Positions 1 to 54,852 of a stretch of DNA of 54,852 nucleotides are shown piece after piece; position 1 is the stretch's first letter, and every line of letters starts with the position of its first letter. Origin of the DNA: a virus. Lineage: Duplodnaviria > Caudoviricetes. The translations under genes and the position numbers were made by a program. The notes under the pieces were generated by a model. The model was not told the origin of the DNA and ran no database searches. It saw only the letters and a list, made by a program, of their open reading frames with translations. The DNA lies in the IMG/VR virus record IMGVR_UViG_3300030376_004261, positions 1 to 54,852 of that record. One strand, 5' to 3'.

Positions 1-70
1 GGGCGGTCTGCTGCAGCGGGAGGTACTGCTGAGAGCATCCGCTTGCGCTCTGAGCAAAATTCGGGCAGCC

Positions 71-323
71 ATACGTTGTGCTCCCCCTCTTTTTCATACG
101 CTTGCCCAAAACTAGAATGCTACAGTGTGTGTGCGTTTGCTGTATTACTAAAGGCATACGTCGAAGTGTATATTATAGCTCTATATAGTACTATAGTGCT
201 ATGTAGTATATACTGTATAGCACTTTCTTCTTTTATTGCTCTATTAAGCTTAGACTTAACATAAGCTTATAATATTGCTGTAAGGCCTAACGTATAGCTC
301 TATAGTATACGTTATGCTCCCCC
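71..323. repeat. Non-coding palindrome cluster bracketed by a 17-bp near-perfect direct repeat; possible terminus, origin or leader region
   Basis: ATACGTTRTGCTCCCCC at 71-87 and 307-323; palindromes or inverted repeats at 184-195, 195-224, 245-252, 261-270, 288-296/306-314; no credible ORF. Confidence 0.6.
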
Positions 324-396
324 GCGATTTTTAACGCTATGCTGGATGTAGTTTATAGCAGTGCTGTGTGCTGGGGTGAGAAAAACCGCTGGTACA

Positions 397-408
397 AGGC
401 TTTATATA
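397..408 (+). promoter_or_regulatory. Archaeal TATA-type promoter AGGCTTTATATA
   Basis: Identical 12-mer at 11395-11406; both lie upstream of gene runs. Confidence 0.7.
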
Positions 409-473
409 ATCTCAGCGTATTGTATTTTTTACTGTGCTCCTACTAAAAAATGGAGTGCTGGAAGTGAAAGAAA

Positions 474-860
474 ATGAAGCAAAACATAGATATAGATGCT
501 CTATCTGAAAAGCAATTGCTCTTATTAGAGAAGTTGCTGCAAAAGATGGGCAAGTCAGCAAAACCCCGAAGAAAAACCGGCAAGAAAACCTGCCGTGATT
601 TGAAGAAGCGATTCAATCCGCTAAGACCCCATCCCAGCGATGTTATACGCTGTATTGCATTTGAAAGAGCACAAGGTAATCCTAATGCTCAATCAGATGG
701 TTACAAGCGAGCAAAATCTGAAATGGTCGAGCGAATCAAAGAGTCCGAGCAAACAATGCGCCGTATGCATACTAACCTTGCTGAGGGTAGATTATACCAC
801 GGCACTACTGATATGAAAAATCGCTGGATAGGAACCAAACAGCTGGATGTGAAAATATGA
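474..860 (+). CDS. Hypothetical basic early protein
   Basis: 128 aa, first ORF after the promoter; ATGA overlap with next gene. Confidence 0.7.
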   Translation: MKQNIDIDALSEKQLLLLEKLLQKMGKSAKPRRKTGKKTCRDLKKRFNPLRPHPSDVIRCIAFERAQGNPNAQSDGYKRAKSEMVERIKESEQTMRRMHTNLAEGRLYHGTTDMKNRWIGTKQLDVKI

Positions 861-1132
861 GCAGCAAAGAGTGGAATGAAATGAGCGATGTAGAAAAGTG
901 GGAGCATTGTCTTGATAAATGGGAGCGAGAGAAATGGAATATGCTGCGTAAATATTTAACGCCGCAACAACTAGAAGCAGTGAGTAACGTTAACGGCATT
1001 GTAAGAAAGATGCGCTGGGGTTTAAAGAAAGAGCTGGAAAATGAACATACGCTGGCATTGTGTAAGATTGCCGAAGAATCATATGAGGCTGGATATAATG
1101 ACAGCACGGAGGATGAACACTATGCTGACTAA
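857..1132 (+). CDS. Hypothetical protein
   Basis: 91 aa, translationally coupled. Confidence 0.65.
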   Translation: MSSKEWNEMSDVEKWEHCLDKWEREKWNMLRKYLTPQQLEAVSNVNGIVRKMRWGLKKELENEHTLALCKIAEESYEAGYNDSTEDEHYAD

Positions 1133-1484
1133 AAAAGAAGCAGAACGGGTCAGAGATATGCTGGCTTATTTCAAACGGCTGGGTTATACCAAACCTATGC
1201 TCAATCTACATCCGACTGACGGCAAGATTAAAGAAGCAATTAAACAGTCAACTGCTGTGTGGTTTGAAAAGAAAGCAGATGATATACACGAGTTAGCAAT
1301 GGATGACTTTCTCAAAGCAATGTTTACAGTCTTAGCAGAGAAAAAGCTGCGAGACAAGATACTGCTGGAGATAAAGAAACTCGGCGGAGTAGGGTATAAA
1401 AGCGGTGGAATCCACGGCAAATATACTTATCACAGCGACACGAGTCGTGTAGACGGCAGACTAATCAGGAGGAAGCGAAGATGA
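1122..1484 (+). CDS. Hypothetical protein (start moved to MLTKKE)
   Basis: GGAGG SD upstream of ATG 1122; ATGA overlap with next ORF. Confidence 0.65.
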   Translation: MLTKKEAERVRDMLAYFKRLGYTKPMLNLHPTDGKIKEAIKQSTAVWFEKKADDIHELAMDDFLKAMFTVLAEKKLRDKILLEIKKLGGVGYKSGGIHGKYTYHSDTSRVDGRLIRRKRR

Positions 1485-1678
1485 CCGAAGTATTTTACAT
1501 TAAAGAATTTCCCGGCAATGCATATCGCTGGGTAGGCGAAGGTAACGATATGAATTTACAAACTGCTCCGTTGTTCAAAGACGGCAGTATTGACCACGAA
1601 CAATGGGGTGAAGTTAGCGAAATGGAAGAACCTCGCTGGTGGATGAGAGGTAAATACGGCGGAGGTTGTGATGATTAA
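1481..1678 (+). CDS. Hypothetical protein
   Basis: 65 aa, AGGAGG SD, coupled start. Confidence 0.6.
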   Translation: MTEVFYIKEFPGNAYRWVGEGNDMNLQTAPLFKDGSIDHEQWGEVSEMEEPRWWMRGKYGGGCDD

Positions 1679-1681
1679 AGC

Positions 1682-1760
1682 AGTCGATAGGATGGGAGTG
1701 GAGCAAAAATTTTCTTTATGCTTTTCACTTTCACAGTGCTCTATTCCTATCCCGACAAAT
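1682..1760 (+). ncRNA. Bulge-helix-bulge (BHB) closed RNA element 1
   Basis: Central helix GUCG 1683-86/CGAC 1753-56; 3-nt bulges AUA 1687-89 and AAA 1757-59; 16-bp inner stem 1690-1705/1737-1752 with 3 G-U pairs. Confidence 0.7.
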
Positions 1761-1773
1761 AAATTTTCCGTTA

Positions 1774-1836
1774 TGCCGCCGTGCACCCCGCAGCGTGAGA
1801 TTGCGCTGAGAAAAGAGAATTATGCTGCGGCACACA
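1774..1836 (+). ncRNA. Structured RNA element, degenerate BHB-like
   Basis: GUGC 1781-84/GCAC 1830-33; 4-nt bulge ACCC; 10-bp stem 1789-98/1820-29; followed by ACA; alternative pairings possible. Confidence 0.4.
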
Positions 1837-1856
1837 ACCAAATACTGCTCAAACAA

Positions 1857-1868
1857 GGTATTATATAT
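1857..1868 (+). promoter_or_regulatory. Probable TATA box upstream of the CxxC protein/peptidase operon
   Basis: GGTATTATATAT about 50 nt upstream of ATG 1913, resembling the 397 motif; AGGAG SD follows. Confidence 0.5.
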
Positions 1869-1912
1869 TCGGAGCGTGTTGGGAAAAATAAAAAGCTAGG
1901 AGAGAAAAAATA

Positions 1913-3622
1913 ATGCCGGAAGAAGAAACAAACAACAGCAATTGCCAATGCGAAGTCTGCTCGACTGACCTCGAAGAAGATGCCGTCATTGAGTCAACCC
2001 ATCAGTATGAGATTGTATGCTCTGACTGTCACAACAATATGGTGTGTTGTGATGGCTGCGGAGAAACTTTCACAAACGACAATGCACCTTACAGCACTTG
2101 TTCTGGAGAACCGGTGTGTTCTGATTGCTCTAACAATATGTCAAGCTGTGAGTATTGTGGCGAACTTATCAACACAGACCACGGCGAATATTATTATGAT
2201 GAAAACTACGGTGAGTATTGCTGTAGTGACCACGCTAATGACCAAGAGTTATCTTGGAGCTGTTCTCGTTGTGACCGCACTATGTATTTTACTGACGCTG
2301 GGACAGATTATGGAGACAGTGAACTTTGTTATGACTGCTACCACAATCCTGAGTCCAGCCTTGCAGATGATGTTCATCGCTGGCTTGACCACGATGTCGT
2401 GTCTGGTAGTTATCAATCGCTAAGTTCATCTGCTCAGTCACAACTGAATTGGTTTTACAGTTACAACAACGACAATTACGAACACAGCAACTTACAGATT
2501 CTCAAGGGCGGTTTGGAACTTAACAGCTTTGGTTATGCAGAAAGCTGTATCAAAGTCGCATCGCCGATTTACAAAGACTTTGCTTACATTCTCAAAGAGA
2601 TGATTGGTAGTGAATTGTTCTTTACACGTCACAAAAAATACGGCCTTTATCATCCTTTACGTCACTTGTTTCACAGCTGTATCAAATACTATGACCGGCA
2701 AAACGGTGACAGTTACAACTATCGTGGTGGCACAGCAATCGATTTCGAATCTGTTGTTACAGATTTGAACCGCTACAGTGTAGAAGGTTCTTACGCAGAA
2801 AAGATTACAGAAATGCTGCGCACTAACAAGACTGAAGATGGTGGTAATCTACGACGAGCAGTTACTAATGTCTTCAATCGTTCACTCAAAGAACGCTTTG
2901 ACTATTTCAACTTACGAAGAATGGATGACCAATTGGCAGCAAAACGATACAATCAGTATCTAACCAATGCTGTTGATGTCGAGTATCCACTGCAAATCGG
3001 TTTTGACCCAACAGACCTAAAAGATGTTGCCGAGTTCAATGCGAGTGTCGGCTCTTGTCAAGACCAATCTAATCGTGGTTCTTACAGCTTTGGCTTTGCA
3101 GATTTGCTGGTCAACCCTCACCTCTTTGCTCTTATCCGTGATGACAACAACGAAATCATTGGTCGCTCGGTTATCAGATTTTTCAAACACAACTGGGATG
3201 ATGACAGCGAACCTGTGTCTGTTGCTCCTTCACGTCTCTATTTAAAGCGAAACACTCAAGCAAAGAAAGAGTTCTATGTCCAGCTATTTAAACAGATAGA
3301 TGCTTGGGCATACACAGCATTTGATTCGCATCGGATGATTGCATATTCCAGCTCAAGACACGACTCGAGCGTTTACAGTTATATACGAGACAGTTTCAAC
3401 TTTACTGACCGCACGGTCAACAAATCGCTGCAGACTCAACGATGGTTTGCCTTCTGGCACACTAAACCTCGTGACAGTTCTGCCGACTATTCCTATTATC
3501 AAGACGAGGCACAACACACTAGAGTGGTTGGCATTCGCAACGGCGGACAAGGTGACTATGCTATGCAAGAAACTATGTCCGATTACGATTACAAAATTAT
3601 TGGAGCAAACAATGAAAACTAA
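1913..3622 (+). CDS. Protein with N-terminal tandem CxxC zinc ribbons and C-terminal possible PcfJ/GNAT-like domain
   Basis: About 8 CxxC-type motifs in first 145 aa; GSCQ motif then ALIRDDNNEIIGRSVIR, as in phage proteins encoded beside M20/M28 peptidases. Confidence 0.55.
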   Translation: MPEEETNNSNCQCEVCSTDLEEDAVIESTHQYEIVCSDCHNNMVCCDGCGETFTNDNAPYSTCSGEPVCSDCSNNMSSCEYCGELINTDHGEYYYDENYGEYCCSDHANDQELSWSCSRCDRTMYFTDAGTDYGDSELCYDCYHNPESSLADDVHRWLDHDVVSGSYQSLSSSAQSQLNWFYSYNNDNYEHSNLQILKGGLELNSFGYAESCIKVASPIYKDFAYILKEMIGSELFFTRHKKYGLYHPLRHLFHSCIKYYDRQNGDSYNYRGGTAIDFESVVTDLNRYSVEGSYAEKITEMLRTNKTEDGGNLRRAVTNVFNRSLKERFDYFNLRRMDDQLAAKRYNQYLTNAVDVEYPLQIGFDPTDLKDVAEFNASVGSCQDQSNRGSYSFGFADLLVNPHLFALIRDDNNEIIGRSVIRFFKHNWDDDSEPVSVAPSRLYLKRNTQAKKEFYVQLFKQIDAWAYTAFDSHRMIAYSSSRHDSSVYSYIRDSFNFTDRTVNKSLQTQRWFAFWHTKPRDSSADYSYYQDEAQHTRVVGIRNGGQGDYAMQETMSDYDYKIIGANNEN

Positions 3623-4913
3623 AACAGAAATGAAAACAGAAGCAAAAGACAGTCGTCTAACTGCTTTCCCTGTTTCTACTGCATCAATGGATGACAAGAC
3701 ACTGCTGAAATCTATGTTTGATATATTCAGTCCTAGTGGAGCAGAACATCCTATGATTGCATTTGTGACGAACTACCTCCGTGACAATGAGATAGAGCAT
3801 ACTGTAGACAGTATGGGTAATATCTATTTCACCAATCACATCGAGGGAGACCGCCGCATACTTCTCAACGCACATATGGACACAGTTGGTTCTGCTGTCC
3901 CTGAAGTTGTTGAGGAGCAGAAAGATGGTAAGACAGTATTCCGTTCAACTAACAATCAAGTTATTGGCGGTGACGACAAGTGTGGTGTATTCGCTGTCCT
4001 CAAGTGTATCACCAACAGAACGCTAGTTACCCCGCTGTCAGGGTTACTATGTGTAGCAGAAGAGACAGGACTAAACGGTAGTGACTTCGCTATGTCCAAT
4101 CACAAAGATATGTTCGATGACGTTGTGTTCAACATTACTATCGACCGCCGTGGTTGTGACGAAATCATCACCAAGAACAGTGACGTTCAACTGTGCTCTG
4201 ACAAACTTGATGCAAAGCTCGGTGAGTGGGGCAAAGACTTTGGTCTCAAGACATCCACCGGTTCTATATCAGATGTCAGCAATATTGTCAAAGAGTTACA
4301 AATCAATGGCATCAATCTATTCGCTGGTTACTACAATGCACACAGTGGTAGTGAGTATGTTGTATACGAAGAACTTATGCAAGCAGTTCAATTCATCGAG
4401 TATCTTGCACCAACGCTTCATACATACTTCAGTCTAAATCCTGATAACATCAAATACAAACCTACTGCTTCATACAGTTGGGGTGGCGGTGTTTACAGTT
4501 ATGCAAACTACGAAAGATATGATGCATACAGCCAAACAGAATACAATGGTATCAAATACTACAGTAACAGCTCTGGTGTTTACAGTAGTAAGACTGATGT
4601 AGACCTTGACGAAGCACTTGATATGTTCGATGCTATTATGGACCACATTGAAGATGCAACAGGTAGTATTGGTATGTTCGATGCATTACAAAGCAAAGGT
4701 CACGTCTATCTCAGTGCGTCTCACAAATCTATTGTGATTGATGAGGGATGGAGCGACTTCTTTGTGGAGTTATCAGAAGTCAATCAGTACATCGTAATCG
4801 GTAGTGGTGGCGACGGAACTGACGCAGTGATTTCAATCAAAGAAATGCAAGACTTCGAAGATGCTTTGAAGATTGCAGAACAAGCAAATGCTTTTGATAT
4901 GGAGGAAGAATAA
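3612..4913 (+). CDS. M20/M28-clan zinc peptidase with Tyr/Ser-rich linker and acidic C-terminal domain
   Basis: NAHMDTV, GGDDKCG, AEETG, IDRRG, GYYNAHSGSE motifs; start ATG 3612 after GGAG. Confidence 0.85.
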   Translation: MKTKTEMKTEAKDSRLTAFPVSTASMDDKTLLKSMFDIFSPSGAEHPMIAFVTNYLRDNEIEHTVDSMGNIYFTNHIEGDRRILLNAHMDTVGSAVPEVVEEQKDGKTVFRSTNNQVIGGDDKCGVFAVLKCITNRTLVTPLSGLLCVAEETGLNGSDFAMSNHKDMFDDVVFNITIDRRGCDEIITKNSDVQLCSDKLDAKLGEWGKDFGLKTSTGSISDVSNIVKELQINGINLFAGYYNAHSGSEYVVYEELMQAVQFIEYLAPTLHTYFSLNPDNIKYKPTASYSWGGGVYSYANYERYDAYSQTEYNGIKYYSNSSGVYSSKTDVDLDEALDMFDAIMDHIEDATGSIGMFDALQSKGHVYLSASHKSIVIDEGWSDFFVELSEVNQYIVIGSGGDGTDAVISIKEMQDFEDALKIAEQANAFDMEEE

Positions 4914-5230
4914 TGGTTCAAGTAAAGATAGAATGCCCTGATTGTGACGATGGCGGCAATGTTAGATTAGTTAATGAAACTAAACACAATCACGAATGTT
5001 ACAGATGTGCGTGCTGTTCTGGAGAGTTCTTTCCAGATGAAATGAAGCGAACAGAGTTACGATACTCTGTATTCACAAATGATGACGGTAGAACTGTGTT
5101 TATTGCTAACACAGAAAAACGCAAAGAAGTACTTCGTAAGCAACTTGAACACGCAAGAGCTGTCAAAAGAAAAAGAATCATTGGTACATCTCGCCGTGAA
5201 AAGAGTTTACTCAGGAGGATAAAAAAATAG
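4913..5230 (+). CDS. Zinc-ribbon protein with basic tail
   Basis: CPDC ... CACC; TAATG coupling. Confidence 0.7.
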   Translation: MVQVKIECPDCDDGGNVRLVNETKHNHECYRCACCSGEFFPDEMKRTELRYSVFTNDDGRTVFIANTEKRKEVLRKQLEHARAVKRKRIIGTSRREKSLLRRIKK

Positions 5231-5256
5231 TGCTCCGGTCTCCCCGCAGCACAACA

Positions 5257-5368
5257 CTCGCAGTGGACAGGAAGGAAGTCAAACACAGTTTGTTTAGTTT
5301 GTTTCGCTTTCAACATAGGGGTTTTGCAATTTCCCCTGTTCCTACGGCTTCCTTCCCCACAAATGGAG
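5257..5368 (+). ncRNA. BHB-closed RNA element 2
   Basis: Central GUGG 5263-66/CCAC 5357-60; bulges ACA 5267-69 and AAA 5361-63; 11-bp inner stem 5270-80/5346-56; outer CA/UG plus CUC/GAG; internal AGGGG/CCCCU hairpin. Confidence 0.72.
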
Positions 5369-5375
5369 AACACAA

Positions 5376-6089
5376 ATGACACAGACAATAGTAATCAACG
5401 CTGAGAAGTTCAAAGAAGACCGCGAAAGAGTTCATATTATCGCTGAGTTAGGTGATATAATGGATGACTTTTCAAGGCCTCACGCTTCGCTAGTGAGAAA
5501 CTGCACACGCAATCAGTTTACTGAGCAAGAACTTGAGATATTTCATCGTATACAAGGTGAAACCCGTTGTAGAAGATGGGTTGTGCTCTACAAAAAGAAC
5601 GGTCGGACAATCAAGTTCGAAACGCAAAGGTATGACAGCATCATACACACTAGATTGCTGGGTGGTCTTGATGACGATTCAATCACAGGAGATATTGTGC
5701 TGTATAAAACTGGTCAAAGACAAGGATGGCCTTATCGCACTGCTGATGAGCATTACAGCGGGTCACATCACTTTATTACAGGCAACGTGAATATTCCTGA
5801 GATATACTCATCAAACAGAGATTTAAGGCTTGATGATACTCACAATGAACTTTACCAAGCATATTGCGAAGAAGTATTTCCTGACTATCATTCTAGTTCG
5901 TTAAAACGAGCTATGAGCTACAGACTATATGTATTGATGCATATGACTTATGATGAATGGGTCAACACATTTAATGGTTCATTTAGTGAAGATGGTAGAC
6001 AAATTATGAGAGCAGGGCATCTTATATGGACTGACGGTGAAGTTACGAGAGATTGGCAAATTGGAGGTATGCCGCACCCAAGATTTTAA
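5376..6089 (+). CDS. Hypothetical protein
   Basis: 237 aa, GGAG SD, flanked by BHB elements 2 and 3. Confidence 0.75.
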   Translation: MTQTIVINAEKFKEDRERVHIIAELGDIMDDFSRPHASLVRNCTRNQFTEQELEIFHRIQGETRCRRWVVLYKKNGRTIKFETQRYDSIIHTRLLGGLDDDSITGDIVLYKTGQRQGWPYRTADEHYSGSHHFITGNVNIPEIYSSNRDLRLDDTHNELYQAYCEEVFPDYHSSSLKRAMSYRLYVLMHMTYDEWVNTFNGSFSEDGRQIMRAGHLIWTDGEVTRDWQIGGMPHPRF

Positions 6090-6103
6090 ATAAGATAACA
6101 ACG

Positions 6104-6214
6104 TAATGAAAGGTAGGTAGTGGAAACTGAATTCTGGCTGCGACAATCCTCTGTAGCAGCAATCGTAAGTAGGCATACACTAAATTTTGCGTATCCGCTA
6201 CCTGCCCATTACAA
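6104..6214 (+). ncRNA. BHB-closed RNA element 3
   Basis: Central AAUG 6105-08/CAUU 6207-10; bulges AAA 6109-11 and ACA 6211-13; 13-bp inner stem 6112-24/6194-6206; internal GCUGC/GCAGC hairpin. Confidence 0.65.
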
Positions 6215-6223
6215 GGACAAAAT

Positions 6224-6511
6224 ATGAACGAACACGAAACAAAACTGTTTGAATTGCTATTAGCTGAAATATTCAAGAACAAAATTGTGCTTGAAGAACT
6301 TGAAGCTGACTTATTTGGTGGAGACACCTTACTTGACATTCCTGCTGGTGTTGATTTGAAAAACAAATTAATAGGTGAGTATGAGAAAGATGACGGCAAA
6401 TCTTTTGAATATGGCCCTATATTATTTGATGAATCAAAACTACAACCATCGGCTATCAGGGAAAACGTAATGGAAGGAAATAGAAATGACAACAAAAGAA
6501 AAAAAGAATAA
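6224..6511 (+). CDS. Hypothetical acidic protein
   Basis: 95 aa in co-oriented run. Confidence 0.65.
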   Translation: MNEHETKLFELLLAEIFKNKIVLEELEADLFGGDTLLDIPAGVDLKNKLIGEYEKDDGKSFEYGPILFDESKLQPSAIRENVMEGNRNDNKRKKE

Positions 6512-6746
6512 CATAAAGAAAATGCTAAAACTCACAGGAGACTACGGCAAAATACAAAGACAAAGTGTGCGTGATGAAAACGTTGAGTTTTTAGAGAACG
6601 TAAAATTCGGGTTGTATGGTTTATCAGCAGAGATAAATGAAATGCAAAAACAAATTGATTTTTACATTCGTAGACAAAAAAAAAGTAATGACAATGTTAC
6701 TTTAGAAGAATTGAAGGAGAGTTACAGCATCTGCGATAATGACTGA
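6486..6746 (+). CDS. Hypothetical protein
   Basis: 86 aa, overlapping run. Confidence 0.6.
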   Translation: MTTKEKKNNIKKMLKLTGDYGKIQRQSVRDENVEFLENVKFGLYGLSAEINEMQKQIDFYIRRQKKSNDNVTLEELKESYSICDND

Positions 6747-6897
6747 GCACAACGAAGAACCAGACTGTACAAAACGTGGCACAGGCTGGGTTGATTTTAA
6801 TACACTCAACAGAAGAGTGGTCAAAAAGCTACGTATAAAAAGGAGAAAACGAAATGAAAAGAATATATCAGATAGAGATAGACACGCGAGACTTTGA
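6739..6897 (+). CDS. Small basic hypothetical protein, 52 aa (not in ORF track)
   Basis: Manual translation MTEHNEEPDCTKRGTGWVDFN...; fills the gap between neighbours. Confidence 0.45.
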   Translation: MTEHNEEPDCTKRGTGWVDFNTLNRRVVKKLRIKRRKRNEKNISDRDRHARL

Positions 6898-7039
6898 GAG
6901 TCTCTATGCATACCGATTAGGTATCGAGCAACAACACCCACTGCCTGAAGAACAAATGGTTGTTCACGATATTCTGTGGCAGATAACTGAGCAAGAGATT
7001 GACAGGGGAACAGATGTATATTATGAGGCTGAAATATGA
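6854..7039 (+). CDS. Hypothetical protein
   Basis: 61 aa, AGGAG SD. Confidence 0.6.
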   Translation: MKRIYQIEIDTRDFESLYAYRLGIEQQHPLPEEQMVVHDILWQITEQEIDRGTDVYYEAEI

Positions 7040-7128
7040 TAGACCCACAGGTGTATCAAGCTGCTGCAACTGTTGGAATGTTAATACTTACTATTGCTAT
7101 ATGGTGGGTAGTGATTCGATATGAGTGA
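7036..7128 (+). CDS. Single-TM microprotein, 30 aa
   Basis: MIDPQVYQAAATVGMLILTIAIWWVVIRYE; ATGA coupling; GAGG SD. Confidence 0.55.
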   Translation: MIDPQVYQAAATVGMLILTIAIWWVVIRYE

Positions 7129-7354
7129 TGGTAGATTAGAAGCAGAAGAAAGACAGGGTCTTGAAGATAAGTATTTACATATGTGTCAAGTTGCTGAGGA
7201 TTCTGCGAGAGAACTTATGGAAAGAGATAAAATGCTATCAGGTGCTTTCAATAGAGAGAAAGATTTGTTAGCAAAAATTCATAACTTAGAATCGCTTTTA
7301 GATGAAGTAACTAATAAATTAGAAAATCTTTTAAAAGAGGGGCCTATTGAATAA
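7121..7354 (+). CDS. Coiled-coil hypothetical protein
   Basis: 77 aa, heptad-like L/E/K pattern. Confidence 0.6.
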   Translation: MSDGRLEAEERQGLEDKYLHMCQVAEDSARELMERDKMLSGAFNREKDLLAKIHNLESLLDEVTNKLENLLKEGPIE

Positions 7355-7356
7355 CT

Positions 7357-7515
7357 ATGGATTCGATGATAGATATATGCGATTTTGTTGACGGCAGTGG
7401 CATCACTGAATGCCCTGACTGCGGTGAAATAGTAGAGACGGAGTTTGATGAGAAAGAAGAGATAGATACTTGTCCATACTGCTACAATGGTAAATATATG
7501 TATGGTGATATATGA
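7357..7515 (+). CDS. CPxCG-type zinc-finger microprotein, 52 aa
   Basis: Manual translation: ECPDCGE ... TCPYCYNG. Confidence 0.7.
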   Translation: MDSMIDICDFVDGSGITECPDCGEIVETEFDEKEEIDTCPYCYNGKYMYGDI

Positions 7516-7591
7516 ATGAAGAGAAAGGGATTACAAAGAATGATAGACGAAATGCAGTTCTTCAAACTGCCGATATTCGAGGTGAAGAAAG

Positions 7592-7741
7592 TTGAGAAGA
7601 AAACACTTACTGATAAAAGAAACAGGTAGCACTGCTTGTGGAGTGAAAGGTTTGACAGTTCAAGAAAAATATCATATGAGCAAACCGTTTTGGAATAGGC
7701 ACATAAACTGTGCTAAATGTAAGAGGTTAATGGATGCATAA
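7592..7741 (+). CDS. Zinc-finger microprotein, 49 aa (H...CG...CxxC)
   Basis: TTG start after GAGGTGA SD; MRRKHLL...TACG...NCAKCK. Confidence 0.6.
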   Translation: MRRKHLLIKETGSTACGVKGLTVQEKYHMSKPFWNRHINCAKCKRLMDA

Positions 7742-7892
7742 TGGTTACAAAACTGAAGTAGGACCTCGTAAAAATCACGGTGGTTATGCCAAATGGAATT
7801 GGTGCTCAATGTGTACATCAGTGTGGGATAAAACGTATAAAAGATGTCCTGATTGTAATCAAGCGATTAGAGTAAAATCGAGGTATAAATGA
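7734..7892 (+). CDS. Zinc-finger microprotein, 52 aa
   Basis: WCSMC ... RCPDCNQ; GAGG SD. Confidence 0.65.
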   Translation: MHNGYKTEVGPRKNHGGYAKWNWCSMCTSVWDKTYKRCPDCNQAIRVKSRYK

Positions 7893-8029
7893 GTAATTAC
7901 ACTGTTTGTAACACTTGTAAATGTAGACTATTTTTAAATTACGTTAGGTATAGAGACACTGCTGGTAATCCATACTGTCACATTTGTTACCAAAGATTAG
8001 TTAAGCCAGAAGATAGGGTTTACATATGA
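7889..8029 (+). CDS. Zinc-finger microprotein, 46 aa
   Basis: VCNTC ... YCHICY; GAGGT SD; ATGA coupling. Confidence 0.65.
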   Translation: MSNYTVCNTCKCRLFLNYVRYRDTAGNPYCHICYQRLVKPEDRVYI

Positions 8030-8032
8030 GTA

Positions 8033-8130
8033 ATTTTTATATAGTACGCTCTTCTAATAGCCTAATAGAGCATACTAAGCATTTGTATGACAAGCATATG
8101 TTTATAGCAACTTTGCTTAATAGAGCACGG
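8033..8130 (+). promoter_or_regulatory. Intergenic region with TATA box and repeated TAATAGAGCA
   Basis: TTTTTATATAG near 8034; TAATAGAGCA at about 8063 and 8118. Confidence 0.45.
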
Positions 8131-8137
8131 AGAGAAA

Positions 8138-8485
8138 ATGACTGAAGAAGAAATAATAGAAAACGAAGAGACATTTGACGAAGAAGCAGAAGACTTATTC
8201 GATATGGCTAATGAAGAGGCAGACAACGTAGTGATTAAAAGAGAACTTAAATATGCTACGTTTGAGTATGACGAAACTGAAAAAACGATTAAAATCGAAA
8301 CTAAGTCAGATAAAATGCCAGACCAAAACATACACGAAACTGATGAGCAGTATCAAGAGAGACTTGAATCACATCAACCTCCCGTAAACGGTAGAATCAA
8401 ACTGAATAAAGTATATAGTTTTGCACTGCTAAGATTTGTGATAAGGATTGCACAACGCAATTGGTTTAGGAAAGTTAAGAAGTGA
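8138..8485 (+). CDS. Hypothetical protein, acidic N-terminus
   Basis: 115 aa, GGAG SD. Confidence 0.7.
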   Translation: MTEEEIIENEETFDEEAEDLFDMANEEADNVVIKRELKYATFEYDETEKTIKIETKSDKMPDQNIHETDEQYQERLESHQPPVNGRIKLNKVYSFALLRFVIRIAQRNWFRKVKK

Positions 8486-8579
8486 CCGAAGAACAGTTCG
8501 ACGTAGCCGTGAAGTTTGTACACTTCTTTATGAGATTTATGGAAAAGATATATCTCGGCGAAGATAAGTGGGAAGGTGA

Positions 8580-9470
8580 TTGGTGGTAAAACCTGATTTA
8601 CTTCAAGGAAATGCCGTTGACGTAGTGAAAACGTTAGATGATGATTCAATACAATGTGTTGTGACTTCTCCACCTTATTGGGCTTTAAGAGATTACGGAG
8701 ACGATGAGCAGTTTGGTTGTGAACCAACCGTAGAAGATTATGCAGCAAACTTAGTTAGACTATTTGAAGAAATAAAACCTAAGCTAAAAGATGACGGAAC
8801 AGTATGGTTAAACATTGGAGATTGTTATGCTGGTTACTCAGGCAATACGGGTGGGGCGACCGGTAGTGATTTGAGAGGGACTAGAAACACAACAATAGTA
8901 AAAACAGGAAGTAATTTGAAAAAACGAGATTTAGTAGGTGTGCCGTGGGTAGCTGCGTTTGCGTTGAGAGAAGCAGGTTGGTATCTAAGATGTGATATTG
9001 TGTGGGCAAAACCAAACCCTATACCTGAAAGCGTAAAGAACAGACCAACACGGTCACACGAATTTATATTTTTATTATCTAAAAACCCACAGTATTATTA
9101 TGATATGGATGCGATAAGAGAACCACTAGCAAAACCTGTAGGTAAGAAAGTAAATAGTAGAGGTGAAAGATTGATTGTAGGAAATCCAAAAGGAAAAAAC
9201 TCGCGTGATGTTTGGTGGATTGCACCTAAACCTATACGAGGTTCTCACATTGCTGTGTTTCCCCCAGACTTACCAAAGAAGTGTATACTTGCTGGGAGTA
9301 AACCCGGCGATATAGTACTGGACCCATTCTCAGGAAGTGGAACTACTTGTAGAGTAGCAAGAGAATTAGGAAGGAAAGGAATAGGTATAGAACTATCTGA
9401 AGATTATCATAAGACAGCGATGGAGTTAACCTTTGGTGGCAACACGTCGTTGGAGGATTTTGGTGAGTGA
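8580..9470 (+). CDS. DNA N4-cytosine/N6-adenine methyltransferase, beta class
   Basis: VTSPPY catalytic motif precedes VLDPFSGSGTT SAM-binding motif; HIAVFP. Confidence 0.92.
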   Translation: MVVKPDLLQGNAVDVVKTLDDDSIQCVVTSPPYWALRDYGDDEQFGCEPTVEDYAANLVRLFEEIKPKLKDDGTVWLNIGDCYAGYSGNTGGATGSDLRGTRNTTIVKTGSNLKKRDLVGVPWVAAFALREAGWYLRCDIVWAKPNPIPESVKNRPTRSHEFIFLLSKNPQYYYDMDAIREPLAKPVGKKVNSRGERLIVGNPKGKNSRDVWWIAPKPIRGSHIAVFPPDLPKKCILAGSKPGDIVLDPFSGSGTTCRVARELGRKGIGIELSEDYHKTAMELTFGGNTSLEDFGE

Positions 9471-9530
9471 TGTTGTATGGTTCGTATTGTTTTACAGCTT
9501 TTGGCAGTGGGTATTTATGGAGATGAATAG

Positions 9531-10034
9531 ATGAAGACTAATAATTATACAGGTAAGAACTTTGAGTGGGAGATACGCAAATCGTTAGATGACGCTGGGT
9601 GTTGGTGGTTTAGAATACAAGATACTAATGATGTATCAAGATTCGTCAAGAAAGCAGTTGCAGAGAAGCAACCCGGCGATTTCTTTGCTGTATATCAAGG
9701 TAGACCAATATTAATAGAGTGTAAAACGAGCAGAAACAAAACATCATTCCCATTGTATTATAATAAAACACCTGCTATACCTGAGCACCAAATAGAGTAT
9801 GCACAGGATTTAGTGAAAGAGGGTGGTGAAGCGTGGTTCTTTATCAGAAGAGACATACCGCGCAATAAACGTGTTTATGCACTGACCCCATCCCAAGTAT
9901 CTATGATGTATAAAAGTGCCACTAAAAAGTCCGTTAAATGGGATGTAATTGAAAAGTTAGGTATAGAATTGGATAGATTACCTAAACCCGTGCGGTATGA
10001 TTTATCAATACTTTTAAATACAGAGGATGATTGA
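9531..10034 (+). CDS. Holliday junction resolvase, RecU/Hjc-like PD-(D/E)xK nuclease
   Basis: GKNFE, PGDF, IECKTS, IPEHQ, GGEAWF motifs. Confidence 0.75.
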   Translation: MKTNNYTGKNFEWEIRKSLDDAGCWWFRIQDTNDVSRFVKKAVAEKQPGDFFAVYQGRPILIECKTSRNKTSFPLYYNKTPAIPEHQIEYAQDLVKEGGEAWFFIRRDIPRNKRVYALTPSQVSMMYKSATKKSVKWDVIEKLGIELDRLPKPVRYDLSILLNTEDD

Positions 10035-10040
10035 AAATTT

Positions 10041-10388
10041 ATGTCTTTAATTGAAAAGTTTCTAGAAATGGCAAACGATGACGAAATAGATATAGACATC
10101 GAACCTTTGCTGGAAAACAAAGAAGACAAAGCAGTTTTTGAAAAATGGTTGAAAATATTTATGGAATTAGAGCCTATTGCAATAGTTCCTACATTAGAAA
10201 AAATGTCAAGCACATACATTATGACTAAAAGAGATGAAGTAATATTATTAGCATATGTAAAGTTTTTTGAGCAAAATATACTTAAGATGAATAAAATGAT
10301 GGAAAAGGGATTAGGATTATTAGACGAGTTACCTAAAGGTAAACGTAAAGCAAATAAGGAGGATTACAATGGGTCAATGTTTGGATGA
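10041..10388 (+). CDS. Hypothetical protein
   Basis: 115 aa in operon. Confidence 0.65.
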   Translation: MSLIEKFLEMANDDEIDIDIEPLLENKEDKAVFEKWLKIFMELEPIAIVPTLEKMSSTYIMTKRDEVILLAYVKFFEQNILKMNKMMEKGLGLLDELPKGKRKANKEDYNGSMFG

Positions 10389-10647
10389 GCAATTCGAAAA
10401 AATATGGAATAAGAATGGCAAATCTAGATGTAGGCTCAAAGATAAAGTTAGAATGAGAGGAATGCAGCCAACTTATGAAAACTGTAAAGATTACTATACA
10501 GGTCAAATAAAATGGATAGTGAACTCAGTAAATGGAAATGGAGAGCATATGAATGTAAATACAAAAACATATAGGAGGGTAGTCTATGGAACCACACGCT
10601 CAGTGGCGAACAAACATCGAAAGAAGAACCGAAAACCTAACAGGTGA
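10369..10647 (+). CDS. Hypothetical basic protein (start uncertain)
   Basis: 92 aa in operon. Confidence 0.5.
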   Translation: MGQCLDEQFEKIWNKNGKSRCRLKDKVRMRGMQPTYENCKDYYTGQIKWIVNSVNGNGEHMNVNTKTYRRVVYGTTRSVANKHRKKNRKPNR

Positions 10648-10873
10648 TTGGTGGCCATTTGTTGAAAACATAAAAGAGATATTAGATAAGATGGATGAAT
10701 TACATCACGAATTTAATATGCTCGAAAACAAAGTTGATGAAACAATGGGTATGGTTAAGGGCTTATACAAGTCTTTACACAAGGTCGGCCTTTTCGATAA
10801 AGAGTTTAAACTCAATTGGAAAGCAGTCGAAATTATAAACGAGGTAATAAATGCCGGAACAGAAGAAAAATGA
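10586..10873 (+). CDS. Hypothetical coiled-coil protein
   Basis: 95 aa, GGAGG SD. Confidence 0.6.
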   Translation: MEPHAQWRTNIERRTENLTGDWWPFVENIKEILDKMDELHHEFNMLENKVDETMGMVKGLYKSLHKVGLFDKEFKLNWKAVEIINEVINAGTEEK

Positions 10874-11138
10874 AATGACAGATAGTGATAGATTTAAATC
10901 ACTATACTTTGATAGCTCACAAGAGAATCTTCTCTTGAAAGGAGGGAGAACACACCGATTGAGTATTGGTGGTGTTACTCTAGAAATAGTACCAAGCAGT
11001 AAAATGTCACCTAAACAAGTGTTTAATATGTACATCAAGTTCTTAAAGGAACTAAAAGAATTACACGGTGATAAACATTTACTTGCGCCAAAAAACGATG
11101 AACCCAACAGTGATGGGTTAGCTAGTTTATTCGGTTAG
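10851..11138 (+). CDS. Hypothetical protein
   Basis: 95 aa, GAGGT SD. Confidence 0.65.
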   Translation: MPEQKKNEMTDSDRFKSLYFDSSQENLLLKGGRTHRLSIGGVTLEIVPSSKMSPKQVFNMYIKFLKELKELHGDKHLLAPKNDEPNSDGLASLFG

Positions 11139-11396
11139 ATGCGAGGCGCTAGAGATGGAGTTACACTTGGTAAATGCCAATGGTGTAATTGTAAAATAGC
11201 AGAGGGTGATATGAAACCCTTTGCAAGATACGCTAAAATAATAAATACTAAATGGTATTGCGGAGACTGTTTATTTTCTATCAAACCAATTATAGACAAT
11301 ATATCAGAAGCTTACGAAGCAACTATACAGATAGCTGAGTCAGCTGGTAATCCGCTTAGACTCGACCCTAAAACGGGTCGTTTAGTGAGGGCGTAG
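11139..11396 (+). CDS. Zinc-finger protein
   Basis: CQWC ... YCGDC. Confidence 0.7.
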   Translation: MRGARDGVTLGKCQWCNCKIAEGDMKPFARYAKIINTKWYCGDCLFSIKPIIDNISEAYEATIQIAESAGNPLRLDPKTGRLVRA

Positions 11397-11406
11397 GCTT
11401 TATATA
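11395..11406 (+). promoter_or_regulatory. Promoter AGGCTTTATATA of the replication operon
   Basis: Identical to 397-408; GGAGGT SD and ATG 11439 follow. Confidence 0.75.
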
Positions 11407-11438
11407 GTAGTAAAGCTGGTCCAAATGGAGGTAAAGAA

Positions 11439-11639
11439 ATGCCACAAAATAACAACAAATTGGAAGAAATGGTTGGCCTGTTCCGTAATGAGAGCAAAAA
11501 AGGCGAGATATACTACTCCGGTAAAACCAAAGATGGTAAAGAAGTAGTAATGTTCCGTAACTCATACTGGGAAGAAGGTAGTAACAAACCGTATTTCAGA
11601 CTATACGACAAAGGCAATCAACAACAGTCTCAAGATTAA
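11439..11639 (+). CDS. Small putative ssDNA-binding protein, DUF736-like
   Basis: VGLFRNESKKGEIYYSGK ... NKPYFRLY pattern. Confidence 0.5.
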   Translation: MPQNNNKLEEMVGLFRNESKKGEIYYSGKTKDGKEVVMFRNSYWEEGSNKPYFRLYDKGNQQQSQD

Positions 11640-11641
11640 AA

Positions 11642-12325
11642 TTGAGCTTTAGTGATTGGATACAGTCTAACAGAAGCGAGAGAGTCTGGTTACAAGACTC
11701 AATGACTGCTCTGGCACAGTTTGCGTTTGTTAATCCTTTGCATAGAGTGAAACACTATGTGCAAAGTAAAAACAAAAGAGTAGACTGTTGGGCTGAGAGA
11801 ACTGGTAAGTGTGTATACTGTGATAACGGTATAATGAAAGTAAATGACTACACATATGGAATATTCATAGAACGTGGAGATTCAACTATCAAGTATATGA
11901 GTAGTGTAAACCTTTCATCTCACACACTTATACAGAATATCTTCTCTGACCTGCTTGATGATAATATTAATCCTTGTGATTTAGTATTTGAAATATCAAA
12001 AACTAAGATAACTAATTTATCAGGTAACAAAGTTTCTGGATATAGTATCAAGAAAAGCAGTGAAGATATGTTTGTCAAAGAAGTATTTAGACCCTCTCCG
12101 CTAAATGCATTTCAGAACATAGTGAGAGATTTTAGATGGGTAGTGCCTGAAGAGTTAGTCATTAAGTTGGTTGACTTAGACGGTCACCCCATCAGTTTGA
12201 TTGATTTATTCTTAAAGATTAAAGAGATATCAAACGTTGATGATAAAGAAGCAAAGAAATTTGCGATTAGATTATTAGAAAATGGAGTGATTGACTTGAA
12301 AAAAGCAAAGGAGTTTAGGAATTGA
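11642..12325 (+). CDS. Putative Zn-binding ssDNA-binding protein (T4 gp32-like pattern)
   Basis: KHYV...VDC...CVYC Zn cluster in a beta-rich region; adjacent to the helicase. Confidence 0.4.
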   Translation: MSFSDWIQSNRSERVWLQDSMTALAQFAFVNPLHRVKHYVQSKNKRVDCWAERTGKCVYCDNGIMKVNDYTYGIFIERGDSTIKYMSSVNLSSHTLIQNIFSDLLDDNINPCDLVFEISKTKITNLSGNKVSGYSIKKSSEDMFVKEVFRPSPLNAFQNIVRDFRWVVPEELVIKLVDLDGHPISLIDLFLKIKEISNVDDKEAKKFAIRLLENGVIDLKKAKEFRN

Positions 12326-13701
12326 GCCAGTTTGAACTTACCGATTTAGTTAGGTATTTTCATAACGTAAGGAATGAAAAGGGCGAACACGTCCCTATCA
12401 TAGGTGAAGACAAACTTGCTGTAACTGCAGCACTGTCTTACTTACTAGAAGACACTAATTTTATGATTAATGCATACAGTGGTACAGGTAAAACTGTTAT
12501 TATGAATGCTGTGTTTAACTTACTAGAAGGTACAGGTATACCATATACTGTTGTAGAACAAATGTCTGAAACAGCACTGTGGTATGATATGGATAGAATA
12601 AATTCATCAAGATTCCTTGCAATACCTGAAGCACAGAAATGTCCAGAAGCTATTATTGAGATATTAAAAACGTGGGCAGATGATAGGGCAGCAGTTAGAA
12701 AGAGAACTGATGTGACCATACAAGATGTTAGAGAACAAGTGTTACACCCTAAGTTTGTGTTTGTCTGTAAGGCAGTAGAGAATAAAAGAGGTGATGCATT
12801 CTTAGATGCTGAGTTAGAACGTAGGTATATGGTAACACATACAAATCCTACAGTAAAACAAACTGAAGATGTTATTAAGTACAAACTAGATACTTTTGCT
12901 AAACCACACGAAGATTTAGTTACTATGGAAGATGAAGAGATAGAAGCACTAAAAAAACATATTGCTAATTGTATTATAGAAAGGGATGACAGTAAGGGTG
13001 TTAAAGTAAGAAATCCTTGTGCTCCTTTCTTGTATGATTTGATACCAACATTATTTCCTATAGCTAGAAGTAAAGTTCATTACTATCTTAAGTTAATCAA
13101 TGCAGTTGCTAGATTCTACCCCGGCGAGTTAGTTAGAGTAGAAAGAGACGGTGTGCAGTATGGGTTGATAACACCTAAACATAATTGGCTAGCAACACAA
13201 ATTTACATTGACACGTTTGTGACAGAATGTTTACAGATGCCATCACACGGTACAGATATACTTAAACTGATACCTGACACAGAGATAGATAAGTTTGGTA
13301 TGGTTACAGCAGAAGTAATCAAGATGACTAAGAAAGAGATACAACAAGCTGCACGTCAAGCTGGGTTGCCGTTTGCTCAGAAGAACATCAATCCTTTACT
13401 TACGTCTTTAGTTATGTTAGGATTTTTAGAACAAGAAGAAGAAGATAAGAAAATAACATACTTTAAGTCAGCATTAGTAAGAGAACCAAGTACAAAAATT
13501 GATTGGGGAGAGTTGATGCGTGGTACTGCTGATTTGATGAGACAAACTTGGCCAGAAATTGCAGAAGAATACATTCGTAACTACTGCACAGAAGTTGAAG
13601 TAATTAACCCATTTGATAATACAAAACACGTTTTAGCTGCTGATTTACCAGCAGTAGAAGTTAAGACTGACGATATAGACTACGGTGGTTGGTATGAATA
13701 A
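12322..13701 (+). CDS. AAA+ ATPase, probable MCM-related replicative helicase with C-terminal winged helix
   Basis: Walker A AYSGTGKT; atypical Walker B LAIPE; LDAELERR Arg-finger region; replication context. Confidence 0.65.
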   Translation: MSQFELTDLVRYFHNVRNEKGEHVPIIGEDKLAVTAALSYLLEDTNFMINAYSGTGKTVIMNAVFNLLEGTGIPYTVVEQMSETALWYDMDRINSSRFLAIPEAQKCPEAIIEILKTWADDRAAVRKRTDVTIQDVREQVLHPKFVFVCKAVENKRGDAFLDAELERRYMVTHTNPTVKQTEDVIKYKLDTFAKPHEDLVTMEDEEIEALKKHIANCIIERDDSKGVKVRNPCAPFLYDLIPTLFPIARSKVHYYLKLINAVARFYPGELVRVERDGVQYGLITPKHNWLATQIYIDTFVTECLQMPSHGTDILKLIPDTEIDKFGMVTAEVIKMTKKEIQQAARQAGLPFAQKNINPLLTSLVMLGFLEQEEEDKKITYFKSALVREPSTKIDWGELMRGTADLMRQTWPEIAEEYIRNYCTEVEVINPFDNTKHVLAADLPAVEVKTDDIDYGGWYE

Positions 13702-13969
13702 ACTACCCTACGCACCAAGAGGTGAAATGTTTGGTGTGGTTAGGGAAATGAATGGCGCAGCTAGAGCAACAGTAATCTGTGAAGATGAAAAAAATAGAAT
13801 GTGCCGTATTGTAGGAAAGATGAAAAAGAAAGTATGGGTGAGAGTTGGAGATTTAGTGATAGTTAAGAAGTGGACTGTACAAGAGGACACTAAAGGCGAC
13901 GTTGTTTTTAGATATACTAAGACACAAGCAAATAGAATAAAAGATAAAGTACCGGAGTTTTTGAGATGA
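13694..13969 (+). CDS. eif1a: Archaeal translation initiation factor 1A homologue
   Basis: GEMFGVV...CED...RMCRIVGKMKKKVWVRVGDLVIV..W...KGDVVFRYTKTQ matches the aIF-1A/eIF1A OB-fold consensus. Confidence 0.9.
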   Translation: MNKLPYAPRGEMFGVVREMNGAARATVICEDEKNRMCRIVGKMKKKVWVRVGDLVIVKKWTVQEDTKGDVVFRYTKTQANRIKDKVPEFLR

Positions 13970-14241
13970 CAGAAGAAGAAATGAAAGATTTAGAAAAGAA
14001 CAGACAAGCAATAAACCGAGAACAGTGGTTAGATTTGCTGAGAGGATGCGCAATACATCATAAGAAAAAAGCAGAAGAGACTGCTCCTGTTATTATGGGA
14101 GCGCAACCTACAGAACAACATATTATGCATAAGGTATGGTCGTTGAGTATAGAAGAGGCAGTGGATTTAATTAGCATACTACCTACGGTAGACGGAGATG
14201 ATGATGACTTACCACAGAATAGTAAGGGGCCGCTAGGATGA
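13966..14241 (+). CDS. Hypothetical protein
   Basis: 91 aa, coupled on both sides. Confidence 0.65.
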   Translation: MTEEEMKDLEKNRQAINREQWLDLLRGCAIHHKKKAEETAPVIMGAQPTEQHIMHKVWSLSIEEAVDLISILPTVDGDDDDLPQNSKGPLG

Positions 14242-16466
14242 AAATACCTTTGATTGCTATGAGTAGCAATCATACCGTCAACAGAATGACGGGAGAACAA
14301 CAAATTATTGTTTGGGTTAACGGCGAAAAAAGAATAGTCAAGTCACCAAGAGACCATCATTATTACATACCTGATAAAGATGGAGAAGAGTACAAAGTTT
14401 TAGGCCACGAGAATAGAAAGTACACAAAGAAGTATGTTAACAATGCGAAAGAGTTACATCCTGAGACAATACCGTCATACGCTAAGTTAGATGGTGTTAC
14501 AAACAACGAGATAGAGAGGATTTGCATTGAGAAACCTGAATTTTTCAATGGATACCCTCAAGAAAATGTTAAGTCTTTAGGGTTTGATTTAGAAGTAACG
14601 TCTGCTGATGGTTCGTTTCCGTTAGGTGATAAACACCCAATCGTAGCTATAGGATACGTCACAAGCGATGGACATAGAGAATCATTACTATGGGACGGTG
14701 AAAGTGATAAAGAGATAATAGAAAAGTTTGCTGACTTCATCAACGATTACGACCCAGATATATTATATGGTTACAACTTGATTGGATACGATATCCCACA
14801 ACTGTTTGCTCGAGCTGGTAAACACGGCATCAACTTAAAACCTAAGTTGAATAGAGAGAACAACTCATCATTCGGATGGGAGACTGACTTTTCTTATCAC
14901 AAGAAAACAAGAATACAAACGTGGGGTAGAGTTATTATTGATGTTTACAACTTTACAAGTAGGGACTACGCATTAGCGGGTATTCGAAAGAGATTAAAAG
15001 ATGTTGCAAGATTTTATGGTCACGACCCTATTGAGTTAGATTTTAGTGAAAAAGACATTCTTGATTACGATATAGAAACAGTTAATGAGTATGTGTTGAG
15101 CGACTGTGATATTACTAAATGGTTGTTTGAACACTACTTTGTACAACACTGTTATATTGCTGAGACATTAGGAGTTCCGTTGGAGTTGTATATAAACTCA
15201 GCAGATTCGTTTATAACTAAAATATTGCAAGGTAGAGATTTATATAAAAAGAATATATTAACCATAGATAAAAATATAGATAGATATCCAGAGAATAAAA
15301 GTTTTCAAGCAGCACATATAGACTTGTATCTGCCGGGTTTTCATAAAGAAAACTACAAAGTAGATTTTGCATCTATGTATCCTAGTATTGCTATGACTTT
15401 AAATTTAGGCCCTGATACTACCACAATAGAAGGATATGAAGATTATGACATCAGTGCGTTTAATTGTACATTTAAACAGAATGCTATGTATCTTACTATA
15501 CCAGATAACGTTATCAATAAGAATGTAATTATAAGAGTAGACCAGTCATTTAAATCTGGTTTGTATACTATGTGTAAGAACTTTAACAACATACGTAAAC
15601 CATTTAAGAAACTAAAGACTCACGAAGCTAAGAGTAAATCGAACGGTATTAAGATTATGGTCAATACATTCTACGGTGCTAATACTAATCCGTATATGAC
15701 ATATGGAGATATATCTGTAGGTATTGCAATCACCGGAGTTGCTCGTTGGTTGATAATGGGAGCAAAGAAACTTATTGAAATGAAGTATGGTGAAAACTCA
15801 GTTGTGTACATACACACTGACGGTATCAATACAAACAAAGATATAGATACAGATTGGATTAACAAACAATTACAGAAAGGTGTTGAAAGCTTTTTTACAG
15901 GTAGTGAACCGGAATGGGTTAGAGTAGATAAAGATGTTTTCAAAGAGGGTGTGTGGTTACAGATAGGTAACTATGTATTACGAAATGAAGACGGTAGTTT
16001 AACTAAACACGGTTCTACTTTCAAGGCAAAAACAAGGTCACCGTTTTACTTGAAGGTGCTTAAAAAGATAACAATGGCACGGTTAGACAACGTTGTTAAC
16101 GCTGACTTTGTAGAGGATTTGTATGACTTTGATAACTTTGTTCTTGAAGACTTTTTACAGACTAGAGCTATGAATAGAAACATAGAAGATTATGTTGGTG
16201 AAAATGATTTGATAGTACAACTTGCTAAACAAGGTAAACAACTTGGTATGCGTACAGGACCCGGCACTACATTCTATTACTACAAAACTAAAGAAGGTTA
16301 CAAAGTAGAAGAAACTGTTGAGTCTCTCGGCGAAATAGATATAAAGTATCACTGGGATATTATTAACAACCTTTTGAAAAAGTTTAGTTTAGACTCTTGG
16401 GTTCGAAAGAAGCCAAACCTAACAGTTGTAGACCGAAATCAAAAGAGTTTATTGGAGTTTGTATGA
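14238..16466 (+). CDS. polB: Family B DNA polymerase with 3'-5' exonuclease
   Basis: ExoI FDLE, ExoII GYNLIGYD, ExoIII YVLSD; motif A DFASMYPS, motif B KIMVNTFYG, motif C variant YIHTDG. Confidence 0.93.
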   Translation: MKIPLIAMSSNHTVNRMTGEQQIIVWVNGEKRIVKSPRDHHYYIPDKDGEEYKVLGHENRKYTKKYVNNAKELHPETIPSYAKLDGVTNNEIERICIEKPEFFNGYPQENVKSLGFDLEVTSADGSFPLGDKHPIVAIGYVTSDGHRESLLWDGESDKEIIEKFADFINDYDPDILYGYNLIGYDIPQLFARAGKHGINLKPKLNRENNSSFGWETDFSYHKKTRIQTWGRVIIDVYNFTSRDYALAGIRKRLKDVARFYGHDPIELDFSEKDILDYDIETVNEYVLSDCDITKWLFEHYFVQHCYIAETLGVPLELYINSADSFITKILQGRDLYKKNILTIDKNIDRYPENKSFQAAHIDLYLPGFHKENYKVDFASMYPSIAMTLNLGPDTTTIEGYEDYDISAFNCTFKQNAMYLTIPDNVINKNVIIRVDQSFKSGLYTMCKNFNNIRKPFKKLKTHEAKSKSNGIKIMVNTFYGANTNPYMTYGDISVGIAITGVARWLIMGAKKLIEMKYGENSVVYIHTDGINTNKDIDTDWINKQLQKGVESFFTGSEPEWVRVDKDVFKEGVWLQIGNYVLRNEDGSLTKHGSTFKAKTRSPFYLKVLKKITMARLDNVVNADFVEDLYDFDNFVLEDFLQTRAMNRNIEDYVGENDLIVQLAKQGKQLGMRTGPGTTFYYYKTKEGYKVEETVESLGEIDIKYHWDIINNLLKKFSLDSWVRKKPNLTVVDRNQKSLLEFV

Positions 16467-16618
16467 AAAAAATAAAAGCTATTCCAGTCTGTAAAACGTG
16501 TAACTGTGTAATGTTTAAGAAAAAGTATGAAGGTGCTTTTGGTATCCTTAATGGATGGGGATGTCCTGAATGTCACGTCACAGATTGGGGGGAAGTAGAT
16601 AAATATGTTTCTAAATGA
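16463..16618 (+). CDS. Zinc-finger microprotein, 51 aa
   Basis: CKTC ... WGCPEC; ATGA overlap with polB stop. Confidence 0.65.
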   Translation: MKKIKAIPVCKTCNCVMFKKKYEGAFGILNGWGCPECHVTDWGEVDKYVSK

Positions 16619-16688
16619 AGCAGAATGGATGTTATTGATAGCTTTTATTATAGCTATATTTTTTGGGTTTGTAGTGGTGATATCGTGA
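16605..16688 (+). CDS. Single-TM microprotein, 27 aa
   Basis: MFLNEAEWMLLIAFIIAIFFGFVVVIS; GTGA coupling to next gene. Confidence 0.45.
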   Translation: MFLNEAEWMLLIAFIIAIFFGFVVVIS

Positions 16689-17125
16689 AAAAAAGAGTAA
16701 ACGTAAAGAAAGATTACGACTGGGGAATTGGTCGTGAAAAAATGGTCATCAAACATATTGGTGATGAGTTAGGGAAAGGATTTGAAAAGCTGGGAAAGTT
16801 TGACCACTTTGATTATCTTGGATATAGAAATGGCAAACAGTGTTATGTCGAAATCAAGTCAAGAAGAATATCTAAAGACGCATATGAAGAAACTATAGTG
16901 CCAGCATCTAAAGTTGCAAAGGCAATAGAATTGATTGGTATGGGTAACAAAGTATTTTTTGTAATATCTTTTACAAATGGTATATGTTACTTAGATATGT
17001 CTAATGCTGATTTTAAGTTAGGTTACAACGCTAGAACTGACAGAGGAGCAGTAGAGTTAAATCATTATGCATTTATTCCGCTGCATCAATTTAAGACAGC
17101 AGAACCTTTAAATACGATGGATTAG
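16685..17125 (+). CDS. PD-(D/E)xK nuclease
   Basis: GIGRE, FDY, YVEIKSR motifs; GTG start after GGTGA SD. Confidence 0.75.
   Translation: MKKRVNVKKDYDWGIGREKMVIKHIGDELGKGFEKLGKFDHFDYLGYRNGKQCYVEIKSRRISKDAYEETIVPASKVAKAIELIGMGNKVFFVISFTNGICYLDMSNADFKLGYNARTDRGAVELNHYAFIPLHQFKTAEPLNTMD
17103..17114 (+). promoter_or_regulatory. Promoter AACCTTTAAATA (second class)
   Basis: Same or near-identical 12-mer at 23401(+), 38209-38220(-), 42513-42524(-), each 33-52 nt before a start codon. Confidence 0.7.
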
Positions 17126-17154
17126 TATATTTATGTATACCGAGGTGGTATCAA

Positions 17155-17349
17155 ATGGAAACTGATAATGATAAAAAACTGGCATCTTTCTTAAAAGACG
17201 CAGAAGTAAAGGTCGTATGGCGAGAAGAGGATAAGACAAAAGTCGGACGTGGACGTATAGTGAATGACGATGATAATTTTATTTATTTGACTGGAGAAAA
17301 AGGTACAGTTATAGTAAGTAAGAACGACGTTATAGCTATAAAGCAGTGA
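17155..17349 (+). CDS. Sm/LSm-like small beta-barrel protein
   Basis: EVKVVW...GRIVNDDDNFIYL...VIVSKNDVIAI fits the Sm1/Sm2 pattern; GAGGTG SD. Confidence 0.55.
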   Translation: METDNDKKLASFLKDAEVKVVWREEDKTKVGRGRIVNDDDNFIYLTGEKGTVIVSKNDVIAIKQ

Positions 17350-17357
17350 GGTAATGA

Positions 17358-18716
17358 ATGAAGATAATGCCTATTTCTGACAGCCCTATGGCTCCCACAG
17401 GGTTTGGAACTAACACAAGAAACATAGCAAGTATTTTTGCATCTGAAGGACACGAGATTGGATATGCTGGATGTCAAAACACAGAGCATACTCCAGAGTG
17501 GAAGACTCCTTGGCCACTTGGTCAAGAAGAAAAAACAGTTTCTTTTGAATTATTACCCTTGATATATCCGGGCCAAGAAAGGTTTGGAGAAAAATCGTTT
17601 CCTAACTGGTTGCAAGGGTTTGAACCAGATTTAATATTTACACACTTAGATATACAAATGTTTGCATATGTTACAGAGTCTAAGAAGACAAGTGCAGTAA
17701 GTATACCATTTGAAGATAATGATGGTAAAAAGTTAACTAGAGCAGACTTTGTTAAGTTAGCTAGAAAAGCATTCAAGATGGGTGGTAAAGGTAAATACAA
17801 GGTTGCTTCTATAATACCTATAGATGGTCAACCGTCTATGCCACACTGGTATGACACAATAAAAGATGTCGACTATCCTATTGCTATGTCTTATTATGGG
17901 CAGAAAGTATTAGAGTTTGATTTTGATGGTTATAAATCTACGGTAATATCGCACGGTGTAGACACCGACTTTTTTAAACCAATAGATGCACCAAGACCTA
18001 ATGACGCATTTGTAGTGGGGTGCGTGGCAAGAAATCAACACAGAAAGAACATACCACGATTGATGAGGTCTTTTAAACTGTTTGTTGAAAAAAATAATTT
18101 GACACCTGACGACACTAGGTTACTGCTACATATGGATTGGAATGACCATATGGGATGGAGAATAGAACATATGGCTAAAAATGTATATGGTATTGAAGAT
18201 TATATGATACCACCAACTATGGGTAATATGGAAAATGGCGAACACCCTGACGACAAAGGTATGGTAGATATCTATAATATGATGGATATTCACGCATTAC
18301 CAACAGGTGGTGAAGGATTTGGTATACCTACAGTAGAAGCAATGGCTTGTGGTAAACCTAACGTAATATGTAATTATACTACAAGTTACGAAATTGTAGG
18401 TGCAGACAAACCAGAATGCCCAGAAGAAATGTTATTACCGCACGGTTTAGAGGGTGATGATAACTTAATAGAATCAGACAGAGGATTCTTAGTGCCTTAC
18501 AAAGATTTGATGTGGGACACTCCTATCAGAGCAGCGCCTATGCGAGCAATGTGGGATGAACACGCAGCAGCTAAAGCGTTCGAGCACTATTATAAAAATC
18601 GAGATGTATTAGAAGAACACAGTAAAAATGCAAGAGCATATGCAGTAAAACACTACGATTGGAATAACTCTATTGCTCCTAAATGGACTAACTGGTTGAA
18701 AACGGTGAAAGTTTGA
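17358..18716 (+). CDS. GT-B glycosyltransferase, family 4-like
   Basis: SDSP..PTGFG, HGVD, RKN, EGFGIPTVEAMACG. Confidence 0.9.
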   Translation: MKIMPISDSPMAPTGFGTNTRNIASIFASEGHEIGYAGCQNTEHTPEWKTPWPLGQEEKTVSFELLPLIYPGQERFGEKSFPNWLQGFEPDLIFTHLDIQMFAYVTESKKTSAVSIPFEDNDGKKLTRADFVKLARKAFKMGGKGKYKVASIIPIDGQPSMPHWYDTIKDVDYPIAMSYYGQKVLEFDFDGYKSTVISHGVDTDFFKPIDAPRPNDAFVVGCVARNQHRKNIPRLMRSFKLFVEKNNLTPDDTRLLLHMDWNDHMGWRIEHMAKNVYGIEDYMIPPTMGNMENGEHPDDKGMVDIYNMMDIHALPTGGEGFGIPTVEAMACGKPNVICNYTTSYEIVGADKPECPEEMLLPHGLEGDDNLIESDRGFLVPYKDLMWDTPIRAAPMRAMWDEHAAAKAFEHYYKNRDVLEEHSKNARAYAVKHYDWNNSIAPKWTNWLKTVKV

Positions 18717-19051
18717 ATTTAGTCTTTGGTATGGATGATGTAATATGCACACCTCACGCAGATATAAATGCGTCAAGGCCTATAGCTAATGTTACTGAAT
18801 TTATGCAGTGGTTGAAGAAACAAGGACATCATATTACAATATGGTCTACTAGACTTAACGATTTAGAAACTAAGTTAAAAACAGAACAGTGGTTAGAAGT
18901 ACATCAAATACCATATGACAGATTGTTGTTTGATAGACCTAGGAAAGCAATATTTGTAGATGAAACACCATCCAGTTGTAAGTATTATACACACAGTGAT
19001 GACCTATATACAGTAGCTGAACTGTTTGAGGAATGGAAAGATGCTAGGTAA
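18713..19051 (+). CDS. HAD-superfamily protein, probably degenerate
   Basis: LVFGMDDVIC (DxD reduced to GxD), ITIWSTR, TEQWL...IPYDRL, IFVDE. Confidence 0.65.
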   Translation: MNLVFGMDDVICTPHADINASRPIANVTEFMQWLKKQGHHITIWSTRLNDLETKLKTEQWLEVHQIPYDRLLFDRPRKAIFVDETPSSCKYYTHSDDLYTVAELFEEWKDAR

Positions 19052-19310
19052 ATACGGACCATTGATGAAAGTTAAGTGGTTAGATGCCACAAATGAAACG
19101 AGAATGAAAAAAATAAATGTAGAGGACCCAAGTGAACACTTATGTTACTGTGAAACAGTAGGTGAGGTAGTAGCACAAGATGAGAGAGCTATAATAGTTA
19201 CATACCATTATACAGATTATGATGGCGTAGATTTTATATGCATCCCTACTTCTTGGGTGATTGAAATGGAAGAGTTATGTTCAGAGAGTTTGGAATCCCA
19301 GCCAGAATAA
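19041..19310 (+). CDS. Hypothetical protein
   Basis: VKWLDA...ETVG...IP pattern common in small phage proteins. Confidence 0.6.
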   Translation: MLGKYGPLMKVKWLDATNETRMKKINVEDPSEHLCYCETVGEVVAQDERAIIVTYHYTDYDGVDFICIPTSWVIEMEELCSESLESQPE

Positions 19311-20332
19311 GACGTTGCGAAACAGTGTTAGATTTACTAACATCATTAGACGAATTCAACGGTAAACGTAATTGTTATGTTAGTGTATACACATTTACAG
19401 GGCTAGAAGGTAAAAAGGTAAATTACGATAGTGCAGTTATAAACACTATATGGTTTGATTTTGACCATAACAAAGATGTAAACAAGTGTTTGAAGGATGT
19501 GAAAAAACTTTACAATAGATTTTGTAAACCTAGAGGTTTAGAACCTAGAATATACTATACAGGTGGTAGAGGATTTCAGTTAAACATTGATTTTCCAAAA
19601 CCAGTAGATTTACCAGTATCAGTAAAAAGACAATCAATCAGAGACTTTCTTATGCATCTTAAAAAGAAATATACACTTACAACACTAGATGAACATTGTA
19701 TAGGTAACAGTGTATCTTGTATGCGTAGGATGCCGGGTAGTCAATACCTTGACAAACAAACATACGAACCTACTGGAAGAAAATGTATTGAAATATCAGT
19801 TAATGATTTAGATAAGACTATGGAAGAAATAGAAGAAATGTCAACTAAAGAATACGTTCAACTTGATGTAGATAGAAGAAAAAATACAACAATTACAAAA
19901 GAATTATTGTTTTTTGTTTGTGATAGATTAGGAATAAGATATACACCATCTAATAGTGAAGATTATTTAATTAATGAAATCAATAAGTCTGAAGGTTTTC
20001 AACCCACAACTGGTTATGTACCTAATATGTATAGACTAGAACCACGCAAATGTATTATGAAAATGTTAAACAAGTGTATAGATTCTGGTCATTCATCACA
20101 CACACAGAACAACATTATTTCGACAGAATTATTGAATGCAGGGTGGAAACAAGATGACGTTGCCTTTATATTTAGATGTATATATAATGAACCCGCCGGA
20201 GACTGGGGTTGGTATACCGACGACAACAGAGCTGGTATGCATATAAAGAACCTCGCAGCGAAAGGTATAAATAGATATTCAAAGGATAGATTAATAGAAC
20301 TAAAAGTATGTTCCAGCAACTCGTGCTGCTAA
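19277..20332 (+). CDS. Archaeo-eukaryotic primase, PriS fused to PriL/PriX-like C-terminal domain
   Basis: IWFDFD, TGGRGFQ, LDE...MRRMPGS motifs; C-terminal PRKCI...SH...C..CC. Confidence 0.85.
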   Translation: MFREFGIPARIRRCETVLDLLTSLDEFNGKRNCYVSVYTFTGLEGKKVNYDSAVINTIWFDFDHNKDVNKCLKDVKKLYNRFCKPRGLEPRIYYTGGRGFQLNIDFPKPVDLPVSVKRQSIRDFLMHLKKKYTLTTLDEHCIGNSVSCMRRMPGSQYLDKQTYEPTGRKCIEISVNDLDKTMEEIEEMSTKEYVQLDVDRRKNTTITKELLFFVCDRLGIRYTPSNSEDYLINEINKSEGFQPTTGYVPNMYRLEPRKCIMKMLNKCIDSGHSSHTQNNIISTELLNAGWKQDDVAFIFRCIYNEPAGDWGWYTDDNRAGMHIKNLAAKGINRYSKDRLIELKVCSSNSCC

Positions 20333-20346
20333 CATAGGAGTTAACA

Positions 20347-20655
20347 ATGACAAAAGTAGAGGACAGAATAGAAGAACTTGAAAAATGGATAGCTGGTTTC
20401 CAAGAAGGAAACGACGAAACATTAGTGTTTAGTAATATGAACTTTTTGATTGCACAATTGAAAGGTATGGGCGACAGACTTACACAGGTAGAACAGTCAC
20501 ACATACAGTTACAAAATGCAATTGAAGCAAACAATAAAGTGTTTGGTGACTTCGTTGAAGATAACGAGCTTGAAGATAAATGGCAAAAGTTCCTTGTGGA
20601 CTTACAGGAGGATGCAGATGCCACTGAAGAAGGGAAAGACACAAAAGACGATTAG
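20347..20655 (+). CDS. Coiled-coil hypothetical protein
   Basis: 102 aa, AGGAG SD. Confidence 0.65.
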   Translation: MTKVEDRIEELEKWIAGFQEGNDETLVFSNMNFLIAQLKGMGDRLTQVEQSHIQLQNAIEANNKVFGDFVEDNELEDKWQKFLVDLQEDADATEEGKDTKDD

Positions 20656-20767
20656 TAAAAATATCCGGAAACTTAGGAAAGAAGGATATAAACCTAAACA
20701 AGCAGCAGCAATTGCGTACAGAACTGCTGGGAAGAAAAAACGCAAAACAACTAAAAGAAAGAGGTAA
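20618..20767 (+). CDS. Small basic phage protein of the MPLKKG...KQAAAIA type
   Basis: Recognisable widespread phage motif; AGGAGG SD. Confidence 0.75.
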   Translation: MPLKKGKTQKTISKNIRKLRKEGYKPKQAAAIAYRTAGKKKRKTTKRKR

Positions 20768-20769
20768 AT

Positions 20770-21054
20770 ATGTCACATCACACCGATTACAAAGTAACAA
20801 GATATGAATGGTACCCTGCTGAAGAACCTACTGGTATATGTGTAGGTTTCACGGCAACTTGCTCGCCTAACGGTAGAAGCCAGTATTGGGATACTGTGGT
20901 AGCTAGCGGTTCAACAACCGGTAAGACTCAAGACCAAATCGTAGGTTTGGCTTGGGATACATTGTCAGGAACTATGGTTCCTTGGGGTAAAACTGAGGAA
21001 GAAAAGTCAGCACTAATAGGTACAACTTACAAAACAGTGTCAGGAAGTGCATAA
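20770..21054 (+). CDS. Hypothetical protein
   Basis: 94 aa, GAGGT SD. Confidence 0.7.
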   Translation: MSHHTDYKVTRYEWYPAEEPTGICVGFTATCSPNGRSQYWDTVVASGSTTGKTQDQIVGLAWDTLSGTMVPWGKTEEEKSALIGTTYKTVSGSA

Positions 21055-21158
21055 TGGCTGACAAGAAAGTAGAAAAGAAAGAAAAGAAAGAAGTGAAGGA
21101 AGAAGAAAAGAAAAAAGAACCTGTGATGAAAAACGCAGCTTCTAGTCCTTACGCTTAA
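21054..21158 (+). CDS. Lys/Glu-rich microprotein, 34 aa
   Basis: MADKKVEKKEKKEVKEEEKKKEPVMKNAASSPYA; TAATG coupling. Confidence 0.5.
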   Translation: MADKKVEKKEKKEVKEEEKKKEPVMKNAASSPYA

Positions 21159-21230
21159 TTAAGGAGATGCAATGGGGATACTTACAACAAAAAGTAAAAA
21201 GAAAGGTAACAGAATCATTGTAGATTATAA

Positions 21231-21725
21231 ATGAGTGACGTTACTCACGTCTGGATGACTCAAGAAGAAATAAATGTTATTACTAAGTATTTATCCCCTA
21301 ATAAGCATATGTTGGAATGGGGTGCCGGAGGAAGTACTTTATTTTTCAGCACTTTTGTTAAAACGTATACCAGTATTGAACACGATAATAACTGGTATAA
21401 CGACGTACTTAAGGTAAAACCGCTTAACGTTTTACTACATCACGTACCAAACAATTTACCAAGAACTATTCCTACAGACCCAATACAATTTGAAGATTAT
21501 ATTAATTACGTAGACACACTAAATAAAAAGTTTGATTTAGTTTTGATAGATGGTCGGGCAAGACCACAGTGTGCAGAAAAAGTTATACCTTACCTATCAG
21601 ATAATGCAGTTGTATTCATCCACGATTTTTGGGAACGACCAGAATATCATTGGGTGTTTAATATGTATGAAGAGGTAGAAAGTATTAAAAACGGGCAGTC
21701 AATAGTAGCTTTGAGGTTAAAATGA
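21231..21725 (+). CDS. Class I SAM-dependent methyltransferase, probably acting on glycans
   Basis: LEWGAGGST, SIEHD, FDLVLIDGRAR, FIHD; adjacent to glycosyltransferases. Confidence 0.85.
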   Translation: MSDVTHVWMTQEEINVITKYLSPNKHMLEWGAGGSTLFFSTFVKTYTSIEHDNNWYNDVLKVKPLNVLLHHVPNNLPRTIPTDPIQFEDYINYVDTLNKKFDLVLIDGRARPQCAEKVIPYLSDNAVVFIHDFWERPEYHWVFNMYEEVESIKNGQSIVALRLK

Positions 21726-22564
21726 AAGTAGCGATTTTATCACACAACAGGCCACACTATCTGAAACAAGTATTAGACAGTATTAAAGAACAAACATATC
21801 AAGACTTTGAGATATTTTTATTCCAAGATGGAGTAGTAAATGCATATTCTTGGAGGAAGACTGCATATTACAATGATGTGTTTGACTGTGTAACTACTTT
21901 CAAAGAAATGTTTCCTACTTCCTCTGTATATGAATCAGAAGGTAATATAGGAATATGTGAAAACTGGCGCAAAGCAGAACATACTATGTTTATTAATAAA
22001 GGATTTAATGAAGTATTATTTTTAGAAGATGATTTAGTTTTATCTAAACACTATTTCCAGACAATAGCTAATATGTTTGATACATTTAGAGATGACCCAT
22101 CGATAGGTTTTTTCAATGCGTACAGTGAAAATAAAGAAGAAGGCAATGATTCAGAAATGAAGAAGATGGGACACTTGTGGTCATACGGCACTACTAAAGA
22201 ATCGTGGCAGCAACGTCAATCGTTTTTTGATAAGTATTATGAAATAGTAAGTGGTAAAGATTATGCATATCGCCCTGTAGATAAGATATATGAATTATAT
22301 AATGATTATAGTGCAAATCCAAACGTAGCACATAGTCAAGATGGAGCGAAATGTATAGCAATGATGTTATCTGGACAAATTAAAGTTAGTACATCACGCA
22401 ATTTAGCTAAGTACATTGGCGCACAAGGATTTCACGCGACACAACAGTTTTATGATAGTATGGGTTTTGCAGATATGCCAATGTATGAAGATGGCCCACT
22501 AACACAATTCAATGTAGATAAAGAAAAGATAAGAAGTGAATTGAAAGAGGAATATCAAAAATGA
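21722..22564 (+). CDS. GT-A fold glycosyltransferase
   Basis: ILSHNRP, FQDG, NIG, FLEDD. Confidence 0.85.
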   Translation: MKVAILSHNRPHYLKQVLDSIKEQTYQDFEIFLFQDGVVNAYSWRKTAYYNDVFDCVTTFKEMFPTSSVYESEGNIGICENWRKAEHTMFINKGFNEVLFLEDDLVLSKHYFQTIANMFDTFRDDPSIGFFNAYSENKEEGNDSEMKKMGHLWSYGTTKESWQQRQSFFDKYYEIVSGKDYAYRPVDKIYELYNDYSANPNVAHSQDGAKCIAMMLSGQIKVSTSRNLAKYIGAQGFHATQQFYDSMGFADMPMYEDGPLTQFNVDKEKIRSELKEEYQK

Positions 22565-23409
22565 AAATCACTGTAATGTGTTTATTTAGAAATAGTGAAA
22601 AGATATTACCTAAACTTTTTTCTAGATTAGAAAAACTTGAAAAGAAATATCAAATGGAATATTACTTTTACGAAAATGATTCTACAGATAGAACAGTAGA
22701 AGAGTTAGAAATATGGATGTTATCTAGAGAGGGTAAAGTCATAAGTGAAATACTAGATGCACCAACCTTTGGACATACACCAGATGAAGAAAGAATGAAA
22801 ATGATGACCTATTATAGAAATAGATTATTAAACGGGATAAAACCGATTGATAGTGATTTCTGTTTTATAATAGATTCTGATGTAGATTTTAATGAAAACA
22901 TAATTGAAGATTACTTAAAGTATATGAAGGACGATGTTGCAATGTGCACACCTTTTGTCAAACAAACTATCAAGTGTAATATGTGTATGTGTGGTAAACA
23001 AACATACTATGATACATTTGCAATACAAGACAAAGACAACAACGAAGGGTTATTACTCTCTTGTAATCCATTCCAAAGGAAGGAAGACAGACAGAGATGG
23101 AAGAACCTTGAACCTGTGATTGTAAACTCAGCATTTGGTGGTGCAGCTTTGGTTAGAACTGAGGCTGTAAATAATACAGAGTGGGCAACTAAAAGAAAGG
23201 AATCAGCTTACACTGTAGAGGGTAGGATGATGGGTAGTTGTGAGCATTGGGCATTTTGTAAAGGTGTAAGTAAGTACGGTAAAATACTTGTGATACCCAC
23301 AATTTTTACATTTGTAAAAATGAAAGAATGGTCCTTACAACCAGCGTTGAAAGAATTACAATTAAGAATAATTGAAGACCCTTGGCAACGGTGGGCTGCA
23401 AACCTTTAA
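22561..23409 (+). CDS. GT-A fold glycosyltransferase (Anp1/CAP59-like)
   Basis: YENDSTDRT, RN, IDSDV, YYDTFA, VNSAFGG, CEH. Confidence 0.8.
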   Translation: MKITVMCLFRNSEKILPKLFSRLEKLEKKYQMEYYFYENDSTDRTVEELEIWMLSREGKVISEILDAPTFGHTPDEERMKMMTYYRNRLLNGIKPIDSDFCFIIDSDVDFNENIIEDYLKYMKDDVAMCTPFVKQTIKCNMCMCGKQTYYDTFAIQDKDNNEGLLLSCNPFQRKEDRQRWKNLEPVIVNSAFGGAALVRTEAVNNTEWATKRKESAYTVEGRMMGSCEHWAFCKGVSKYGKILVIPTIFTFVKMKEWSLQPALKELQLRIIEDPWQRWAANL

Positions 23410-23412
23410 GTA
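23401..23412 (+). promoter_or_regulatory. Promoter AACCTTTAAGTA upstream of the RNR gene
   Basis: Matches the 17103 motif. Confidence 0.65.
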
Positions 23413-23443
23413 GAATAGGAAGCAATGAAAAAGAAGTGATACA

Positions 23444-25312
23444 ATGTTTAAAAATGAAGTAGCCGAATTTATATACAAGAGAACGTATTCCCGTTGGATG
23501 GAAGATGAAGGTCGACGTGAAGAGTGGCCAGAAACAATAGAAAGATTTATTGATTTTTTAATTTTAAAAAACGGTGAAAAGATACCAGAAAAAACTGTTA
23601 AAAAGATAAGACAGTATATGTTAGACTTTGCTGTTATGCCTTCTATGAGGTTCCTTTGGTCCGCAGGACCAGCAGCAGAAAAGGACAACACTGTTATCTA
23701 CAACTGTTCTTTCGCGAAGTTGAACTGTGTTGAAGCATTTGCAGAATGTTTACACATACTAATGTGTGGTACTGGGTTTGGTTTTTCTGTAGAAGAAGAT
23801 GAAGTTAGTAAGTTACCATCTATTCCTGAAATAAAATCAGGCAAAGACATTGCTAGAGTAACTATAGATGACTCTAGAGAAGGATGGGCAGATTCAGTAA
23901 AAACACTTATGACAAGTTTATATGAAGGACAAAACCTTTACTTTGATTATTCACAACTAAGACCGGAGGGGGCCCGTCTAAGTACAATGGGTGGTCGTTC
24001 ATCAGGACCGCAACCACTCATTAAGTTACACGATTTTATACGTGAAACTATGCACAACGCACAAGGTAGAAAACTAACCTCTTTAGAATGTCACGACATT
24101 GCTAATCAGATTGCAGAGATAGTAGTGGCAGGTGGAGTAAGACGTAGTTCGCAGATATCACTATCGGACTTAAACGATGAAGATATGCGACACGCAAAAG
24201 ATTGGCCGTTTCCTATCAGAAGAGCTATGGCAAATAACTCAGCTATATACAGGGAAAAACCAACAGCTGCTGATTTCTTAGTAGAATGGGGTGTGTTGGC
24301 AAAATCGGGCAGTGGTGAACGTGGGATATTTAATTTAGAATCCGCGCAGAACCAAGCACCTAGCAGAAGATATTCATCAAAAATACAAGGAACTAACCCT
24401 TGTGGTGAAATTATGTTACGTGATATGGAATTTTGTAACCTGTCTGAGGTAGTAGTTAGAGAAGAGGATGATTTAGATTCATTATTAGACAAGGTGGAGA
24501 CAGCAACTTGGCTTGGTGTTTTACAATCTACATTTACTAACTTTCCATATCTTAGGAAACAGTGGAAAAAGAACTGTGACGTAGAACGGCTTTTAGGAGT
24601 CAGTTTGACTGGTCAAATGGATAATCCTCTGTTAATGAACTCGGAGGCCTTAAAAGCCCTTAAATCGCGTGTTTTGCGCATTTCTCGTAAAGCATCTACA
24701 GCACTAGATGTTAATATGCCTGTTTCTACCACTTGCGTCAAGCCTTCAGGCACAGTTTCACAACTAGTAGATTCAGCTAGTGGGTGTCACCCAAGATACT
24801 CGCAATACTACATTAGAAGATATAGGATTGCTGCTACTGACCCATTACTTGCAATGTTGAAGGACCAAGGTGTACCTTGTGTTCCAGAAAACGGACAGAC
24901 AGAAGAAGATGCAACTACTTGGGTATTAGAGTTTCCAGTTAAATCACCAGAAGGTTGTATGACCAGAAAGGATATGACAGCTATGGACCAACTCAAACAC
25001 TACAAGAACTTACAATTAAACTGGTGTGAACACAACGCTAGTATGACTGTATATGTAAAAGAAGATGAATGGTTCGAAGTGGGTAACTGGGTATACAAAA
25101 ACTGGGATATAATCAACGGTGTATCTTTCCTACCATATGATGGCGGACAGTATACTTTAGCCCCATATGAGGAAATAGACCACTATACCTACGAAAACCT
25201 TATAAAGAATTTCCCCGATATTAACTACAGCAAGCTTTCAGAGTACGAACTTCAGGATGCAACTGAAGGCGGAAAAGAGTATGCTTGTGTAGGTGATAAG
25301 TGTGACATTTGA
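23444..25312 (+). CDS. nrdJ: Class II (adenosylcobalamin-dependent) ribonucleotide reductase
   Basis: RTYSR, YNC, GGVRRS, TNPCGE, CNL, VKPSGT, C-terminal CVGDKC; no beta subunit in window. Confidence 0.92.
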   Translation: MFKNEVAEFIYKRTYSRWMEDEGRREEWPETIERFIDFLILKNGEKIPEKTVKKIRQYMLDFAVMPSMRFLWSAGPAAEKDNTVIYNCSFAKLNCVEAFAECLHILMCGTGFGFSVEEDEVSKLPSIPEIKSGKDIARVTIDDSREGWADSVKTLMTSLYEGQNLYFDYSQLRPEGARLSTMGGRSSGPQPLIKLHDFIRETMHNAQGRKLTSLECHDIANQIAEIVVAGGVRRSSQISLSDLNDEDMRHAKDWPFPIRRAMANNSAIYREKPTAADFLVEWGVLAKSGSGERGIFNLESAQNQAPSRRYSSKIQGTNPCGEIMLRDMEFCNLSEVVVREEDDLDSLLDKVETATWLGVLQSTFTNFPYLRKQWKKNCDVERLLGVSLTGQMDNPLLMNSEALKALKSRVLRISRKASTALDVNMPVSTTCVKPSGTVSQLVDSASGCHPRYSQYYIRRYRIAATDPLLAMLKDQGVPCVPENGQTEEDATTWVLEFPVKSPEGCMTRKDMTAMDQLKHYKNLQLNWCEHNASMTVYVKEDEWFEVGNWVYKNWDIINGVSFLPYDGGQYTLAPYEEIDHYTYENLIKNFPDINYSKLSEYELQDATEGGKEYACVGDKCDI

Positions 25313-25538
25313 AAAAGATGTAACTGGATATGGACGCAAAATGGGACGAAACGGTGGTGGAAACGGTATCAATATGGAAGACCCACACCCTTACATTGGA
25401 GCTGAGTTAAACGACAGTGGTGTAGGTTTCAAGTATGGTTCATTTACTATCGGTGAAGGTATTAGGTATAGGACTGAAAATCCTTCCAATACAGAAGCAT
25501 ACGGTTCTGGTCAACAGTTACCAAGAAAGACTGATTAA
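25293..25538 (+). CDS. Gly-rich hypothetical protein (start possibly GTG 25302)
   Basis: ORF after AGGTGA SD. Confidence 0.55.
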   Translation: MISVTFEKDVTGYGRKMGRNGGGNGINMEDPHPYIGAELNDSGVGFKYGSFTIGEGIRYRTENPSNTEAYGSGQQLPRKTD

Positions 25539-25540
25539 GT

Positions 25541-25636
25541 TTGAGAGTACTAGAGTGTTCTGGTTGTTTAAAAAGGGCTTTTATATATACATATGAAGGT
25601 AAAAGATACTGTGCATTTTGTTACAATAAGAATTGA
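25541..25636 (+). CDS. Zinc-finger microprotein, 31 aa, last + strand gene
   Basis: MRVLECSGCLKRAFIYTYEGKRYCAFCYNKN; TTG start; overlaps the end of the convergent tail gene. Confidence 0.5.
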   Translation: MRVLECSGCLKRAFIYTYEGKRYCAFCYNKN

Positions 25637-26643
25637 GATAGTATAGGTGGTTGTTTGTTTATAGTTAACTGTAATTTATAATCGTTAGAACCTAAAGATA
25701 AAGATTTACCAATAATTCTAAAGTTTCCAGACACGTCTACATCATCACTAATTATTTCAACAACGTCACCTTCATTTAAGTAAACACCGTCAGCTGTTTC
25801 TATAGTGTATTCATATTGATTTTTTTTATTTGCTTCGAATATCTTGTATCCAAACTCTACGCACTCAGCTTTTGATTTTAATTGTTTATTATCAACACTC
25901 AAAGGATTTTCTCCATAAGAATCAATAAACGAATCGTGTTTGTAAGTCCCAAAAGAGTTATCACCTTTTACATTAATTATAGTGGGTATTTTACGATTGT
26001 TGACTTTAAAAGTTATAATATTATCATAACTATATACTTTTATTGGCGTAGCATTATCTAAATCAGCAGCTAAATCAATTTTTATTTGAGTTTTTGAACC
26101 ATCGTCAAATCTTCTGACGTAATTTTCTCTAGTAACAGTTGAGTTATAATTTACAACTTGTTTCAAAATACTTTTTATAGCATCTAAAATGATTACATCT
26201 CCTCTCATTTTGTCTGGATTTATTATGGGATTAGTGTCACCAATATAATCTGTACCAACCACACTATCTAAATTAGCAAGTTGTATTAATTTTTTTATTG
26301 CATTACCTCCACTCAACCCGTCAACATTAGATTCATCAGTAAGCATAACCTTTGCTTTGTCGTGACCAGTTAAAAAACCAAAATTATCAACAGCAGTAAA
26401 TCTAAGCCCTATATTATCAACTATATCACTGTTAACAATCCTACCTCTAAATATAGGAGTAGCATCAGATATATCAAAAAACAAAACAACTTCTTTATTC
26501 CAATACTTACGATATGACAGTTCGGGTTGAGTTACAGTAAAGTTTAATTGTGCAGCAGTATTATTGCCACGCACTTTTAAATCACAAGAAACAAATTCAG
26601 TCAACGTGTTATCAATTAATAATTTAGGAGTATGTGTTACCAT
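25621..26643 (-). CDS. Tail tip/baseplate hub-like protein
   Basis: IFRGRI and LNEGDVVEI...GNFRII...LTI pattern; last gene of tail operon. Confidence 0.6.
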   Translation of the reverse strand: MVTHTPKLLIDNTLTEFVSCDLKVRGNNTAAQLNFTVTQPELSYRKYWNKEVVLFFDISDATPIFRGRIVNSDIVDNIGLRFTAVDNFGFLTGHDKAKVMLTDESNVDGLSGGNAIKKLIQLANLDSVVGTDYIGDTNPIINPDKMRGDVIILDAIKSILKQVVNYNSTVTRENYVRRFDDGSKTQIKIDLAADLDNATPIKVYSYDNIITFKVNNRKIPTIINVKGDNSFGTYKHDSFIDSYGENPLSVDNKQLKSKAECVEFGYKIFEANKKNQYEYTIETADGVYLNEGDVVEIISDDVDVSGNFRIIGKSLSLGSNDYKLQLTINKQPPILSQFLL

Positions 26644-29608
26644 CTGCAACTCCTCCTAACGGCGTTATATCAGACATTAATACTCCAGAAAATTCTATTA
26701 AACATATTTCTTCAACAATCATCGTAAAAGTAAAAGGTTTACTAGCTTTTGGCCCTTGATTACTATGCGTTTCTGTAACACCTTCAATATAACCAAAGAA
26801 TCTAACATAACTTCCATCTTTTTGTTTTTCATCCCACATAACTCTTACAGCTTCTGCTTCAATACGCCTTAATTTATGTAAGGTGTTATAAGATAAATAT
26901 TCTTCACTAAAACTAAATGTAGCTTCATCTCCCAAAGCATTACCAGCAAATGTTATTTTTTGTATTGGTGTGCCAGTTCTAATTATGGTAACTTTACCAC
27001 CTTTAGATATTGATGAATAATATGTACCCGCGTAAGCAACAGACACATCGCTAGTTAATTCCATAAAAGACATATCAAATGCAGTGTTATCTTTTTGTAT
27101 AACTACTTGTGAATTAGAATTGTTAAAAGGTAATATATCCCAAAGTTCTACACCGGGTCTTGCTCCACTTTCAAAATGGGTCACAGTGTTTCCAGTGCCA
27201 CCACCATCTAATACTATTTTAATAGGGTAGATGTCTACAAAGTTAGATGCTAAATTAGTTTTTTCTGCAGCATCATTCCACATAAATGTGTAAGGATAAT
27301 TAGTTTCAGCCGCATCAGGTGGGTTACCTTTTTCACTATCGGTATTTCTACCTATTTTCATAACACCATCAAATACGTCATAGGCGTTAATTTTACGTAA
27401 ATAACCATCAATTTCATTACCGGCAGAATATTGAGAACCAATAAGTCCTGCAACATTATCAACAACAAATAGATGAGTTGCACTACTAGAAGCTACCCAA
27501 AAAGTTTTATTATGTGCTTTAGCAGCACTAGCATCTTTAACTTGATAAAGGTATTTAAACGAACCAATAACTTTCGGGTCATATGACGCTAATTCATTTG
27601 TAGCTAATTTAGATATTTGATAATCATAAGGTTCTGCACCACCATTATTATAATTACTAACATATGTTACATTGCTCAATTCTTTACCTAAACCTCCAAC
27701 ACCGGGGGCACCAAGAGAGGAACCAACCTGATTGAATTTACCACCAGTCAATCCAGATATAGATATTTTAGCCCAATCTTTTGGCATATCAAACTCAATA
27801 AATCCGGGTTTCGTAAAAGAACTAGAATATTCAATAAATCTACTATTACCTGCGTCTCTTATCTCACGGGTAACTTTTGTAGTATCTTTGAAATCTACAG
27901 GAACCCACTCTGCAAATTCTGTAAACCTATCACCTTCAATTAAACTACCAGTTCTTAAATAATACACCCCAGCAACAGTAATACCTGTTTTAGCAGTGTT
28001 TCCGGAAGCAACAAATGTATGGTCCTGAGAGAAAGGTGATATGTTAAAAAATATTTTATTAGTTTTAACATCATTTGCTAATATCATATATTCTATAGCA
28101 TTTCTAGCAGTAGAACCATCCGTACTAACAAAAGTGCTTGTATTCATACCTGAAACACTAACTTCATAATTTAGTGATAAACTTGCTGAACTTGAATAAT
28201 TAAGATATGCTGAAGTAGTATAATCTTTACTTAAAGCATTCTGGTCAATATAATAATACTTATCAGCTCCTCCAAGTGGTGGAGCTGCTCTGTAAACAAA
28301 TTTAAATGCATCTAAAGCACCTTCAGTACCACCCGCAGTTTTTACATTAACTCTTGCTAAGTGATTATAATCATAAAATCTGTTAAAATCATCTAAAGGA
28401 AACTGATTAGCTTTCGTTCTACTTTGATAGTTATCATCACCAACACTACCAACAGTTTGATTATAAGTAGAAGGCGCATTTGCAGCGGTGTTATCTAAGT
28501 TGAAAGCTTTGTAAATCTTACCACCACCACCACCAGTATCAGGTTTAACACCGTCAGGTCTTGGCATATATGTGTATCCTATTTCTTTAGTTGACAAAGT
28601 AGTTTTAGTGTCATCTTTTAATGTAGTCCCGTTTGCAGTTTGCCATCTTTCACCATTTGGACCAAACCATATTTTACCATTATCGATATAATAATCAGCA
28701 ATAGATTGATTAGAGGCTTTAGAAGTACTTTGTGTAAAATCTAATGTAACATTTCTTTCACTACTTTTCTTTATTGGGTCTCCATTAGAAACGTAAGTTA
28801 TTGGAAAATAAGGAGTACTATTAGCATCTACTTCAGCGTCACTCTGTGCTATCAAAAAAGTTTTTATTTTGTTAAAATCATTTACGTTAACATTAGTGTC
28901 TCCAATACGTTTTACAGTTAACTGTTTAAATTCAAGTATTTTAGTAACTTTACCTAAAGCAGCTAATTTAGTAGCAGATACAGAATTAGTGCCATTATGC
29001 ATAACAGCAGTCAAAGTTCTAATTTTAGTACTCAACCCTGTGTCAAACCTATCAGACTGACCATCATTAACTTCGTGAGTTTGAGGCGCAGTATCTAAAT
29101 AAGTTATTTCAAATAATATTTCAATATCAGCCATATTACTCGTTGATAAATTGGTCGGAGGTCTATAAAGATAAACATCTTTAGGTCCTTCATTAAATAT
29201 GCTATTATCTATACCACTTTTTACAACTTTATTTTCTACACGTATCACACCAGATGGTGTACCATCACTAACAGTTATTTGGCCAATACTAGTCACTTGT
29301 TCTCTGGGTTTAGGTATTGTAGTAGGAGTTTTAGAGTTATCGTATAAATATTTAGAAATTATACCTTGATTGTTAACAGTTCTTATTACTGGGTAAAATA
29401 CACCTACTTTATTATAGATGTGAGTCATAGTGATGCTGTTACTGTCAGTCTTTAATCTTTCCCATTGATATATTGCATTTTCAACAGAGTTATCTTCACC
29501 ATCATCCCAATCAACGTAAATCCATTCAACGTCATCATCATTAAATGTAATTGTAGCTGTAGCTTCAGTTCCTACAGTGATTGTATTATCATCCCAAGTT
29601 AATCCCAT
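26624..29608 (-). CDS. Tail protein with N-terminal PKD-like domain and possible distal-tail-like C-terminus
   Basis: VDWDDG...THIY..G.F PKD pattern; C-terminal ITFAG...FFGYI...FTFTM. Confidence 0.55.
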   Translation of the reverse strand: MGLTWDDNTITVGTEATATITFNDDDVEWIYVDWDDGEDNSVENAIYQWERLKTDSNSITMTHIYNKVGVFYPVIRTVNNQGIISKYLYDNSKTPTTIPKPREQVTSIGQITVSDGTPSGVIRVENKVVKSGIDNSIFNEGPKDVYLYRPPTNLSTSNMADIEILFEITYLDTAPQTHEVNDGQSDRFDTGLSTKIRTLTAVMHNGTNSVSATKLAALGKVTKILEFKQLTVKRIGDTNVNVNDFNKIKTFLIAQSDAEVDANSTPYFPITYVSNGDPIKKSSERNVTLDFTQSTSKASNQSIADYYIDNGKIWFGPNGERWQTANGTTLKDDTKTTLSTKEIGYTYMPRPDGVKPDTGGGGGKIYKAFNLDNTAANAPSTYNQTVGSVGDDNYQSRTKANQFPLDDFNRFYDYNHLARVNVKTAGGTEGALDAFKFVYRAAPPLGGADKYYYIDQNALSKDYTTSAYLNYSSSASLSLNYEVSVSGMNTSTFVSTDGSTARNAIEYMILANDVKTNKIFFNISPFSQDHTFVASGNTAKTGITVAGVYYLRTGSLIEGDRFTEFAEWVPVDFKDTTKVTREIRDAGNSRFIEYSSSFTKPGFIEFDMPKDWAKISISGLTGGKFNQVGSSLGAPGVGGLGKELSNVTYVSNYNNGGAEPYDYQISKLATNELASYDPKVIGSFKYLYQVKDASAAKAHNKTFWVASSSATHLFVVDNVAGLIGSQYSAGNEIDGYLRKINAYDVFDGVMKIGRNTDSEKGNPPDAAETNYPYTFMWNDAAEKTNLASNFVDIYPIKIVLDGGGTGNTVTHFESGARPGVELWDILPFNNSNSQVVIQKDNTAFDMSFMELTSDVSVAYAGTYYSSISKGGKVTIIRTGTPIQKITFAGNALGDEATFSFSEEYLSYNTLHKLRRIEAEAVRVMWDEKQKDGSYVRFFGYIEGVTETHSNQGPKASKPFTFTMIVEEICLIEFSGVLMSDITPLGGVADGNTYS

Positions 29609-32600
29609 TAATTGACCCCCGTTACTTTCCAAGCTGCGATGTCAGATTGTCCTATGGTATCTTCATCAGAACCTTTTATGTTATGGTAATCAAATGCAAA
29701 TAATCGAGCTTGATAGAAATTACTCTTACCAGAGTTTAAGTCTGGTAAATGTGAAGTATTTAAAACATATTTCCTACCATTTGGAACAATATAAGCTTCA
29801 GTCTCTAAACAAAATATTTCGTTATAAAGACCGTCAGCTCTATCATCATTGTCTAAATCAGCACCTATAGCTATATTACCAGAAGCAACAAATGAAGTAG
29901 TGTAGTCAGCACTGTCTTCTTGTTGACCATTAATAAATAATTTTAAGTTGTTATTTTCTCTATCTTTATTGTAAGTAGTATAAATAGCAAGAGGTTCTAT
30001 TCCATTACAAGCGTATGTTTGCGTACTAGTTAATGTAGCAGTGCTAGTTCCACTAGCAACAGTTACTACAACTTGTTTACTAGAATTTATTTTAACATCA
30101 AATATATGATGAGTGTTAGTCAAATGACTTGAAGATACAGCAAATAAAGTATCATTACTTGATTGTGGTCTAACGTGCATTCCAAAGGTAAAAGAGCCAG
30201 TGCTACCAAACGCAGTTTGACTATTGGTTAACCTTGGTCCAATGCTACTTCCGCCACTATGAGCATAACCACTGAAACCTTCTATATGAGGACAAGTACT
30301 TCCTGCGTTAAAAGCAGTAGGCGAATCAGGAAAATTATCATAAGAAGTGTAAAAGATAGGATTGCTTCTATCAGAATAATCATTATAGTCACTAGGTGCT
30401 TCATCTAAAGGTGCATAAAAATTCATAGTGTGATATTTATTAGATATATGTTTATTGTCAACTATAAGTAATCTATACCAAGGTCTAGAACCACCTTTTT
30501 CATCCCAATTAAATGTAACGGTATTTGCGTTTCTAGCTATAGTATCAATATCGACACCTTGTTTTAACAAATCAAAAGAAGGGTTTACTCGGAAATCATT
30601 TATGACAGGTGGTGTAGTTTTAAAACCAAATATCATCGTTGCACCTCTTCCACCATTAACTCTGTGTGCTGAACTACTTTTAAAACCGGCTTGAGATATA
30701 TTAAGATTATACAACGTCCTGTCAATTTGTTTGAAAGGTGTCATCATAAATGTAACTTCATCACCTCTGTTTAATTTAGATGCCCTCGTAACATCTGAAA
30801 GGTCAATAAAATTAGTACCACTAACTAATAAATGTCGTGCTACGTAACCATCTAATTTTTCTATACTATCATTGTCAGCTGGTGTATAAATTCCAAAACC
30901 ATAATCTTTTTGTGTTTCTACAACACCATCTAGAGTGTTAGTTCTTAAGTCCCACATATTTGTATATTGTGGTGTGTCAGAATATAAAAATTCATTATAA
31001 GTAGTGCCATAACTACCAGTAGCAGATAAAAGTTGTGCAGAAGTGTAAGTTCTTTGAGCACCAGCTCTAAGTTCAAGACTTGTAGATTTATACCAATCAG
31101 TACCCCATTTACCACTGCCAGTTATACCATTGTCTGGTACAGCATTCATTACAGTTACATTCAACCAATATTTGTAAGGAGATATAGCACACCTTGAATA
31201 AACATCACCATCAGTATTACCAAAGATTGCATTAATACTTCTGTTTAAAGTCACTTCTTTTTTCCTATCATCTATTGCAACTACTTCTAACGGAAAAGTA
31301 TCAACTGCTCCTATCTGACGACTAGTTCCTGTACCTGCCCAATCTTCTCCAAGTTCATAAGCTATGTACCTACTTCCGGAAGCTAATTTAAACGGATTAA
31401 TAGTATCTACACTAATAGTTAAACCATCAGAGCTTTTGCTTAATATTCTAGCTTGAACTAACGGGTTTTCTCGTCTTGTCCAATCGCCAGTGTCTGCCCA
31501 ATTCTTTCTATCACCACCACCTCCAGCGCCATTACCTAACTGAAAGTTAATATTACCCTTTTGTCTAAATCTTTCTACATCGTTTGGTAAACCACCAATA
31601 GAAATAGCAGTAGCAGTTCCAGCAGCACCCAAAGTACCCTTTGTACCACTAGCATCAAAATGTCCTTTTTTCAATATACCCATTTGACCAGAACCACTTA
31701 CATAACCAAATTTAGTATAATGGTGATGTATTTGTTGCGGGGCGGGATTCATACATTGGAATGTACTCATTAACAAAGCATATTGACCATCTGAAGGTTT
31801 ATTATCAAAACCAAAAGACATAAAACTACAAACTGGCATATCTGGTTTCATAAAATAATTATCGTGAGAGCTTGTTCCTGAAGTTTCAGGGCTAGATGTT
31901 GCTTTACCCATAGGCACATTTCTCATAGGATATGGTATGGTGAGTTTAGCAGGTGATTTATTTCTAGCATTGTAAGTAGCATTGGAAATTCTATGATTTA
32001 AATTACGAACTGAAATGTTGTCTAAACATATTTGTTGTCTAACATCAATATTAGGCACAATATCAGTTACTAAATTTTTGTTACCTAACATAGGTGATGC
32101 TGTAGTATCAGTATTATTTATTGCTCTCATATTACTACTATTAATTACCATACATCGAGGAGCTAAAGAACCCGAACATACAGGAGTTCCACTTGGCCCT
32201 GCCATAGTTAATTCTAAAGATTTAATTGAACCATTGTCATTTAAGTGCGAAGGGAAATAAACTAATTGACTTTGTCTTCTAGGGTCTATTTTAAAACGTG
32301 CAGTTATCCATTCCTCTGTTGGTAACTCAACGTGAGCAGTAGGAATTCCATTTTTCTGCAAAACTCTACTATTATTTATGTATGTACCAGCAGCTTGTAA
32401 ATTTAACTGACCTTGCATATCGAAAAATTTAATTGTGTCACTGTTAGTACTAGTTCGATATCCACCCATACCTAACATAACACCGGGACTTGCAAAACTA
32501 TTATCTCCATCTTGAGTTCTAAAAATATAATCAAAAAATCGTTCTCCGGAACGATGTGGTATATTACTTAAAGTTATGTTAAAAGAACGTAACATATTAA

Positions 32601-33843
32601 AACTTTCAATACCGGAAGCACTTGAACTACCAAAAACTCTTCCTCCCATTTGTTTTATTTTAAACACAACTTCATATTCACCAGTTATTGTAGGAGTCTC
32701 AGGTCGATATGGAGCTGCACTACTACCACTACCTAATTCCAAAGGCACAATTTCAGGCATTGAATTTACCGCATATGTTATCTCTTGAGGATAATTATGT
32801 CCTGTGCTACTAGTACCCGGAAAAGCAGCCTTTTTAATCTCAGAAGCGGTAAAAGAAGCACCAGAATAATTTTCCCAAAAAGAATTGAACATCATAGATT
32901 GACCGCCAGTTTTAGAATCGTCAGTTGTAAATTCTGCATTAGAAAATGCGAAAGAATGAGTATCATCGCCAGTGCTTTCTAACGTTTGAACTTTAATATC
33001 ATTCCAATTGTCAGTTTCATAATTAGTATTAAATATAGTATTTTCAGTATTAGCTTTTGCTAAAAAAGTTTCCTCTGACTGCATTTTAACTTGTTCTCTA
33101 GTTTCAGCTCTCCAATGGTCAGTTATACCAGTGTATGACCTCCATTGGTCTAAAGTAAATTCAAATTGGTCAGGGTCAAGCGAATCAAACATTCCTATTA
33201 TACCACTGTGTTTTACACCATTATGAACCGTATATCTACCACTTGCAGGAACGTAACTCAAAGGTATATTGTCACCAACTTTTACAACATCTCCTACAAC
33301 CAATTTACCCTCTAATTGTATCAAAGCATTTTGGTCTTCAACAAAAGATTTAAACCCAGAATAAGGTATGTAATATTGTTCTGTACTTAGTGTAACGTTA
33401 TCCTTTATAAATTTAACATCTTCACCTAAACTAATATTTTCACCAGAAAACGTTTCTACTATGTTTGGTTTTTCATAATCAATAACAGAAGAAAAAGCAA
33501 CCATATCATTATCGGCTCTTGTTGCAACAGTGCCATAAGTTAAACTATAATTTGTGTCTTTAAGTTTCCAAAGTTTTACCATAGGTGTTTCAAAATTTTC
33601 AGATAAATTCATAGTCAAAACATTTGTGTGAAAATAAACTTGAGATAGTTTACCATCTTGACCGTATGTTTCAGAACTTGGTATGTTACTAGATAATATG
33701 TAGTTGTTGGGACCACCAAAACTTCCAGAAGCTACATTTACAGCTTTTGATAAAATTGTTAAATCTCCTTTGTGACCATCAAGAATACCGTCAGCAGACG
33801 GGGTTACTCTTTTGTAAAATGTGTTTGGTTCAATCTTTATCAT
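29608..33843 (-). CDS. Large minor tail protein with C-terminal LamG/concanavalin-like domain
   Basis: 1411 aa directly downstream of the tape measure gene; LKLFING, IAIG, GLYNEI. Confidence 0.6.
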   Translation of the reverse strand: MIKIEPNTFYKRVTPSADGILDGHKGDLTILSKAVNVASGSFGGPNNYILSSNIPSSETYGQDGKLSQVYFHTNVLTMNLSENFETPMVKLWKLKDTNYSLTYGTVATRADNDMVAFSSVIDYEKPNIVETFSGENISLGEDVKFIKDNVTLSTEQYYIPYSGFKSFVEDQNALIQLEGKLVVGDVVKVGDNIPLSYVPASGRYTVHNGVKHSGIIGMFDSLDPDQFEFTLDQWRSYTGITDHWRAETREQVKMQSEETFLAKANTENTIFNTNYETDNWNDIKVQTLESTGDDTHSFAFSNAEFTTDDSKTGGQSMMFNSFWENYSGASFTASEIKKAAFPGTSSTGHNYPQEITYAVNSMPEIVPLELGSGSSAAPYRPETPTITGEYEVVFKIKQMGGRVFGSSSASGIESFNMLRSFNITLSNIPHRSGERFFDYIFRTQDGDNSFASPGVMLGMGGYRTSTNSDTIKFFDMQGQLNLQAAGTYINNSRVLQKNGIPTAHVELPTEEWITARFKIDPRRQSQLVYFPSHLNDNGSIKSLELTMAGPSGTPVCSGSLAPRCMVINSSNMRAINNTDTTASPMLGNKNLVTDIVPNIDVRQQICLDNISVRNLNHRISNATYNARNKSPAKLTIPYPMRNVPMGKATSSPETSGTSSHDNYFMKPDMPVCSFMSFGFDNKPSDGQYALLMSTFQCMNPAPQQIHHHYTKFGYVSGSGQMGILKKGHFDASGTKGTLGAAGTATAISIGGLPNDVERFRQKGNINFQLGNGAGGGGDRKNWADTGDWTRRENPLVQARILSKSSDGLTISVDTINPFKLASGSRYIAYELGEDWAGTGTSRQIGAVDTFPLEVVAIDDRKKEVTLNRSINAIFGNTDGDVYSRCAISPYKYWLNVTVMNAVPDNGITGSGKWGTDWYKSTSLELRAGAQRTYTSAQLLSATGSYGTTYNEFLYSDTPQYTNMWDLRTNTLDGVVETQKDYGFGIYTPADNDSIEKLDGYVARHLLVSGTNFIDLSDVTRASKLNRGDEVTFMMTPFKQIDRTLYNLNISQAGFKSSSAHRVNGGRGATMIFGFKTTPPVINDFRVNPSFDLLKQGVDIDTIARNANTVTFNWDEKGGSRPWYRLLIVDNKHISNKYHTMNFYAPLDEAPSDYNDYSDRSNPIFYTSYDNFPDSPTAFNAGSTCPHIEGFSGYAHSGGSSIGPRLTNSQTAFGSTGSFTFGMHVRPQSSNDTLFAVSSSHLTNTHHIFDVKINSSKQVVVTVASGTSTATLTSTQTYACNGIEPLAIYTTYNKDRENNNLKLFINGQQEDSADYTTSFVASGNIAIGADLDNDDRADGLYNEIFCLETEAYIVPNGRKYVLNTSHLPDLNSGKSNFYQARLFAFDYHNIKGSDEDTIGQSDIAAWKVTGVN

Positions 33844-33852
33844 TTAATTACC

Positions 33853-36177
33853 TCACGTTCCATATCCTGAACTATAAAATGTATCATTCAAGTTATCTGT
33901 TCTAAAGTTAGCATTCTCTACATTTAAAGTTGTCGGTGACATACCACCCATACCGCCATTAAAAGCGTTACCCTGTAAAGATTGTGCGTAAGCATCATAA
34001 CTACTTTGTCCACCATCAGCGCCTCCTGCACCCATCATTTGTGCAACACCTATACCTGTCAAACCTATACCTGCTTTAACACCACTAAAACCAGTAAGAG
34101 CAGAAGCAGCAGCTAAACCCATAGTTCCTTTGCCTATACCTTGTTTTGCAGCTTCTACACTAAAAGTACTTGCAAGTCCAACTTTTGACCTGAGTGCTGT
34201 ATTACCAACACTCATAGCTCCTACAGCAGCTCTACCTACCCTAACAGCAGGAAGTATAGAAAATACAGTTAATGCAACACCAGCTACAGTTTCTAAAAGT
34301 CCAAGGAGTCTAGCTACTTGTTCATTACCTTGAGCTACAAATTGATTAAATCTAAATAACATATCTCCTGCCATAAAGAAAGCTGCACCTGTCATACCAA
34401 CCATACGACTCAATAAAAAGAATTCTAATACACTACTTCTTGCAAATTCAGGTAACATTTCCATCAAACCTACAACAAGTCTTAAAGGAAGAAATAATAT
34501 ATTTAACATTCTGATAAAATCAAATCCACTAGCATTTAAACTGTTAATAAAGTCTAGTAATTTTTCTAAAATAACTGTAAATTGTTCAACAAATCTAGTA
34601 GCAACATCTCTCATTTGAAAACCAAACTCCGTTATCATCATAGTACCGTCTTCTAATTCAACAACAAATTTACTTCTAAACATTTTAACCATATCTAGTA
34701 AAGCTTTGTGGAAACTGTTTACACCCATTGTTCCATCTTCTTGAGCTTCACCATAAAGGAAAGCAGCCATCATTGCGTTCTTTGTAACCAATATTTGATT
34801 AGATAAAGACTCCATTTGTTTATCTGCCATTCTTGTAGCATCACCTTGCGCATTAGCAATTTTTTCTGTAACCTCTGCAAATTCTTCAGAGTTTTGTACT
34901 AAATGAACAAACGCGGTTGCACCACGAACGTTTAAGTCTGATATTAAAGTAGTTAGTAATTCAGTGTCGTTAGCAGCTTCGCCAAAGTGTCTAGCAAATT
35001 CTGCAGCAATGTCAGTCATCTGTAATAAATTACCATTCGCGTCAGTAATATTGATACCCATCTCTTGGAACTTACGTGTGTTATCTCCAAGACTTTCAGC
35101 TAACTCTGCAAGTGCCTGTCTTAAACCACGACCTGCGATACCTGCTTCTAAAGCACGGTCTGTAAGTACAGCTAAACCACCAAGTAACTGTTCTACACCT
35201 TGATTAGTAGAAACGAAGAAAGGCATAGCAAACTTAACCGCACTAGCTAAATCTTGGTATTCTAACAAAGACTCGTTGATTGCAAGTGCGAACTGGTCAA
35301 CAAGTTTACCAGATTCTTCAAACTCCATACCAAAACCTTTGATAGTCTGAATTAACAACTTACCTAGTGTTTCAGAGTCACCTTGTACAGCCATAGATAA
35401 CTTCATAACATCTGCAAGAATCTGTTGAGACTCAGAAGCATCTAAACCCGCAGAAGCGAATTGGTACAATGCTTGAGACATATTGTCGTATGTCAGTGCA
35501 TATTGTAGACCTACATCTACAACTTCGTTAGATATACTGTATAACTCATCGTTACTTACTTGAAATATAGAATTTGCGTTGACTAGCTCATTCTCATATG
35601 AAATCAAACTGCGTGCTACTGTTTGTATTTGAAAACCTAAAACAGTCAATGCAGTAACAGAAGTAGTGACAGAGTTGTGAAATACTTCCATAGCCCCACG
35701 AGCTACACTTGTTAACTTAGCATTAAATTGTTCAAGCATTTCTTCAGGTGATGTAATACCTGCGTCTACTTCAGCACCACCTAACAGTGTTCCTAGGTCA
35801 GATAAATCTTTACCGCCAAACACACCACCTCTTTTACTTCTATTCAGAGCACTAAGTTCTAGTTGTTTGTCTACTTTTGAAATAGCCCCGCCAGTGATTC
35901 TATCTAAAGTTTGTAATTCTGATTGTAAAGCTTTGATGGCATCACTAGATTGGTCTTTAGAAGCCTTTTGAAATATTAAACGTGCTTTAAGTAAAGACTC
36001 TTTTGTTTTTTGTTCTTGAGCTCTAGCACTTTTACCTTGTTCGTTTTTACCAATAAGCCCAATTTTTTTAGCTCCAGCGCCAAACTCTTGAGCCATTTTA
36101 TTATAGGCAGATTTAGGCGGTAGTAATAGTCTTAAACCTACATTACCCATAAAGAGAGTGCCTAGAAACCCTGCCAT
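33853..36177 (-). CDS. Tail tape measure protein
   Basis: ALYQFASAG, AGRGLRQAL, MGINITDANGNL motifs; Ala/Gly-rich hydrophobic C-terminus. Confidence 0.92.
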   Translation of the reverse strand: MAGFLGTLFMGNVGLRLLLPPKSAYNKMAQEFGAGAKKIGLIGKNEQGKSARAQEQKTKESLLKARLIFQKASKDQSSDAIKALQSELQTLDRITGGAISKVDKQLELSALNRSKRGGVFGGKDLSDLGTLLGGAEVDAGITSPEEMLEQFNAKLTSVARGAMEVFHNSVTTSVTALTVLGFQIQTVARSLISYENELVNANSIFQVSNDELYSISNEVVDVGLQYALTYDNMSQALYQFASAGLDASESQQILADVMKLSMAVQGDSETLGKLLIQTIKGFGMEFEESGKLVDQFALAINESLLEYQDLASAVKFAMPFFVSTNQGVEQLLGGLAVLTDRALEAGIAGRGLRQALAELAESLGDNTRKFQEMGINITDANGNLLQMTDIAAEFARHFGEAANDTELLTTLISDLNVRGATAFVHLVQNSEEFAEVTEKIANAQGDATRMADKQMESLSNQILVTKNAMMAAFLYGEAQEDGTMGVNSFHKALLDMVKMFRSKFVVELEDGTMMITEFGFQMRDVATRFVEQFTVILEKLLDFINSLNASGFDFIRMLNILFLPLRLVVGLMEMLPEFARSSVLEFFLLSRMVGMTGAAFFMAGDMLFRFNQFVAQGNEQVARLLGLLETVAGVALTVFSILPAVRVGRAAVGAMSVGNTALRSKVGLASTFSVEAAKQGIGKGTMGLAAASALTGFSGVKAGIGLTGIGVAQMMGAGGADGGQSSYDAYAQSLQGNAFNGGMGGMSPTTLNVENANFRTDNLNDTFYSSGYGT

Positions 36178-36184
36178 TATTATC

Positions 36185-36472
36185 TTATATCAAATCTTTA
36201 AATGATTTTTTCTCCTCAACTGTTTTGTAATACTTTCGTTTCTTTTCTAAATATCGGGCGTATTGACCTCTTATCTGAGGTTTATTCTTTGCCATATTAT
36301 TTATATCAGTGTCATCATAGCCATCAAGACTATGAAGTAGTTGATACTCAGTATATGCAACTAGAATGCCTTCTAATTCTACTCTTGGCGTTTCTTTTAT
36401 CTCATTCCAAGATAAACCTAAGTCTTTCATCAACGGGATGTAGAGAAGTACAGGTTCCGGTGCTTCCCTCAT
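36185..36472 (-). CDS. Tail assembly chaperone, T-like frameshift extension
   Basis: LGLSWNEI..TP pattern; in -1 frame relative to upstream chaperone; precedes TMP. Confidence 0.7.
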   Translation of the reverse strand: MREAPEPVLLYIPLMKDLGLSWNEIKETPRVELEGILVAYTEYQLLHSLDGYDDTDINNMAKNKPQIRGQYARYLEKKRKYYKTVEEKKSFKDLI

Positions 36473-36837
36473 CCAGTAGTAAAATTTTCAGTTATCTCCT
36501 GTTGATAAGACAATATTTCAGATGTTATCTGATAACGAAGAGTTACAGGTACCGTAGACCAGTTTTCTTCTGTTAAAGTAACGCCATCAGGATTTTTATC
36601 ATTAGCTTTCTTTATCATTGCTAATATCCTTTCAATTCCAGCTTCAGTAGCCCAGTCCTGTTTTTCTTGTTCAGTAGCAGTTTCGGGCAGTGCTTTTAGA
36701 TTAGGTTCCTCTTTCTCTGCAAGTTCGCAGAATTGAAAATGAAAGTCCTTTCCTCTATACGTAACTTTACCAGTTTGTACTTGGTCTGTTAGTTCTACTA
36801 GCTCTTCGATTGTCCATACATTTGCGTCTTCAGTCAT
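36469..36837 (-). CDS. Tail assembly chaperone, G-like
   Basis: Acidic 122 aa between tail tube and TMP genes; AGGAG SD. Confidence 0.75.
   Translation of the reverse strand: MTEDANVWTIEELVELTDQVQTGKVTYRGKDFHFQFCELAEKEEPNLKALPETATEQEKQDWATEAGIERILAMIKKANDKNPDGVTLTEENWSTVPVTLRYQITSEILSYQQEITENFTTG
36481..36487 (-). other. -1 ribosomal frameshift slippery site A AAU UUU
   Basis: In-frame XXXYYYZ heptamer 3 codons before the stop; -1 frame open into next ORF (ENF-YYWMREAPE). Confidence 0.65.
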
Positions 36838-36857
36838 TCGTGTTCTCCTTATTCACT

Positions 36858-37529
36858 TTATATTTCGTCTGTGCCTGTAATAGCTGTAGCGGCAGTAACT
36901 GTGCCATCTCCAGATATAACAGGTTGGACGTATGAATAAAATTCAATTGTTTCCTCTTGTGCATTGTTAGCATCAAGAGTTCTCGTGTGTGCTGTGATAC
37001 AGCAATTTCTTAATGTAATAACTTCACCTTCACCATTAGTGGTGCTAGATTTAAGTTCTAAATGTAATCGGTAACCAAAGTTTTGGTTTTTAGATGTTCT
37101 AAGACCATCGTGTAGTGTTTTAGTTCCTCCAGTGCCATCAGCAGAAGCAGAATCAAAAACACCATCTCTTGCAGGTGTGTTAAACAAAGCATCAAAGAAG
37201 TTCTCGCTTACCTTTCTGGTAATTGTTAAAATCAATTCTTTTTTAATTTCAGCTTGTAAGTTTGTATTTTTACCCATATAAGATATTTCTTCTTGTCTGG
37301 TTCCGGGTGTAAAGTCTACACCAATAACATCAGTTAGTTTTGACGCAGCAGTTAATCCAGTACCTCTTTTTGGAATAACGGAACTAAAGTCGGCTCCATT
37401 GTTACCAATACCGTTTGTATTGGTTAAGTCACCGGTAGCAGTAACATTAGATGCTCCTCCACTAACAGTGTAAGTACCGTGTTCGGTTGTCATATGAACG
37501 TTTACATCACTTCCTAAGTAGTATACCAT
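36858..37529 (-). CDS. Tail tube-like protein, paralogue 2
   Basis: MVYYLGSDV...DVIGVD...QAEIKK...GYRL...LRNC aligned to neighbour. Confidence 0.7.
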   Translation of the reverse strand: MVYYLGSDVNVHMTTEHGTYTVSGGASNVTATGDLTNTNGIGNNGADFSSVIPKRGTGLTAASKLTDVIGVDFTPGTRQEEISYMGKNTNLQAEIKKELILTITRKVSENFFDALFNTPARDGVFDSASADGTGGTKTLHDGLRTSKNQNFGYRLHLELKSSTTNGEGEVITLRNCCITAHTRTLDANNAQEETIEFYSYVQPVISGDGTVTAATAITGTDEI

Positions 37530-37531
37530 AT

Positions 37532-38173
37532 TTAAATATCTCCTGAGCCTGTTGCCGTATCAAGGTTAGTTGTAGTAACTGCACTAACTAATAAAGGTGT
37601 AACCATACTTGTAAATTCTAATGATTGTTCTTGGGTGCCATCTGGAGTTAATGTTATATTGTTTGCAGTCATTTGACAATTTCTCAATGCAAAAATTTCT
37701 TGTGAAGCTTTTAGTTTAACAAGTAATCTGTATCCTATATCAGTACCGGGTTCTTCTAAACCAGTTCTCAAATTAGAACCACCACCATTAGCTTTTAGTC
37801 CATATCTACCAGTGTTACCGTCTTCGTCACCAGAATAAAGTACATCAAATACGACATTCTTTCTTTTGAATGTAAGTGTTAAAGTTGTATTTTTTCGGAT
37901 TTCAGCTTTCAAAGGAGTGTTGTGACCTAGATAGTCAATATCTTCATCCATTGCGCCAATTCCTAAATCTACACCAGTTATATCTACTAAAGCGTCTCCG
38001 GGAAACTCTTGGTTAGTATCATTCAAACTGTTAATACCAAGTGATGTTGTAGGTGATGTAGCACCTTCTGCAGCAATTGTATATTTATTAGTAGTTTCTG
38101 TTATTTTTACAGAGTTACCTGCGAGTTCGGTGGTTATAATAACCTCCACATCTGAACCTAAGAAATATGCCAT
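37532..38173 (-). CDS. Tail tube-like protein, paralogue 1
   Basis: MAYFLGSDV...DITGVD...KAEIRK...GYRL...LRNC; own promoter; synteny. Confidence 0.7.
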   Translation of the reverse strand: MAYFLGSDVEVIITTELAGNSVKITETTNKYTIAAEGATSPTTSLGINSLNDTNQEFPGDALVDITGVDLGIGAMDEDIDYLGHNTPLKAEIRKNTTLTLTFKRKNVVFDVLYSGDEDGNTGRYGLKANGGGSNLRTGLEEPGTDIGYRLLVKLKASQEIFALRNCQMTANNITLTPDGTQEQSLEFTSMVTPLLVSAVTTTNLDTATGSGDI

Positions 38174-38208
38174 ATTTGGAACCTCTACATTTATTTAGTC
38201 ATCAATTA

Positions 38209-38220
38209 TATTTAAAGGTT
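38209..38220 (-). promoter_or_regulatory. Promoter AACCTTTAAATA for the tail operon
   Basis: Exact match to the 17103 motif on - strand; GAGGT SD downstream. Confidence 0.75.
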
Positions 38221-38227
38221 GTGCTAC

Positions 38228-40075
38228 TTAGCTCGTATACCTAGTGCCAAAAAGAGATGACATAGCGGTTCTAAAATCTGTAAAAACGCCCTGTCTTGTT
38301 AAATTAGCTGCTTCTGCTTGTTTAGTTCCTACTTTAGAAGTATAAACAAACGGTCTAATTGATGCAGGTGATTTCCACGTTTTTATATCTCCTGCCCATC
38401 TGTGACTTCTTTTACCTACAAACACTTTATCACTAGCCCAAGTAAAATACCTTTGGGAAAACATAGTTTTGTTTACTTTATCTTCTAATGTTTTACTTTC
38501 TGCAATCCACTCCATAGCCCACTGATGAAATGCATTATTATTAGAAAATTTAGTTTTAGGGTCAAACATATCCTGCCAAGTTCCTGACTGAAATGAACCA
38601 CCATATGCTTCGTTAACTAAAGTAGATAAATGAGTAACGAAATCACCTCTAGACATTATATTAGTATGCATAGTAGGAGCAAAGGGTGTATCAGTAACTT
38701 TACCCGGATATCCTACGTGTAATAATTTATTAGCGTAATAATTTCTATATTGTATAAGTTTACCATCATACTCAAATTGATTTTTGCCACTCATCATTCT
38801 TAATGTACTTCTAGCTGCTTGACCAGCTTTTTCACCTAACATATGATTAGCTGCAGCTTGTCCTATATCCATATTTATACCTACATCTGGTATTAGACCT
38901 CCAGATAAACCTATTTTATCACCCTTATTACTCAATCCTAAAATAAGTAAATCACCAGCACCAGTAGGTATTGCAAATTCGTAATAACCCTTTTTCTTTG
39001 CATCCTTTTCAAATCTTCTTTGAGCCTGTCCTCTTAACTCGAATTGAGTATCTGGATTGTTAATTTCTGCCCTCATTTGTTGTAATATAGGAACAAGAGC
39101 AACAAACCTGTCTTTAGCAGTTTTACCTCTTAAAGCTTTTACACTAGTTGGTAAGGATGATAGTTGGGATGCTATAACTTTATCACCCTTTGTTTGTTCA
39201 CCAAATCTACCTATCAAAGTTTTTTCGGTAACATCTAAACCAGTACTTGTTTTTGTATTTGGACTCAAAGCACCAAGCATTTTACCTTCTTGTGCTTTAA
39301 AAAATTTATCAAACATCTTACCTTCAGGGGTTAATTTACCATTTTTATTTCTGTATATAACATCTATTTGTTGTTCTTTACCAGCTCTTTTAGGCATCAA
39401 TTGTTTTACTTTATCTACTATTTTTTTCTCTGTAGGCCTTTCTTTAAAAGATTTCATTTTATGTAAATGTGGTGCTAAATAAATTAACTTCTCTTCTGTA
39501 GACCTAGCAGTTGTATCTCCAGAACTTCTGATGATTGCTTTGTATCCTATATCCCCCATACGGTCACCAGTCTGTCTTTTTATTCTCATTAACAAGTCCA
39601 TAACAGCTTCTTGTGATTTACCAACAAAATTATGTTGCATCAAAGCTTTATTGTAAAATCTGTGCACTCTCCTCATTAGTTCGTCAGAGTCTTCAGTTTC
39701 TTCATCCATACGCAAATCGCCACCAACTCTACTACTCCAAAAATAATGCGCAGCTCTCCAATTATTCCTAGGGTCACGTTCGTTATCACCGGGTCTTTTT
39801 TTAGAAAACTCACCAGTTCTCCAGTTAAAACTAGTAGTAGATGGAGGTAATTGTTTAGCTTTAAATCTTGCCCAAGTAAGCCAACTAAAAGTTTTTTTCT
39901 TAAGATATTCTTTATCATCAACGTTGTTAGGCGAATACTGTGGTTGCCATCTAAAACTGTATCTTTCGTTGGGATTCTGACCTACCCTACGATACATATA
40001 CTTTACAACATTATCTCTTTTGCGTCTGTATAAAACATTCAAACCAATTCTTATTAATCGTTTACTTCGTTTCAT
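38228..40075 (-). CDS. Large basic hypothetical protein in the neck/tail module
   Basis: 615 aa, coupled to upstream gene; no motif recognised. Confidence 0.75.
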   Translation of the reverse strand: MKRSKRLIRIGLNVLYRRKRDNVVKYMYRRVGQNPNERYSFRWQPQYSPNNVDDKEYLKKKTFSWLTWARFKAKQLPPSTTSFNWRTGEFSKKRPGDNERDPRNNWRAAHYFWSSRVGGDLRMDEETEDSDELMRRVHRFYNKALMQHNFVGKSQEAVMDLLMRIKRQTGDRMGDIGYKAIIRSSGDTTARSTEEKLIYLAPHLHKMKSFKERPTEKKIVDKVKQLMPKRAGKEQQIDVIYRNKNGKLTPEGKMFDKFFKAQEGKMLGALSPNTKTSTGLDVTEKTLIGRFGEQTKGDKVIASQLSSLPTSVKALRGKTAKDRFVALVPILQQMRAEINNPDTQFELRGQAQRRFEKDAKKKGYYEFAIPTGAGDLLILGLSNKGDKIGLSGGLIPDVGINMDIGQAAANHMLGEKAGQAARSTLRMMSGKNQFEYDGKLIQYRNYYANKLLHVGYPGKVTDTPFAPTMHTNIMSRGDFVTHLSTLVNEAYGGSFQSGTWQDMFDPKTKFSNNNAFHQWAMEWIAESKTLEDKVNKTMFSQRYFTWASDKVFVGKRSHRWAGDIKTWKSPASIRPFVYTSKVGTKQAEAANLTRQGVFTDFRTAMSSLFGTRYTS

Positions 40076-40566
40076 CTATAATTTTTAAAAACTACTGAAT
40101 AAACACAACTACCACCATACAACTCTAACTCAGGGTCATATCCTATATCAATCCAATTTCCTAAGTTTCTTTCTACAATCTCTGTTGTTGCAGTAGAAAA
40201 ATCAGTGTCAGTTATACTGTTAGCAACATTTAATAATAAATAGTTTAACAACCTCCTTTGTTTGAACATTGTATCAGGACTACCGTTACCTGTGGTATCT
40301 ATTTGTTTTTGTGAATTTTTATCTATTATAATATGAAAAGTAAATACTAAACCAACTAACTCCCCTGTTTTTGTTTCGCCACCAAAAGATACTTTCTCAC
40401 CCATAAACCTATCAAACTCACCTGAACTTGTTAACTCCATAACTATACAAGGATACTCAGCATCGTTTGCCTCTGGAAACTGAGGGTATACTCTAATCCC
40501 AGAGTGGTCTGCGCGTAGTTTATCTATGATTGCTCTTTCTATAATATTAATGTGGTCTTGTGACAT
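40072..40566 (-). CDS. Tail terminator/completion protein
   Basis: RVYPQFP...YPCIV pattern, size and synteny. Confidence 0.65.
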   Translation of the reverse strand: MSQDHINIIERAIIDKLRADHSGIRVYPQFPEANDAEYPCIVMELTSSGEFDRFMGEKVSFGGETKTGELVGLVFTFHIIIDKNSQKQIDTTGNGSPDTMFKQRRLLNYLLLNVANSITDTDFSTATTEIVERNLGNWIDIGYDPELELYGGSCVYSVVFKNYR

Positions 40567-40895
40567 TACTTCTTCTTCCTTTTACTATTTCTTTTTCTTG
40601 CAGCTGCAGCCTTCCTACCTTTCTCAGGATGCAACTTATTGTGTTTTGCAGGTGTTACCTTTTGTAAGTTAGAACGTCGAGCGTTCTTTGCGGTATGCTT
40701 ACCTTTGTTTTTGTGATGTACTACCTCACCTTTACCTGCGTTAGCTTTACGTCTGTAGTAGTGTGCAGATTTACCACCTTTCCAAGAACCATTAGCTTTA
40801 CCATAACGTGCCATCGGAGACTTCTTACTCCAACGCTTCTTACGGTTAGTTGAAGTATCTTTAAACTTCTTACGGGCGGTTGTACGCGGTGCCAT
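40566..40895 (-). CDS. Very basic protein with HNH-like motif
   Basis: NGSWKGG, EVVHHKN...N...NLQ...HNKLH. Confidence 0.65.
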   Translation of the reverse strand: MAPRTTARKKFKDTSTNRKKRWSKKSPMARYGKANGSWKGGKSAHYYRRKANAGKGEVVHHKNKGKHTAKNARRSNLQKVTPAKHNKLHPEKGRKAAAARKRNSKRKKK

Positions 40896-41814
40896 ATGCT
40901 TGCCTCCTACTATCCCTGCGTCCTTCAGTTCTTACACAACTGAGTGACATAAATTCATCATTGTAATCGTTAATCTCGTGTATACTCCATTCAGCAGACT
41001 TGTAATACTTAACATCTTTGATGGTTAATTTATCTGCGTTATCGCAATTGAACTCTAATCTAAATATCCTTAAATCATTAATGTAGTTAAATGATGCACC
41101 ACTAGTTACAGGTGTGTTATGTCTGGTTCCATTTTGATATATACTTGCACTTGTAGTGCCTGAAGTAAATGGTAAATCAACAGTCAAATAAGTGTCATCT
41201 AATAATACAAAATTATCATTATCCCAATTGACTCTGTATGCAGAACTAGTACCTCCGTGGTAAGACCTAATTGCTTTTAGTTCTACACTACCACTACCTT
41301 TGATTTTAAACTGTAATCTGTCAGCTGCTAAAGTGTTTATAGCTGAAGTTTGAAAAAGTAAATTACCATCGCCAGTTGCAGTAAGTGTCAAAGATTCACC
41401 ATCTGAAGCCACGCTACCTGTACCAGTCCATCCTGTAGTCCCAGTAGTAGGAACTTGATACACAGTCCTATCATAGTCTATAATCTTGTCAAATCCTTCC
41501 GGTTCATTGAATGCAGTCGCCCCGCTAAAGTTTGGGAAGTTTTTAAGAGTACCTAAATTTGGTAAATATATATTTGCTTTACCAGTAACATTGTGTCCTG
41601 CACGTTGTTGTACAAAACTTTTGTCTGTTTTGTTGTGTATGTAAGCACGAACATCTGGCACAATTATTTCTTGGGCAGATATAGTATCTGTTTCTACACC
41701 GTAATTATCTTTACCGTATACAGGAGGTCTATAGTATGTAACTTTGCGAGACTGTCCAGTCTGAAAGCTTAGGCGTTTCAAAAGCCCTGACATATTGATT
41801 CCTATTTTGCCCAT
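40870..41814 (-). CDS. Probable head-closure protein with inserted beta-sandwich domain
   Basis: N-terminal KDNYG and C-terminal WSI..I.D segments around a Thr/Gly-rich insert; follows adaptor. Confidence 0.45.
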   Translation of the reverse strand: MGKIGINMSGLLKRLSFQTGQSRKVTYYRPPVYGKDNYGVETDTISAQEIIVPDVRAYIHNKTDKSFVQQRAGHNVTGKANIYLPNLGTLKNFPNFSGATAFNEPEGFDKIIDYDRTVYQVPTTGTTGWTGTGSVASDGESLTLTATGDGNLLFQTSAINTLAADRLQFKIKGSGSVELKAIRSYHGGTSSAYRVNWDNDNFVLLDDTYLTVDLPFTSGTTSASIYQNGTRHNTPVTSGASFNYINDLRIFRLEFNCDNADKLTIKDVKYYKSAEWSIHEINDYNDEFMSLSCVRTEGRRDSRRQAYGTAYNRP

Positions 41815-41816
41815 AC

Positions 41817-42281
41817 TTAATTACCATAGTTTACACCGCGCGGTCTCTTACGGATATTCTTCGTACTGTCCTCACCAGTAACGTTCTTGTTCCAGTTGAC
41901 AGTTCCAAGGTGTGGGTCTGCATTGTAAGTTGTTGTCTTGATACTTACACCCAGCTTGAACCTCAACATCTCTAAAGCAAGGTCTATAAAATACCTATAC
42001 TCTTTTGTGTCATAATAAACTTCGACATCAGCTAATCTGATTCTTTCGATACCCATTCCGTTTTCAACAACAGAAGCTAAGAAACACGTGTAGTATACAA
42101 CTACTTGGTCATATCCTGCATCTCCACCTAATGTATATGTTAAACTACTTTCTGCTTGAAACCAGTCTACAGACATATTACCTAAGATATCGATATTCTC
42201 ATTATCTAATTCTTCTGATGATATACCTGCTAGTAATCTAACTTTATTTCTAAAAGCCGCATTGAATGTTACACTTGCCAT
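41817..42281 (-). CDS. Head-tail adaptor protein
   Basis: VRLLAG...ELD helical pattern, IRLADVEVYY hairpin; synteny. Confidence 0.6.
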   Translation of the reverse strand: MASVTFNAAFRNKVRLLAGISSEELDNENIDILGNMSVDWFQAESSLTYTLGGDAGYDQVVVYYTCFLASVVENGMGIERIRLADVEVYYDTKEYRYFIDLALEMLRFKLGVSIKTTTYNADPHLGTVNWNKNVTGEDSTKNIRKRPRGVNYGN

Positions 42282-42491
42282 CTACATCATCCCCATTGCA
42301 CCAGCACCACCAGCGGCTGCTACTACAAGAGCTAACCATCGGTGTAACTGATTCTTAATATCATTTTCCCACAACTCGTGGTGATGAAGGTGATTTGTAA
42401 AAAGAGTTTCAAACTTATCCATTCTATTGTAGATGTTTTTTATACGTTCATCTACTCGGATAAGCAACTGTTCTTTTTCTCCTTCATCCAT
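42282..42491 (-). CDS. Small coiled-coil protein with C-terminal TM helix
   Basis: LLIRVDER...NHLHH...WLALVVAAAGG. Confidence 0.65.
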   Translation of the reverse strand: MDEGEKEQLLIRVDERIKNIYNRMDKFETLFTNHLHHHELWENDIKNQLHRWLALVVAAAGGAGAMGMM

Positions 42492-42512
42492 ATTTAAATA
42501 TCCTCAAATTTG

Positions 42513-42524
42513 TATTAAAAGGTT
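42513..42524 (-). promoter_or_regulatory. Promoter AACCTTTTAATA for neck genes
   Basis: One mismatch to the 17103/38209 motif; GAGG SD downstream. Confidence 0.6.
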
Positions 42525-42528
42525 TGGC

Positions 42529-45500
42529 TTATTCTGGAACCAAATGGTTCGCGTTGTCCAAACTAGGTCCTCCTAACCTTATATCTCTATCCTCTGCCGT
42601 GTCTGTTTCTAAACTTAAAGTTGTGTCGTGTCCGGGTGTAAATTGTATAATATCACCAGTACAGTTTGTTACAGTGCCTACAACAGTAAGTTCTTCATTA
42701 GTAACATTTAAGTCATCTATATCTCCAACTATCTGAAAACCGTTTTGTGATTCAAAAGGAACTTTTTGTCCTGAAGCATCACCACCTACTGTACATCCGG
42801 GACCTGCGGTGAAAACTGAAGTAGATTGTGATTCAAATCCACCTGAATTATCATTTAACACTAAAGCACCAGCGCCTAATGCAAATGCACCTGTCCCATT
42901 CATATCAACTACTTTTGCAGTTATTGTTTTATCATTAGCGTTAAAAGTTCCTCCACTATTTATTAACAACTCTGTTGTAAGTGTAAGGTCTCCTCCTGCG
43001 GTTGCAGTTCCGCCTGACTCCATTTGTATTTGTTTTGTGGTTAACGCAGGAAGAGTAACTGTGGTAGGATTTGCTACAATTAAATTCTTTAAATTTGCTA
43101 TACTTGTTGCCGCTGTTCCTACTGTAAATGTTATACTACCTCCTTGAAGAAATAGTTTTTCATTTTCTTCAGAAGCTAATGAACCAGCTATGCTTACGTT
43201 ACCATTTATTTTTAAGTCATTACCAGTTGCACCAACGCCATCTAATGTTATAGTCCCAGTACAAGATAAATGTTTTAATTCTTCATTATCTAAAAAGAAT
43301 ATCTTTTTGCCAGTACCAGACATAAGAAGCGTAGAACTGCCTTGTGTAAATGTTCCTGCTCCTGCCCAAAATGCACTTGTTAATGTTCCTGTGTTTGTAT
43401 TTGAGCTACTATCTTCTAATGATGTTCCTGAACCTTCGTCACATTTATATCTAGCTACTAAACCTGTTGAACTTGCTAAAGTTCCCCCTTGAAACATATC
43501 AGTTCTTATTTGCGCTTGAGTTTTAGCAACATTAAATAATCTTATTTCATCAAGCGAACCTGTATAATAAGTAGCACTACCTTCAGAACCTAAAATTAAT
43601 TGACTTGATGAAGTAGTCATTGTACCTGTTTCTGCCAACGTATTTTCTAATTTACCATCTACATAAATTTTCATACTTGTTTGGTCGTACGTTGCTGCAA
43701 TATGATGCCATTTATCATCATTAACTGTCGAGGTTCCTGCAACTGTTTTGTTAGAACCTGTGAATATTAAGAAATTAGCTTTACCATCTTTGGTTTCTAT
43801 TCTGTAAAAACCGCCTTGTTTAACGACAAAAGTTCCTTGTGCATCTGTAGTTTTGAACCAACATTCTATTGTTAAAGCTGTTGTAAAATCTAAACTGTTA
43901 TCATCCGCAATAACCACTTGGTCATCAGTTCCGTCAAATGTCAAAGCACTTGCGCCAAGCAGACCACCACTGGTAGTAAAATCTCCTGCTACTGTCGTAG
44001 TGTAACTTCCTGCGTTATATGTTGCCCCTGCAGCTATTACCATATCTCCTACAGTTGTATTATCATTCGGTGCAATAATTCCTGACATACACACTCTTTT
44101 TGCAGCAGTGTTGGTAAATGTCCCTGACTCAGTAGCACTACCTGCTCCAAAATTAGTACCCATCCATTTCCATTGGCCATCACTCATATCGTTAAAACCT
44201 GCGGTGTTATTGATTATTGCAGCAGTGCTAGTATTTTGTGTAGTCCCATCAATATTTACTTGATTACAATAAATTAAAGCACCATCACAGTCTATTGTTC
44301 CTGAGTTAGTAAACGTGCTACCAAACCTAGCCCTTTGTCCATTAAAATCTAAAGTATCTCCACTACTTACTGTTACGGCATCAAACTCACAATCCCCATC
44401 TAAGGTAACTTTAGTTCCGCCTCCTCCAGTTGAAGTATCTCTTTGGTAATCTATAAATTTAATATTTATTTCTGTATCAGGAGCTTCGTTGTTCCAATCA
44501 ATAGGGTCTCCTGAACCTGAATCCAATATGGCTGGAAATAATACATTCTTACCGTGAACGTGAGCAGGATTGCCAGTGCTAGTTCCAGCAGGCCTAATAC
44601 CTCCTGATGACCAACCAGCCGTATATGTTCCTTGTGAAGTGTCTGTTCCTAAAGTTAAAGTCTTATTAGCCGCTAAATTCATAAAACCTGCGGTGTTTGT
44701 AAATGTATTTTCGACTGTAACATTATTTTTAAGAAACATATGATAACTGTTTGCTGCTCTGTTATGAGTTAAATTAAAAAATACAGGTTCTACTGTTCCG
44801 TTTTTATTAATCATTTGACTTACATCAGCACTATGGTCAAGTGTTACTGTTCCACTGTTATGTGTAAAAACTCCAAAATTATCCATAGTTACATTGCTTG
44901 TCACACCTGCAAGAGCCATATTACCTCTTGGTGCTGACAAAGTTCCGTTAGCTGCTATCGTAAGTGAACCGTCAAGGTCAAGAGTGCCGTTTACGCAACT
45001 TGCGTTTACTAATCCTGAACCTTGTGCATCATAATCTGTCCCTGTGCCTGAATCTTCAAAAGCACCTGCTGTGTTAGCTGTTGTTCCTGAAGTATAACCT
45101 TCATCAAGTTTCCAATGATGTAAAGGCGTTTGCGGATAATAACCTGAATAAAGTGAAGCTACTTGCTCATCACTAAAGTCGTAATCATATAATCTTAAAT
45201 CTCTTAATTTACCATCAAAAAAATTGCCTGAACTATCCCAATGCCTTCCTATCTTTGCACTATCCGAAGTTGTTGCATTAATTTCTCCAACACTACTTAC
45301 AGTTTCTTGTAATACTCCGTTTTGATATAAATATGCTTTATCATTAGCACCATCTTGAACTATAACATAGTGCATCCAAGTGTTTGTCGGATGAACCTCT
45401 CCAAACTGTGCTTTAAGCGCACCTGCGCTTGTATCTCTTAAAAAATAAAACGGCCTATTAGCTGTTCCAAAAGACATACCTAAAGCAAATGCGGTTTTAG

Positions 45501-46485
45501 AACCCGAATCTTCAAACCCTGTGTTAAATATACGAGTTTCGCTAGCATTGCCATCGTTGTAAACCCAAAGTGCAAATGTTTTTTGTGCAGACTCACTCCA
45601 AGATTCTAAAGGATTATTTATGTTAATAAAATCGTCACTACCATTTAACTCAACAGATGACAAAGCCAAACCCTCTACCTTTCCTTGTGTTACTGTAAAC
45701 GTTCCATCTGTCGTTGTACTATTATCATATACATCTACACTGTATTCATCATATATCCAAGTACCGTTTGTCATTGTTGCATCATAATCGGTTCCTGAAT
45801 CATCGTGGTCCGTTATAGTTTGACCACTGCCTTCGTTTATCTTATACCAAGCTTTCCTGTTGTCTATTCCAAACGTAGCTGAGTCTACATTTATCTTAGA
45901 TGCTAATTGTTTTATTTCTGTTTCAGTAAGTAAATCTCCAAAGAATTTAACATCTGCCACATTACCTTTGAATAAATTTGCTGGACTTGCACTATTCTCA
46001 CCGCCAATCAACCATTGAGCATTAGAAATTGCATTAGATGAATGAGAAGAAATGTCTTGCGTAATTTTAGCTACTCCATTGACATACAATACTGCGTTAG
46101 CACTTCTATCTAATGTAATCGCAATATGTGTCCAACTTCCTAAATTACTAGGGTCTATATCATAATTACCACTGTTACTTGCACTTGATACTCTAAAAAA
46201 CAAATTTTCTGCACTGTTAACTCTTAATGTAAAACTATTAGCAAGACCTGCTTGACCTCTATTTATTAAATGTTGTTCAGCAGTAGATATAGCACCTGCT
46301 TCAAACTTGACCCACATAGATATAGAAAAATCATTAGTTCCAAAATCTAAATCACTTGCAGATGGAACTGTAATATAATCATCACCGCTAAACTCTACAG
46401 TACTGTCAAGATTTACATTAACGTTTGCTGCTCCAAGATTTCCTTCTATTATTCCGCCCGTGCCGTTAAACTCTATATCGCTCAT
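42529..46485 (-). CDS. Virion adhesin/fibre with three LamG (concanavalin A-like) domains and beta-solenoid spacers
   Basis: Three FSISMW/WTHIA/LYVNG-type repeats each followed by a W/Y-K-x-N/D-EG motif. Confidence 0.8.
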   Translation of the reverse strand: MSDIEFNGTGGIIEGNLGAANVNVNLDSTVEFSGDDYITVPSASDLDFGTNDFSISMWVKFEAGAISTAEQHLINRGQAGLANSFTLRVNSAENLFFRVSSASNSGNYDIDPSNLGSWTHIAITLDRSANAVLYVNGVAKITQDISSHSSNAISNAQWLIGGENSASPANLFKGNVADVKFFGDLLTETEIKQLASKINVDSATFGIDNRKAWYKINEGSGQTITDHDDSGTDYDATMTNGTWIYDEYSVDVYDNSTTTDGTFTVTQGKVEGLALSSVELNGSDDFININNPLESWSESAQKTFALWVYNDGNASETRIFNTGFEDSGSKTAFALGMSFGTANRPFYFLRDTSAGALKAQFGEVHPTNTWMHYVIVQDGANDKAYLYQNGVLQETVSSVGEINATTSDSAKIGRHWDSSGNFFDGKLRDLRLYDYDFSDEQVASLYSGYYPQTPLHHWKLDEGYTSGTTANTAGAFEDSGTGTDYDAQGSGLVNASCVNGTLDLDGSLTIAANGTLSAPRGNMALAGVTSNVTMDNFGVFTHNSGTVTLDHSADVSQMINKNGTVEPVFFNLTHNRAANSYHMFLKNNVTVENTFTNTAGFMNLAANKTLTLGTDTSQGTYTAGWSSGGIRPAGTSTGNPAHVHGKNVLFPAILDSGSGDPIDWNNEAPDTEINIKFIDYQRDTSTGGGGTKVTLDGDCEFDAVTVSSGDTLDFNGQRARFGSTFTNSGTIDCDGALIYCNQVNIDGTTQNTSTAAIINNTAGFNDMSDGQWKWMGTNFGAGSATESGTFTNTAAKRVCMSGIIAPNDNTTVGDMVIAAGATYNAGSYTTTVAGDFTTSGGLLGASALTFDGTDDQVVIADDNSLDFTTALTIECWFKTTDAQGTFVVKQGGFYRIETKDGKANFLIFTGSNKTVAGTSTVNDDKWHHIAATYDQTSMKIYVDGKLENTLAETGTMTTSSSQLILGSEGSATYYTGSLDEIRLFNVAKTQAQIRTDMFQGGTLASSTGLVARYKCDEGSGTSLEDSSSNTNTGTLTSAFWAGAGTFTQGSSTLLMSGTGKKIFFLDNEELKHLSCTGTITLDGVGATGNDLKINGNVSIAGSLASEENEKLFLQGGSITFTVGTAATSIANLKNLIVANPTTVTLPALTTKQIQMESGGTATAGGDLTLTTELLINSGGTFNANDKTITAKVVDMNGTGAFALGAGALVLNDNSGGFESQSTSVFTAGPGCTVGGDASGQKVPFESQNGFQIVGDIDDLNVTNEELTVVGTVTNCTGDIIQFTPGHDTTLSLETDTAEDRDIRLGGPSLDNANHLVPE

Positions 46486-46487
46486 AT

Positions 46488-54852: not shown

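What the first reader, a model, noticed from the sequence alone, without database searches (positions are those of the whole stretch)
1682..6214. Family of intergenic bulge-helix-bulge RNA elements: a virus apparently using the host tRNA-splicing endonuclease on its early transcripts
Seen: three intergenic gaps (1682-1760, 5257-5368, 6104-6214) differ in sequence but share one fold. Each has a 4-bp helix (GUCG/CGAC, GUGG/CCAC, AAUG/CAUU), a 3-nt A-N-A bulge 3' of it on each strand (AUA/AAA, ACA/AAA, AAA/ACA), and a mismatch-free 11-16 bp inner stem opening GG...CC. All six non-Watson-Crick stem pairs are G-U on the + strand, arguing for selection on the sense RNA. Established: this is the BHB geometry cut by archaeal EndA after the second bulge base; RtcB joins exons and circularises introns (tRNA, pre-rRNA, cbf5 mRNA). 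No tRNA body flanks these sites. Inference: EndA would excise RNAs of 70 nt (1689-1758), 94 nt (5269-5362) and 102 nt (6111-6212), either as circular viral small RNAs, as mRNA maturation analogous to RNase III sites in T7 early RNA, or as EndA decoys. I know of no description of this in an archaeal virus, but could not check the literature. Outer helices are weak (1 bp in two elements), so they are relaxed BHBs.
Basis: partly seen in the sequence, partly recalled or inferred. Interest (0 to 1): 0.9.

Follow-up and report, generated by a model that had tools for sequence, protein, structure and literature searches.

The report
Conserved bulge-helix-bulge RNA elements in virus
Three related, evolutionarily conserved RNA hairpins between early genes of a marine, probably archaeal, tailed virus have the shape that the archaeal tRNA-splicing enzyme cuts, which would be a new way for a virus to process its messages, but cutting has not been shown.

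Summary
At 1683-1759, 5263-5363 and 6105-6213 the + strand folds into a 4-bp helix, a 3-nt A-N-A bulge and an 11-16-bp stem. The three are paralogues of one unnamed RNA family: no Rfam match.

Orthologues keep the fold while the flanking proteins fall to 36-58% identity. The 4-bp helix is 98.7% paired and the inner stem 100% paired, with many compensatory changes.

The weak point is the outer helix that must close the 3' bulge. In the window it is 1, 2 and 1 bp. Across relatives the first two outer pairs are kept and covary (17 of 19 and 13 of 19). They appear only when exactly 3 nt are left unpaired. E1 and E2 therefore fit the 3-4-3 geometry of an EndA substrate. E3 fits less well.

An archaeal host is likely but unproven. 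No RNA data exist, so cleavage, splicing and circles remain inference.

Geometry alone is not rarer than chance. The support comes from conservation.

Verdict: a real, new structured RNA family. An EndA substrate is the best single mechanism, at about 0.45.

The parts
1682..1760 (+). E1. Outer pair A1682-U1760; helix 1683-1686/1753-1756; 5' bulge AUA 1687-1689; 16-bp inner stem 1690-1705/1737-1752; 31-nt U-rich loop; 3' bulge AAA 1757-1759. Predicted EndA cuts at 1688|1689 and 1758|1759.
   Evidence: Orthologues in L001, L002, L005, L009, L015 and L016 keep every pair through G-U/A-U/G-C changes. Distant homologues lie upstream of the same 569-aa gene in L178-L185.
5257..5368 (+). E2. Outer helix CUC-g-CA 5257-5262 / UGGAG 5364-5368, which contains the GGAG Shine-Dalgarno of the gene at 5376. 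Helix 5263-5266/5357-5360; 5' bulge ACA 5267-5269; 11-bp inner stem 5270-5280/5346-5356; 65-nt interior with a conserved hairpin GGG-UUUUGCAAUUU-CCC; 3' bulge AAA 5361-5363. Predicted cuts at 5268|5369-side 5' site 5268|5269 and 3' site 5362|5363.
   Evidence: The base is identical in 7 of 7 distinct orthologues, down to 56% protein identity. The bulge is ACA or AUA. The interior hairpin covaries. L184 E2 has outer helix CCA/UGG in the MFE.
6104..6214 (+). E3. Helix AAUG 6105-6108 / CAUU 6207-6210; 5' bulge AAA 6109-6111; 13-bp inner stem 6112-6124/6194-6206; 69-nt interior; ACA 6211-6213. One possible closing pair, U6104-A6214. The alternative is a 6-bp helix 6103-6108/6207-6212 with no 3' bulge. 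AAGGA (the Shine-Dalgarno of the gene at 6224) follows.
   Evidence: Compensatory changes occur in L016 (two G-C to A-U) and in L010 (helix AAUG/CAUU to AGUG/CACU). This is the weakest BHB fit.
5230..5252 (+). Small GC-rich hairpin GUGCU-C-CGG-loop-CCG-C-AGCAC, directly after the stop codon of gene 4913-5230 and before E2. A related GC-rich motif lies at 1775-1795, after E1. It is associated with the elements, but membership is uncertain.
   Evidence: The fold is. It is kept in L013-L016 with loop changes, and it recurs after E1 and after E3 in L184. CCCCGC occurs 8 times against 2.7 expected.
5376..6089 (+). 237-aa gene of unknown function, bracketed by E2 and E3 in every locus that reaches both sides.
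   Evidence: L184.
1913..3622 (+). 569-aa Cys-rich gene of unknown function. An E1-type element lies upstream of its homologue in all relatives examined.

Best explanation
The three elements are paralogous members of a new, conserved family of structured RNAs. They are read on the sense strand of the early operon of a marine tailed virus that most likely infects archaea.

The conserved core is an hBHBh' motif:
- a short outer helix (0-5 bp);
- a 3-nt A-rich bulge on the 3' strand;
- a 4-bp helix;
- a 3-nt A-N-A bulge on the 5' strand;
- a 10-17-bp inner helix.

The most likely mechanism, which is inferred and not shown, is that the host tRNA-splicing endonuclease EndA cuts in both bulges of the polycistronic early transcript. 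This would release the inner stem-loop (70, 94 and 102 nt in the window) with 5'-OH and cyclic-phosphate ends, which RtcB could circularise. The downstream message would then start 1-2 nt before its Shine-Dalgarno sequence (E2, E3). Alternatively, if the exons are re-joined, the bulky structure next to that Shine-Dalgarno would be removed.

Shown: the structure, strand, conservation, covariation, paralogy and position. Inferred: archaeal host, EndA cleavage, ligation, and the effect on expression.
For: 1. Strand-specific stability. All six wobble pairs are G-U on the + strand.

2. Covariation across 14 elements. The 4-bp helix is paired in 14 of 14, with changes on both sides in 3 of 4 pairs. 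The inner stem is 100% paired, with changes on both sides in 7 of 11 pairs. None of 500 shuffles reaches the observed score, and slid registers give 34-50% pairing. The same holds on 21 distinct rows that include relatives at 36-47% protein identity: 98.7% and 100% paired.

3. The outer helix is specific to a 3-nt 3' bulge. Among 15 non-redundant instances, leaving 3 nt unpaired gives >=1 bp in 13 and >=2 bp in 8, a total of 26 bp. Leaving 0, 1, 2, 4, 5, 6 or 7 nt unpaired gives totals of 4, 2, 2, 4, 5, 9 and 2 bp.

4. The outer pairs covary. Pair 1 is paired in 17 of 19 (AU 11, UA 3, CG 2, UG 1). Pair 2 is paired in 13 of 19 (CG 7, AU 3, GC 1, UA 1, UG 1).

5. A complete BHB appears in the unconstrained MFE of window E2, L184 E2 and L181 E1.

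6. The position is conserved: upstream of the 569-aa gene in all 8 distant loci, and on both sides of the 237-aa gene. There are only 0-3 copies per related record, all on the sense strand of the early region.

7. Host. The capsid protein hits 8 of 8 Haloarcula tailed viruses and no phage of bacteria. Passages of PMC8651126 place that capsid clade among marine archaeal viruses. PolB is nearest to archaeal PolB structures (E 4e-21, against 4e-8 for E. coli Pol II).

8. Cellular precedent: a 46-nt BHB intron in the 5' UTR of HVO_1309, cut by EndA in vitro and found as a circle (PMC7714728, passages read).
Against: - No transcript data are available.
- The outer helix is marginal in the window: 1, 2 (5 if a bulged G is allowed) and 1 bp.
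- The third outer pair is kept in only 5 of 19 rows.
- E3 fits poorly. Its MFE has no 3' bulge. L010 has CGC and no closing pair. L184 has a 3-bp helix.
- Euryarchaeal EndA types need strict BHB motifs. [quoted passage not shown]
- The host is not proven archaeal. The best PolB matches among phage records are phages of Salinibacter and cyanobacteria, at 21-23% identity. PCNA and PriS were not found in 5 of 5 related records. RNR is nearest to Patescibacteria. Nearly every gene has a strong GGAG-type Shine-Dalgarno (read).
- The inner-stem sequence (RAGUG) is conserved across paralogues. EndA recognition does not require this, so it points to another or an additional ligand.
- The geometry descriptor is not enriched over shuffles.
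- The orientation of the bulges relative to the helix in true BHBs is taken from my recall of pre-tRNA numbering, not from a call.
Confidence: 0.45

Rival explanations
1. The elements are binding sites for a viral or host RNA-binding protein, or simple mRNA-stabilising or translation-modulating hairpins. They sit just upstream of the next gene's Shine-Dalgarno and act without EndA cleavage. The bulge and 4-bp helix would be the protein's recognition feature.
For: - The stem sequence is conserved across paralogues and distant relatives: GGRAWGRAGUG in the 5' arm and A-N-A bulges. This exceeds what a purely geometric enzyme needs.
- The stem base ends 1-4 nt before the GGAG/AGGA of the downstream gene in E2 and E3. 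In window E2 the outer helix pairs with that Shine-Dalgarno.
- The interiors carry conserved sub-hairpins and a YUCCU motif.
- The outer helix is weak.
Against: - No RNA-binding domain was found in the 10 small early proteins scanned.
- This reading does not explain why the unpaired 3' run is exactly 3 nt and is closed by covarying pairs.
- I found no known protein-binding motif with this 3-4-3 symmetry. The K-turn needs G-A pairs, which are absent.
Confidence: 0.28
2. The host is a bacterium, and the hairpins are RNase III (or RNase E-protecting) processing sites between early genes, as in T7 early RNA.
For: - The position between early genes is intercistronic.
- The stems are 15-20 bp in total.
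- Shine-Dalgarno use is strong.
- PolB and RNR have bacterial-phage or bacterial nearest relatives in some searches.
Against: - The capsid protein matches only archaeal tailed viruses.
- PolB is nearest to archaeal enzymes in the PDB.
- Sigma-70-like sites are at chance: 68 against 65.2 +/- 8.2.
- No U-tract follows the stems.
- As I recall them, RNase III sites have a longer lower stem and an internal loop, not a 4-bp base with a 3-nt bulge.
- No viral RNase III was found.
Confidence: 0.08
3. The elements are stand-alone small RNA genes. The closing stem only defines and protects the ends, and the product matures through nucleases other than EndA.
For: - The interior hairpin and motifs are conserved, with covariation.
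- The family is absent from Rfam.
- A tRNA-Lys gene sits beside E1 in relatives, so the region is rich in RNA genes.
Against: - The interiors are the least conserved part. E3's interior is largely replaced between lineages, and window E1 lacks the interior hairpin.
- The conserved part is the base of the stem with its bulges.
- No promoter or terminator is evident for each element.
Confidence: 0.1
4. The features are coding or DNA-level ones. E1 would be part of a small protein gene (1671-1913), and the inverted repeats would act in DNA.
For: - An ATG lies 3-13 nt before the E1 helix in 9 of 9 instances.
- The frame stays open to the next gene's start in 8 of 9.
- Indels among close orthologues are 3, 33 and 6 nt.
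Against: - In L183 and L184 the same frame runs through a tRNA-Lys gene.
- The frame relative to the helix differs in L180.
- Most changes are non-synonymous.
- The E2 frame is broken in 3 of 7 orthologues, and E3 is closed in all frames.
- The wobble pairs are G-U only on the + strand, and the - strand folds no better than shuffles. Both argue against a DNA palindrome.
Confidence: 0.05

Closest known systems
Archaeal bulge-helix-bulge (hBHBh') motifs cut by EndA: tRNA introns, pre-rRNA processing stems, the cbf5 pre-mRNA intron, and the Haloferax volcanii HVO_1309 5'-UTR intron
   Same: - Two 3-nt bulges on opposite strands, separated by a 4-bp helix and flanked by helices.
- Location in a leader or spacer of a longer transcript, as with HVO_1309 (46 nt removed from a 192-nt 5' UTR and found as a circle; PMC7714728, passages read).
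- Size range of the excised part.
   Different: - The elements are viral and intercistronic.
- There are three paralogous copies per genome.
- The outer helix is only 0-5 bp.
- The stem sequence and the A-N-A bulges are conserved.
- There is no tRNA or rRNA body.
- Cleavage has not been shown.
RNase III processing sites between early genes of phage T7 (recalled)
   Same: Structured hairpins between early cistrons on the sense strand. They could split a polycistronic message and leave protective hairpins.
   Different: The architecture differs: a 4-bp base plus a 3-nt bulge, rather than two roughly 10-bp stems around an internal loop. The host is probably an archaeon, and most archaea lack RNase III (recalled). 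No viral RNase III is present.
Relaxed BHB motifs (hBH, HBh', BHL) of Crenarchaeota, Thaumarchaeota, Nanoarchaeota and ARMAN
   Same: One flanking helix is weak or missing. These motifs are cut by (alpha-beta)2 or epsilon2 EndA (PMC6379350 and PMC4090602, passages read).
   Different: In the known cases the relaxed side usually sits within a tRNA body that helps recognition. Here both bulges keep 3 nt, and only the length of the outer helix is reduced.
Archaeal H/ACA guide RNAs and K-turn (L7Ae) motifs (recalled definitions)
   Same: A hairpin followed by an A-N-A triplet at its 3' base (H/ACA). A 3-nt bulge between two helices (K-turn).
   Different: There is no pseudouridylation pocket at the right distance. 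After the bulge come G-C pairs (GG/CC), not tandem G-A pairs. No Rfam match.

Membership tests
BHB (hBHBh') substrate of archaeal EndA | Central helix of exactly 4 bp | tested here: met
   Found in 20 of 20 orthologue instances and 8 of 9 distant instances; L184 E3 has 3 bp. Pairing is 98.7%, with 3 of 4 pairs covarying.
BHB (hBHBh') substrate of archaeal EndA | 3-nt bulge on the 5' strand, between the 4-bp helix and the inner helix | tested here: met
   Present in all instances as AUA, ACA or AAA.
BHB (hBHBh') substrate of archaeal EndA | 3-nt bulge on the 3' strand, closed by an outer helix | tested here: inconclusive
   In the window the outer helix is 1, 2 and 1 bp. In the family, >=1 bp occurs in 13 of 15 and >=2 bp in 8 of 15, and only when 3 nt are left unpaired. 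Outer pairs 1 and 2 covary; pair 3 is kept in 5 of 19. E3 mostly fails.
BHB (hBHBh') substrate of archaeal EndA | Inner helix h' next to the 5' bulge | tested here: met
   10-17 bp, 100% paired, with 8 of 11 pairs changed on both sides.
BHB (hBHBh') substrate of archaeal EndA | Cleavage in both bulges, giving 5'-OH and 2',3'-cyclic phosphate ends, ligated exons and a circular intron | not testable with these tools
   No RNA holder was listed. The one RNA run that was laid gave no cover.
BHB (hBHBh') substrate of archaeal EndA | The host encodes EndA, meaning it is an archaeon | tested here: inconclusive
   For: and PMC8651126. Against or neutral. The virus itself encodes neither EndA nor RtcB.
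RNase III processing site | About two turns of dsRNA with an internal loop, and an RNase III-bearing host (recalled definition) | tested here: inconclusive
   The stems are 15-20 bp in total but have a 4-bp base. The host is probably archaeal. No viral RNase III domain was found.
Any described RNA family (Rfam 15) | Score at or above the gathering threshold | tested here: not met
   There were 0 matches at the gathering threshold in the whole window. The only sub-threshold match in 1-6400 is a plant miRNA model at 21 bits against a cut-off of 88, E 0.95.
K-turn / L7Ae site | Tandem sheared G-A pairs after the 3-nt bulge (recalled definition) | tested here: not met
   The two pairs after the bulge are G-C in 20 of 20 rows and in 19 of 20 rows.

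The most novel reading that the evidence does not exclude
A widespread family of marine archaeal tailed viruses borrows the host tRNA-splicing machinery (EndA and RtcB) to mature its early polycistronic mRNA at intercistronic BHB motifs. This would play the role that RNase III plays for T7. It would also release conserved, structured RNAs of 70-160 nt as stable circles with a function of their own, such as titrating a host factor or regulating translation.
Probability: 0.35. Interest if true: 0.85.

Novelty: new variant of a known kind. Interest (0 to 1): 0.72.

Why it matters
If EndA cuts these sites, this would be the first case, in the literature I could search, of a virus using the archaeal tRNA-splicing pathway on its own messenger RNA. 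Four full-text searches found none.

It would add mRNA operon processing to the short list of non-tRNA substrates of EndA: rRNA, cbf5 and HVO_1309. It would also give a natural source of virus-made circular RNAs in archaea.

The idea is directly testable. The elements are short, the predicted cut sites are exact, and the EndA assay and circRNA-seq protocols already exist for Haloferax (PMC7714728).

Whatever the mechanism, this is a new conserved RNA family. It could be added to RNA databases and used as a marker for the early region of this abundant, uncultured marine virus group.

Tried and rejected
- **Rfam.** There was no match at gathering thresholds over the whole window. At E<=5 over 1-6400, only a chance miRNA match appeared.

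- **tRNA.** ARAGORN found no tRNA in the window.

- **Expression.** No RNA holder was listed. The one RNA run from the same sample, laid on 1400-6600, gave one unrelated 34-nt piece and no cover of the elements. This says nothing about expression.

- **Terminator reading.** No U-tract follows the stems. The scan found 19 terminator-like sites against 9.6 +/- 3.5 in shuffles, mostly antisense inside genes and none at the elements. Rejected.

- **Sigma-70 promoters.** 68 found against 65.2 +/- 8.2 in shuffles. Uninformative.

- **Dispersed repeat or MITE.** Model R1 finds only the three copies in the window, none on the - strand at E<=1. It finds 0 in 80 capsid-gene loci totalling 681 kb, and 0-3 per related whole record. 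Rejected as a dispersed repeat.

- **Splicing that fuses reading frames.** The predicted introns of 70, 94 and 102 nt do not join the flanking genes in frame (worked). Rejected.

- **C/D box, H/ACA and K-turn.** A GUGAUGA before E1 is not conserved in L016. There are no G-A pairs and no pocket. Rejected.

- **Viral EndA, RtcB and RNase III.** None was found in the window. The record is 78% complete.

- **Host assignment.**
  - RNR relatives in species genomes are mostly Patescibacteria, at about 50% identity. Uninformative.
  - The capsid family has 320 unnamed marine relatives.
  - PCNA and PriS are absent from 5 of 5 related records.
  - The relatives' tRNA-Lys has no match among phage records.

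- **DNA similarity.** The first 8 kb has no match in the phage collection.

- **Other structure-family searches.** Two replication-region proteins have no PDB sequence match.

- **Papers.** I consulted no supplementary files. Supplements of PMC7714728 (BHB lists) might bear on bulge-sequence preferences.

Full report
**What the window is.** The window is a 54,852-bp virus record. CheckV estimates it at 78% complete, and its GC content is 36.8%. Genes on the + strand fill 1-25.5 kb. They include a DNA methylase, a RecU-like nuclease, a family B DNA polymerase, glycosyltransferases and a class II ribonucleotide reductase. Structural genes on the - strand fill the rest, including a tape-measure protein and a major capsid protein.

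The capsid protein matches, among 50,697 phage records, only 8 records of Haloarcula tailed viruses (HVTV-1, HCTV-5, HCTV-1 and relatives) at 24-28% identity over 93% of its length. Passages of PMC8651126 state that the capsid clade containing HVTV-1 is dominated by marine homologues. That clade is interspersed with viruses of Marine Group II, marine Thaumarchaeota and Thermoplasmata, and few bacterial sequences were retrieved.

The polymerase is nearest, among solved structures, to archaeal PolB (E 4e-21). Pol delta comes next, then E. coli Pol II (E 4e-8).

Several results weigh against an archaeal host or are neutral:
- The polymerase's best hits among phage records are Salinibacter and cyanobacterial phages, at 21-23% identity.
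- The reductase is nearest to Patescibacteria.
- PCNA and PriS are absent from 5 of 5 related records.
- Almost every gene has a GGAG-type Shine-Dalgarno (read).

I take an archaeal host as likely, roughly four in five, but not shown.

**The observation.** Each element has a 4-bp helix, a 3-nt A-N-A bulge on the 5' strand, a mismatch-free inner stem of 16, 11 or 13 bp opening GG...CC, and an A-rich triplet after the 3' strand of the 4-bp helix.

The six wobble pairs are all G-U on the + strand. Unconstrained folding recovers the helix, bulge and stem in all three elements. The z-scores are -5.0, -2.2 and -4.4 on the + strand, and -1.6, -0.9 and -1.75 on the - strand.

Four qualifications apply:
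1. Only E2 has a 3' bulge that is closed in the MFE. E1 has one closing pair. E3 prefers a 6-bp helix without a 3' bulge.
2. A generic descriptor of the geometry is not enriched: 5 hits in the window against a mean of 3.9 in 36 shuffles. The geometry alone would therefore not be evidence.
3. The three elements are not unrelated sequences with one fold. They are paralogues with a shared 5' arm.
4. ORFs span gaps 1 and 2.

**Conservation.** The 237-aa protein (5376-6089) and the 569-aa protein (1913-3622) led to the following loci:
- 13 metagenome loci at 100-56% identity;
- 2 IMG/VR loci;
- 8 distant IMG/VR loci at 36-47% identity, some from complete records of 72-76 kb.

E2 and E3 flank the 237-aa gene in every locus that reaches both sides. 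The stem bases are far better conserved than the neighbouring proteins, and the changes that do occur keep the pairing:
- E1 in L016 and L015 differs from the window by one-sided G-U/A-U/G-C switches, and none breaks a pair.
- E3 in L016 has two G-C to A-U compensatory changes.
- E3 in L010 changes the 4-bp helix from AAUG/CAUU to AGUG/CACU.
- The interior hairpin of E2 keeps its loop while its stem covaries.

On an alignment of 14 elements, the 4-bp helix and the 11 common inner pairs are 100% paired. Changes on both sides occur in 3 of 4 and 7 of 11 pairs. None of 500 shuffles reaches the observed score, and slid registers give 34-50% pairing.

A covariance model built from this alignment finds only the three elements in the window. 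It finds none in 681 kb around capsid genes of 80 related contigs. With filters off, it finds homologues on the sense strand directly upstream of the 569-aa gene in all of L178 and L180-L185. L184 carries all three copies. L179 was checked by script. Whole related records hold 0-3 copies.

**The outer helix.** This is the feature that decides between 'a bulged hairpin' and 'a BHB'. In the window it is weak. In relatives it is often better:
- GAAC/GUUC plus a wobble pair (5 bp) in L181 and L179;
- 3 bp in L183 and in L184 E2;
- 2 bp in L178, L180 and L184 E1.

L181 E1 and L184 E2 fold into a complete BHB without constraints.

Over 15 non-redundant instances, leaving exactly 3 nt unpaired after the 4-bp helix gives at least one stacked pair in 13 and at least two in 8, for 26 bp in all. 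Leaving 0, 1, 2, 4, 5, 6 or 7 nt unpaired gives 4, 2, 2, 4, 5, 9 and 2 bp.

On the model-based alignment of 21 distinct rows:
- the first outer pair is kept in 17 of 19 (AU 11, UA 3, CG 2, UG 1);
- the second is kept in 13 of 19 (CG 7, AU 3, GC 1, UA 1, UG 1);
- the third is kept in only 5 of 19.

That alignment was not fitted to the outer helix, because the model's structure did not contain it.

E1 and E2 thus behave as hBHBh' motifs with a short, variable outer helix. E3 is the exception. Its closing pair is U-A in the window lineage, but L010 has CGC with no closing pair, and L184 has only a 3-bp helix.

**What surrounds the elements.**
- E2 and E3 end 1-4 nt before the GGAG/AGGA of the next gene. 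The predicted 3' cut would leave a leader that begins one or two bases before the Shine-Dalgarno. In window E2 the outer helix pairs with that Shine-Dalgarno.
- E1 is followed by a conserved GC-rich motif. In L183/L185 and L184 a tRNA-Lys(CUU) gene follows E1.
- Next comes a conserved TATA-like sequence about 50 nt before the 569-aa gene.
- An ATG lies 3-13 nt before the E1 helix in 9 of 9 instances. The frame from that ATG stays open to the next gene in 8 of 9. In L183 and L184 this frame reads through the tRNA gene, and most substitutions are non-synonymous. I therefore do not regard it as a gene, though its persistence is unexplained.
- The E2 frame is broken in 3 of 7 orthologues, and E3 is closed in all frames.

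**Mechanism.** The 3-4-3 arrangement with flanking helices is the defining substrate of archaeal EndA (PMC7714728, PMC6379350, passages read). I found no other described motif with that symmetry. That each bulge lies 3' of its strand of the central helix matches pre-tRNA geometry as I recall it; this was not checked by a call.

The virus encodes no EndA, RtcB or RNase III in the window, so a host enzyme would have to act.

A cellular precedent exists for a BHB intron in an mRNA leader: HVO_1309 in Haloferax. There, 46 nt are removed, the intron is found as a circle, EndA cuts the site in vitro, and the gene is down-regulated when endA is repressed (PMC7714728).

Thaumarchaeota carry the broad-specificity (alpha-beta)2 enzyme. 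Euryarchaeota carry the stricter alpha4 or alpha'2 types (PMC4090602, PMC6379350). The short outer helices would therefore sit more easily with a thaumarchaeal host.

I put EndA processing at about 0.45. The main rival is a protein-binding or translation-modulating hairpin. It is favoured by the conserved stem sequence (RAGUG), which EndA does not need. The two readings are not exclusive.

**Literature.** Four full-text searches found no description of BHB motifs in transcripts of an archaeal virus. The library lacks most subscription journals, and I saw no supplements.

**Verdict.** The BHB geometry is real and conserved for E1 and E2. The EndA step, the circles and the host remain inference. 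This is a new RNA family and, if cleaved, a new variant of a known kind of processing.

Noticed in passing
L183:6887-6964, L185:6887-6964, L184:2465-2542, L180:10890-10967: Relatives carry a 78-nt tRNA-Lys(CUU) gene with an encoded CCA end. In L183, L185 and L184 it lies about 60-120 nt downstream of E1. The window has lost it and has no tRNA. In L002 and L009 a small Cys-rich gene is inserted at the same spot.
   Followed up: partly
window 1671-1913: A frame that starts at an ATG overlapping the upstream stop codon runs through E1 to the TAATG of the next gene. It stays open in 8 of 9 relatives, even across the tRNA-Lys gene in L183 and L184. Indels among close orthologues are 3, 33 and 6 nt. 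It is probably not coding, but why the frame persists is unexplained.
   Followed up: partly
window 5230-5252 and 1775-1795; L184 after E1 and after E3: A GC-rich hairpin or motif (GCTCCGG...CCCCGCAGC) recurs next to the elements in an AT-rich genome. CCCCGC occurs 8 times against 2.7 expected, and 3 of the 8 lie in early non-coding DNA.
   Followed up: partly
window 1857-1872; L179, L181, L182 and L180 upstream of the 569-aa gene: A conserved TATA-like sequence lies about 45-60 nt before the ATG of the 569-aa gene: GAGTCTTTATATA in relatives and GGTATTATATATT in the window. It may be an archaeal-type promoter.
   Followed up: no
window 1-473: The left end is non-coding and dense in palindromes built on TATAG/GCTC, and in GTGCTCC...T-run motifs (78, 313, 434). 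It may be a promoter or operator region, or an origin.
   Followed up: no
window 1913-3622: This 569-aa protein has many CxxC pairs in its first 140 residues and no Pfam or PHROG match. It is conserved (36-91% identity) in marine virus contigs of up to 77 kb. Its function is unknown.
   Followed up: partly
L015:4618-4710: The E3 copy in L015 has a 4-nt deletion in its 5' arm that shortens the stem. This may be an assembly error or a decaying copy.
   Followed up: no
window 26372-26447 (- strand) and 13287-13425 (+ strand): The descriptor scans turned up other long stems with a 3-nt bulge (17 and 13 bp), both inside coding regions. I did not examine them further.
   Followed up: no
L180:11869-11958: This is a weak E3-like hit (E 0.17). 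Its inner stem GGUAGAGAGUAG resembles E3, but it lacks an adjacent 4-bp helix. It lies about 900 nt after the tRNA-Lys gene.
   Followed up: no
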